Assembly (NCBI GenBank): GCA_965153455.1
Contig: OZ234494.1
Location: 5,828,001 to 5,892,000 of the forward strand
Reading direction: 5' to 3'
From: Sphagnum compactum
Taxonomy: Eukaryota
Length of the DNA stretch: 64,000 nucleotides
Positions 1 to 64,000 of this stretch are shown here, one piece after another; the first letter of the stretch is position 1; each line of letters starts with the position of its first letter. Under the pieces are notes generated by a model. The model made no database searches. It was not told the DNA's origin and was given only the letters and a program-made list of their open reading frames with translations. The position numbers and the translations under genes are program-made.

Positions 1-84
1 AACATTGAAAAGTTGGCAGCAGTGTGAAATATTTACTCATAAATATTGCATTGTTGTCTGTCATGAACTGCCTTATTGTATTAG

Positions 85-2454
85 GTAGAAAACCATGTTG
101 TTGGGGCTCCATGTGGGGTGATGGATCAAATGGCATCTGCTTGTGGAGAGGCTAACAAACTTCTTGCCATGGTGTGCCAGGTTGTGCTTTCTACCTGACT
201 CCTCCTACCACATTTTCACCTTTCCCCCTGTACTTTGTAGCGATGAAAATTGAAACAGGATGATGAACATTGTCATGAACTCTCATTGGCTTCCATATGC
301 TAGACTGTAGATTTCTTCACAAATGTTTCACTGAGTAACATGCTCTTTTTGGAATGTTATGTGGTTAGCCTGCAGAAGTGAAGGAGCATGTGAATATTCC
401 CCACCATGTACAGTTCTGGGGCATTGATTCTGGTATCCGTCACAGGTAAAAAACTCTTGCTTCCCCCTCACTTCTTTTGGTCATACTGTCTTTCAGGACA
501 TTGTGAAATTGCACAGTTCCATCTTCAAGGTTTGGTTCTGAACAGATCACTTATTCTTCATGCAGTGTTGGAGGTGCTGATTATGGATCAGTGAGGGTGG
601 GGACCTTTATGGGGCGGCGAATTATCCAAGGCACTGCTTCAAAGCTTGCCAACAGCTTTAAGAAGACAAGGGAGGAAGCTGACAATGCTGAGCTTGCATT
701 ATCAACCGAAGATGCTGAGGAGGAATACCTGTGCAACATACCACCACACCGGTACACTCCCCTGAACAGGCAGTCACTGTGTGCACCTCTCTCAACTAGA
801 AGTGAAGAACTTGTAGCTGTGTTGCTACATGCAGAAGTTAAAAATGTATTTGGCATTACAGTGCAGCATATTCTGATCAATAATTTTTTGGGAATACTCT
901 GCAGCAACCTGTTTTAATCGTGTCTCTCACTTGTTCAAATCTACCATTTTGCCTCATCAGACTTGAGTCAGGGTATGAGTCAGTACTACCAACCAGTTTG
1001 AGTGGCGAAAGGTTTCTGGAGATGTTCAGCAGCCATAATGACCCCTTCACCAAAATCAAACCCGATAGAGTATATGATGTCAAAGTTCCAGCAGCTCATC
1101 CCATCTATGAGAACTTCCGTGTCAAGGTATTGGATTCCGAGCCAGAGTGAGTTTGTTGTTAGTGTATGAGGTACTATTATTATTAATTTATGAAGGCATC
1201 TTCAGAATGGACTTTACTGCCTGTTCCTTATGTGCTAAGAAGGGGGTCTTTAGAAAAAAGACCTGGAATATTGTGGCTGTTGTGTGCAGGATGACATGCA
1301 GTCTTCTAACTTTGCCATTGTTGGAATATGGTGGTGTGCAGGCATTTGCTACATTGCTAACAGCAGTACACACAGACATGCAGCTTGAAGCATTGGGGGA
1401 GCTCATGTATCAGGTGAGTGCTTTTGCTTGCCTAAGTGCCCTCAATCTGTAATAAAGAACGTTGATGCACAGCTTATTAACATGTATGGTATGGATGGCA
1501 AAGAGTTAGAGACATAAAACAACTGGACAGCAATCTTGACCCTATCTTGCTAGCTCTCTGTAACTGATCAGAAATGGGATCACAAACAGTATGGTGATTG
1601 CTAACCATTACTGGAAGGAAAACATCACCCCGTTACAACAGTGCAAGTTTCCTTGCAGTCAGGCTGGAAACATGCAAATATCATCATGCTTATGTGTCTG
1701 AACTCTGGTAATAGATGTTAATGATTGAAGAGGTTGGAGATGGGTGGCAGTCACATTACAGCTACTCAAAATGCAGGCTGGGCTCACATGGCACCGACCG
1801 TCTGGTATCCCTGGTTAAGCAAACAAGGAATCAAGCTTACACAAAAGGTACATCTCTCTTTGGTGCAAAAATAACTGGTGGTGGATGCGGAGGCACAGTT
1901 TGTGTGCTGGGACGCACAGGTGCAACAAGCCAAAACCAAATCCTCCAGGTAATGATGGCTCTAAAACATTTCAAAATCTGTCTTAGAGAGTGAGGTCATG
2001 AAACTCTTTCTTCTGTTGAATCTAGAATGCTATGTGTTTCTTGTCAGCTCTGATTTTTCTCATCATTAATTGTTCAAAATAAGCTTGGTTTTCATGCTTT
2101 CACTGGACAGCTGCTGATTCAGGATCTCATTCACACAATTGTGTATCTAACAGAAAGTTGCAAAAAAAAACAGTCCAGCTGCATCTCTTTCAGCTTGATG
2201 AACTCCCTTCCTTGACTAAATGTGTTGCAGTCTCTATACTCATGCGTGGCCTAGCTCCACTTGGATGTCTTGGGTGGGAGAGACAAGAGAACAGAATCTT
2301 GTGGTAATCCAATTGCTTGTCCTCTCTGCAGATTCAGCAGCAATATAAAAGTGCAACAGGACATCTTCCTTTCATTTTTGAAGGCTCCTCCATGGGGGCT
2401 GGCCAATTTGGATTCCTTCGCATTCGTCGCTGGTCTTCAAAGACCATGTCCTAA
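85..2454 (+). CDS. ARA1: L-arabinokinase (GHMP kinase family), 3' portion; the gene starts upstream of the window. Exons ~85-180, 369-445, 566-751, 961-1126, 1342-1413, 1751-1948, 2332-2454
   Basis: Spliced translation gives [84 protein letters not shown] and [18 protein letters not shown], matching the plant arabinokinase C-terminal domain; all introns GT-AG; stop TAA 2452-2454. Confidence 0.93.
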
Positions 2455-3463
2455 GGCATGCCCTCAACACAGACCACAACTACAGCAAACAAGATTGGTG
2501 TTTCCAGGTCCTACATTACTTTTGACTTTCTTTTTCGGTTCTGGGAGGAGCATATCTCACATGACATACATTCATATAGAGCTGAGTAGTAACTACATTG
2601 ATTCTTGGGATTTAAATTTGCTCAGCAACTATTATCAGAAAGGGTCTTACATGTTGCAAAACATGGGGAATTGCCAATTCTGTAGGATTCTTATTTCTGA
2701 ATTACATCCTAAAATTTATAATGACAAGTGAGGCAGATTGCTGGCATGATTAATAACATGTCTAACATCCTCACCCCATCATAACCACACACTAGTGTTG
2801 TCTGGATGCTCCTGTCAATAGACAACAGAAGTGGTAATTCCGCCCCTGGTTTGAATACTCTAATATTGGTCACACCAAAAGATCATTCCACAAACCTGTA
2901 TCATACAGGCATATTAATAGTCAGTGGGCTATTGCCAACTCTCCATTGCCTTCTGCTTCATGATGGTTTGACCAAACCCTGCAGAATATGCTCCATCTTC
3001 GAATGGTAAATGCTAATGTATACAAGCACTACTTTCTTCACTTTCATTGCCAAAACTCTCGGTTTTTCTGTGGACACTGGCCTACCACAGTGTCTGAATC
3101 TCTCCACTCTCTTGGTTGTTTGCATATCTCGGATCTCAGATGCGTTGACATACAACAAGAATCTTGAAACAAAAACCATCTGAATGAAACCACAGCATAC
3201 ACAAACAGTACAAATCATGCTCACATCACTGGACCAGCTCCAGGCAAAACATTCATAAAACAAAAAATAGTGACTCAGATAATATCAAAAGAGAAAGTGG
3301 ATGAACTGTCCCTAGAAAACACTCATCTCATGATGAGAACATCATGTGTAATCGACTTGGTTTCTCCAGATTTCCTACAAGTGTGCTTGCTGTAGTAGGC
3401 TTTAGGCAAAGAGGAGTTCTCCATGAGGTTGTTCAGGTTGTAAAAGTGTACGTATCCTTAGCA

Positions 3464-5508
3464 CTACAGTGTTTTGGCTTTGATTGGTTGCTTCTTCCTC
3501 ATCATCTGACGAATTGCTGAGTTTCTCATGCCCAAAAAGAATAAAAGAGCTCCAAAAAGTGACAAATTCTGCATACAGAATGATGTGCACATGTTATAGA
3601 CAGACGTTGCAACTCAGGAAGCTATTTCCATGAAACCAACCAGGTAATCTCCTTGAATGAGAACTTTTTTCCATTATGTTATATTCTAACAGAGTCAAGA
3701 AACCAAAAAGTGTTTCAATAAGTATGCATCAATGTTTACCTTCAAGAAAGAGTTGAACTGATGGAGGTAATCAGGACTCGCAAGATCATAATTGTAAAAA
3801 TCATGTATAATTGGTGTTACTGCAGCCAAGAATATGAGCTACACAGAAACAGAATCACACCAGAACTTTATTTGGAGTTGCAATTTCTCTTCTGTTTTGA
3901 TCTCCCTAACCTTTGCTGTTTAACCCTGTTATCTACCCTAACCTCTCTTCTCCAAAAGCCCTCTACTCAAAAAAGCTTTGAAGAACTAGTCTTGTTCCAA
4001 CAAGTTTCTCTGGTGTGCATCCCATTTGTCAAAAGCTATCCATACATGTGAAGTTGTGTGAACAAACTGTGGTGTAAATACTGAAACTAGAAAAGACTGT
4101 TGCAGGAAAGTCTTAGTATGCATATTACTCACCAACAAATAGGCACCCAAGCTGCTGCCCAAGATGAACAAAAGACCACCTACACCTTCCAGCACTATCG
4201 CTGCCATCAACAAATGTTTTGTCTGCAATCAACATCCAACAAGTGGTCAGTAGAGCATTACTCTTCAAAACCTGCATTAGTTGAAACTAGAGGGGCCAAA
4301 GCTCTTGCCCTAAAACTGGCACTAGCTGAAACTAAGGGGATCAAAGCACTTGCACAAAACCTCACTAGTTGAAACTACAGGGGCAAAAGCTCTTGTGTAA
4401 AAGCCACACTAGTTGAAGCTCTTGCACATCTTAGTAAGATCAGGTGGACGATGCAAAAATAAGTCTAGGTCTAGCAATGTTGTTCTTTCTTAAGCCAAAA
4501 TTAATCATATATATCATACTCAAATACTCTCTTGCAATGGATTTCAAGCAAAGGGAAGAGGGGACTGAAGCTTGTGCCTGCACACCTCAACATTTTGAGG
4601 TAGAGAAAAGTTGACATTGAACATCTCATTGACATTCTTTCTGAACAGCTCAAACTTCGGGTTCAGGGCATCCAAAGCAGCACCTCCATTTTGGCCGAAA
4701 CCCTGGATTCTGAGGAATAAAACAACAAACACATGCAAGCACATGCAAAACAACAATCCTATCATAAGCAGAGGCATTCAGAAACAAATGCCTGCATAAA
4801 ATAAGAGTGTGACCAGATGGATAGATAGACCACCCTGCAGGTTCACATACTCAACCCTGCTGGAGAATGCTTGATGGCCAGAACAGCACATCCTACTCAA
4901 TAAACATGTTCTTCTGCTTCTAAACACACGCACTCTCTCTCTCTCTCTCTCTCGCCTGCTTCTCTCGGTGACGCTTATTTGAGAGAAAGAGAGAGAGAGA
5001 GAGAGTCTTTGCCAAGACTAATGACAAGCTCCGGACTTCGACCTAGCAAATGCAGAGGATCAAAAACACACACACCTTCACAAGGGGGCTAAAGCCGCGG
5101 CGATGAAAAACGACTCTCAGCAAGGCCACCACGCAGTTCAGCAGCAATATGACAGGAGGGAAATACAAAATCACAATCAAGAAAATTTCCTAGACAAAAT
5201 ACAACCTACAACTCTCACAACAGCAGCAGCAACAGACGCCAATAACAACGACGACGACAACACAGGCAATCAAAGCCTCCGAGGAGACTGAGGCCAACAA
5301 CAGTTACCAATAGAAGAAGAAGAAGCTTTTACCGATGGAAGAAGTTTTCACAAAAACAAAACAAGAAACAAGAAACAAACTCCGTCCGCTATGAAGAAAA
5401 TGGAATGCTTGTTTTTGTGTTTTTCCCCCCCCCCACTTACTTCTGCCAAGCAGCGAGAATAAAGATGGCGGAGAAGGCCACACGGCCTATGAAGGACAGA
5501 AAGCCCAT
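3464..5508 (-). CDS. HR-like lesion-inducing family membrane protein (DoxX/SURF4-like). Exons 5508-5441, 4709-4586, 4222-4133, 3838-3740, 3568-3464
   Basis: Spliced product MGFLSFIGRVAFSAIFILAAWQK...TKHLLMAAIVLEGVGGLLFILGSSLGAYLL...VTPIIHDFYNYD...NLSLFGALLFFLGMRNS...KAKTL*, typical of this plant family; frame-consistent GT-AG junctions. Confidence 0.88.
4275..4428. repeat. ~43-bp tandem repeat (about 3.5 copies) in an intron
   Basis: Recurring CTAGTTGAAACTA.AGGGG..AAAGCTCTTG unit. Confidence 0.7.
4933..5005. repeat. (CT)n followed by (GA)n microsatellites
   Basis: Direct reading of the sequence. Confidence 0.8.
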
Positions 5509-6275
5509 GCCACTAGCTCTCCTCGGCCTCCCCAGTGCAAGCAAACCTCCGAAATGCAAATGACAAACAGAAGAGAACCAGCAGAAGTGCACTCCTGTCT
5601 GTTTCCCTTCTTCTCTCTCGCACGCAAGAGGAGAGCTCTCGAGAACAGCTTCTTCTGTCAAGGGCCTGTTGAGACAGCCCCTGGCAAGGGCCTCTGTCAA
5701 GGGCCGCTGTTGAGAGCCTAGTCCCTTACGTACATACATAGGTACTTGTTTACTTTGGGTGTTCGAGTCGGAGTTGGACCAGAATTCTTTTTTTTTCCCT
5801 GCCTAAATTTTAGCGCGTTGGCTAAAAGAAATATTTCACAAAATGGCTAAAAATACTTGTTTTTTTGGTTTTCTAGTTGCCAATTTCTCGCAATTAGAAT
5901 TTTACACACACACATATATATATATACAGATTTCTCTATTTTGGTTCTAGCATGTAGCCAAAAATGTGAAGGAATCTTTAAATTTTTTACTTTCATATCC
6001 CATTTATAACCAAATTTGGCTAAACTGTATTATTGATGATAGCCGAGTCCAGCCTCACATTTTGGGAATGTCCCCCCACCCATGGGCTTTACCTATCATA
6101 AAGCAGGAGGCAAAATTTATCATGAACCAAACCTACCTCGATCATGAGGCCTATGAATAGGAGGGTTCTTATGCCTACTCATCAATAGTGGGAGGGTTCT
6201 TACACCTATATAAGTAGGCATCATCTCCCTCCCATCTTTGAGGATCAGGCATAATATCCCTGCGAGCTGCGACCT

Positions 6276-6523
6276 TACCCTAGGCCCCTTATTTGGAGAA
6301 TGCCCTAACCCTAGGGCTTTAGGGAATGCCCTAACCCTAGAGCTTTATCCTACACTTGAAAGACTTCTGTTTTTTTCCATTGCAACTATCGTCTTGGACC
6401 TCCGCGCACTATCTCTCTCTCTCTCTCTCTCAAATTTTCACTTCTCTCCTTTGCAATTCGAGTTGTCCTCCGGCTCTTCCACTCCGGAGACAACCGAATT
6501 GCATGTTGGCTTCTAAACCCTAG
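6276..6523 (+). promoter_or_regulatory. Telo-box-like (AACCCTA/AAACCCTA) motifs in the divergent promoter shared by the HR-like gene and SAR1
   Basis: GAATGCCCTAACCCTAG duplicated at ~6298 and ~6324, AAACCCTAG at ~6515; telo-boxes are known plant promoter elements of housekeeping genes. Confidence 0.45.
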
Positions 6524-6705
6524 AGCTTTTGTTTTGGGGGTTTTCTTTTGTTGTGCCTTTTTTTGGCCCCCGTCTCTTCCTTCCTTCCTTCCTTCCACGC
6601 AGTTCTGCAGTGCTCTCCCATCACCAGAAAAAAACAGACAGGAAAAAAAAAAACAACAGCCCAGCCTGAGGAGCGCTGACTGATTAACAGTGGCACTCTG
6701 GGAAG

Positions 6706-8132
6706 ATGTTTTTGTTTGACTGGTTTTACAGCGTGCTTGCAACACTAGGGTTGTGGCAGAAGGAGGCGAAAATCTTGTTCCTTGGCTTGGACAATGCCGG
6801 CAAGACCACGTTGCTGCACATGCTCAAGGATGAGGTTGCTATTCTTTTCTGTGTCTTGGTTGGGACCTTAGCAAGGGTTTGTTGTTGTGGTGGTGGTGGA
6901 ATTGAGGAAGATGGGGTTGTTGGTGTCTTTTTTCTTGTTTTGGGATCGGCTGTCTTTGTCGTCTGTGAGATTGTGGATGGTGGGTCATGGGAGCAACTTC
7001 TCTCTACAGAATAACCTCCTTCTGATTGCATCTTTCTTTTGCTTGTTCTTGTTCCATTCTTGTGTGTTTTTCAGAGGTTGGCACAGCATCAACCAACGCA
7101 GTATCCTACATCAGAAGAGCTGAGCATTGGCAATATCAAGTTCAAAGCGTTTGATTTGGGGGGCCATCAGATTGCCAGAAGAGTATGGAAGGACTACTAT
7201 GCAAAGGTAAAAATCTCGTTGAGCCACAGAAGAAGAAGATGCTGCTGAATGTCCTCTCTCAGGAGTTGCTTAATCTTTTTGTATGTATGTATGTCAGAAA
7301 GAGGAAATCCATTTGAAGCAGCTGCTGCACCATGATGTTGTTGGAAATTATTTCTCTTGTACTTTCACTGCACGATTTGATTGACTGACAATGAATGTGG
7401 TGATGAAGAGGTGATTAGTATTATAATCCTTCTTGCATGTCACAATTCAGGAGAAAAAATAACTTGTTGTAAGAATTGCCATTTGCAATTGGCTGGCTGG
7501 GCTGTTCATGAGAGGAGGTGAAGCAGAGAGAGAAGAAGAGTAGGGGAGTTGAATGATCAGGATACCCTAGTGTTAGGGTTGAGGGCGCAACTCTTCTTGT
7601 GTGTGGTGAAGGTCACCATGATGATGGGCAGTGGAACAGTGGAGTCTGATGTTGAGATGAGTTGCTTCTGATGTCATCAATGATGATGTGTGGGGTTAAT
7701 TCCTTATCCATCTCAGAGCAGGTGGAGTCATGTTTAAGAACAGCTTTCTCATTTTATGTAAGTATGCAACCAGTAATGGCACAATGACTCGTAAGAAGAC
7801 TGATTTTGCAGGTGGATGGCATAGTGTATCTGGTGGATGCGGCTGACAAGGAAAGGTTTGCAGAGTCGAAGAAGGAGCTAGATGCGCTCTTGTCAGATGA
7901 CTCGCTTGCACAAGTTCCATTCCTGATCCTGGGCAACAAGATTGACATTCCATATGCAGCTTCAGAAGATGAGCTACGCTACTCGCTAGGCCTGAGCAAC
8001 TACACAACTGGCAAGGGGAAGGTGAATCTTGGTGAGACCAATATGCGGCCAATCGAGGTCTTCATGTGCAGTATAGTGCGAAAGATGGGCTATGGGGAAG
8101 GCTTCAAGTGGCTGTCTCAGTACATTAAGTAA
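6706..8132 (+). CDS. SAR1: COPII small GTPase SAR1 (193 aa). Exons 6706-6834, 7075-7206, 7812-8132
   Basis: [43 protein letters not shown] / [13 protein letters not shown] / [12 protein letters not shown] / GNKID / [28 protein letters not shown]; 582 nt spliced CDS. Confidence 0.98.
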
Positions 8133-9424
8133 ACTCTATGTGTCGTGAGTTTGGTGAGGTGCACGAGGTTTTTGTTGGACTGGAGGTTTTCTTTTTTCAT
8201 GTTGAGGCAGTTGCAGGATGGATATTGAGTGGACTCGTGGCATGGTTTTTGCATTGGTGCAAGGCCCATATCTGGTTGCCACTGCAGCAATGAGTGGGCG
8301 CTCAAATCATCACCTTTTTTTGTCTCTGCAGATTCTGGAAATCAGGTAGTAGTAGTACTACTTAGGAACTCAATTTCCAATTTATATGTTTGTAAGATGA
8401 CATTCATGTGCCCCAAATGCACTCTGGGTGTCCACTAGTAAGAGACACCTTGTACCACCATTCTTGGCAATCTACAAAGCAGAATGAGAGCTCTTTTGAG
8501 GGTTTTTCTGTGTCTTGACATCATGTGTTTTCTTCATCCATTGAGTTCTACTAATCCTGGTGCATCGAGGGTTGTAAGAAGAACAGGGGTGGCCTCCTAG
8601 TCTTGGTTGTCTGGGTGTTGTCACAGATTTCAATTTGCAAGAAGCTGTCCACCAACAGGGCTTGTTGCTGTTACTGCTATGGACAACTTGCTTGGTTGAG
8701 TCTTCATCAAGCTCTTTTTACTTTCTAAAGTACGTTTTCTAGCTCATGATAGTCACACAAACTGTGGGTGTCTTTTGACAGGTGATAAAGACGGATTTAC
8801 TACTTATGGGAGTTGTTTTTTTTGCAAATGTGGTTTTGGTGTTCAGTTTGTTGGTCCCAAAATCTCCCTGTTCTCATTTTTCTTCTAAGCTTCCAAAGTG
8901 GCAATTAGCCTGAGGTAGATTTTACATCATCAATTTGTTTGGTTTTGTAGTTGGATCTTTGCTCAAAACAGTGTGCACACAGGCAGTTTGTGTCTTTGCA
9001 ATTCCCAATAAATGCAAACATCATCTTCATCATCATCATCAACGGGTTCCCAACTTTCCCGTAGAGTTTTGAGCTTGCTGAGTGCGATCAGCTTTTGGTA
9101 GTTTACATCATCAATTTGCTTAACTTTTTTAGTTCAATCTTTGTGCAAAATGCAGTGCATGCATAGGTGGTTTCTATCTTGCTATTGCTACCCAAAATGC
9201 AATCAACATCAACTTTTGCTCAGAAGCCTTCCATTTCTGCGCGATGAGCTCCTTTCTCCAAGCCTGCATCTTCTCACTACTTCACATACACACTGCACCA
9301 CTCCCTTGTCTACATGCAGAGGTAAAGGAAATTGAAGAGTGTAAAAGAAATGGAATGAGCTAGGACACTGCCGACCAATCCGAGTGTCCGTCAAGACAGC
9401 AAATCAGAAGCAGCCAGTTGGATC

Positions 9425-9638
9425 ACAGATCCACCGTCAAAAAACCACAAATACATCTGCACCGTCAAAATAGGTTTTTTTCTTTTTCTCTGAAAAAATG
9501 ACTCTTAACTTCATCTGTACCGTCAAATGTTCTTTTCTTTTCTATGAAAAAAGGACTCATAAATAATCTGCACCGTCAAAAACGTTTTTTTTTTTTCCTG
9601 AAAAAGGGACTCTTAAATAGGTACATTCGCACCGTCAG
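9425..9638. repeat. Degenerate tandem repeat upstream of eIF2-beta with five (ATCTGC)ACCGTCA cores
   Basis: ACCGTCA at ~9433, 9461, 9519, 9572, 9631 with similar flanking T-rich/GAAAAA.GACTC sequence. Confidence 0.7.
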
Positions 9639-9811
9639 CGGTTATAACCATGGTTTGTGGAAGTTTTAACCATCGTTAGTGAGCGCTTGACTCCTGGTTT
9701 CTTTAGGTCTTGGGTGTTAGGGTTTGAGGAAGGAAGACCTCTGAGCAAGCCGCGCGCGCTCTAGCGTTCAGTGTTTTGTTGTTTGCAGATCGAGATCCGC
9801 GGTACACGATC

Positions 9812-12800
9812 ATGGCGGGGGAGGAACAGCAGCATGATGACACAATGCCTGAGCTCAAGGAGAGCGTCGGTGGAGAGGTCTGTTGTTATTTTGTTGCTTG
9901 CCTTCGTCTTGCCAGTGTGAGTTTTGTATTTTGTGTTTTGAATGCAAGAACAACATGAAGGAACAGATACGACGCCGATTTTATCACGGACGAACTTGTT
10001 CCCGAGCTCCGTTTGTATTGTTCCTGGCATGATGATACCATGCCTGGGCTCAAGGAGAGCATCGGTGGAGAGGTCTATTGTTTTCTTGGTTGCCTTCGGT
10101 CTTGTCCGTGTCATTTCTTATACTTATTGTATATATATTTATAGTTTTGAATGTAAGAACATGACGGAACAGCTGCGACGTCCATTTTTTTCACGAAATA
10201 ATTTATCTCTGAGCTCCATTTGTTTTGTTCCTGGGCATGATGACACCATGCCTGAGCTCAAGGAGAGCATCGTTGGTGATGCCTGTTGTTTCCTTGATTG
10301 GCTTCGGTCTTGTCCGTGTCATTGTTCTGTTTTTTTTTTTTTTCCTGTATTTTTTTTTTTGCTTTGAATGCAAGAAGAATATGAAGGAACACGAATTCTT
10401 CTTGGCATTCCCTTGAGTGATTGCAGAACTGTCGAGAAGGAACCTGGTGCGTATCAGCAATCCATACATTGGATTGCATCGACTGGCATTTCATTTTTTA
10501 AAATGCTTGTTAGTCGAATGACAGACAACAGAAGGCGGAATGTTGTTTTGTTTTGTTTTGTTCGTCTTTTTTCTGTTGTGTCTTGTAGAGCTCAGTAGAG
10601 CTGTGTGTAAATCCCTGTCATCTTCAAGGTATATGTTCCTCCATTCTCATCTTGGAGATTGGATAGAATGCCATATCTGAAATGCACAGTCTGCAGTTCC
10701 TTTGGTGCCATGGCAGATAAAAACAACAGCCATGGCTGTGTCAAAATTTTCTGAACCAGCAGTTCTTTGTGTAGATTGGCACCTTTGATCCAACAAAGAA
10801 GAAGAAAAAGAAGAAAGTGCGAATGCAAGAGGATGAAGAGGTGGAGCCTGTTGAGAAGCTGGTGCAGAGGGTGGAGACCTTGACAGGTATGGTGGGCTCA
10901 TCATAGGCTTGCAGACTTGGTGATGTGATGACACGCTTTTGTCATCTTTTCACTCTTGATATCTTTTATCACTTGCAGTTGCTGATGGTGTGGATTCGAC
11001 TTTTGCGGGGTTGAAAAAGAAGAAGAAGAAGAAGCCTGTAAGTGTTAGTTTTTCTCTTTGTTTCTTCCTCTATTTCAGAGTTCATAAATGCACCAAAATC
11101 CTATGCATCCTCTTATGAAAGGTTGATTGTAATATTGGCATCCATGGTCTCTTGTTAGGTTGTTGCTTCTGTGTTCTTAGTGCTTCTGCATGCAAAAGAG
11201 CTTATGACTGGGAGCAGCTTTCTTAAGAATTGAACCTCAATGTGAAAATTCCCTGGTTTTTGCACATTTTTCTTGTTCTGGCACAGTGATACTAGTACTG
11301 GCTATTTGTAGGTTGAAGGTGAGGTTGCAGATGAAGAAGAAGCGAATGGTGGTGTTGCAGAAGAACCAAATGGTAAACAGTGTGCCCATGACGTGTTTAA
11401 ATTCAATGTGTTGTTGGCAGAAGGCAATCATAGTTGTGAGGGCACATTGTAATCTGGGATTAACACTTCATGAAGCTTAGGGAGAAATCTTTACTGCAGT
11501 GATGCTAACAAAATGTCTCTTTTATGTGTGCATCATTCCAACAAGGCTTTGCAGTCATTTCTTATTAAGCATGAACTCCAGCTAGTCTTTTCTCTTTCAA
11601 CTGTGAATGACAAGGAGATGTCACTTTAAGAATGAATAGAAGAGCATCAGCCAAATAAGTGTCCAAGAGTATGTTGAAATTTGTGATTGTGTGTTGTTTT
11701 TTTGTAGGTGTGGAACTGGATGCAGAGGAGGATGAGGATGATGAGGAAGCAGAAGAAATTGTCTTAGAAGCACGGTTCCCATGGGAGGGTTCAGACAGAG
11801 ACTACCAGTATGAAGAGGTCGGTTCTAGGGATATCTATGCTCTTACATTCCTGTCTATACCTATTACTCTTGAGATTGAGTTACAATTGCCATGACATTA
11901 TTTGACATGGCCATTGCTTGATATGGACTCTATTGTAGTTTGTGGAAAGATAAATACATTGTAGAAGTTTGCATTGTATATTGCATGTTCTAGTAACAGG
12001 CTGGGGTGGGTCCAGCTTTTAGGACGTGTGTTCAACATCCTAAGAGAGAACAACCCAGAGTTGGCGGGAGAGAAGAGGCGTACAATCATGCGGCCACCTC
12101 AGGTTCTCCGAGAGGGTACCAAGAAGACCGTCTTTGTGAATTTTATGGACCTATGCAAAACGTAGGGTTCCCCTGGTCTGTTTCCATTAACTTTGCTGAT
12201 TTTGAGTTTTTTTCATTGTTGTCATGCATCAAGCATAGAACATTGCATCTTTGTTTGTCTGAGGTAGGTGCCCAGAAGACACTCATGTGTGGAGAAGTTG
12301 TCAAGGGTTAAGCAGCAATTGTTACAGATGATGATGGTTGACCAGAAAGGTGAATTGTGCTTATTATGGGATGGGGTGGTTGCACAGCATGCATCGTCAA
12401 CCAGAACATGTTATGGCCTTTCTGCTGGCAGAGCTGGGCACAAGTGGATCACTTGATGGGCAGCAGCGTCTGGTAGTCAAGGGTCGGTTTGCTCCCAAGG
12501 TTTTTGAGGGTATCCTACGACATTATGTCAGTAAGTTTCCTGCAACTCCCTCACCACTGCCATATCTGCCTTGTGCAGACCATTGCTGTTATTACCCTCT
12601 ATTTTTTTTGTTTTTTTTCTGGTATTTGCTATTGCCTTCTCACTAGGCTCTCATGGATGTGTGTCTGCCATAGAACCAAAAAGGTGCTAGTCTCATTGGA
12701 CACTGGTGATTTGTATGAGTGCAGATGAGTATGTGATGTGCAATGGGTGCAAAAGTCCTGACACCATCTTATCCAAGGAAAACCGCTTGTTTTTCCTTCG

Positions 12801-13250
12801 CTGTGAGCAGGTATTTGTTTAATCTAACCCATTCCCTGCGATTGGTGGCACCCATACCATAGCATAGCATGTGTTACTGGTGTGGTTCTGGTCATGCTTT
12901 GCATGTGATTGAGATGAATTATTTAGGGTATTATCTTTTGAGGAATGCAGATGTTAGAGGAAGAGGTGGGTGATTTAGAGATTTACTATGTAGTTGGCTG
13001 GGGTTGGCCACTGTGTGTTCTTATTCTCTGCTAACTTCTGTTTGCTGTGGGAGAATGTGGGAGAGTGAAAGAGGCTGTTAGGATAGGCTTATTTACTTGG
13101 CATTGTATCCCTTCCTTCTGGCTGGCAATTTCATCCAATGTTTTCATTGTCATATTGTTATTGGGGCTGCAGTGTGGATGTTCACGATCAGTTGCACCCA
13201 TCAAGGCAGGATTTGTGGCGAGGGTTGGCCGTCGCAAGACTACCACTTAG
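9812..13250 (+). CDS. EIF2S2: Eukaryotic translation initiation factor 2 subunit beta. Exons 9812-9877, 10775-10886, 10979-11037, 11312-11372, 11708-11817, 12016-12161, 12388-12530, 12725-12810, 13173-13250
   Basis: [11 protein letters not shown] and [10 protein letters not shown] lysine boxes, [72 protein letters not shown]4 zinc finger CNGC...CEQCG; telo-box TAGGGTTT at ~9718. Confidence 0.96.
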
Positions 13251-14139
13251 GTATTGCCACACACAATTTTCTAGTTTGAACATATTTTGGAGTCTTTTCA
13301 GATCACTTTGATAGCAATGTCCAAATGATTCCAAATCTACTTAGGGTATGGTTCTGTTGGATCACATGCTTCCTGATGCAAGGGGTTAGTAAATCCCTGC
13401 ACAAGATTCCAGAGTGTGGTGGGCCTTCCTTGAACAAGGAGAAAGTATCCTCAAATCATCCTGACTTTTTCAATCACTCTGGGGTTCACAATTCTGTGAA
13501 TTAGATTGACCAAATGGTTGTTGGACCTGCACTTTTTTGCTTGGAGTGCAATGTTGAAGTTATAAGGCATCTTTCTGTGGCAACACTTCAAATTGCAAGA
13601 ATGTAAGAGTGCCAGGGTTGATGAACTTCTAGTAAGTATTTTTGTAGGTATCTATTGTGGTGATGACTATTGCAACAAGGGGGCGCAATCATGAATTGCT
13701 GTGAAAGCAACAGCGATGGTGCTGATCGCCTCCAGAGCTATTCTCAGTGACATTCTCATATATCTGAAAAATAGATTCACAGTCATGCTTCTACAATGGG
13801 CAATTTATATGATTGAAGGTCTTTTCCATGCTTTTTGCAAACACATAGATTAGCTCAAGAGAAACCATTGGTCGTCTCATAAAACTATTCTTTATATCAA
13901 GTGTAGATGATGGCGAAACTACAAATTGGAAGTCTATTTCTGATTTTGCTGAGCCCCTGGAGTGTGTTGCCTGGGCTTTTGATACCCTCTCTGCCTTTTC
14001 GAGTTTGGAATCGGCAGGAAGTTTGGAATATTCTGCATTTTAAATTGCCCCCAAAATAGGCAGAAAGTGCAAGTGCGAGGGATTTATGCGCTGTGAGAGG
14101 TTCCCAAATGCTTCTTTAAAAGCTTTTTTTTTTAAGAAC

Positions 14140-14400
14140 ACAAATTGGTGATCATCAATAAGAAGAATTAGCCAAATTTGGCTATAGATCAGATATGGAA
14201 GTAAATTCTTTAAATATTCATTTTATATTTTGTCGACCTGTGGGCTCCTGTTGAAGCAGTCTGGCGATTAAATTTTGTTTTTTTTTCCGAAATCTGTGAA
14301 TTAGGGCCTCTATTTTTCACAGAAATCCTCTGTAGGTGTTAAAAGCATATTTTTTTCATGCCAAGAAAATGCCAAAAATTCAGCCAAAAGTAAACACGGA
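14140..14400. mobile_element. Dispersed repeat copy carrying the TAGCCAAATTTGGCTA palindrome (non-autonomous element of unknown class)
   Basis: Perfect 16-bp palindrome at 14169-14184; similar blocks at ~5790-6045, 33282-33418, 37255-37515, 39820-39990, 56215-56690. Confidence 0.6.
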
Positions 14401-16441
14401 ATCCTCACTGAATACACAAAGGGAAAAATGCTGGTAAGTGTTTTTTTAGTAGGGCCCCGGTCCAGTTAAAGAGCTGGGCAGAAGTTAAAAAAAGAAAGCG
14501 GGCATTTAGAAAAAAGAGACACCCCAAAGAGCAGGCCAATTTCTTTGTCGAAAAATAGCGGAATTTCGCCAAAAAAAACACTTTCTTATTTAAGAAAGGG
14601 CAAAAAAAATTGTTTTCTGGGTGTCGAAAAAAAAAACACCCAAAGAGAAAGAAAATAGGAAAAAGAAGAAATGCAAAAGAAACTGCGAAAAGAAAATTTT
14701 CCGTTTGTTTTGGCTTCTGCTGACCGTGGCTCATCGTGGCAGCCACCGATTGGTCGAAACCTTGAGCTAGGGTTTCGCGGGAGCTTGACTTCCCTGCCTC
14801 CTCTCGCGCGCGTACTGCGAACGCAGGGACGAGTTTTTGCGCGCTTGTTACGTTGTTGCGTCCAGAGTATCGATTTTCTTGACCTTTTTTCCTCCATCTT
14901 TCTTGCCTACTTCGCACGTACCTTGTTTCTTACAATTCAACGGATTTTTGGGACTCATCTATTGTTTAGTTTTTTGGGTTGGTTGGCTTCGTCTGGAGAG
15001 AGAGAGAGAGGGAGCGTTGTCAAGAGCGAGAGAGATCTTGTGTGCGGGAAAAAAACAGGAGGGTGAATTCTTTGTAAGCTCCTCGTGTAACGAAGGTAAA
15101 GACTATGCACCCGAGTTTTTTAAAAAATTCCTTCTTTTTTTCTTTTTTTATCAAAATTTCGATAATCTCTTGATGAATCTGTGATGTGTTTGCGAAGCTT
15201 TTTTATGGGATGATCTGTCGGTTGTGGGGATGGGTCCTTTTTGTGCACCGTATGAATAGGGTTTCTGGATTGTTTTGTTTTGTCTTTTTTTCCCCAGTGG
15301 GATTTGGCCTCCTGATGAATTGTCGGTGTGGATTGGGGTACCAACAGATGAAGATTTTTGTATGCAGAGGCAATCTTTGTTGTTTTCGGGAGACGGTCCT
15401 TTTGTTGTGGAGAGATGTAGGGTTCCTTAAAAAATAAAAAAATAACCTGGTTGTTTCTGGTTTTTTTTGTTTGGTGAAGTTTGGTGTTTACGAGTTTTGA
15501 AGGAACCCTGAAGAGTTAGTTTGTGAATTGTGGAGTTGTTATAGTATTTTCTGGTTTTTGTTATTGCCTAGAATCACAGGTAGAAGGCTTTTTTCTCTGG
15601 TGGGATGTTAAGCAAACCGGGTTGAACCTATGCCATATAGGGTAAATAAATTGACATCAAAGAGGCGGCAATTTTGGAAATGAAGTACTGCAGAATACTT
15701 TAGAGGATTTCTTCTTTGCTATTTGTTGCTGAAAAAGAAGGGTAGGTTATTGGTTTCTGATGTCTGATATGATGTTTTACCCATGAAGAGCTTATCTTCT
15801 TGTGTTAAGAACAATAATGGAACAGAATGAAAATGGATCATTCATATTTTCTTTTCTGCATTAGGTTTTCAAGGTTGCAGATAAGGAGTGCAGATCTTCC
15901 TGGTATGTTTGTAGGTTTCAACACTTGCTTTCAGAAATGAGTGCTAGGATTGCACCCAATATGGGAGGGCATGCCAGTGATATCATTGTGCAATTCCCCA
16001 CTACTGCAGACATGTGACAGAAACTCAGTTCGTGGATTTCTGTAATACTTGTGTAATCATGTGATCAAGTAGATCATATTTATTCATTGATGCCCACTGT
16101 CAGGAACCAATGATTTTAGTGGGGTGATGTAGCTTGTCCCTGGCGTACATGATAGAGTTGAAAGTCCAATTCCAAGTCCGAATCTTAATACTGTAATCTG
16201 TGCTATTTTATGTGCAATATCTATTTGTTGCTTGAAATATGGATAACATGTCTGGATATGCATATTTGCTGTGAAACTTTCTGGATATTGGACTGAATTT
16301 GAAAAAGAATTCTGGGCGTGGGATTTTAGATAGTTTCTAGATTAGGGAATTACCTGGAATGAGGACCTGTTTTTTGTGGTGCTTGTGGCATCAGGGCCAG
16401 GACTATAAGGAGCTGTGCTGTGTTGAGAGAAGGAGAGAAGG

Positions 16442-19280
16442 ATGTGGGCGGCATCGTGCCTGGCATCTTGCTGTGCATCATGTGCGTGTGAGGCGTGCAA
16501 GGGGGTGGCGGGTGGCATTTCACGCCGCTCTGCTCGAATTGCGTATTGTGGCCTCTTTGCCTTGTCTCTTATAGTCTCATGGATTTTACGTGATTTTGCT
16601 GGACCACTTCTTGCCAAAATTCCATGTAAGTTTTTCTTGTTTCATTGTGGAGTTTCCCTAGCATCTTCCAGTGTTTCAGTCTTTTTTTCTGTTTGTGAAT
16701 TCAAGTCAATAGCAAGTGATTTCTCATCTGTAGTATAATACAATCCCTATCTGTTGCTTTTCCTCTGGGTCCTGCAAGTGATGTCAGAGTCAGGCAGTCT
16801 GACTGTGCTATGGTATTGCAAAGAGATATCCATAACACCCCCATGCACACAGAACCAGTGTCTGTGTTATGTAGTAACTGATGGAAGCATCAAACTGATA
16901 GTGCAAGTTTTTGGGATTCATGGCCAACTTGCAAGTGGTTGTGGGTTCAATTCTCCACTAAGCCTTGCTAGAGGTTACCTACAGTAGTGAATCTAGCTGT
17001 AGTAGGGGTCACAATGTCAATTTGGTCACCAAAATGAAAGGTGGGTACCTAGTGATTAAAACTGGGGGGAAGATTGGGCACTGACATTAACCCTGTTACG
17101 GTGGTTAGAAAGTGTCAGCCTCCAGAGGGAAGCAATAATAAGCCTTTAGGATTATTCTTCATCTCCAGTTTCATGCTGATACTGTAGCATGATCTCTTCC
17201 ATTTACAGTTTAAAGTTGTGAGTGATGAGGTTCTGGTTACTGGTTATGCCAGGGATCAACACTTTCACAGAGACACCAAGCATGGAATGGTTTGCAACAC
17301 AAGCAGTACTGCGTGTAAGCCTGGGCAACTGTTTGTTCTTTTTGGTGTTTGCTCTCATCATGATTGGTGTCAAGGACCAACGGGACTATCGAGATTCATG
17401 GCATCATGGTGGCTGGATGGCAAAGCTCATCATTTGGTGCATCACCATCATCCTCATGTTCTTCGTACCCAATGGCGTTGCCAATGCTTATGGTTTGAAA
17501 CTAATCCATTCTGTTACTCTTTATGACTGCATTGTTCCAAAGATCAACAAGTAGAATATGGGGTGACAGAAGTCACGATCTGTTGCCCTAGTGTGCTTTG
17601 TGCATTTCAGAAATTTCATTCAACTTGGTTCTGAGGGTATTGGTAGGACAAGCACCATGCAAAGCCAGTGCTTAACTATTAAAGGTTGTCTGCAGGTGCT
17701 GTGTCAAGGTTTGGATCAGGCTTATTTCTACTGGTGCAAGTTATCATCCTTCTTGACTTCACATACAACTGGAATGCTGCATGGGTCGCCAAAGATGAAC
17801 AATTCTGGTTTATCCTTCGAAACATACTTATCACCTATGTTTCAATGCAATGTTGAGCCTAGTGCGGATTCAGTGGTCATGCTGACAAGTTCCCTCTACT
17901 TCCTCAGATGTTATGTTCAGTATAAGTGTATGCCTACTTAGCAGTTCTGCATGTACAAGATATCATCTTTACCAAAGGTCTCATGATAACAGTATGGATA
18001 CAGTCTGATGAGGTGCTGAGATGTGTCCAGAGTTCCTTTAGGTAATGTATGAATTTGGTGATTCTGCAGGTACATAGCACTGCTTGTGGTGTCAGTTGTG
18101 TGCTATCTTGTAAGCTTTGCATTCTCGGGGCTGCTTTTCCACTGGTTCACTCCCTCAGGCGCAGATTGTCAGCTCAACACATTCTTCATTGTTTTCACCC
18201 TCATCCTTGCTGTATCTTTTGCGATCATCTCCCTCCATCCCCAGGTGGGTAGGCATATCTTCCACATCTGACGCTGAATGCCTATGTACTTTGCAGGAGT
18301 TGTCAACCTACTTTCTCATGCTTAATTTAGATTGGGCTCCACTGTGTTTATGATTTTGTTTTAGAACACTGTATGGTATGTACTTGAACCCTGCTTTATG
18401 AAGCAGTCAATTCAAGCACTGCTTAGGTTTGAACTTGAGTGTGTGGATTCAAGTGTGCATTGACAGTTCCTCACAATTGTTGCAGCAGCTCTTTCAAGCA
18501 GCTAATTACCACATGGGATGGGGAAATGGGGAACAGGTGAATGGGAGCCTTTTGCCTGCTGCAGTTTTAGCTGTCTACAGTACCTATTTGTGCTACAGTG
18601 CTCTGTCAAGTGAGCCTCGTGACTATGAGTGCAATGGCCTCCACAAACACATTGGGGCTGTGTCAACCGGCACATTAGTGTTGGGCATGGGCACAACTCT
18701 GCTTTCTGTTGTCTACTCTGCTGTCCGTGCAGGCTCTTCTACTACTTTCCTCTCGCCCCCATCCTCTCCTAGAGAAGGTGCCATCCTTCTTCATAAACTC
18801 TTGTTTGTTTATAGAACACTGTGTAATCCCTATTGGCATGTTGCCATGTAAAAGCTCCAGAGTTTGCCCAGGAGTAGCTAACTGCTTTATCTTGTATGGA
18901 AAGCATGATAGGGTCTGATTGTCATGTGTTGTCTCTGGTCAGGATTATCTCGGAAGCCTCTATTGACAAAGGAGGACATGGAGGAGGGTAATGATCTGGA
19001 AGATGATGATGAGCCAATTAGGCGAGGAGGCAAACGTAGCAGTGAGCCCCGTCCAGTTACCTACGTGTACAGCTTTTTCCATTTGATATTTGCCCTTGCC
19101 AGCATGTATTCTGCCATGCTCCTTACAGGCTGGGGGAATGCAAACATGGAAGAGAAGGATATTATTGATGTTGGCTGGCCATCTGTGTGGGTTCGTATGT
19201 GCACACAGTGGCTCACTGCTGCACTTTATGTTTGGTCTCTTGTTGCCCCCACTATCTTCCCCGATCGTGATTTCTCTTGA
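16442..19280 (+). CDS. Serine incorporator (SERINC/TMS membrane protein). Exons 16442-16625, 17253-17492, 17696-17807, 18070-18244, 18537-18777, 18943-19280
   Basis: MWAASCLASCCASCACEAC, SARIAYCGLFALSLIVSWILR, RDSWHHGGWMAK, YLCYSALSSEPRDYECNGLH, YSFFHLIFALASMYSAMLLTGW, LVAPTIFPDRDFS*; GT-AG introns. Confidence 0.95.
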
Positions 19281-20763
19281 ACTACAGATGGTCAAAGGCA
19301 CAGTAAAAGAATGCTTTGGAGATCATGAGTTATATGATCTGTGGATTTCTGTGAAGTCACAGATTAGTACATAAGTAGCCACATGTTCTGTCAGGAGCTG
19401 ATGAAGTCAGCGGGTAGTAATGGCAGCTAGCTAGCCAATGCTGTTCATGGTGAATAAGAAAAGTGATAATCTGATGTACATTGTGAGTGCTGCAAGCTTA
19501 TGAGTGCACTCACTTCTGTCTTGTTTGCTTTGGTCTTAGCTGAAATCAACTCAAATCTCTGAACCTGAACTTGGTTACCCACTGCGTTTGCAGATTTTCT
19601 CTCGCCCAGATAATCTTGCAGATCACTCTTGTAGTTCATGAATATGCTTCATTCTGTTTATGAACAATTTGCAACAATCAAGTTTGGATCTGTTGAATTG
19701 TGCATATTTCTGGTCTTGAAGGGGTGAAGTGTTTGTACTGTCCACAAGCTGGAAATTGTGGCTTGTGTTGCTTTTCCAAGACTGCTTGAAACTGAGTTTC
19801 AGGTGACAGCAAACCTTAAGTGAAGTGTTCTAGAAGGAATGGCAGGATGGCTGAATGTCACAACCCTCACACACTACAATTCCGCTTGTGCACCTTTTGT
19901 TATGTCGTTTCAAGTGATGATGTCTGTTAGTGGCTGTATACCACTATTCCACTTGTGTGTTGTTGTAACATGTTTTCAAGAGATGGTTGTGGTTGTACAT
20001 TACAATCTCATAGGTACATATTTTCAAGAGATGTTTGTGTTTCAGGTCCCTGGCAAGAATGTTGAATGGAAAGCTTTGCTTATTTGCAAAACAAATTGAA
20101 TTTCATCCTCTTCCAACATCTGCAGACTACAGCTTTTTCTTTCATCAAAGTGCACCAACAGAGTTCCTGACTCAAACATGAACATCTTTACACACAGTCC
20201 AAGTTCTTCCCACAGGCATTTGCCAGAAGCAGCAGATCAATGAGAATGGAAAACTTCAATCAAGGACAGATTGCTTACAACCCGAAGGTTAAAGATGAAA
20301 CAGAAACCAGCCAACAAGAGTGCAAAGACTCTTACCATATGCAAACAGGGTGGCTTCTCTTTGGTGCATACACTATGGCACATTCTGATATGCTAGGTGA
20401 TCAATGCTTTCACCATTTCAGAGCAGAGGTTCCAAGATGCTGCAGTTACACAAATTGATCATAGAACTGTAAAAGGCACTACCTCACTGCTGGATGATAC
20501 AGTGAGGTACTGAACACCTGCAGGCCATATGCGTTTCTCCAATGTAAGTCTTGCAATTTTGTCCTACACTCTTTGTGTGCAGAAATTCAGAACCATTGTG
20601 ACATGAATAAGAAAGGAGAGGGTGGTTTTGGTTGCTAAGAATTTTGACATACTGCAAGGATCACAGAAAGACTTCCATTGTAAAAACAAGGCTGATGATG
20701 AGCCATCAGAAATTTTTAAGTTGACCAGTTCTGGCTCTCTAACAAGAATCTGCCCATGCTCAC

Positions 20764-23700
20764 CTCTTCTTCCATGTACTCTCTCTCCTTGAAAATATAT
20801 TCATCCCATTTAGGTTTCATCACTGACCTGCATTTCGAGAGCAGAGGTCAGATTCCTGAGGATTCCAGTGGAGTAGAATGTGACCACAGGGACTTCAACC
20901 CAACAAATGGGATCAGAATGAAGAGGGACATTCCTTCTGTTTTAGCCCTCTCAGCATATTTCTGCCCTTGTCCAATTCAAGAGACTTATACAAGTAGAGT
21001 CCCATATGTTCTATATATGGAAGCACCAGAGTGAATTGATCAAGATGTTGTAGTGACCCTTGTCATCAAGGAACTGCTTAGCAAGGAAAATGATGAGATG
21101 AGAGACTTGCCTTAAATTGTTGCCATACTTAGTTGAATTCCACCCGAGAGGACCCCCTGTCCAAGAAGCAAGAAAATGGTGTAAAATCAGCCCACATTTC
21201 CAGCCTCCTTTCAAAAAAGGAATTACTGCATTCACAAGCCCTACACTCACAGCTTGTCCTGTTCGATGCTTGAAGTGCCTTTCAGCTTCAATGTCTTCTG
21301 CTTCATGGGCTTGTGAACTTTGAAAGTCTGAGATTGGATCTTGTCTGCTTTATCCAAGCCTGTAGACTGCTGCCACACCCGGCATCCGATCTTCTGTTTT
21401 GTGGGCACTTGACACACACCTCCTGATATGCAAGGATTCTCAAAACATGATAGACTTTTTTCACCTGCCCTATGTGATTGAAAGCCTTGATGATCCGGAT
21501 TGCAAGAGTACACTGAAGGTTGCCCTGTTGTTCCTTCTAGTTGTTGATTTTGCAAGGACCTGTGCTTCAAATCTGGTGGACAGCCCAGTACTTCAGATGA
21601 TTTTGACAAACTCTTTCCAGCACATACCTTACTGATTGGACCTATGAGCTCAGATTTCTTTGAGCTACTTAATGGTGAGTCCTCCCGAGAGTCTGCTATG
21701 GAATCATACTGAAGATGCTCCTTGGAGTCCTCAAGGATAGTCTCTTGCAGCCTTGCCAGTCTGAAATTGAGTTCCACAGGGCACCCAAGCGCCACTTGAA
21801 AAGCATGGCATGTGCCACTCTGTAACCTTTCTGCCCTTGCTTTGTGCTCTGGATGCTGGAACTCCACATGAGCAACCGCATATGTATTGTCTGAAGCATA
21901 AAACAAATAGCATGCCGCAAACAAGGATTAAGACTACATTTTAAAATATGAATAAACTGAGTATTGCATGCACTTCTGTTTGGGTGAAAACTAAAGATTG
22001 AGACAGTTTCACACATATTGCATGTTGAAACAGGTTCACTTATCTAGCTGCAGGTATTGTTCTTACTCAGACATGCTGAATTCATAATCAGTATGTGAAA
22101 CACAAAGAAGTTTGCAGACATCGTTCAAGAGAACATGGAGAGCTGACACCTTCTCTTCACAATCTGGCCAGAACAAATGAGGAGGAGAAGAAAAGTACAG
22201 AACATACCATTTGCCACAGATAGAGAAACCAATGATCCTTCGGCCTGCATGAGCTGCCTCAACACATCAGACCGATAACTATGCAGGACCTTTGTCCACA
22301 CATCTTTCAGTTCTCCATAACCAAGCAGGTGAAAGTCACAGGATTTTGCAAGCACTTGGTGGCCATCGTAGAGCAAGTTGGAACTAGATTGCAGAACCTC
22401 CTCTGATGAACTGTTTCTGGCTCTTAGTAAGGGCGAATGGGCAGGGTGAACTTTGGCCTCCGATTGAGCTATGACTGATTGAACGCACCTCCTACCTTCT
22501 GAAGGTGTCAAGGACTGCAGTCTCTCTTCTTCATTTTGATAATAAGCCATATGTGACATCTGCGGTGGCAATTGAGGGTGTCGATAGTGAGCCTGATGTC
22601 GGTGCACCTCTATATCTCTGAAATTTGGCAGCCTTGGAGTATAGGGCTCTCTAGGAATCACAGTTTCCAAGGTCTCAAATGCAATGGGACTCGGTGCCAT
22701 ACTGGTATCAACAGAGGAAGGAACATAGGATCGATCTGGGGCAAACTGCAACAGTGCAGCAGTTAGCCATGTAGGTCGGTCATGTGATACACGTAACTGC
22801 TTCTCAGATTCTAATAGAATCTTCAATGCTTGACGTAGTTGATGTTGCTCTTCCCTGCTCGCTGATAAGAGTTAGCAGCATACCCAATGTCAGCTAGAGA
22901 ATCCAAACAACATTATCAAGCATGTCAAAAGTGTTCAAGGTGTTGTTCTTTTTTGTCTTCAGTTTGCTATGATCAAAATTGGGGCCAGTCACCAACAAGG
23001 GTAAACTTTTGCTTATCTGTATTGATGATTAACTGTGCTAATAAATGCAGTTGGACAGAGAAAATTGCACATTAAATGCATCACCTACAGAGATCACGTC
23101 TGAAGAAACCACCCTTAGAACGCATCTCACGGTGTATGTCAAAGCTTCCACCCAGAATATTGGTGATGAGAGATGCTAGTTGTGCAACCAATGACAACGC
23201 ATCCACCCCAAGGTCCAAAAGCTCTCGTGTGCATCTCACTGTGTTTACAGCATCTGCTGACAGTGCTAAATCGAGCAGATCCAGTAGCATGTCATCAGGA
23301 ATGAGTCCCACCTGAAAACAAATACAATGAATGCCCTCAAACCAACAAAATTGAACAAAATGTCCCTCATCATATACCCATGCAATTGCAGGGAAATCTC
23401 TACAACAACAATTTGAAGGTGAAAAACAACATTAGTAAGTGCAGCCATAACCTTATGAGAGTGGCTCACAAAGTGTCAGACCATCACTTTCATCATGAAT
23501 TGCAGTGACAAGCTGCCATGACCACCCACAGACTTCATCTGCTCCCAACAGTGGGTGTAGAGATACATGATATGTATCTCAGGCAAAGATTTATACAAAG
23601 CCCATGTCCTGAGTTTCTGTCCCACATTCCCAACAGGAAGCATCCATCGTAATGTTGGCTAGCATTCGAGAGACCAAATGCCACACATCAGCATGCTAAA

Positions 23701-26700
23701 ACTTCATTACCTGAACCCTGTTCTCAAATCCATGTGGGGAGGAGAGGCAGACCAACTTACAAGCTCCTGAACAATGGCCAAGGAGACTTTATTGTCCAGA
23801 AGACTGAGTTGATCTAGAGTGCTTTCTGCATCTCGCAAGGATCCATCAGCTCTCGATGCAATCAATGACAAAGCTGCCACATCCACCTCAAGATTCTCCT
23901 TCGCAGCCAGCATCTGCAACCGGCTAATTATCTCTGCATCTTTCACTTTTCCAAAAAGAAACTTCTGGCACCTGCATATCATGAGCAATTTGTGTAAACA
24001 CACACACAACCAGAAGCGAAAAAATACAACAGAAATCACGACCCATTTGAAAACACAACCAACCAGAAGCAAAAAGATGCAACGGAAATCACGACCCATT
24101 TGTAAACGCAAACAAACAGAAGCAAAACATACCAAAGAATTCCTGACACATCTGTAAACACAAACAACCAAAAGCAAAAACATGCAATCTAATTCATGGC
24201 ACATTTGTACCATCTTTGTGACTTGGCTGTGAGTGAATGAATGGGTGCTACAATTTCCCATGGCAAGTGATGACCTGACAATATTACCTGGAAGTGGCTG
24301 TAAGAGGGAGACGTTCAGGATTAGTGGTAATGAGAATGAGAACAATATCTGGTGGCGGGTCCTCCAAAAACTTGAGGAATGTACTCCACATCTCAGGAGT
24401 GAGAAAATCACATCCCTCAACAATGAAGACTTGGTAACGGGAGTGAGAGGGGAATGGGGAGGAGCTCATACTGCTCAACAAGGCTCTCATGTGCTCAATC
24501 TCTAGCTCATTTGCTGCATTGACTTCCCTTACATGGAAACTCATGTTGAGAGCAAAAGATGCTGTGCATTCCTTGCAAAGTCCACAGGGGCGACGATGTG
24601 GTTCTGTTGCTAAACATACAAGAGCTGCTGCAAATACCCTTGCAGCACTCGTCTTTCCTGTTCCTCGAGGTCCGCTGAAGAGATATACGGGTGCAACTCT
24701 CCCCTTTGTGATTGCACTCACAAGAGATCTCACCACAAGGGTTTGTCCCACCAGATCCTTGAAGGATTTTGGTCTGTATTTGTGACACAATCTTTGATGC
24801 AGCAGCCCTTGTTCTTGTTCTTGTGCTTCTTCTTCTTCCTTCTTTGCAAGAAATCCTTGAGGAGGACCTCCTCTGTCATCTGGAAGTTTCCTTTGTGAGG
24901 AGATAGCCCCTGTAGCCGCCGACCTCCTCCTGCTTGGTCTTTCTCCTGCTCTTCTTCGAGATCTCGCCATCTCCTCCAGTTTCTTGCCCCGATCTGCTGC
25001 TCCTTGTTGAAGAACTCCACCTAAGTAAGAATGCAGCGGTCTCGGAGGAGAAGGGGAGTTCTTCTTCTTCTTCTTCTTCTTCTTCTTCTTCTCTATTGTT
25101 GTGTTGTTGGAAGCAGGTGCTGCCTCCTCCTCAGCGCAGCTTCGCGATCCGTTTCTTCTTGCTCCTCCTCCTTGTTGTTGCGGCTGCTGCTGCAGCTTCG
25201 TGTTTTCCTTCTTGTTGATTCTCTTCTTCTTCTTTCCCACAGGAAGCACACATGATTCGAAGAAGCAGCCTCTGCTGCGCAGAAAGGCGAAGAAGAGTCT
25301 CTTGTTCTTTGTCTTGGCTTTGTACTTGCGAAGAAGACGTGACCAGTAGCAACGCAGCAACAGCAGCAACCCGCCGCGACGTCGTGGTTGTTGTTTCCGT
25401 GGGAGACGACTCGAAACTTCCGGCTCGTCGTCATCGTCGTCAACATTCGTGGTGAGCGCAATGCGAGCTTCTTCACCGTAACAATCGCCGCCGCCTGATG
25501 ACGATTTTTGGCTCTTGGTCCGTCGTCGAACATGCGAGGAGGAGCACACTCTCCTGAGATTCAATCCATTCTGTCGCGGCGTCTTCTTCTTCTTCACGGG
25601 ATCTCCTCTTCTTCCAAAGGGAGACGCAGAGTTGGACATCCGTGAAGATGTTTCTTCTTCTTCAACCGATTCTTCTTGCACAACAGAAGAATTGTGCTTG
25701 CCTTCTTCTTCCTGACTCTCAAGCCATCTCTCTTCTTCCTCTTGGCCTTGACGATCTCGCATTCCTTGCAACGTACGAGCATCATATGCTGGGCTGGTGA
25801 GCTCTGAAACATAGAAAGAGTGGTGAGGATAAGCGGCGCAAGGAAGCAGGCGAGTCTCGGACATCATCATCAACCTCCTGGCGTTGTTTTCTGCATCATC
25901 ATCATCATCTCCTTGCCCTCCTTCTCCTCCATCTCCGTGTCTGTACGCTTCCTCCTCGACTCTTCTTTGGGCGCATTGCTGTGGAGGTTCATCATCATCA
26001 TCGTGGCATCGCCGATCGTTTCCTCCTCTTCTGCCGTTCAAATCCACAATCGCTTGTGCTTGAACTGATCCTCCTGCCTCAGCCGCTCTTCCTCTGTCTC
26101 CTCCGTCTGCCGCTGGTCCGCCATCTCTATATTCCTTTCCTTTTGCTGCATTGTCGTCTTTCCCGCCGATCTCCTGAGTCGTAATTCTGCAGCCTGCTGC
26201 AAGCGTTCTCGCACCATCGCTGCTGCCAGCAGCAGCAGGAGCTCCTCCTAATCGCCATTGCCTATTGCTTAGCTGATGATGATCTCCAGCTCCTACGCCT
26301 CCTCCTCCTCCTCCTCCTCTCCTGATCTTGCTGCTTCTTCTAGTCTTCTTCTTCTTCGCTACAAGCGGTTGTGAAAGCTCGTTTCCGAACGTTGTCGCCA
26401 TCATCATCATCATCCCGGCTCCTGCTGCTGCAGCATTGTTGTTGTTTCTGGAGCTCACTCTGGTCACACAGCTGCTGCCGTTGTCTTCCTCCAAGAGCGT
26501 GTCGAAGGAGGAGAGAGTGGAAGGATCTTGCAACGACCTCACTTTCTTCACCGCTGCTGTCAGTTCGCGCATCAGCTCCACTTGCGGAGACCTGATGATC
26601 CTACTCGACATCTCCTTCTCCTGCTGTTGCTGCACTTCCGCTAGTCTCTTCTGCTGCATCGTCTCCCGCCGCGACCTACGGCTTCTTCTCTTCTGGATAC

Positions 26701-26884
26701 CGGGAACAATAACGACATCTTGCTGCTTCTTCAATTGAAAAAGATTATCATCATCATCTTCTTCTTCTTCACTCAAGTCACACACATTGTGCTGCGGCAT
26801 CTTCGCAAGCAGAGAATAAGAGAGAGCTCCGTCTGGAGAAGCGCCATTGCCATAAGAAGTACAGAGCATCACTCTCTTCCCCAT
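20764..26884 (-). CDS. STICHEL-like protein (DNA polymerase III gamma/tau, DnaX-like AAA+). Exons ~26884-24288, 23971-23761, 23311-23089, 22861-22208, 21890-21251, probably 20827-20764 and possibly one more ending near ~20483; start and 3' end uncertain
   Basis: LCHKYRPKSFKDLVGQTLVVRSL, Walker A YLFSGPRGTGKTSAARVFA, zinc motif C...PCGLCKEC, SRCQKFLF, ADGSLRDAESTLDQLSLL, ELVGLIPDDMLLDLLDLALSADAVNTVR, SEKQLRVSHDRPTWLTAALLQ; long low-complexity N-terminus as in the STI family. Confidence 0.9.
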
Positions 26885-27379
26885 ATCCTCCACAGTTGCA
26901 ACACATGACGACGACGACGATGATCAACTGCGTGCAACAACATTACAAAAACAACGACTACTACATCTTTTCTGCATGTACGCTGTTTTCTTCTTCTTTC
27001 CTGCCTTCTTCCCCTTCTTCCAAACTTTGTTCTGCAAAAAACCTGGTGTCGCAGCTGCTGACATTCATTCTCAACTCTACGGGAAACATCTGCACAGTGT
27101 TTGACAAAAGAAGATGACTTCAGCAGATGCCACTCCAGCGTGCAAAAAACCAATTGCTGAAAACACACGGGGAAGCACAACTGCTGCAGGAGATGCAGTT
27201 TTTCTTCTCTGCAAACACCAGTGCTGGTGGTGGTGTACTTTTTGCTGCAAGTTTGTTCTTGTCTCTGGGTGGTGTCGTGTACTTGTTTACTACTGGTTTT
27301 TCTTCCCTGCATTAAAGACAAAAAAGAAGCTCTCTGATGGACAAAAAACACCACATGATTCTGATGATTTTGCTTTCTG

Positions 27380-27880
27380 CTGCTGATGATGGTGACGATG
27401 ATGGTGATGATGCTGCTGCTGCTCCTCCTCCTCCTCCTCCTGATGATAATGGTGATGATGATGCCGCTTCCTCCTGCTGCTGCTCCTGATGGTAATGGTG
27501 ATGCTTCTTCTGCTGCTCTCTATGATAATGGAGATGATGATGCTGCTCCTCCTCCTCCTGATGATAATGGGTGTTGCTTCTGCTGCTGCTCCTCTTGATA
27601 CGCTAATGGTGATGATGATGCCGCTCCTCCTCCTGATGGTGATGGTTGATGGTGATGATGATGCGAAACCCTAAACCCTCCTTCTCCTCCTGCTGGCTGG
27701 TGGTGATAATGCTGCTAAACCTTAAACCCTAATCCTCCCTCCTCCTGATCCTGTTGCTGCATTTGATGGTGATGATGCTGTTGCATTTGATGCTGAAGAT
27801 TATTGTGATGATAGTGATGGTGATGATGCTGTTGCATTTGATGCTGAAGATTATTGTGATGATAGTGATGGTGATGATTT
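27380..27880. repeat. Compound GAT/GCT/CCT trinucleotide array with a duplicated ~57-bp unit and telomere-like AAACCCT motifs
   Basis: Direct reading; GATGATGCTGTTGCATTTGATGCTGAAGATTATTGTGATGATAGTGATGGT repeated; AAACCCTAAACCCT at ~27667 and AAACCCTTAAACCCTAA at ~27717. Confidence 0.8.
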
Positions 27881-27889
27881 TATGTGTAT

Positions 27890-28094
27890 GGTAATGCCCA
27901 AGGAGTGGGGTGTTTCTGGAATAAGCGCTGTCCCAAGGTGGAGTTGAGGAGCGCTTATGTCGAGAACACCTTGCGGGGCTCACCCAAGGTGGAGTTGAGG
28001 AGTGCTTATGTTGAGAACACCTTGCGGGGCTCGCCCAAGGTGGAGTTGAGGAGCTCTATGTCAAGAACACCTTGCTGGGTCCAAGGGCATTACC
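27890..28094. mobile_element. Small foldback/MITE-like element with 51-bp tandem repeats (3 copies)
   Basis: Terminal inverted GGTAATGCCC...GGGCATTACC; CCCAAGGTGGAGTTGAGGAG units at 27932, 27983, 28034. Confidence 0.55.
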
Positions 28095-28734
28095 CTGCAT
28101 ACAGTAGCACTGGTACCAAAAATTTCTTTTTTCATTTTTGCCTGTGATAATATACCCAGTGGATATCAGGGGGGAAAGAACGAAGAAGAGTGGCTAGGCA
28201 TTTGGCGAGGCATTTCAAAAAACAGAACACCCACTCCATTGCAAAGGACAGGTTCCATTTCATAAACTTGCCCTCCAGATACACTAGAAGAGTTATGCAG
28301 GTACTTGATGTACTTATGGACACATACATACATGCTGGGAACAGGCCATTGTGAGCTTGGTGAGTGCCCTGGTAAAATGCCATTGTGCCTGATGATGATG
28401 AGGTGCATTATAAGGGATTTGGACGAAGTCTAGTAGGGCAAGTCAAAATTTCTGAAAGGGTAGCCACATGGACATCTAGCACGGCCCATAGAATAATGGT
28501 TTTCATGACTTTGTACAAACCTGGATTTTTGAACAATGGTTAGGTCAAGTAGATCCAAGAAGACCCATCCACTGTGGCTTGTAAGGGGACTCAGAAAAGG
28601 CTCGAAACAAGCCAAATGGAAACCATTATGTAACTCGTGAACAACATACAGATTGAACAAGCAAGAATGCTCATGGACTGAACTTGGCAGCAACTGCTAG
28701 TGCTGCGGCACATGTGCATGTGAGTTTTTGTTTG

Positions 28735-29054
28735 TTTGGCCTTGCCTACCAAGAGAAAGATATATAGTGTTCAGATTCATTATAGAGTATAGTAGCTTAA
28801 GAAATTTTGGTCCCTAGGTAGGAGGTCTATTTTGATATGAGGATTTTTGAAAGCTGATATTTTGGCTTGTGTTGAAACTTGAGATTAGTTTATAGAGTTA
28901 TGATATCTTGAAGGATTTTTGGTTTCGTTTTAGAGGATTTTTTTTTGAAAGATTACATTTTTGCATGGTGAAATATTTGAATTTTCATCATTCGTCTTTT
29001 GCCTTAAGATACTTTTTAATGTAAATGGCAAGGCCACAGTGTGACACACCCCTT
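28735..29054 (+). mobile_element. Non-autonomous Helentron-like (HINE/DINE-1-like) element, copy A
   Basis: subTIR TGGCCTTGCC 28737-28746 / GGCAAGGCCA 29027-29036, then stem-loop GTGTGACACAC and CCCTT end; homologous to copies B-D. Confidence 0.7.
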
Positions 29055-29881
29055 GTTGTGTTTTGTTTGTTATTCTTCATATCACAAACCGTGTGTGTCG
29101 GTGTGTGTGTGTGTGAGAGAGAGAGAGATGTGTTCATGAGAGAAAAAAATGATAATGAAAATGTTTGTCAGCTGGCTTTCTTTGCACATGTGTGTGATTA
29201 GGTGCATGTTTTGTTTCTTTTCACCCATGAGACTATTTTTGTCTCCTTTTTCAAAGTATTTTTTTTAACCTCGAGGCTTGAATATACATACATTACATTC
29301 ATATATGTCTACATGGGAGGATCTCTTATTGCTTCACTTTTTGTTAATTGTTTTGGTAGTCTGAAGGTGTGACATGCTCCATATGTTATGTATTAAAGAA
29401 AACCCTAATCTAGTTAGGGTTAGGTGTTTCAATTAGCCTTCCAAAAACCCATATCCGTATATATATGATCCTATTATAAAGGACAAACATGTGTTGAGTT
29501 TATGTAGTGATACAAGATTTGTCACTCCTAAATTCATGATTTTTGCATCACTAAGGTCATGGTCGATATTGTGGACTCTAGGATTATATGACGGCCTTTA
29601 GTTGTGTCCTTAAACCCTAAACCCCAACTAAAGGGCGTCATGGGTAGACCATAGTGCATCCATTACACCATCGTTCAATAGCCAGGTTTGTCAAGTCTCT
29701 CATGAATAATTATTTAAATTTGAAATTTCCATTTCAACAACTAAAATATTCCAAATATTTCAAAAAATATGTATTATTTTGCTTCACCAAAATAAAAATC
29801 TTTTGAGAAAAAAAATTTGATTTAAAAAATAATAATCCCTAAAAAACATTACTTTTGATTGGAAATTTTACAATTAATAAT

Positions 29882-30233
29882 AAGGGGTGTGTCACACTAC
29901 GGTGGCCTTGCCATATTTACATTGAAAAACTATATCTTAAGGCAAAAAGAAAAATTGATGGAAATTCAAATATATTTCACCATGCAAAAAACATAAATCT
30001 TTCAAAAAAATTCCTCTAAAACAAACCAAAAATCCTTCAAGAGATATCATAACCCCATACCTAATCTCAAGTTTCAACACAAGCCAAAACATCATCTTTC
30101 AAAAAACCCTCATATAAAAACAGACCTACTTACTAGGGTTTAGGGTTTAGGGGCCAAAAGCCCTGAAGCTACTACTAGACTCTATAATGAATCTAAACAC
30201 AATATCCTGGCCTTGGTAGTAGGCAAAGGCCAA
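29882..30233 (-). mobile_element. Non-autonomous Helentron-like element, copy B (inverted relative to copy A)
   Basis: Reverse complement aligns with copy A/D over the full length; includes the internal IR CCAAGGCCA and an inserted (TTTAGGG) tract. Confidence 0.7.
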
Positions 30234-30641
30234 TAAACTGTTGTATTGGAATGCTCAATCACATGAATGATTGACTTTGTTTTTGTTTTGTTTTGTTTTC
30301 TTCATCAAGGGAGAATCAATCTGTGCTTGTCTGCTCCCAGCTTTCTAAGATTTTCTCTTTCCCATGGAAGATTTTAGCACAACAAAAAAGCTGAAGCTTC
30401 AAAATTTGCACTTGGTGGGTCATCATAAGTACTACTGGAAGCACCCACAATCCAATGCAAAGTTCAAAAATGGGTTTCAGCTACTTACCAGAAAAAACAA
30501 ACACACAACTTCTGACATTCTAATACCCTATTCTCTATTATTGGATTGTTTTCCAGACTCTTCCTTCTTCTAAGTTCTCACACTCCTCTCTGCTAGCCTA
30601 CAATGTATTAACAATCTGTGCATTGACCAACAAGATCCACA

Positions 30642-30645
<4 letters not shown>

Positions 30646-30681
<36 letters not shown>
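30646..30681. repeat. (AC)n microsatellite
   Basis: Direct reading. Confidence 0.9.
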
Positions 30682-30683
<2 letters not shown>

Positions 30684-32202
30684 CTTATATATAACTTAGA
30701 TCACCAAATTATCATTGGAGTTTGGAATGTTGGGAAGTTTATTTTTTGGGTTTTTGTAGCTACTTTGATAACAACTTTCTCTGTTCTTCTGGGTTTTGGC
30801 AAAGTTTTGAAATCAAAGAACCCCCAGTTCTTTGTGTATTCTAAGAAAAACATTATAACCAATCGGTCTTTGGATTTCAAGACATTTTCAAAGAACCTGT
30901 GGGGGGTTTTTCCTGAAATAACCAGCAAGGCAAAGAACCCGGGTGGTTCAAGGTAGTAGGTTCTTTGACAGGTTCTTCTTTGGGGCTTTTTTAGAACCGT
31001 GGTTCTGGGTCCAAAATCCAGTTCATTGCTTTTTTGAGAACCATCGGTCATGGGTTTATATACCCTAAACCCTTTAGGTTCCAGTTCCTTACACCCTGTT
31101 AAGTACCCACTGAGGAGGACTCCAAATTTCCTCCTCCCAACCATCCCCACATTTGATATGTTTATCATCAAATGCGAAGACATGAGACATGCATGCTACA
31201 AGTGTAAAAATCATCTATGGCGTGTGCTAATTTGTTTGCTCTATTGAAAAGTAGAGCTCCTTTGGGTGTCTAAAAGTAATGACCTAACTTGTAAGAGCAT
31301 AAAATAAATGAACTTCAAGGGAGAATGTAATATGTATGTGTGTACTTACACACAATGTAGACATTTTATTTTTCAAACAAGTTTTCTATTTTCAATCTCA
31401 TTGTTACCAAATACTCACTGTGTCATTCACTTATGAGTATAATTTGAACCCTATTTTATTCTTTAATAATTTCAAATTACTGATGTGGAAATTGAAGTAG
31501 CTTTCAACTTTATTTACACAATGCATTATAATGTATTAGTGATTTTTTTGGCGTTTCTTCAATTATCAACATGGTACATGAGTTGTTACCAAAACTTTTC
31601 CCTCCCTCATGTTTCCAAAGGGAAGATGATGAAAGTCTGGAGACGAACAACCGCTGACACTCATTGTGTGAACTACTACCCGTTTGGGACCAATCCTACT
31701 GAGCAATGAAGAAGGTCCTTTCTTCCTGGACAAAATTAGACAGAAACAACCATCCATCCATCCAGTTCCTGTAAAGCCGTAACTAGTTGGGCTTTAAAGT
31801 ACTCAGATTGGAATGTGATGAACACTTCTCTCTCTCTCTCTCTCCAACAAAAAGCTGCTCTCTCTCTCTCTCTCTTCGGTATTCAGAACAAGCTACTCAT
31901 AATAATCGTGTAATTGCAGCTCTTGCCCCCACCCCCCTTATAATGATGGCAAGTTCAAACTCCAAACAAACCCAAAGAGTTTAAAATTTTGGAAAAAAAT
32001 GTTTCATGAAGTTCCCAACAGAATTTTTTCAACTCAAAGTGAAACACTAACACACGGAGCTCGTGAACATTATTAACTCCCAAGTTCAAAGTTCAAATCA
32101 AACCAGCAACAAACAAACAAACAGGCAAAAAGAGGCGTATCTTAAGGGAAAAGAAGAGTCGTGGAAACTCAAATATTTCCCCATGCGAAAACATACCATA
32201 GT

Positions 32203-32410
32203 TACCTTGGCCATTTCAACACAATGTCCATTGAGAATAATTAATTAATTAATTTTGAAAATTTTATTTCAACAAAATGGAATAATATTCCTAAATATTT
32301 ACTAGTTTCCTACACAATATTTTTTTTTTTGGTTTGGAAGAAAGAAATAATTTTCGAGAATTTCAACATTTCTAAAATGCAATGTAATTAGTGTCAAATT
32401 GGCCAAGGTA
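32203..32410. mobile_element. MITE-like element (~210 bp) with ~20-bp TIRs
   Basis: TACCTTGGCCATTTCAACAC ... GTGTCAAATTGGCCAAGGTA; AT-rich interior; related degraded copies at ~29680-29880, ~43805-44015, ~48172-48360. Confidence 0.65.
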
Positions 32411-32743
32411 CTAAGGATGATGGCATGGGATGGATGGGGGGACCGGATGGGGTGTGGAGAGAAGGTCTACTATGTATGTTTGGATGGATATGCAATTCTT
32501 TTAGGAAATTTTCAATATGGTTTTTTGGGCCTCTTGAATGGATTTGTCAGATACTCAGTTGCCGAGAGTACTCTCGTAGTTAAATAAATAAATAAATAAA
32601 TATTCACTCATGGACAACTCGGATGAGAACAGTGTACAATTTACATTATTATTATTAATTATTTTTAGAGTACATTTGCTGAAAAGGAAAGCTGCTTTTG
32701 CTGTCCATAAAGAAACTTCTATCCATGTACATACAAAACAAAC

Positions 32744-32977
32744 AAGGGATGTGTCACACTTGCCATTTACATTAAAAAATTGTATCTTAAGGCCAAAAAA
32801 AGAAGAATTATGAAAACTCAAATTATATAATTTCACCATGCAAAAAATATATAATCTTCAAAAAAAAAATCCACTTAAAAAAAAACCAAAATCCTTCAAG
32901 ATATTATTATAACTCTATAAATTAATCTCTAGTTTCAACACAAGCCAAAATATCATCTTTCACAAACCCTCATAAAA
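32744..32977 (-). mobile_element. Non-autonomous Helentron-like element, copy C (5'-truncated)
   Basis: AAGGGATGTGTCACACTTGCCATTTACATT...GTTTCAACACAAGCCAAAATATCATCTTTC matches the reverse complement of copies A/D. Confidence 0.7.
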
Positions 32978-35900
32978 GGGAGAGGAGCTCTTCCCCCTCC
33001 CTATGAACAAGACAATTTAGTGCCAAATCCAAAGCACCAATACGAATCAAACTGAATTTGCTCAGATGCAATAATAGTCCTGTGCATAACAATAGTTCTC
33101 AGCACCTTTCATGAAGTCTGGAAACAAGCAGGCTTTTTCTCTGTCACACCCGAGTGTGTAGTATATATATATATGCACACGGATTGGGCTTCTTTCTTGG
33201 CTAACACTGAGGACTTGTAAGTACTCACTTGCCCATCGAGGAAGAATTTTACCAGCCTGTGTGCTTTTTTTTTGGGGGGTCAATTTTGTGACGAAGTCAA
33301 AGTGGTGATGATCCGAAGGAGGAAGATTTTAAGTCAGATTTGGGCTACAAGCTAAATAAGAAAGTAAATTTATTTTTTGATAAAATTTCTATTTTTTTGG
33401 CTACATACTTGAACCGTCATGAATAGAAATGTGGTGTGCTTTTCACTAAAATGCTGGTTGAATCATGGCTATTGGAATGTTTTTGTTGATGGGATATAAT
33501 CCTGGGTTGGGTGATCTCAAATTGTTTTTGGTGATTTGAAAATTTAAAACACACATGTTTTGTTGTTGTAGTTTTTTTTTTTTGTGTTATGCAAGTTCTT
33601 TTTTTGCACAATTTTTTGTTGTGTTTTGCTTTTTGTTTTCTAAGCTTGGATTTTTTTTTTATTATAGATGAGTCGTATTGGTTTGGATATGGTGTACCAT
33701 TCAAGACATTTCTATGTTGTGTTATATATGTAGCGACAATGATGTTTGTAGGCACTAATATAGGAACACACAACGAGGTTTCGAATGGATGGCACATTGG
33801 TTCGTGTTACATCACATAATCCCAATCCATAAATACATTAATATTTTATTACAAGGTTGAGAAGGGTCTAATAAAAATAGTTTGTTTTTCTTTTATTATG
33901 GTTTATTGGCCAATTTTCTTCTATTTAGTTGAATTGGCTTTGAGAAATGAGCTTACAACTTCACACTTGACACAAAACATCTTCTCAAAATTTAGGAGTC
34001 CATGTCCTTAATTGTTAAGTATTTGCTATTAAAATGGATTTACAATGATGTATTATTTTTAATCTTGAATTTGAGTTAGATCAATAAGATATCCTTAAAA
34101 ACATCCCTAGCATCTTTGTTGTTTCATGCCCAATTTTTCGTTATCTTTAAAGTTAGCCACACTAGGATGAAACCCCATAATTACGAATGAACACCAAAAG
34201 CTCATCTTGAAGTTTTTATCAAATCAAGAGCTTAACAAGCCTACCTATAAATTCTCATGGAAAATTTCATTCATCACCAAAAACATGAATTGTTTACAAC
34301 CATTGTCAACATGAAACAACTTTCAAATCCAAGATGGAACTTATGGTTGTGAATCCAATTGGAGATATTAGTGAATTGGAAAGTTCCCAAGATAACTTCC
34401 CCTTCCTTCAATGTGACAAAGAGTTTTCCTTTCAAGAGCAACCACATTTCCTTCACACTCTTTGACTCGATGGGTTTCAAAATTTGATTATTCATAATTT
34501 CCTTCATCTTTAAGTGCAAAATCACCATCCAAAACAATGATCTTGATCCTTGCATTAGCTTCTAACCACTTAGACGCAACTAGGCTTAAATTGACATGCC
34601 ACAACAGGATATGAATTGTTGATCCATCCTCTCCTTCAATTTTTGACCCTACAATTAAGGTTCGGGACAACCTATTTTTTAAGTTGAGTTGCAAAATTAT
34701 TTCATCAAGGGACCTTGAATCCTCCTTGGTAACAAAACATGCACACGACACATATCAACAAACATCTTAAACATTATTTCATCCTTAACAACTAGTGCAT
34801 GGAGAAACCAATATGCTAGTTGCCCAATCTTTTAAAATTGAAGTAGACACAACATTCTAACATTAAGATGTGTACAACATAAAAATCAAAAAGTTGGATG
34901 ATGCATACTCTTTACACTATGTTAATCCTTGTTGAGACTTCACCATGCATAACATCTTCACAAGAAATGTGCTCTTGTGCAAACATTTATGAGAGCAAGC
35001 TCTTTGAAACTTTCACAAGAGATGGAATCTCATTAAGAAAAAAATGATTTTAAATTGAATCCTAAACCCAAGGCATCTAGTGCATGCATAGGGGTATCGC
35101 TTGTTCCAAGGATAGCCTTACTAAATCATTGTAAGAAAACATACTAATCAACAAGAATGACGAGAAAAAAAATTCATGTGAAATCACAAAATAGAGAAAA
35201 TTTTGAATCCAAGGAATAATATTTCTTATAGAGTTTCAACTCTGGTTGGGAAATTTGTGAAACATGCAAAGTGAAACTCCTCTTTTATTTGCATTAAAAC
35301 ATTGTTATTTATCACTTATGATAAACTTGCATCATGATTCTTCAAATAATGAAAATCATGGTATGACAAAATTACATGAGAAGATTGGTAATGAATAAAA
35401 AATGAAATAGATAATTAAACCATAGTCAAAGAAATTATGTTCATAAGAATCTCAAAGCATGAGACTAACCACATTGGATGACAACAATTCAAAGTTTGGT
35501 AATGGCTTTTGGTTATTATCCACCTTCATCGCTTCCATAATAAACACCATGTAAAAGGAAGAATATTAACAACAAACTCTAGGTTCAAAATGTAAAGGTC
35601 ATTTCTTTCACATGAATAAATTAGGAAATAATTTGAACAAAGGGGTCCATTCACAATTGGGGTACCAAAAAAAGGAAAAAGGACTCCAAAATTTTGTTAG
35701 GGCTACTTTCTACAACTACCATTTATATGAAACAAATTTAAGTAAAAACAATTAAATAGTCCACAATACGATAATTCATGCGGTTGTGGTGATTTTTCAC
35801 ATGTGTAGATAATTGTGCATGAATATTTTGCTTTACAATTTTAAACACAACAAATGTCAAAATGAGTTTTTTAATCAACTAAACATGTTTTTCTGCATGA

Positions 35901-38900
35901 TTGTTTCCTGCACACGTGACTTGCATCTAGAATTAAATTTTTTGAACCTAATGAATTAAAAAAATAGCCAAATGATTTAATAAAGGCATCATTTCCCTTG
36001 TAGCCCTTTGTCTCAAAATTTCAAAATTTTGAATTTTTCATATGATTTATTTTTTCATCAAATTAACCTAATGAACATGTAGTTGCATAAAAGGAAGCAT
36101 GATTTTCTTGTACAAATAATATGAAATCAATTGCATCATTTTATAAAAATATATAATATGAAAATTTGATTGTAAATCAACCACGGACTCAAAAAGATTT
36201 TATACAACATCCAATTTATTATTGAATTTTAAAAGTTATTTTCTCAATATTCTAATAGTAGGAACACAATAATACACCATAGTTGCAACATATCAAACAC
36301 TATGAAAATTTAAAAGATTGTCCTTTGTAATCCTTTTTCGATTAGTCACTCCTTTTTAAAACCCTAGTTGTGGATGAGCCCAAAGATGTATGTTTTGGCT
36401 TCACAAATATTGATATGAGAAGAAACGCTACAACACAAGAAACAATATATTCCTTCACCTCTCTCTCTCATCTCATACTCTAATTAACCACCTCCTATTT
36501 CTACCAAGTTGTACTCACCTTGCTTTCATTTTATGCCTCTCACCTTTCTATATGTCTCTTTCTTTACACATGGATGATGGATTTTTTGTTCTTACACCTT
36601 CACATGAACATTCACCACAAAAACAACAGAACACACAAAAAACCTTCACACATGAATCCTCTCACATCATTCACATCAAAGATATATGTGATAGACACCA
36701 AATTTATTTGACCTTTAAGTTTTGGTGCAAAATCAAGTTTGGTGCCCCATTGGTTTTCGTTTTTGCAATTTTTGTTTCAAATTATGAATTTTGATAGGTT
36801 ATTGTGAACCAAACTACGGTTTTCAACATTGAGTTTTTGTGACTTTAGAAATAACTTTACTAATGTCCTTGAAACATTTGCAAATAATTTTTTGAATTGA
36901 AAATTGTGTGAAATTACAACATACAAATTTCAACGACTCTAGATATATGAATGTTTCACAATATGAACCTTGGATCAAAGGTCACTATGTTAGGTGAACA
37001 CAGGCCCATGTTTGCTTGACCTCAAAATCTCAATGTCAAATGTTGTGACATAAATTTCCAATGCATTGGAACTTTGAAAGACCATGACTTGAATTCAATA
37101 ATGAACTTTGATTCAATGAAAGGCATTATATATTTTCAATATTCTTGGTTTTAGATACTAATTTGAAATGAAAACTTGAACACTTCCAAATTAGAGGTTT
37201 TGGAATAAAAAATGATATAATGTCTATTATTAAAAAAAAATTATTCAAATTTGTCAAGTAAGTGGACTAGCAACCATCTACAACATTGCTGAACCAAATT
37301 TAGATAGATCTCAAGCAAAAAATAGGGTTTAGTTTTTCAGATCTTGCTTTGTTTTGGCGACCTCCATGACCTCAAGATCTAAATGTGGTGACCTTTGGAT
37401 TTTTTCGCTCATCATGTGGCAACTTGGGCCCATATTTTTCTTAAAAAACCTTGAGTACCATAACGTTTTTTTTTTTTTTTTGCCAAGTTATGAAAATTTG
37501 CCAAAAACAAACACTATTGCTATTATGTAATCATCAATTACGAGACATGGAAATTGGCATGGTTTTTTGTCCACATGTATCCAATGATATACTAAGAATA
37601 TGAATGGTAAATATTGTAATCAATTACAATTAAAGTACAAAGTTACATACCTTTTTAGTCATTCCTTTTTTCATGGGATAGTAAAATTCAAATATAAAGC
37701 AAGAGAAGCTCCTCCTTCTTGTCCTTGTCAAAAGTTAATATGAAATAACTATACATTAAATTTAAACAAGGGGAGGACCAAAATATTACGCCTAAAACTT
37801 GGGGTTTATTTGTGGTCATTGCTTTCATTTTCAAACATTACTTAATGATTCCACTCAAATTGATTTTCAAGCAAATAGGGCCTTAAAATATGTTATTTGA
37901 AAGCTTATCAATATGTTCAATCATGAGATTCAAAATCAATTGGCAATTGGTCAAACACTAGACTATGCAAAATGCAAAATGCACTAACACATGCAAAATT
38001 TGGGTGTAATATAATACGTTAAGAAGATGAATAATCTTGTGTTGAATCGTGAAAGTTTTGTGTGTTGGATAGTTAGTGGGTTATTGCCAAATGTGCAATT
38101 AAATTATGAAGAAGCAATGTTTTGAATTTAATACCAATTGAAAAGGTCACTATGATCCAAAGCTGTTGAAAAGGATGATGTGAAATCCTTTTATTCTTTT
38201 GTGCTCAATCAAAAGATGAAAATTGCTCTATGTAGGACAATTAAGTTATTATTATTTATTTATTCCAAATTTTATTAACAAAAATGTTGAGAGAATGAAA
38301 AACACATGAACAACCTAATTTTCAAATGTAAATGAATTTTACATTCACTCTTACTATAGTCACATCGAGATATTTTCATATTGAGCTTAATTTCTTAGAA
38401 CCGTAGAAGATGGGAAATTCAAATTTACAAGATGAAATCCTTTTTTGACACACGAGTTTTCATAGATCTTGTGAAAGTTTGTAATTTGGTGGCAAAAATT
38501 TAAGTTGAATAACTCAATATTGGACATAACATTAGGAACGCTTAAACCTATTGATTAAAAATAGAATTATATACTTACAAAGAATGCAAATGATTCTAAA
38601 AATCTACTTATAAGATTGAATTTTTTTTCCTATCCGTAAAATTGTTTTACATTGAATGCTTTTGGTTGAGTAATCAAAGACGAAACAGTTTTTGAATATT
38701 GTGCATTAATTTTTAAATTCTAATTTATTTCAACAAGTTTTTCTTTATTTAGTTTTTTTCAAATGCAAGTAGTTATGAAATCTACTTGTTTGTAGAATGA
38801 ACTTTTGTAAAGTACATGTCAAGTGTGTTCAAATAAATCAAAATTTAGATTACAATTTTTTTTCCTTTTTTCCTTGTGCCATTTAAATAAAAACTAAAAT

Positions 38901-39464
38901 GTAATTTATAACAAAGCTTGCCTTCCAAAAAATTTATGGCAAGGAATCTATCTTGGAGGATGCATTTAATTTTGCACCCTAATGTTAAGTTGTGAAGCAT
39001 AGCTTCAAAAGCTCATACTATGGTGCATCATCATACAAAACTTAACATCTTTTAGATTGACCATAGATATGTTATGTCTATCAACAGGGCTTCATGCTTT
39101 CCATAGGAACTCATATCGAGATGCTTCAAAAGAGAAAGGATGGGTATAATTTATGAAACCCAAGTGCAAGAATGATGAATTGAAATTGATGATGATGATG
39201 ATGGCAAAATGTCATGTCACAAGGCATAAATCTACTCTCAACAAATGTTTTACTATTCCATGAGGATGAGATCAAAGGCCATTTTAGCTTTCATCTCTAA
39301 TCCACTTTTGCAATGTAGTAATATACTTTTGTAAAATTTTGCACAACGAGCACATAAAACAATAAACTACATTCTCAAACTACCCAGCATTACACAATGT
39401 CACTTAAGTTTTTCATTCATGAAACCGAATTTCCGTGAAAAAAACTCATAACTCAGGCTTTTTG

Positions 39465-39800
39465 TTGGCCTTGCCTACTTACTACCAAGGCAAGAAGGAT
39501 ATTGTGTTTAGATTCATTATAGAGTATAGTAGCTTAAGGGATTTTGGCCCCTAGGTAATAATGGGTCTATTTTTTATATGAGGATTTTTGAAAGATGATA
39601 TTTTGGCTTGTGTTGAAACTTGAGATTAGTTATAATAGAGTTATAATAATATCTTGAAGGATTTTGGTTTCTTTTAGAGCATTTTTTTATGATTATAATT
39701 CTTGCATGGTGAAATATTTGAGTTTTCATAGTTCTTCTTTTGCCTTAAGATACCTTTCAATGTAAAATGGCAAGGCCACAGTGTGACACACACACCCCTT
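39465..39800 (+). mobile_element. Non-autonomous Helentron-like element, copy D (best preserved)
   Basis: TGGCCTTGCC 39466-39475, internal IR CCAAGGCAAG 39485-39494, GGCAAGGCCA 39769-39778, GTGTGACACAC stem-loop, CCCCTT end. Confidence 0.72.
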
Positions 39801-40533
39801 GTTTTTCTTTAGTTTGATGAGGTAAGTGGTCTGGCAATCATCCACAAGAAGGACTTAAGCCAAATTTGGCTACAGGTCAGACAGGAAAGTGGAAAGCAAA
39901 TTAGGAATCCTGTGATGATCTGGTAGCTTATGATCTCTGGTAGCTTATTGTGCTTTCACCAGATCTACAAGCTTGAGCAATTTGGGCAAATGGTTGGGTG
40001 CAGATGGAATTCAGATATATCATGGTGGAAGATCGGACTCACCCAGTGTTGATGTCAATGGAGACTTGCTATGGTTTTTCCATTGTTGGGGAAAACACGT
40101 GCCCCGTTTGTAACGCTGCTCCATTGCCATACGAAGAAAGGTTGCAAATGACAACCTTTGTGCCTGTAGTTATTATAGAAGATAGTCTTGGCCACAGCTA
40201 GAGTTTTAAGAAATACCCAAGTTTGCTTGATTTGGAACATCGCATTATAAAGCAAAAAAGCTTTGGAATCTTACAAATCTCATGCTAGTGATAACAAATA
40301 GGGTGTGGGCCTTGATCTTGAGCCAACTAAAAACTAGGGTTTTGCTGTCAGTGCCTCCTAGTATTGACAATTGATCTCAGACCATTTGGGGTTAAGGTGC
40401 AGAGGATTGTGGTAGAGAGAGGGAGGAGACGAGGATCAATTGAAGTCTAGAAATGAGAGTCCTGGCTTTTGGTGGCCCTCGATGCACACAGGGTTTCAAG
40501 AATTGCAGTAGGAATGGGAGGTAGTTCAGTCGG

Positions 40534-41622
40534 TCACCTGGACGAGTCCACCACAATGGGCTTGGTTTCTTCATCAAGTGCACTTGGCTTGTCGTAGCCT
40601 GGTCCTCCTCCTCCTCCTCCTGTGAGCTGTAGCGTTGCCTCTTCATCATCATCATCTTTAACTGTTGTTTTGGTGGTTGCGGGACTGAGTTGGGTCTTGA
40701 TAGATTGGGTTGTTGTCGTGGATTGCTGATACAAAACACCTCCAACAATGGTGAAGAGAAGGCAAATCAAGCCTGGGAAACTAGCGTGCTTGTCCCATAT
40801 CAACACATTGATGACCACTGTAAGCAGCTTGTTGACAACTCCGGTAACTGTGAATGCGGTTGCTGAGATTGCCTTCCGTGCAGCAAATCCAAAGAAACTT
40901 ATTGCTAATCCGAAGAGGCACGAAAGCGCCACCGCAACGAACGACACACTCCAAGGTCTTACCTCTAGAAACATGGCATCGGCGATGTCTTTGTACTCCC
41001 CCATGGCAACCCAGAAGAAGGGAGATAGCATGAGAGACAGCAAGTTATTGTACAACACAAAACCCCACGTATTGAGCCCAAGATCCATCACAATGTGCTT
41101 GATGTAAACCATTTCAGTGCAGATGGTGACAAGATAGGCAAGCGCCCAGGAGTAAGCCGTCAGTGTAAAGGCGGAGTCTGTAATCACATAACCCACAGCT
41201 CCCGCGAGAATCACTACCAGAGAACCAAAGGTATACTTGGAAGGTAACGCTTGTTTTCGGAATGCAGAGTCTGCGAGAGCTACCAGTAGAGGCGTGGATG
41301 ATCTGAACACGATGAAGGTGTCGACATTGGCGTGTTTCAATAGATTTGTGTTGGTGAAAATTGCGAGGTAGAAAACGAAAGCTGCTGGGAGAAACTTCTT
41401 AGCCGTGCTCCAGACGAAAGGATCGTGATCGATAAGACCGATCTTTCCTGCCGTCCAGACTCCAAGCACACTCGTCGCGTATTGCAGTGCCGTCAGAAGC
41501 CCCGGAAACGGAAAATACGTGATTGCGTACTTGTTGATCACAGCGAGCAAACTGGAGCAGAGCGCGTATCCTACCACCACTGTGACTGTTCCGTAGGTCT
41601 TGATATCCCCTCTGGCTTTCAT
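40534..41622 (-). CDS. GFT1: Golgi GDP-fucose transporter (GFT1/GONST4-type nucleotide-sugar transporter), intronless CDS; alternative start at 41652
   Basis: VVGYALCSSLLAVINKYAIT, GLLTALQY, KKFLPAAFVFYLAIFTNTNLLKHANVDTFIVFRS, ARKAISATAFTVTGVVNKLLTVVINVLIWDKHA, closely matching plant GONST3/4-GFT1. Confidence 0.9.
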   Translation of the reverse strand: MKARGDIKTYGTVTVVVGYALCSSLLAVINKYAITYFPFPGLLTALQYATSVLGVWTAGKIGLIDHDPFVWSTAKKFLPAAFVFYLAIFTNTNLLKHANVDTFIVFRSSTPLLVALADSAFRKQALPSKYTFGSLVVILAGAVGYVITDSAFTLTAYSWALAYLVTICTEMVYIKHIVMDLGLNTWGFVLYNNLLSLMLSPFFWVAMGEYKDIADAMFLEVRPWSVSFVAVALSCLFGLAISFFGFAARKAISATAFTVTGVVNKLLTVVINVLIWDKHASFPGLICLLFTIVGGVLYQQSTTTTQSIKTQLSPATTKTTVKDDDDEEATLQLTGGGGGGPGYDKPSALDEETKPIVVDSSR

Positions 41623-41974
41623 TGTGTACCAGATCTTGTCTCTTCGTCTCATACAAAGAAGAACAAGCCAGCCACCACTCCCCCGCGACGACGACTCCCT
41701 CGGATGATGAATCCGCGGATTCGGAAGAGAGCAAGCAGTCGAGAGCAGCACGAGGAGTCAAGAAAGAAAGAACGGGCTTAGAATTTTCTATTGACAAAAT
41801 TTCTTGTCAATTATTCCTTCCTATCGGAAACCGAGTTTCTTCGCTTGCAAAGATCGACAGCAAATCTGAAGATCAAGCTGGAAGCTGCTGTGGGCAATGA
41901 TCGCAGTCCACAGATCACAGCAGCAGGTCATCGATCACTAAGAAATCACTGCTTCTTGCAATGGACTTTAGAAC

Positions 41975-42415
41975 AACTCAAATCTCTTCAAGAAACCGAG
42001 TTTGCACTTGCTCTCTGCACTAGACTCCCGTAGAATCTCAACTCAAATTTCTTCAAGAAACCTGCGACACTTTCTTTCTGCACTAGAATCCCGTAGAATC
42101 TCAACATAAATTTCGTCAAAAAACCTCTGCACTTGCTCTCTGAACGAGAATCCCCGTAGAATCTCAACTCAAATTTCTTCAAGAAACCTCTGCACTTGCT
42201 CTCTGAACTAGAATCGCGTAGAATGTCAACTCAAGTTTCTTCAAGAAACCTCCGGCACTTGCTCTCTGAACTAGAATCCCGTAAAAGAACTCAAATCTCT
42301 TCAAGAAACCTCCACAAGGTCTTGAAACTTGCTCTCTGAACTTGAATCCAGCACAAGAACTCTTCAAATTTCTTTCTCAAGAAACCTCTGCAAGTGTTGA
42401 TCTCTGAAGCACGTA
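41975..42415. repeat. ~60-bp minisatellite (about 7 copies) upstream of GFT1
   Basis: Unit AACTCAAATTTCTTCAAGAAACC...GCACTTGCTCTCTGAACTAGAATCCCGTAGAATCTC. Confidence 0.85.
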
Positions 42416-42957
42416 GAATCGGACCTTTGCTGCCTCTGGAGTGTCCAATACTATCTACAAGACGCTTATAACCACGACGCGTCTCTCTCTCTCTCTCCGA
42501 TCTACTTCAAAAATAAGTTCAAGGAACAACCTTTTTCTCGAGCAAAGGATTAACAGATCTATATTGCTACAGTTTGTCACAAGCTTAACTCCTCACGATC
42601 GATCTGCGTTTCTCTCTATATATATAAATATCTATATATCTGCTAAGCGAAACTTTCGCAACAGTTCTTTTACTATAACTTGTACAAGTCCTCCGTTGAC
42701 CTGCAGCAACATGACAACATGTGTTTTACCAACAACAATGGCAGCAGCAAAGTTGTGAAAGGCTTAATACCACCACGTCTCCGATGATGATAATGATGAT
42801 CAGGCGAAGATTAAGAAAAACAATGAATCAATCTCACAATGACGTCGGTGGACAAGTTTGATGCAAAAAAACTCCTTGATCCCGCAGCAGATTGTCTGAT
42901 TGATTGATTGATTGATTGATTTCAAATGACCTCTGGAAGAAGAAATGAGCCAAAGAA

Positions 42958-43338
42958 CGAGGGAATCAGTACAAGATTAGGCTGGTTTTTGCATCGAAGT
43001 CTGCAGGAAAAAAATCGATTTCTTGAAATCTGAAATAATTCCTATTTATCAACAACTTCAAGCACGCAAATCCTCCATTTACTACTTGCGATTGGCTGCA
43101 ATCATCAAAATTATTGTAAATTGCACAAAAAGCGAGAAACAAGGAAATCAGTCCAAGAACAGGCTGGTTTTTGCATCAATCTTTGCCTAAAAAAACCAAA
43201 AGAAAAATTTAAAAATCTGGGGGGAAAAAAAATCCTATTTCTTAAATAATTCAAGCACGAAATTTCTCATTTTCTAATTGCGAAAATATGCTGCAAATCA
43301 TCAACATTATTAATGCAAATTGTAAAACGCAAAGAAAC
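42958..43338. repeat. ~185-bp imperfect direct duplication
   Basis: AGGCTGGTTTTTGCATC...TTCAAGCACG...GCTGCAA(A)TCATCAA..TTATT occurs twice in tandem. Confidence 0.7.
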
Positions 43339-44839
43339 ACTGTTTGCACTAGAGCGACAGCAAACGCAACGCTCCTCTCTTCCTCATCATTTCCCGAAAG
43401 CGTTTCCGAGAGGGTGAAATCAACGGTCGTCGTTTGCTTCTGGGGTTCCAATCCAACGGTCCAAAATTTCCTACCTGCAATTAGGTTTTCCTGAGATTAC
43501 TTGAAAACGCCGAGCGTTCGATTTCCTATTATTATCTAGTCACATGATCGACGGCTCAGTTTGATCCACGACATCCAAAAGGGGATTTTCTCTGAAACAG
43601 GTTAATGAAACAAACCTTGCATTATTATTCAATTTTTATATTAAACAGATTTATTTATTTATTTATTATTTGAAAAAAAAAAAAAAAAAAACTCTTTGGC
43701 CATTTGTGCCATGTTTAGACTTCAGTTGTCTTTTTTGCGACTTTTGGGGGGGGGGGGGGGGGGGTGGGGGGGCTTTTTGTCTTTTTCTTTTTTTGGTTGG
43801 TGAAATCGTGCCATGTATGGTAGCTTGACACATATTTGTCAATTAATTAATTAATTATGAAATTTTCATTTTGAAAAACTAAAATATTCTTGAATATTTT
43901 AAAATGTTTTCCTTTCACAAATTTTCTTTATCTGGGAAAAAAAAACAGAATTTGAATTTTTTTAAAATTTTCTAAAAATAATATAAAATTTAGTGTTGAA
44001 GCTACAAAGGTAGTAGGGTATACCATTGCTAAATGCTTTTTACTAAAGATTTAGGGTTTTCAAAAATTGACTTTTCTTACTCAAAATTTTGGAAAATGGG
44101 TGCAAATAAATGGCCCAATTTTGAAGTTACCTAACTATTAAACATTTAGGGGTTTTTTTTTTAATGAACTCTTCTTAGTTAAAAATTTGAAAATGGGTGT
44201 TCATGAATTGCCCAATTCAAAGGAAGTATTAGAAATTTAGTGTGTTTTTAAATGGAATTTTGTTATTTGAAAATGGGTATGAGGGGGGTTTTTAATAGAC
44301 TTTTCTTAAGTGAAAATTTCAAAAAGTGTGTGAATGGATGGACCACTTTGAAGTAAGCTACATTTAAGCAACATTCACACATTGCTTTTACTAATTTAAA
44401 AACCATAGTTCGAATTGTGTAAGTTTTGCACAATCAAATTAACCTAAGTAAGTTGCGAGAGATATTGAATTATTTTGAGTAATGTTGGGTGAGGGTATAG
44501 TGAGGTACATTTTATAGGTGAAATCTAGGGAGGACAAAGGGGTTAGGATTTTTGTTTTTTTTAAAAAAAATTCTCATAAGTTTTGTTATTTTGTTATGAG
44601 GTTTCAATGGGTATAAGGAATGGATAATTTAATTAGATTAAAAGAATTACAAGTTGGAAGTGCAACTTCCTTGATAGTTTGGACGAATAATGACATAAAT
44701 GATTCACATTTTATAATCATGTAACAAACACAATCAATATTGAGCACTATGATTTACGATCTAATTTTGTAATTCAATCATGTAATGGATCAAAACAAAA
44801 GTCACAATTTTTAAAAGATTAAAATTCACAAAATCATCA

Positions 44840-47690
44840 TATTCTATGATGATGGAAGAATTTGAATATTGTAGTTTACTTAAACAATTAAATATAGGAC
44901 AAAGATTAATATTTGATGATGTTATAAATAAAAAATTATTATACCCTAGTACATTGATATGTTTATTTTTGACATGGGGTGTTGGAACTATCACGGATCC
45001 CAATGCCATGGAATTTGTCCATTTGAATGATCATCCATGACTTATAATAAACTTGTAACTAATTTTTAATTAAATTTTTGTTCACTTTTAGTTAACTTCC
45101 AGTTAAGTTTTTATTCATTTGCACTTGATACATAGTTCACTTCCAATTAACTCTTAGTTGACTATTAGTTAAATTTTAATTCAATTCTAGTTAACTTTTA
45201 ATTAAATTTTAATTACGTTCAAATTAAGTTTTAGTTAACTTTAGTTAAGTCTAATTAAGTCCCAATTGACTTTCAGTTAAATTTTAGTTAACTCTTAATT
45301 AAGAAGGTCCTCAAGAAGCTTTTATATTCGATGCACACATAAAAGTCTCTTTGAAAGCTTCCTTGAACTAGGTTCCCAAAGGAGTATAAATAAAAGTTAG
45401 ACATTTCATTTTTTTTAGTTTGTTCAACACCAATTTTAGGCACAATCTTGCACTATAGCCTTGTCATGTCTTTTCATGTTCATGTTTGCATAAGTTAGAA
45501 TAATAAATATATGTTTTCATGTTTATCTTGCACATCTCGTGTTCTTGTTTTTAGTTCTCGTGTTCTTATTTTTTAGTCACATAATTTTGTTTTGTTCCTT
45601 GTTTGAAAGTTAGACTTAAACCTTTCTTTTAGCCTTTGTTATTGTGGTTATTTGTGTCTTTGACATGAATTAGTAAAACTTTTACATTAAAACTCATAAT
45701 TTAAAAAATATTATGATTGTACAATAATGACATGTCTTCTGACTTAACAAAAACCAAGGCTTTATTTATGACATCAATAGGTAGAATTGCCTTCAATATT
45801 GATGGTTTAACAATACATTCAACATTGAACATACATATCCAACAATCCTTATCTAGTTTATCAAACTTATCATCAAATTCATTAAATAGGCTTACATGTC
45901 GATATGAACATTACAACTTGTTGTGACGGATGAAATATTACTTGTTGGTGCTAGAATGTTTAATGTTATAAATAATAAGTTAAGGTCCATAAAACACATT
46001 CAAAACAAATTCTTTGGTGGTGTTGATGTTATCATGAGAGGTGATTTATATTAAACACCCCTTGTGAAAGATAATTGGATCTTTCAAAATATCAAAATAA
46101 TGTTGATGCATTAACACCAATTTTTTGGCAAACATATGAATTCAATATGTTATGAATTAAATAAAGTTATGTGAAAGTTTGATATGGTTTTTATACAAAC
46201 TTTGAACAAATTTTGTATTGCAACAAAAAATACAAGGGATATTCAATTTATAAATTCAATTTGTAATCGACAATCACCCAACAATTTACTATTCCATATT
46301 TATTTTTATACAAATAAACTTGTGCAAAAACATAATGAAAATGTGTTTACTAACACATTAGGTTTCACATTTATTTTCAAAGCAATGGACGTCAACCATC
46401 ATTCATGCTCGCCATTTTACAAATTTTCAAATGATTTGAATAAACTACAAGTTTGCATTTTTCAATTCATATAAAAAATATATATGTTGGTTGAATTATG
46501 TGTTAGTAAATGTGCAACATCTTATGGTTTTATGAATGGAGCTGATTGCATTTTTAAAGCATCAACAACATGTTATGAAAAATCCATTATATGGAGAACA
46601 TTTTAAATTTTAAAATTGGAACATTAACAAGAGAAAAATATAGTCATCATTATGATAACAACATTGAATCAATATGGGCACCAATTGAACCTATCATCAA
46701 AGATATAAAGTGTTGGTAAATCCAAATCATTATCATAATAAGGATTTAATTTCCAATTCAACTTGCAGCAACAAGAATCATCCATTGTTTTGAGGGATTA
46801 TCATTAGATATAAATTGGTTTTTGATCTCACTAATGTTTAAAAACATGGGTTAACATATACAACATAATCCTACATTTGAACAAAAGAAAACCTATTTTT
46901 GTTAATCCTCCTCTAACATGGAATTTTTGTGTGGATCCAAGAGTACAAATAGAAATGAATAGATTGAAAAAAATTACAACTTGGATATCATTAATTCCTC
47001 AATTTAAAGACTTACATAATTCTCATGTAATTGTATAAGTCTTGAATACAACTTCTTGCACCAACATTATAAAGACATCAGTCATGATCATAACCTTTAA
47101 ATGTCTCATATCTTACGTCTTATAAACACAAGAATACACCATGCATCAATAGATGTGCACAAATTTATCAATTCGTCGAAGCATTCATATATTTCAATCA
47201 TGACGGTCATGGGTCAATGATGATGTGTGACATGCACATGCACTTAAATTCTTTCAATATAATAACTAGTGATAGTTTAAAATATATAGTAGCAACTTTT
47301 AATTTTAGTACACGAAAAACAATACATATTGTATGTGTGCATAGAGTTCATTCATGTTCAATTTTTACATTCCTAAATAATTTTCAAACTATAATTCAAC
47401 ATTCTCTTGAACATTGTTTGATCATCATTGTGGGAGATTTTAATGTTGACATTTTAAAAACAAAAACCAAGCCAAAAAAAAAAAAACTATTAGATTTATA
47501 GATAAATTCTAATTGAAATCATAATTAAGTGAAAACATGACAAAAATTGGACCTCAATTAAACCATATATGGGCAAATGTCCATAGAAATGAATGCAATC
47601 TAATGTAATAGAAGCATATTTTTCAAATTTTCATAAACTAATTTATATTGCATTCAAATTATCAAACACACTTTCAATGTATAAAAAAAA
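44840..47690 (+). mobile_element. Decayed Helentron (Helitron-class) gene: PIF1-family helicase fused to an AP/EEP endonuclease; pseudogenised
   Basis: LNIGQRLIF, FLTWGVGT|SKTFTLK (Walker A), MTSIGRIAFNIDGLTIHS, VVTDEILLVG, FFGGVDVIMRGDLY*, ELNKVM*K.DMVFIQTLN, FYTNKLVQKHN, GFMNGADC, *FPIQLAATRIIHCFEGLSLD, KHGLTYT; followed by IIVGDFNVDIL, QLNHIWAN, SNFHKLIY; many stops and frameshifts. Confidence 0.85.
44989..45665 (+). mobile_element. Solo LTR (~677 bp) inserted in the helicase Walker A codons
   Basis: Ends TATCAC (TG>TA) ... TTGACA, degenerate 5-bp TSD GGAAC/TGAAT, internal TTAAC/GTTAA repeats and TATAAATA at ~45386; removing it restores the helicase frame. Confidence 0.75.
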
Positions 47691-48723
47691 AAACCATTAA
47701 TGTCTCCATTTATTTAAAGTGTAGTGTTTATGATTATATGCATGTAAATGTTGCATTCCACCTAATTAATTATTCCCAAAATGTTGAAACCTTGTGGCCT
47801 AGATTTGCATTTTTACATTTTTTTTCATGGACCATGTGCAAAAAAAATAATCATAGATATCAATAACAAGACAAACAAAAATTTGAACAATTTTTTTAAT
47901 CCACACATACACCCATCAAACATAATAACATAATAGCTTTCATGGAAAACCCTAAACTCAAAATGTGACAAAAACAGAGATAAAAGTTGCCAAACTTAAA
48001 CTTTATGTTGTAATCAATATATTTAATTCAAAGTATGAGCACAAGGACTTGTAATCATTAAACCCTAAATTAAGCTCTAGATTAGTAGGAATAAATAGGA
48101 TTTCAAAAGCAAATAGCCCATTAGGCAAAGGATTTTGAAGGGGAAATAATTTGTGAATTAAGGATTATCATAGTACCTTGGCAATTTCAACACATGTTTC
48201 TCGAATATTAATTTATTTTGAATTTATTTTTTTCATTTTGACAAATACAATATTCTTGAAGATTTAATATTTTCCTTCACAAATTGTTGTTGTTTGAAAC
48301 ATTTTTTTTTTTGGAAAAATCTCAACACTTCTGAAAATAATACAATTAATGTGGAAATGTTCATATGGTGTGGAATGGCAAATATTAGAAGGAAGTATTG
48401 AGACAAATACGGTAGCCTACGGTCAGTTTCCACATTGACAAAATGAATAATTTATTTTTTTCAAAAAATGAATTCACTTTTTTTTTTAAATTTAAATTTT
48501 TTTCATCATCTATTATAATATTGTGATATAAAGTAGTGAAATTATTCAAAGTGTAGTAGCCTATTGATAATTATGATGATTTTCAACATTTCAACTTCAT
48601 ATTTCCACAAATTTTCATTTCACTATTTTGAGGATTATTTAATGACAAAAACTGTATGTCAAAAAAAGCATAGAGGACATGTTCTTTCATCATAAAGTGA
48701 AAAAAATAAAAAAATAAAAAATA

Positions 48724-48764
<41 letters not shown>

Positions 48765-49469
48765 CAAAAAAGTTGTAGTCACCTTTAGTGGATATTAGTA
48801 GGCTCAAGGCTTTTGTGTTGTTGGCCCATGTGTGATTATCTTCAAGGTTTTAGGTTTTAGGGGATATAACTTTTCAAAAAACCTTTTCAAGTGTTTAAAA
48901 GATATACTAATGTGAAAGATGATTATATATGAAAAGGAAAATAAGTTGATCAATGGGAAACTCTTAAAAATATTTAATTGTAAAAAAAATCATTTTCATA
49001 AATTTTTAGTGAAAGGGCAAATAAAATTGACAACAGGAAATTCTCCATGTCACATGAGAGTGCAAATTGAAGGGCCAATATGATGAAGAAGCATTGATTG
49101 GTTGAAAAAATTCATTTTTAATAATTTTAAATTAATTTTCAATGATAGAATTCCATTCTAAATTCAATATTTCGTTCTCTATTGGTCTAAAAATTGCAAA
49201 AAATGACCATTGTGCATAGCACCTTGTTGAGGCTTTCTCATAGTACCAAAAGTGTAGCAATGGTCCCCATGATTTGAGAGGGTTAAGCTATGGTTATAAA
49301 CAAAACAAAACAAACACTTCTCTTAATATTTAGATGTCATTATTGAATATAGTTTCAATATCTTAATCAAACAAGATTATTTGATGGAAATCCCTAGGCT
49401 TATTTGTAAATTGTGATGGTATTTATACAAATATATTAATGAGCAAATATTCATACAATTGTGACTTTA

Positions 49470-49565
49470 ATTGTCGAGATCTTTCCAACGATATGTGATA
49501 TGCTACTTGCACGCAAGTAAATTAGAGCGATCCTCGATTTTTAGAGGTCGGGAGCCAAATTGTCC
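49470..49565 (+). mobile_element. Possible short retrotransposon LTR fragment
   Basis: GC-richer island GAGATCTTTCCAACGATATG...GTCGGGAGCCAAATTG in AT-rich DNA, resembling moss LTR-associated repeats as I recall them; not verified. Confidence 0.3.
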
Positions 49566-50122
49566 ATTCATTCCAAAAGTGAAGGAGGTTAAAAGAAAAG
49601 AAAAAAATTGTCCACCCATGCTATGCTGAAGGAGAGGAACATAAAAAGGAAACATTTTTAATAAAATAAAAAATTGTCAACCCATTGAAAAGGAGAAAGA
49701 AGCTAAAAAAAAAAAGGAAAAGTAAAAGATTTTATTCGCCCATTCCAAAGGAAAGGTGGAGATTGGAAGTGCATTAAAAAAGAAAAAGAAAAAAACTCAA
49801 CCCTTTCAATGGAAAGGTGGGGTTGGAGGAGTATGAAAAAGAAAAAAAGAAAAAGAAAAAAAATCCAACCTTTCTAACTCAAAAGAAAGTGAGGTTGGAA
49901 GGAATAAATAAAGATAAAAAATAATAAATTGTCCACCAATTCCCAAAAGAGACGGCATTGAATTGGGGAGGAGTAAATTGTCCACCATTGGGAGAGCTTT
50001 GGAAACAATCCTCTATTGCATCTATTATTGGTTGTGAAAACATGTAAATGGGCAACCCAAACATTACACCTTTGCAATTTGCTTTGTAAGCCCCCATGTC
50101 TAGGAGACATTGTGCTAGGAAC

Positions 50123-50148
50123 GGTTTAGGGTTTAGGGTTTAGGGTTA
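50123..50148. repeat. Interstitial plant telomeric repeat (TTTAGGG)x3+
   Basis: GGTTTAGGGTTTAGGGTTTAGGGTTAG. Confidence 0.85.
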
Positions 50149-50669
50149 GCCCCATGATAGTGGAACTTTACTCTCTTTACTAGGTAGTGTCAACAAGTGT
50201 TTATATTCCATCCTATTTTGGTGGTGATCATCATTGTGACAATTTTAGAGTTATTCCCGATTATAATTCATCATAGATCAAATTTCAATTCAGAATTGTT
50301 GTTTTTTTTGTTGTTTGTTTTGCATGCTTTCAATGTTTTTGTCTGTTTGTATTTCATTGTTTCGCGATCACACTTTTTCAATGTTCCTTTTTTTTCTTTT
50401 GTCTTTTTTGTATATTGTTGTGAACTTTTCTAATGAATCCGACTTTTCGTTGGCATTTTGCCTACTAAATCAAGAATGTAAAAAAAATATTAATGAAACA
50501 AAAAATGACATATAATAAAAATTTACAAATTTTTTTTTTTAAAAAACAAAATTAATTACAAAAAAATTATTATGCCCACACAAAACAACAATTTAATCAT
50601 CGTCACTTGAAGCACGAAGCAACACGGAGCCCAAATAAAACAGTATGTTGACCCACACCCACCCAAATA

Positions 50670-50833
50670 AAACTCCATTTCATGTCATTTGAAACCTCAA
50701 CTTCATTCAAATTTCCGAATGAGGCCTCCAAACTCCAGTTTCATGTTATATAAAACCTGAACTTCATTCAAATTTCCGAATGAGGCCTCCAAACTCCAGT
50801 TTCATGTTATATAAAACCTGAACTTCATCCAAA
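50670..50833. repeat. 61-bp tandem repeat (~2.7 copies)
   Basis: AAACTCCAGTTTCATGTTATATAAAACCTGAACTTCATTCAAATTTCCGAATGAGGCCTCC at 50730 and 50791, diverged copy at ~50670. Confidence 0.85.
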
Positions 50834-51646
50834 CTTGCAGGGATTTTTACTTACCAGAAAAAGGAACTGCGTCTTTTGGATCATATGAACTATGTCAATG
50901 TATTGAAGATTGGCAAGAAGATCTGAGATCTTGGCCATCGTCTTGTGTTGCAGGCACAGACAATGGTTGCAGACAATCTCAAGGAAAAAGGAACAGGACT
51001 CACAAAAGGTGTTGCATTTCTCAACAGTTCAAAGCTCCATTCGTTGGATTCTGCCTCAAGAAAGAACCCCATGTAGGTCCAGATCGTCTGTACGAAAATT
51101 TTTAGGACCATAACTTTTTCATCTCCATCCATACTTCAAGTACAATGTCTATGGTATCAACTTCGAGTACAGAGACTGGTCCCGTGCTCAAGACAAACCT
51201 GGCTCACCAGGACAAATGGCTCTTGAACAGCTCATTCAATTTTCCTACTCAGCACAAGCAATTTTGCTGCAAAAAGCTGGACTGCACTAGAAAGATTCAA
51301 CTAATAATTTGTTACTTTAGTTCATGAGAAACATTGGAGCATACAAACAGGTTGGGCTCAGAAATGGAACTTAAAACTCTCATTGGTTTCAATAATAGAG
51401 AAAATGGCTTCAAGAGTTGTAAGATCACTTGGTAAAGGAGAACTTTCCTGTACAAAATCTAAGTAACACATCAACTCGCAGAGTGCCACATCATCCTTAT
51501 CATGGGTTTGAGATTCTTGAATAGATCTCTGCAAAAGCCAATGAATTTATCGCATAGTACAGCAACAGCCTAAGTCAAACTGGAAACCCGAAATCACAGT
51601 TGTTGTGACTTAAACTCCCTGGGTAGAGAGATCCTGACATGTTCGT

Positions 51647-54600
51647 TCATGAGCAGCAATTTGACTTTGGAGCAAGGCCACGGTTTGCAGGTCTGTCTGT
51701 AAGGGACATCCCAGAAGGTTGCTGTGCAGGTTGAGCTTTTGGCAACTTTCTTGCTGCATCACATGAACACCAATGTTACTACACTGATATCAGACATCAG
51801 TGATATCGATTTACAATAATGGTTTTTGTAACAGTTTAAAGCAAGGGAAAACAAATATTTTCAGACTCTTACAAAAATATATTGCATTGATTTCTTACAC
51901 ATGGCAAGGAGTTAAGAGATCTGTTTATGAAACATACCAATTTCATAGAAAAGCTCGTTAACATTTTGTGCAGTCTTCGCAGAGGTTTCCATGAAAAACA
52001 AACCATTCTCATCTGCGTATGACTTTCCCTCCTGCAAGTCAAATCCTTGGACTGTCAGCAGGTATGAATTATAGATGAGCAATTGACACATCCATAAGCA
52101 TCACATCAGTGCCACTCTGGCAATTGCAAGGCTGTCAGTTTAGCTGAGAAGTAGAGAGCATCATATTTTTTGTCTGGGTCCTATTTAATCACATGGATAG
52201 AACTAAGTGGACAATGATCCATTGCCGACACAATCACACACACACACTTCCACTGTGTATAACAGAACCACAAGAATACCCTTCACTGACATGTAACTTG
52301 AGCATGAAGAATCCAGTTTGGACCAGTGGTGAACATGTGTTTTGAGCATGTGCAGTTTGCCACAACTACTCTCCCTGAACTTGGAACCCATGAAGGAGCT
52401 CATTCCTACAGCTATTCTAGATATCCTATAGAACAAAATGTGAGCAAAACTGCCAATGTGTCCCCTGGAAGTATGAGTCATACCTCAACCTCGACCTTTC
52501 TTTTGGAGTCCAGATCTGCCTTGTTTGCCGCAAGAGCCATCACAAGATTTGGATTGCCTGCATATCAATACCTACCATACTGAGGACAGATACCAAGTTT
52601 ACATACTGTTCAATGTGAGAATATCAATTCTGCCCACAATATTGCACAAACAAAGTGAAATCCAGAGCTGCACCCTGTCGTTGGAGTTCTTGCACCCACT
52701 TCTTAGCTCGATTGAAGGAGTCCTGCCATACCACATTCAGCATATGTGTCAACAGTTTTAACTTAAAAACCCGTTTTAAAGTTCAAGCCTCCACGTAGGA
52801 CACTTGTATGATATATCCATGCTGGGTTCCTCACCAAAGTGACAGCAGTCTTGAAAATGAGCTATTCATCAACTGGATTGGAAGTTTGAACATTCCCATA
52901 TCTTATTATTTGTGCATTTCTCATCTACCTCCTTTGAAGGTGCCATAATGAGCTGTAAAGGCCTATAACAGGATCTCACACAGGAGGGGGCATCACAATG
53001 CTTCATTTGAGGCCAAACCAAGCTGGACAATGGCCTATTGGAAGTCATGCCAAAGACTTCTACATAATACCCATTCTGGATGTGATAAGGACTCTACACA
53101 GGTTCACAGCACGATCACAGGATTTGCTGACTGAAGTGTATAACAATGTGATGCATGTAGTGAGTTTCCATTCTTAGTTGCCTCCAAGCATAGGATTCCA
53201 AGTACCACTCTTCTATCGTCTGTAACGAGATTGAGGCATATATGCTACCTGCTTCTAGGACATCTCATCTATAACTTTGTTGTCTATAAGGACCACAGCT
53301 GCCTCCTCATAGGTACCTTCATAAAGCTGATCCAAGCAGTTTAAGGAGACATGAGTTGGTCCTAGGTGGGTCAGCTTTCCAACAGTGCTCATTCTTTCTG
53401 GTCAGTGAGCTAGATATGGATCATTTCCCTCTCCACATGCAGCTAATGTAAGCAACACAACAACACTGAAAGTTTTATATCCTGAACATAAATGCAATCA
53501 GTAAAAGGAAGCCAAGAAAGTACATACAGCATTTGTTATATCATAAACAATGACAGCTGCTGCAGCACCTCGATAGTACATTGGGGCCAAACTATGGTAT
53601 CTTTCTTGTCCAGCTGTATCCCAAATTTCAAACTTGACTGTTACATCATTCACAGCGAGCGTTTGTGTGAGAAATGCTGCACCAATTGTAGACTCCTGCA
53701 CAACAACATAGACACAATAAAAACCCTAAAAAACTCACCAGGAATTCAATTGCAACAAATGACCACAATTTGTATACAGGTTGAGTTAGAACTCAAGGTC
53801 CCCATGCTGATGATTGATAGAAAATCTGACACTTGAAGGCACAGATTAGAACAGAGGAAATCATGCTCTTGTGCAATATTAACCTCATTGCCACTGTTGC
53901 CCACAGACATTAAAAAGGGTTTTCTTGAAAACCAAACAACTGAGATGTTCACCACCAATCTGCTACAAGTAGAGAATGAAGTGGGAGCATCAGAAGTTAT
54001 CCCTAGACCAGAAGCAATGAAGGCATATATGGAGGCAAGGAGGAGAGGGAAGAGGCAAAAACCTGATAGTCAAAAAATTGCCCTTTTACAAACCGCAATA
54101 CAAGGCTGGACTTGCCGGCTCCCATATCTCCCAATAGTACCTGCCACATACAATTTTATATCTCAGTACCCTGCTGCAAATAATTTCCTCACTCAAGCCT
54201 GAGAAAGCAAGTCCAGCAATCACAGTATTCCACTCTAGATCCTTCTTTTCTATGTCATATGAAAATGACTGGGAGAAAGAAAAAGGCTTTAGTTCGACAT
54301 ACATACATCTCCAGCTTCTACAACAAGTGCAGATGCACTACATATACTAGCTGCTAAAACTTTAGACATGATCACATGTAGAATACAGAACATCCATGGG
54401 TACTGGATACGCTGCTTTCCTTTGATACCTGCCAGCTTTACTGCAACCTTCAACAAGCTTGCTATACCTTCCCCCCAAAAAACCTAAAAAGTATCAGGGC
54501 CATTACCTTCCAGGGTAAAACTGGCTGGTAATGGATACTTCAGCCTTTTGGAGAAAATGGTGGCAAGAATGTGAAAATTGCACAAACATGGACAATTCTG

Positions 54601-54804
54601 ACAGTATATACTCCTTTTGGTGAACATCCTCAATACTAATTCAGCTCTTGTTCTAAGGCAGTGCCACTCCTTCACATGAAGCGTGAAAGCAAGTCTCCTC
54701 CAACACTAGATAACAAACGTGAGATTCACAGCCATGCAATAGAACTGCAAAAGAATAGAACTCACAAGCTTGGCCTGCATGTGATTCGTCCCAGCTGTGG
54801 CCAT
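51647..54804 (-). CDS. RABF2: Rab5-family GTPase, conventional RABF2 type (202 aa). Exons 54804-54766, 54140-54063, 53695-53528, 52722-52674, 52557-52484, 52031-51938, 51753-51647
   Basis: [73 protein letters not shown]-terminal CCS* prenylation motif (not the N-acylated RABF1 type). Confidence 0.96.
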
Positions 54805-56214
54805 CTCCACAATTCACGCGCTTCACTTGTGAGATGTTTCACACCACGAGCCAAGGCTCTGCAGACCTGGACGTTGCAAGATACAAAAGAATCAACTGGC
54901 ATTAAAAAAATGTCAGACACCAGGAAGGAACAGGAAAAACGAAAAAAGAAAACATTCAGAAAACGAAACTACAGAACGAGAGAAACGAAGTGTCATAAGA
55001 CACAAAACATAAGCAAACTGGATCAAAACCTAGGAACTTCTCCCTGCTCCAAATTCCTAAAACCTTCAGCGTATTCACGCCAGAAAAAAAGCCCAAACGG
55101 ACACTTAAGAAGCAAGAAAAAAACTCCCCGCTTATCCGCGCAACTGGGAAAAAAAAAACCCCTCAAGCAGGAAAAACAAACCAAAAACTCTACCTAAATC
55201 AAAATCCGTTCGACCTCAATTCAACAGATCCGGATGCAAAAAGAAAAAAAAACCTCACAACAAGGAGGGAACGTCGTCGCCACAAACCCTTACTACATGA
55301 ATCCGGCAGGATTGATTGTTCAAGAGAAGAGGACCAAAAGAGAAAATAGTTCAGAATTGAAACAAGAGTAAGTGAGGAATCATACCGAAGTAAGAAAGGG
55401 ATGGATAAGAAGAAGAAGATGCCCGTCGAGACAAAATCCGTCAAATTTCTTCGGCAACAAAGCGAACGTCACGCTACAAACGATCGTTGCAACACGCGCG
55501 CGCGCGACAGAAGGGAGACAAGAAGAGCGAGACAAGGGAAGGGGAGAGCCACACAAGCAAAGCATCCCTATCGTCCGTCTGGTGAAATCGTAACCCTCCG
55601 TCAATGAACACCTTGGAGAATCGCAACCGTCTATACAACAAGAAGCTATGGACGGTTAGATCACACACAAGACGCAATCATAGGATAGCATCTGTTCCAT
55701 TGCCGTGTCACTTCGTTCCCCAATATAATAATTTCCGGTTTCTGTTCCCCTTAATGTTCTCGCAGTTCTCCGCAGGGGCTGCGTCCCTCGCCCTGCACCA
55801 CTGCTCGTTGCTTGTGTGAGTCAGTCAGTCCGGTCAAAAAGCAAGTTGCAAGAAAAAGGAAAAGAAAAGTCATCCAAAAGAAAAGTGGAGCTATTATGTC
55901 TTGGTCTAAAGTTTTTTCTTTTGCCACTTAAAAGAAAAGGCCCCCAAAGTTTCTTTTGCCGCAATAATGGTGGTTTTTTTGGCCGGTAAAAAAATAATCC
56001 TTACTTTGGACTTTTATAAAAGTTGTCTGTTTATCGGCCCATCTGTTCTTTCGCTCGTTCGTAAATAAATTCATTCATTCATTCATTCCTCCGTCCGTCT
56101 GTTCATCCATCCCAAAATGAACTTTACATGCAGATGTAGATCAATAATCAGGGCTTTTTTCTTTCTTTCTTTTTTTCTTTCTTTCTTTCTTTTCTTTTCT
56201 TTTCTTTTCTTTTT

Positions 56215-56690
56215 TGTGATATCCAAATTTTGGCCCAAAAAATAGCAAATTTAGTCAAATTTACACTTGGAAAACACAAATTTCCAAAAAAAAAATTACC
56301 TTTCAGGCTGACCAGTAGCCAAATTTGGCTAAGTCCTCCTGTGGATGATTGCCAGTCCACCTTCGCCTTTTTTTAGCTGACTATATATATAGTAATATAA
56401 TAGCCATAATATTATATATAATATATATAGCCAGAAAGGGAAATTAAAATTAAAAAATGCTGAAATCAAGTTTTTCTGAGATTTTCAAATAGCTAGAATT
56501 CGACCATAATTTACAAAACAAAAATAATAAAAAATACATGGTTCATTCAAGTAGGTATCCAAAGACAGAGAAGAATGTTTAAATTTTTAATTTTTTTTCA
56601 TATTTAGCGTGTAACCAAATTTGGCTAAATCTTTGTAAAGGGGTCGGGTCATTGCCACTTTAGCTACATCACAAAATTGACAAAGAAAAC
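56215..56690. mobile_element. Two adjacent copies of the (T)AGCCAAATTTGGCTA-palindrome repeat family in the RABF2/chorismate synthase divergent intergenic region
   Basis: TAGCCAAATTTGGCTA at 56316-56331, AACCAAATTTGGCTA at ~56613; shared downstream GATGATTGCCA/GCCACTTT...CACAAAATTG. Confidence 0.6.
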
Positions 56691-57498
56691 ATCCGTCCAC
56701 CTACCCTCACAAAATTGAAAAGAGAACCATGTGTTGTGAGCCTTTAAGAAAATTTACTCAAAGAAAGTGTGATGGCCATAAAGAAGTACCCAGTAGCTAA
56801 ACCAAATTGAACTCTTTGGTGGGGCGGGGGGTGGGCACCTGGAAGGAAAAGATGCAGAATATACCCTGTATATATCCCACCCTAAACCGTATACCCGTGT
56901 GTGTGGGTATATGTATGTACGTATTCATTCGTAGGTGAAATTAATACGTAGGTGCGGTAGAGAGTCTGGGATGACGAGCTGCGTAAGTGGGCCATATACG
57001 TACATAGGTGGGCCGTGGCCAACAAGACCGGCGATTTGGGAGGTCGTCGGTCAAATTGTGCGGCAGGCCCGGTCCGGTCAGACCTTAGACCCGCATCGTC
57101 TTCGTCCACCAAAGCAATCAAACCAAATTCCAAAGAAAGAAAGCACCGGATGGACTGTCGCGCATAACAAACACTCCTCGCGTGTTCGCCTTGCGTGTCC
57201 GCTGTCTCTTCTCCTGTGAGAGAGATCCTCTTTCTGTTCTCTTTTTTGCAGCAAGCACATCGCATTTCTTCCTTCTCTTCGCTTACCTCGGTGTTTTTTT
57301 TTTATCACCTCTTTCTGTTGGTTTTGTGTGTGAGCCGGCCAAGTTTCCCTTAGCACAACTTTTCCCACTTTCTCTTGTGGAGTCAAGATTTCGTGGAAGG
57401 TTAGGGTGAGAGAGAGAGGTTGGGTGTGAGTGTCTTGCGAGATTTTGCGACCACAGACAGAGGTCGAGAGAGAGAGAGAGTGCGAGAGAGCGAGAGAG

Positions 57499-60400
57499 AT
57501 GAAAGCTATGGCGGTTGGGAAGGCAGGGATGGCGCAGGGACTAGAAATGAGCAGGGCGTTGAACTGTAGTCGGGAGCGGGACAATGGCGGTTTGCTGGGT
57601 GGAGTTGGAGGTCTTCGCCAATGTAAGGCCGACCGCGTCAGGCTCACGGGACTGGCGCCTCCGTCTCTCCACACACAAAAATCCAAACTTGGTGCTCCCT
57701 CTGGCCCTCTCCGTCCGTCCTTCCGTCCGTTTGTGTGTGTACGTCTTTATGTGTCTCTCTCGACCCATCTCTTTGTGAATTCTCAGAAGTTATTTGCAAA
57801 GTCTGTCAATTTCGACGTCGTTCTGCCCTTCATTCTGTAGTTCTTTTGCGTGTTCCAAATTTCTTAGAGAGCACCAGAATCTCATGATGTTGGACAATTT
57901 GATCTGATTGAAGGATTCTCTGTGAATCTGTTACTGTTTTCGTGCACAAGAGCTTGTCTTTGTGATTTTTCCTCAGTGTTTGTTACATCATGGTATTATT
58001 TTTGCCTCCCTGGGAGACTCAGGAGAGATTAGGGCGGACAACCATGATAATTGTTTCATGCACTGAATTGGCAACTCATCAAGTATGCACAATGATTCCA
58101 TGTGAGAGAGAATTCACTCTCTGGAAAGAGGAAAGAGCAGACAGATCCTAGTCCCTTTTATCTGTGGCACTGGTATTTTTTTTTATGAAAGTTTTCATAT
58201 ACTGGGGTTGCAGAGGTGCGGGCGGGAACTGGCAACACGTACGGAACAGTTTTCAGGGTGACAACATTTGGGGAATCACATGGAGGAGGAGTGGGTTGCG
58301 TGATTGACGGATGCCCCCCGAGACTACCTCTTTCTGAAGCTGACATGCAAGTGGAACTTGACAGAAGGTAAATGAATCTGGCTGGGATTTCCCCTTTGTT
58401 AGAGTGCACTATTTTGCAGGACACAACAGCAAATGGTTTCTGTGAATTACTGCAGATTGGACATTCTAGTCAACAGGTCTTACAATCACAATTCTTGGTT
58501 GTGATCCTCAGGAGGCCTGGACAGAGCCGAATCACAACCCCCAGGAAGGAGTCAGATACTTGCAAAATTCTGTCAGGCGTTGGCGATGGTCAGTTTTATT
58601 GCCCGTTATTGATGTAAAATGCAGGAATTGAGTATTTGCTGCTGGGTTTTATGAGAAGTAGTTTTGGGAGAAAGTTTGGCTCTTCTATTATTGAATCTAT
58701 TGTGTTCCATGTATGCAGGGGTGACATTGGGGACACCAATAGCAGTTGTTGTACCAAATGAGGATCAACGTGGAGGGGTCAGTATCTCTGCAGCTCTCAC
58801 TGTGGTTCTGATATGTTCCAACTCTAGGAACTTTGCATTCTTGCAATGCATGTGACCCAAAGCTTAGGAGGAGGTTTGCCTTTAGTCTGCCTTCAGGATT
58901 TCAGGAGCAACTTACTTATTGTAACAAGGATTGAACATCTCAGAAGCTGTTCTTAGAAAATCTTTTTGAGGGTTTGCAAGAGGATGATAACATTGGGGAT
59001 TTGGTTGTTTACAGGATTACTCAGAAATATCACTTGCATATCGCCCTTCTCATGCAGATGCAACTTATGACTTTAAGTATGGTGTGCGCGCTGTCCAGGT
59101 AATAGTAGTTTCCTGAAGGAGACCAAATGCTTGCAGAACATTGGCAACTTATTACTTAGGGATTAGCAGTAATGTCAATAATACTCAGCTAGAAACTTAA
59201 GCTTTTTTGTTAACTCTGAAATGGCCCATGAGGAATTGAGTGTGGATGGCCTGCAGTATATTTATGAAGCATGTCTTGTTGGTACAATTTGGAGGAATAA
59301 TAATCTAACAGGAATTAGAAGGTTGTTGCAGGGAGGAGGCAGGTCATCAGCAAGAGAAACCATTGGCAGGGTTGCAGCTGGTGCAGTTGCAAAAAAACTG
59401 CTTCAACTGCAGTCTGGAACTGAGGTAGGTGAATGTCAACAATTTTGTGGACATCTGTTACGATTGTGTACAAAGGTGTTAACATGTTGAGCCAGTACCT
59501 GATTTGTTGAGTTTGTATCGGAAACGCAGGTTCTAGCTTACGTATCAAGTGTCCATGGAGTGTCACTGCCAGAGGGAGCAGTAAACCATGACACACTTAC
59601 CATGCAGCAGGTAACACAATTTTAGAATGGATGACACCAACTCCCAAATGCCTAATCTCCCATTAGTAACTTCAACTGAGAATTCTCTAAGAATATCAGT
59701 ACAGCAGAAGGGAATCCATAATGAAGAGGTTTGTAGAGTGACAGCAGGAAATGCAAGTACTGGAAAGTGTTTGATATGTACTTTAATGTGGACCTAAGAG
59801 GTGTTTTTTCTGGCAGATTGAGAGCAACATTGTGAGGTGCCCCAATGCTGACTATGCTACCAAGATGATTGAAGCCATTGATGCTGTGAGAGTCAGAGGC
59901 GACTCTGTGGGTGGAGTCGTGACTTGCATTGCCAGGAATGTTCCTCGAGTATGTTGGTTCTTATCTTGACTATTATGCTTATTATACTGCATTTCTTTGG
60001 CATTTCATCTAGGCTTTGGTGTTGCCTTCTTCACCTGTGCACACTCTGTTTGCATATGTTCTTCAGAGGGAATGTCTCAAAAGGCTATAGTAAATTCTGA
60101 AAATTATGACACTGTTTGATTCTGGACAGGGATTGGGTTCACCAGTGTTTGACAAGCTAGAGGCAGAGCTTGCAAAGGCTGCAATGTCTCTTCCTGCAAC
60201 AAAAGGGTTTGAAATTGGCAGTGGTTTCGCTGGTATTTTGCATCTTGCCCTCCCAGCTTCTTCTGTGTCTTGTGTTTGTAATTCTGTTACCGAGTTAACA
60301 TCTGTCATGTTCTGTGTGTCAGACTTGATGAGTACGTACCAGATCACTTTTGTTATAACTTTGTTCAACTTCGGTCATCTATGGTAGTTGATCAGCTTAT

Positions 60401-61582
60401 AGGGTAACCCTACTTCCTGATGTAGCCTCCCAAGGGTCCTAACTGAACTTGGGAGTTTCATGTGGAGTGTAGGATCTTTGATGACGGGAAGTGAGCATAA
60501 TGATGAGTTTTACATTGATGCGTTTGGCAATGTTCGTACACGGACCAATAGGTCTGGTGGCATCCAGGTAACTGTCGCTCACAAACTTGCATCATACAGT
60601 TCCTACAGGTTCCTTGATTGATCAAGCACATGCATCTTTGCAGTGCATTCAATTTAGCTTATGCATGGAAGACGTTGATCCATGTCTGTCCCCACTTCTT
60701 ATCGCATCACTGTTGATGCTGGAGTTGATCAGTTTCTTTTTTCTTGTGATTGATGTGTTCTTGCAGGGAGGCATTTCTAATGGAGAGACAATAGTGATGA
60801 AGATTGCCTTCAAGCCCACTTCAACCATCACTGTAATGTTCTTGAACTTACAAAAGCCCTTGTCAGCTTTGCACAGTTGGTTGGTCTGTAAATGGAGAAT
60901 TTACATCCAGACTTCCGGCAAATTAGCAGACGTGTTGTCTCACCAGTCATGATGGTATGATTGGCAAGTATAGTTGGAGATAATGCTCTTGATTTTTACA
61001 TGGTATATACTCAATTTGTGCAAAAACTAGTGCAGATTTGGATTGCTACTCATCAGTGTAACCTCTGCATGAATACAGAGCAAACAAAAGACCGTGACAC
61101 GTGACAGGCATGAGACTGAGCTAAGAGCCCGTGGCCGTCATGATCCTTGTGTTGTCCCTAGAGGTAAGGCAATGGATGAAAATACTTGTGTGGAATGTCC
61201 TTGAAGCTTTATGACTGTGCATGGCTGTTCTACTGTTAACAGTAGATGTGGCATATAGCCAGAAGTACAGGAAATATGGAAAGGCAAATGAGGAAAACAA
61301 TTTTCTCATAGAAGGAGCAGACCAAGGAAACAGATTTGGAGGAAAATTGCTTGGTAGGAGTAATGAATGTTGGTTGAAGAAACTAACAGTTGGGTGTGGT
61401 GATGAAATGCAGCGGTACCAATGGTTGAGGCAATGGTTGCCCTTGTACTGGTTGATCAATTGCTGCAGCAGTATGCTCAATGTCAACTACTACCCATAGA
61501 GCCTGTGCTCCAGGGCTCAGAGAGAGTACCAAAGAAGGCCCCTTCGACTCTCGAACAGGCAGCCATGTTCAGTGAGCACTAA
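57499..61582 (+). CDS. aroC: Chorismate synthase, plastid-targeted (aroC homologue). Exons ~57499-57691, 58214-58367, 58512-58588, 58719-58777, 59015-59098, 59332-59424, 59530-59610, 59817-59948, 60130-60232, 60473-60567, 60767-60832, 61079-61163, 61413-61582
   Basis: [118 protein letters not shown]; first exon reads as a transit peptide. Confidence 0.96.
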
Positions 61583-62139
61583 GAAGCTCCCTGTTGCAGC
61601 TGGGTCTCATTGCTTTTGCCATATTGGGTGAAGGTTAGGTACTGTCAGATGCAGCCCCAAAATACACCATCCTTACCCTGCTAGTTGATTTGTTCTATTT
61701 ATTCTCTTTCCATAAAAGCTAAGAAAGCTCCGCAAATACCATGAGAGACATAGAGTATTGTACTTATAGATCATCAATGGGGTCATTTTGCATTTCACAA
61801 AACTCAAGGGTTTTTCCAAGAACTTGTATTGCCAGATGCACTCTCTCTCTTTCACAAACTTGACACCCTGCATTTTAACAAACTCAAGGGTCATGTAGTT
61901 GTGCTTAAAGTTCTACAATAGCTTTAAAAGGTTGCTTAAAAAGGCAGGAGTGCTTACTTGGTAACAAACTTTTACACCAATTAGGTGGGGTGTGTTTAGC
62001 AGTGCTCCAATATTGTTGTGTGATTTCTGTGGTCCATCACAGAAAACAATATGGCATTCTCTAAGAGAACTAGTGGGCTTGGCTTGTGCACTTTGGCACA
62101 TATTGTTGTAAGTTGTAACCTAGATTTACAAAGTATTTT

Positions 62140-62280
62140 CATTGAATTTCCAATGACAAAAAGTGCACAAAATTCAATAGCTCCTGCACCATAAGTGTGA
62201 AAGTTACTAAAACATCTTGGTGCACCTGCACTCATTGTGGGCTTTCCAACGGGAGCCAGAGTGCACCCCAATTTCCCTAA
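62140..62280. repeat. Dispersed repeat fragment related to ~49140-49335
   Basis: Shared AAATTCAATA...GGCTTTC..A...A.C.AAAGTG/AGAGTG blocks. Confidence 0.35.
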
Positions 62281-64000
62281 AGGTTTACTTTTTTATTTCT
62301 ACAGGAACAAATAATTCTCTAAATTTGTAGGTGTGATTTCAAAAGTAACAAGGAATCTGCTACAACATATTCTCATTTTTCTTCTTTTTTCCAGCCAAGA
62401 TGCAAAATTTCACCACTTTTAAAAACACTGATTGCTGGTAATATCAAGAGCACAACCTCAATTCCCCTAGAATTTCAGCTTTTGGATATTATTGAAATTA
62501 TTGCTTCTGAGTTATTGATCGCCTTGGGCCACCACTAATTCCATTGAGCCCACTTCAAGGTGGGCCCAAAAAAGTTTCTTACATTCCTGGACAACATTAT
62601 CCACTTCAGCCATGTAGGATTTCATGCAGATTTCACCAAGGAATGTATTTGGAGTCTCATGATTGGTCTTATTAGATTCCAAATGCATTCCAAGGGACAT
62701 GAACAAACAGGAGGCATCATTTGGTTGACACCTAAATATACGTTTTCCAAGTAAACCGCACAAAAGTTTATATTTTCCATTTTGTGTTTTGATCTTGGAT
62801 TCCTACAATTGCAAGTCCATTTGATTTGTGTGCATGAATTCATGTGTGTGACTTTTGATAGTGTTGGCTGCCAATCTACACAACAAACTTTTCAGCAATG
62901 TCCAGTGTAATGCTCAGGAAGTGATTCATCGATGCACCCAATATGGTGACACCACAATCATCAAGACATTCTCTGAGCTGCTTTGCTTTCAAAGTCAGGT
63001 TTGTAAAAGCATCAACATGGACAATTGCAATACTAGTAGCAGAAAGCCAATCTCCAGCACTGCTTGCAAATTTGTAAGAGCTTTGTAAACACTGTTTGAA
63101 GTTCATGCTTGACTCATAAAAAAGCAACCTATCCAGATTGTTTCTCCAATCAGAACACACCTTGCTGAAACAGAGTGCCCCCTATCACATAAATACTAGA
63201 GCAAATTGTTATTCCACAGAAGGTTGGAACAGTACCAGAGCATGAGACCACTTCGGTCAGGTGCATGCCCAGGTTTGGATCACTACAATGACTATCAGTA
63301 ACCTCACCAGCTACTTCCTCCAATTACATACTGGGCTGCTATCAAAATATGTTGCCACTAGGCAGATTCTGCCTCACTGCTGACATCCTTGCGTGAGAAA
63401 TTTCTCTGAGAAGATTGTCTCCAAGCATTGATCAGCTATATTGACATTGCAGGCTCCTGTTATGTACAAGACGTTCATGGGTAGAGGTCGGCAAAAAAGG
63501 GACCGGGGTGAATCTTGGTACTGAATGGAAAGCGTCCAACTTATTAACCATCACAGTTTAGTCATGCACAATCCTCAAACCGATCCAGCATAGGCTTCTG
63601 ATGGCTGCAAACCCAGAAAATCATGAGTTGGACCTCAAGCTATTAAACAAAGCCTAATAGTTAGACTTAAGCTCCATACATCTTTTGAAACCAGAACTAA
63701 TCCTATATGAAGAGGATGTTGCTCCTTTGTGCTATGTGAAAGATCTAGAACTTACTGTACACATGGAGGAGGCAACCTAAAACCAGAGAATACCTTGTAC
63801 AAAAAAGACCTGTTTTGGTGGGATTGGGAGATTTGCATTCACTGATGCCCTATAGCCCATGCAAGTTTTGTTCTTGCATTGTAGAATCTAAATCAATATT
63901 CTACATGCAAGCCTGAGGAGTTGTACCAAACTTGAGGTTTCTAAAGTTCACCATTCAGAGCTGAAACTTTGTTTGCTACTCTACTATTTGAGGTGGCTGA

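Follow-up and report, generated by a model that had tools for sequence, protein, structure and literature searches.

Evidence for a dead Helentron copy with an internal deletion, from an endonuclease-bearing family in the moss Sphagnum compactum

Introduction

A stretch of 64,000 nucleotides of the Sphagnum compactum genome (assembly GCA_965153455.1, contig OZ234494.1, positions 5,828,001 to 5,892,000 of the forward strand; hereafter the window) contains an ordered series of PIF1 helicase motifs, followed directly by motifs of an AP/EEP-type endonuclease. The question raised by this locus is whether it is the remnant of a Helentron, as was originally predicted from the sequence alone, or a helicase pseudogene that happens to lie next to an unrelated endonuclease fragment. 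The older view that land plants are without Helentrons was overturned in 2024 by the HELIANO study (Li et al. 2024, PMC11417382), which reports HLE2 elements in 13 land-plant species, with 555 insertions in Sphagnum magellanicum and 3367 in Taxus chinensis; the abstract of its preprint uses the name Helentron for the land-plant elements. The presence of Helentron/HLE2 elements in land plants, including Sphagnum, is therefore already published and not new in itself.

Results and discussion

The decayed helicase-endonuclease region

Motif mapping on a three-frame translation placed all PIF1 and EEP motifs on the plus strand in the expected order, distributed over three frames between 44978 and 47637 and interrupted by stops and frameshifts. 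Motif I (Walker A) is split (44978-44989 and about 45672-45689), and is followed by motifs Ia (45771-45824), II (45917-45949), III (46028-46051), IV (46154-46171), V (46750-46797) and VI (46845-46865). The endonuclease motifs are N (47039), the E region (47110), two further motifs (47202 and 47328), GDFNVD (47424-47450), LNHIW (47558-47572) and SNFHK (47623-47637). The fragment 45908-46051 matches Pfam PIF1 above cut-off (E=1.5e-6); the EEP fragment 47094-47498 falls short of a Pfam EEP match, and the corresponding part of a sister copy matches PF14529 (E=1.3e-7). Because of sequence decay, relevant Pfam matches are absent from 12 of 17 single element fragments, even at E up to 0.5. The intact protein P0001, which has PIF1 and EEP in a single frame, is colinear with 45720-47691 in a tblastn comparison, with 248 bits for the highest-scoring piece and a summed E of 5e-90; when the codons of the region were shuffled 50 times, the score did not exceed 28.5 bits. 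The motif series of the original prediction is thus borne out, both by its order on the plus strand and by alignment to a related protein.

The decayed homology extends from 44687 to 48003 on the plus strand, wider than the 44840 to 47690 first reported, and is preceded by a remnant of 5' non-coding DNA at 44480-44668 (positions 745-925 of the family model, 79% identity, E=3.5e-36) that forms the left side of an internal deletion. The segment 44687-44988 covers the end of the linker between Rep and helicase and the start of PIF1, ending within motif I after its first half, as judged from blastn to sister copies, motif position and tblastn with residues 1362-1435 of the intact protein P0408 (E=8e-6). 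The rest of the helicase, from the second half of motif I to motif VI, occupies 45672-46990 (Pfam PIF1, tblastn with P0001 and P0408, motif positions). The decayed endonuclease at 47020-47697 derives from the same ancestral ORF as the helicase, of which it formed the C-terminal part (tblastn with residues 451-670 of P0001, PF14529 on the sister copy, single ORF in P0001 and P0408), and the part of the 3' non-coding region at 47698-48003 ends about 350 bp before the 3' terminus of the family. Positions 44687 and 48003 were considered as element termini and rejected, as sister copies continue on both sides in the alignment.

Walker A is interrupted by a solo LTR of 678 bp, derived from an LTR retrotransposon (44989-45666, plus strand), with an internal 11-bp tandem array, flanked by a decayed 5-bp target duplication (44984-44988 and 45667-45671, three of five bases alike). 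The LTR had been recognized in the original prediction, and its nature is clear from several sides: the segment is missing from sister Helentron copies (blastn), it forms a repeat family of its own (853 candidates) whose other copies have TG..CA ends and 5-bp duplications, and at one locus (L105) an integrase match (rve, E=3.7e-7, under cut-off) lies between two direct LTR copies 3.9 kb apart. The best relatives among the 40 of 853 candidates scored are only 74-80% identical, below the identity of the Helentron sister copies. The LTR must postdate the Helentron copy, yet its relatives are more diverged than the Helentron sisters; the 11-bp array may be fast-evolving.

A multi-copy family of about 12.7 kb

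A 2-kb core gave 236 first-look candidates in the 382-Mb genome, of which the 40 scored are 81-88% identical. In 34 of these 40 places, the window included, a single alignment spans the boundary between helicase motif VI and the EEP domain. Sister copies run past the window piece on both sides to common 5' and 3' ends, and a full-length copy of 12.7 kb lies at about G000:C4:11549638-11562315. The copies differ from the family model by a K2P distance of 0.085 +/- 0.009 (n=20), and C>T plus G>A changes make up 1869 of the 3671 substitutions, which we take to reflect one old wave of transposition followed by methylation-type decay. A genome search for an intact copy with Rep came out negative for the candidates scored: stops occur in 83 of 84 genomic matches to P0001, the exception being 89 aa long (66 of 1455 candidates scored), and a DUF6570 search yielded no open frame longer than 341 aa (150 of 244 candidates scored). 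Metagenome contigs scanned with P0001 gave no confirmed locus among 62 pattern matches.

Two diverged, decayed PIF1-EEP Helentron subfamilies, 41-45% identical to P0001, were encountered as well (L149, C12:5413614-5415248; L153, C15:5241900-5243723). They branch beside the family of the window, which points to several Helentron waves in the moss. At two other loci on different chromosomes (L127 and L131) the 3' flanks are nearly alike, reflecting either insertion in one repeat or duplication of a segment after insertion.

From 5' to 3', the element consists of TT, an 11-bp subterminal inverted repeat (subTIR), non-coding DNA, ORF1, a repeat-rich spacer, OTU, DUF6570, Rep, PIF1 and EEP, followed by a non-coding stretch of about 700 bp, the 3' subTIR, a short weak palindrome and CTTG. 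This domain order was seen in four real long copies compared with intact P0408, and in the family model compared with P0004, P0006, P0007, P0009 and P0013. DUF6570 is above the Pfam cut-off (L027:7033-7557, E=2.5e-8) and OTU under it (E=0.02). The Rep region of P0408 aligns in copies C4, C8 and C9b and in part in C18; the HUH and Y-x3-Y motifs of Rep are kept in the family model, and a HUH-like motif is present in a real copy (L033). The endonuclease motifs N, E, Y, GDFN, LDH and DFH are likewise kept in the model. Given these kept motifs, the ancestral element was probably competent in both Rep and endonuclease functions. The EEP domain ends the ORF and is followed by no ORF of at least 80 aa in the family model; no GIY-YIG domain was detected in the family fragments scanned.

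ORF1 is short and could encode an RPA-like single-strand-binding OB fold, as faintly suggested by a DUF223 match (Pfam, E=0.06) and by RPA/DUF223 neighbours in the Atlas at 0.90 with low recognition; a PDB profile search gave chance matches only and no RPA, and the AlphaFold pLDDT for the ORF1 alignment is 36. The spacer between ORF1 and OTU (about 2980-4100 of the family model; L165:2391-2717) carries a dispersed motif in both orientations, resembling the central repeats of HINE/DINE-1 elements.

In living relatives, the long ORF is a single fusion: P0408 (2117 aa, intact) carries OTU-DUF6570-Rep-PIF1-EEP in one ORF and is 44-61% identical along the family model. P0428 (KAH9329253.1 of Taxus chinensis, annotated as a partial hypothetical protein) has Rep-PIF1-EEP in one ORF. 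The single-ORF fusion is thus a property of intact relatives, and the decayed copies display the domain order only. One database protein (P0003) has two near-identical helicase copies before its EEP domain, and looks like a tandem duplication or an assembly artefact of a Helentron.

Ends and target site

The 11-bp subTIR (GGCTCTGTCCT / AGGACAGAGCC) is found within three mismatches at 12 of 16 5' ends and within two mismatches at 24 of 30 3' ends. The right half of the 5' subTIR folds back onto an adjacent inverted repeat, forming in L065 a hairpin CTCTGT-CCT-ACAGAG that overlaps the subTIR (z=-2.45; 3 of 200 shuffles fold as well). At the other end, a palindrome GTGGC-AGA-GCCRC is conserved just before the terminus, with weak folding (z=+0.71; 158 of 200 shuffles as good). 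The 5' TC, 3' hairpin plus CTRR and A|T insertion of canonical Helitrons were not observed at the family ends examined.

The 3' junction is TTGTT in 28 of the 29 ends located in 30 loci, and the 12 5' junctions are TTGTT (seven), TTATT (four) and TTTTT (one). A survey of 10 end pairs, three without a located 5' end and one with an incomplete one, identified two empty paralogous sites in the sequences compared, TTA|TT (L076/L123) and TTG|TT (L172/L108), neither with a target duplication; the TT may be the element's or the host's. A 5-bp TTRTT target duplication was considered and rejected, since 5' junctions vary between G, A and T and 3' junctions are nearly all G, and since the pentamer is present in single copy at both empty sites. 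The target is similar to the 3' junction of the element itself, as would be expected of HUH nick-and-join. Five insertions (L108, L111, L172, L068 and L072) lie in the TTTG tract of one short interspersed repeat, which is the source of one of the empty sites.

By analogy with Helitron and HUH biology, we propose that Rep would recognize the repeated CAGAGCC-type end motif and nick at the TTG|TT junction of the element, after which one strand would be peeled off by the helicase. This strand would enter the host DNA at a TTR|TT site resembling that junction and be joined there, so that no target duplication would arise. The endonuclease would most likely serve to nick or process the T-rich target, in line with the hypothesis of Thomas et al. 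2014 (PMC4067079).

Relationship to other helicases and endonucleases

In a helicase tree of 56 rows (quick IQ-TREE), the window copy and the family model fall in a 10-row clade (SH-aLRT 100) that includes a Taxus chinensis protein and lies within rows carrying Rep, DUF6570 and EEP. This clade is far from the canonical Helitrons of the same genome and separated from them at SH-aLRT 100; a grouping with canonical Helitrons, which would have spoken against the original prediction, is not seen. The HLE2 labels of the tree neighbours derive from domain content, in trees composed without cellular PIF1 and without Repbase-labelled Helentrons, and the supports are SH-aLRT values from quick searches or FastTree local values. 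Larger FastTree runs (263 rows for the helicase) join the family with Taxus P0428 at 0.993 for Rep and 0.92-0.99 for the helicase; both P0408 and P0428 are within the clade of the family, and the named matches outside it are from animals. In an EEP tree of 35 rows, which excludes eight chosen outgroup rows with no usable EEP piece, all 12 of the 12 corresponding rows group together (SH-aLRT 89). The agreement of this tree with the Rep and helicase trees implies that the endonuclease descends together with RepHel.

In all three trees, whether of Rep, helicase or endonuclease, the family is placed with the Taxus chinensis Helentron, which hints at one old land-plant lineage. Since the named hosts are two, Sphagnum and Taxus, we put forward such a land-plant clade as a hypothesis. 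It would have been passed down from the time at which mosses and seed plants diverged, and its target, TTR|TT, would be sequence-specific and a copy of the element's 3' junction; its members would be the Sphagnum fossil, the diverged Sphagnum subfamilies and the open Taxus frame, with intact relatives such as P0408 still extant. Our confidence in this full proposal falls somewhat short of even, and horizontal transfer between plants, or non-plant members within the clade, are possible alternatives to vertical descent.

Alternative explanations and the history of the window copy

Taken together, these data make it very probable that the locus belongs, as a dead copy with an internal deletion, to an autonomous family of Helentrons (HLE2 rolling-circle DNA transposons) in Sphagnum. 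Its ancestor of about 12.7 kb would have spread in one old wave, after which the copies decayed mainly by C>T/G>A changes. The window copy itself, without Rep and without ends, would also be compatible with a canonical plant Helitron (HLE1) or a cellular PIF1 pseudogene followed by a separate LINE endonuclease fragment, the more so as canonical Helitrons are plentiful in this genome (398 candidates) and Helentron endonucleases are themselves described as LINE-derived (PMC4067079); family membership therefore rests on the sister copies. These carry the Rep, DUF6570 and OTU domains, the subTIRs and the TT-type insertion that support Helentron identity, and their ends are not of the TC...CTRR type at A|T. 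Since helicase and EEP are joined by one alignment in 34 of 40 places and form one ORF in the intact relatives, the endonuclease is not a LINE insertion. Nor does any further ORF of at least 80 aa follow the EEP domain in the family model, and the traits of APE-type LINEs (reverse transcriptase after the endonuclease, 3' tail, target duplication) were not found in the family. The helicase is far from the HLE1 elements of the genome, and multi-copy dispersal, linkage to Rep and defined ends speak against an origin from cellular PIF1. The composite reading is refuted by the helicase-EEP linkage, and we give it hardly any probability. Still less credible is a domesticated or functional helicase-endonuclease gene, for which one might cite an intact nucleotide-sugar transporter gene nearby, the copy lying about 3 kb upstream of it. 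For this copy the reading is refuted by the many stops, shared by nearly all genomic matches, by the LTR in Walker A and by 30 gap openings relative to the family model. None of these gaps is divisible by three, although some may be errors in the model.

The original prediction had further stated that Rep is not visible and that the copy is probably truncated at its 5' end. The loss of Rep stands, as no HUH Rep is present in the window copy; a simple 5' truncation does not, since the 5' non-coding remnant at 44480-44668 (model 745-925) directly adjoins the pre-helicase linker at about model position 9665. This implies an internal deletion of about 8.7 kb, comprising ORF1, OTU, DUF6570 and Rep. 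Both termini were lost as well: neither terminus, terminal motif nor subTIR was found within the window. In the Helentron reading preferred here, the copy would have lost the 8.7-kb segment and both ends, and gained the solo LTR, in place. That it moved as a non-autonomous deletion derivative, or was carried in by another element, seems unlikely. Such derivatives are common, as in L018 and L070, too, the helicase region follows directly on 5' non-coding DNA, and the divergence of the window copy from the family model (K2P 0.104) is among the highest. However, the derivatives differ in their breakpoints, the 44668/44687 junction of the window occurs in none of 19 sister loci, and no terminus is left in the window; a mobile derivative would in any case alter the history of the copy, not its identity. 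The left breakpoints of the deletion derivatives (L018, L070 and the window) cluster within the initial 1-1.2 kb of the element, a part with G-rich runs.

Genomic neighbourhood

The transporter gene (40534-41648, minus strand) is intact and intronless and of the GDP-fucose/GONST4 type (Pfam TPT). Its protein is 97% identical to a protein in a 90% cluster with Sphagnum jensenii and S. troendelagicum entries, and a 63-bp tandem array lies upstream of the gene at about 41970-42390. A short interspersed repeat is present in several copies and both orientations at 28760-33000 and 39500-39750 (inverted pairs I2-I5 and I7-I10).

Significance

The present analysis fully delimits an endonuclease-bearing plant Helentron family with respect to ends, target site and domain order. 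In the literature searched, which lay outside subscription papers and Repbase, only the HELIANO paper and its preprint treat HLE2 in Sphagnum, and neither an EEP-bearing family in Sphagnum nor TTR|TT as a target rule nor a moss-conifer clade was found described; figures of the HELIANO paper may already show endonuclease-bearing plant elements (PMC11417382). What the Helentron endonuclease does is described as undetermined (PMC8788227), and a plant lineage that has naturally intact members and whose target, TTR|TT, is defined would make its role testable in a tractable moss. The results also carry a warning for annotation, as proteins of this kind are recorded under 'PIF1 helicase' or 'exonuclease III'.

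Comparison with known systems

The Helentrons and DINE-1/HINE elements described by Thomas, Vadnagara and Pritham (2014, PMC4067079) share with the Sphagnum family a Rep-helicase-endonuclease fusion, an OTU domain and a separate ORF that in the Sphagnum family may be RPA-like, as well as 11-bp subTIRs, an inverted repeat nested in the 5' subTIR and TT insertion without target modification. Compared with the elements as described there, the Sphagnum family differs in its moss host, in a junction that, at the ends examined, is a fixed pentamer TTR|TT and not a T run of variable length, in a short and weak 3' stem-loop, and in a C-terminal EEP motif that is one residue longer, with DYH/DFH-K-P in place of SDH/TDH. 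The land-plant HLE2 elements of HELIANO (PMC11417382) agree with the family in their Sphagnum and Taxus hosts, short inverted repeats and TT sites; in that report DUF6570 is named as HLE2 marker, and endonucleases are enriched in subgroup b, a subgroup with land-plant members. HelenSM92 of S. magellanicum is described there with autonomous copies of about 16-19 kb and a GIY-YIG domain, and by this description, not by sequence, is set apart from the present family of about 12.7 kb.

The canonical Helitrons (HLE1) of the same genome, such as L137, also encode a rolling-circle transposase of Rep plus PIF1, but L137 lacks DUF6570, OTU and EEP and belongs to a distant helicase clade. Two long open Helitron_like_N frames (L137 and L138) were accordingly rejected as members of the family and assigned to canonical Helitrons (150 of 398 candidates scored). 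Intact RepHel frames of 1638 aa occur in L137 and at G000:C2:12137612, C11:894807, C7:10551275 and other places, and their equal length suggests recent HLE1 activity, whereas the Helentron family in the same genome has decayed.
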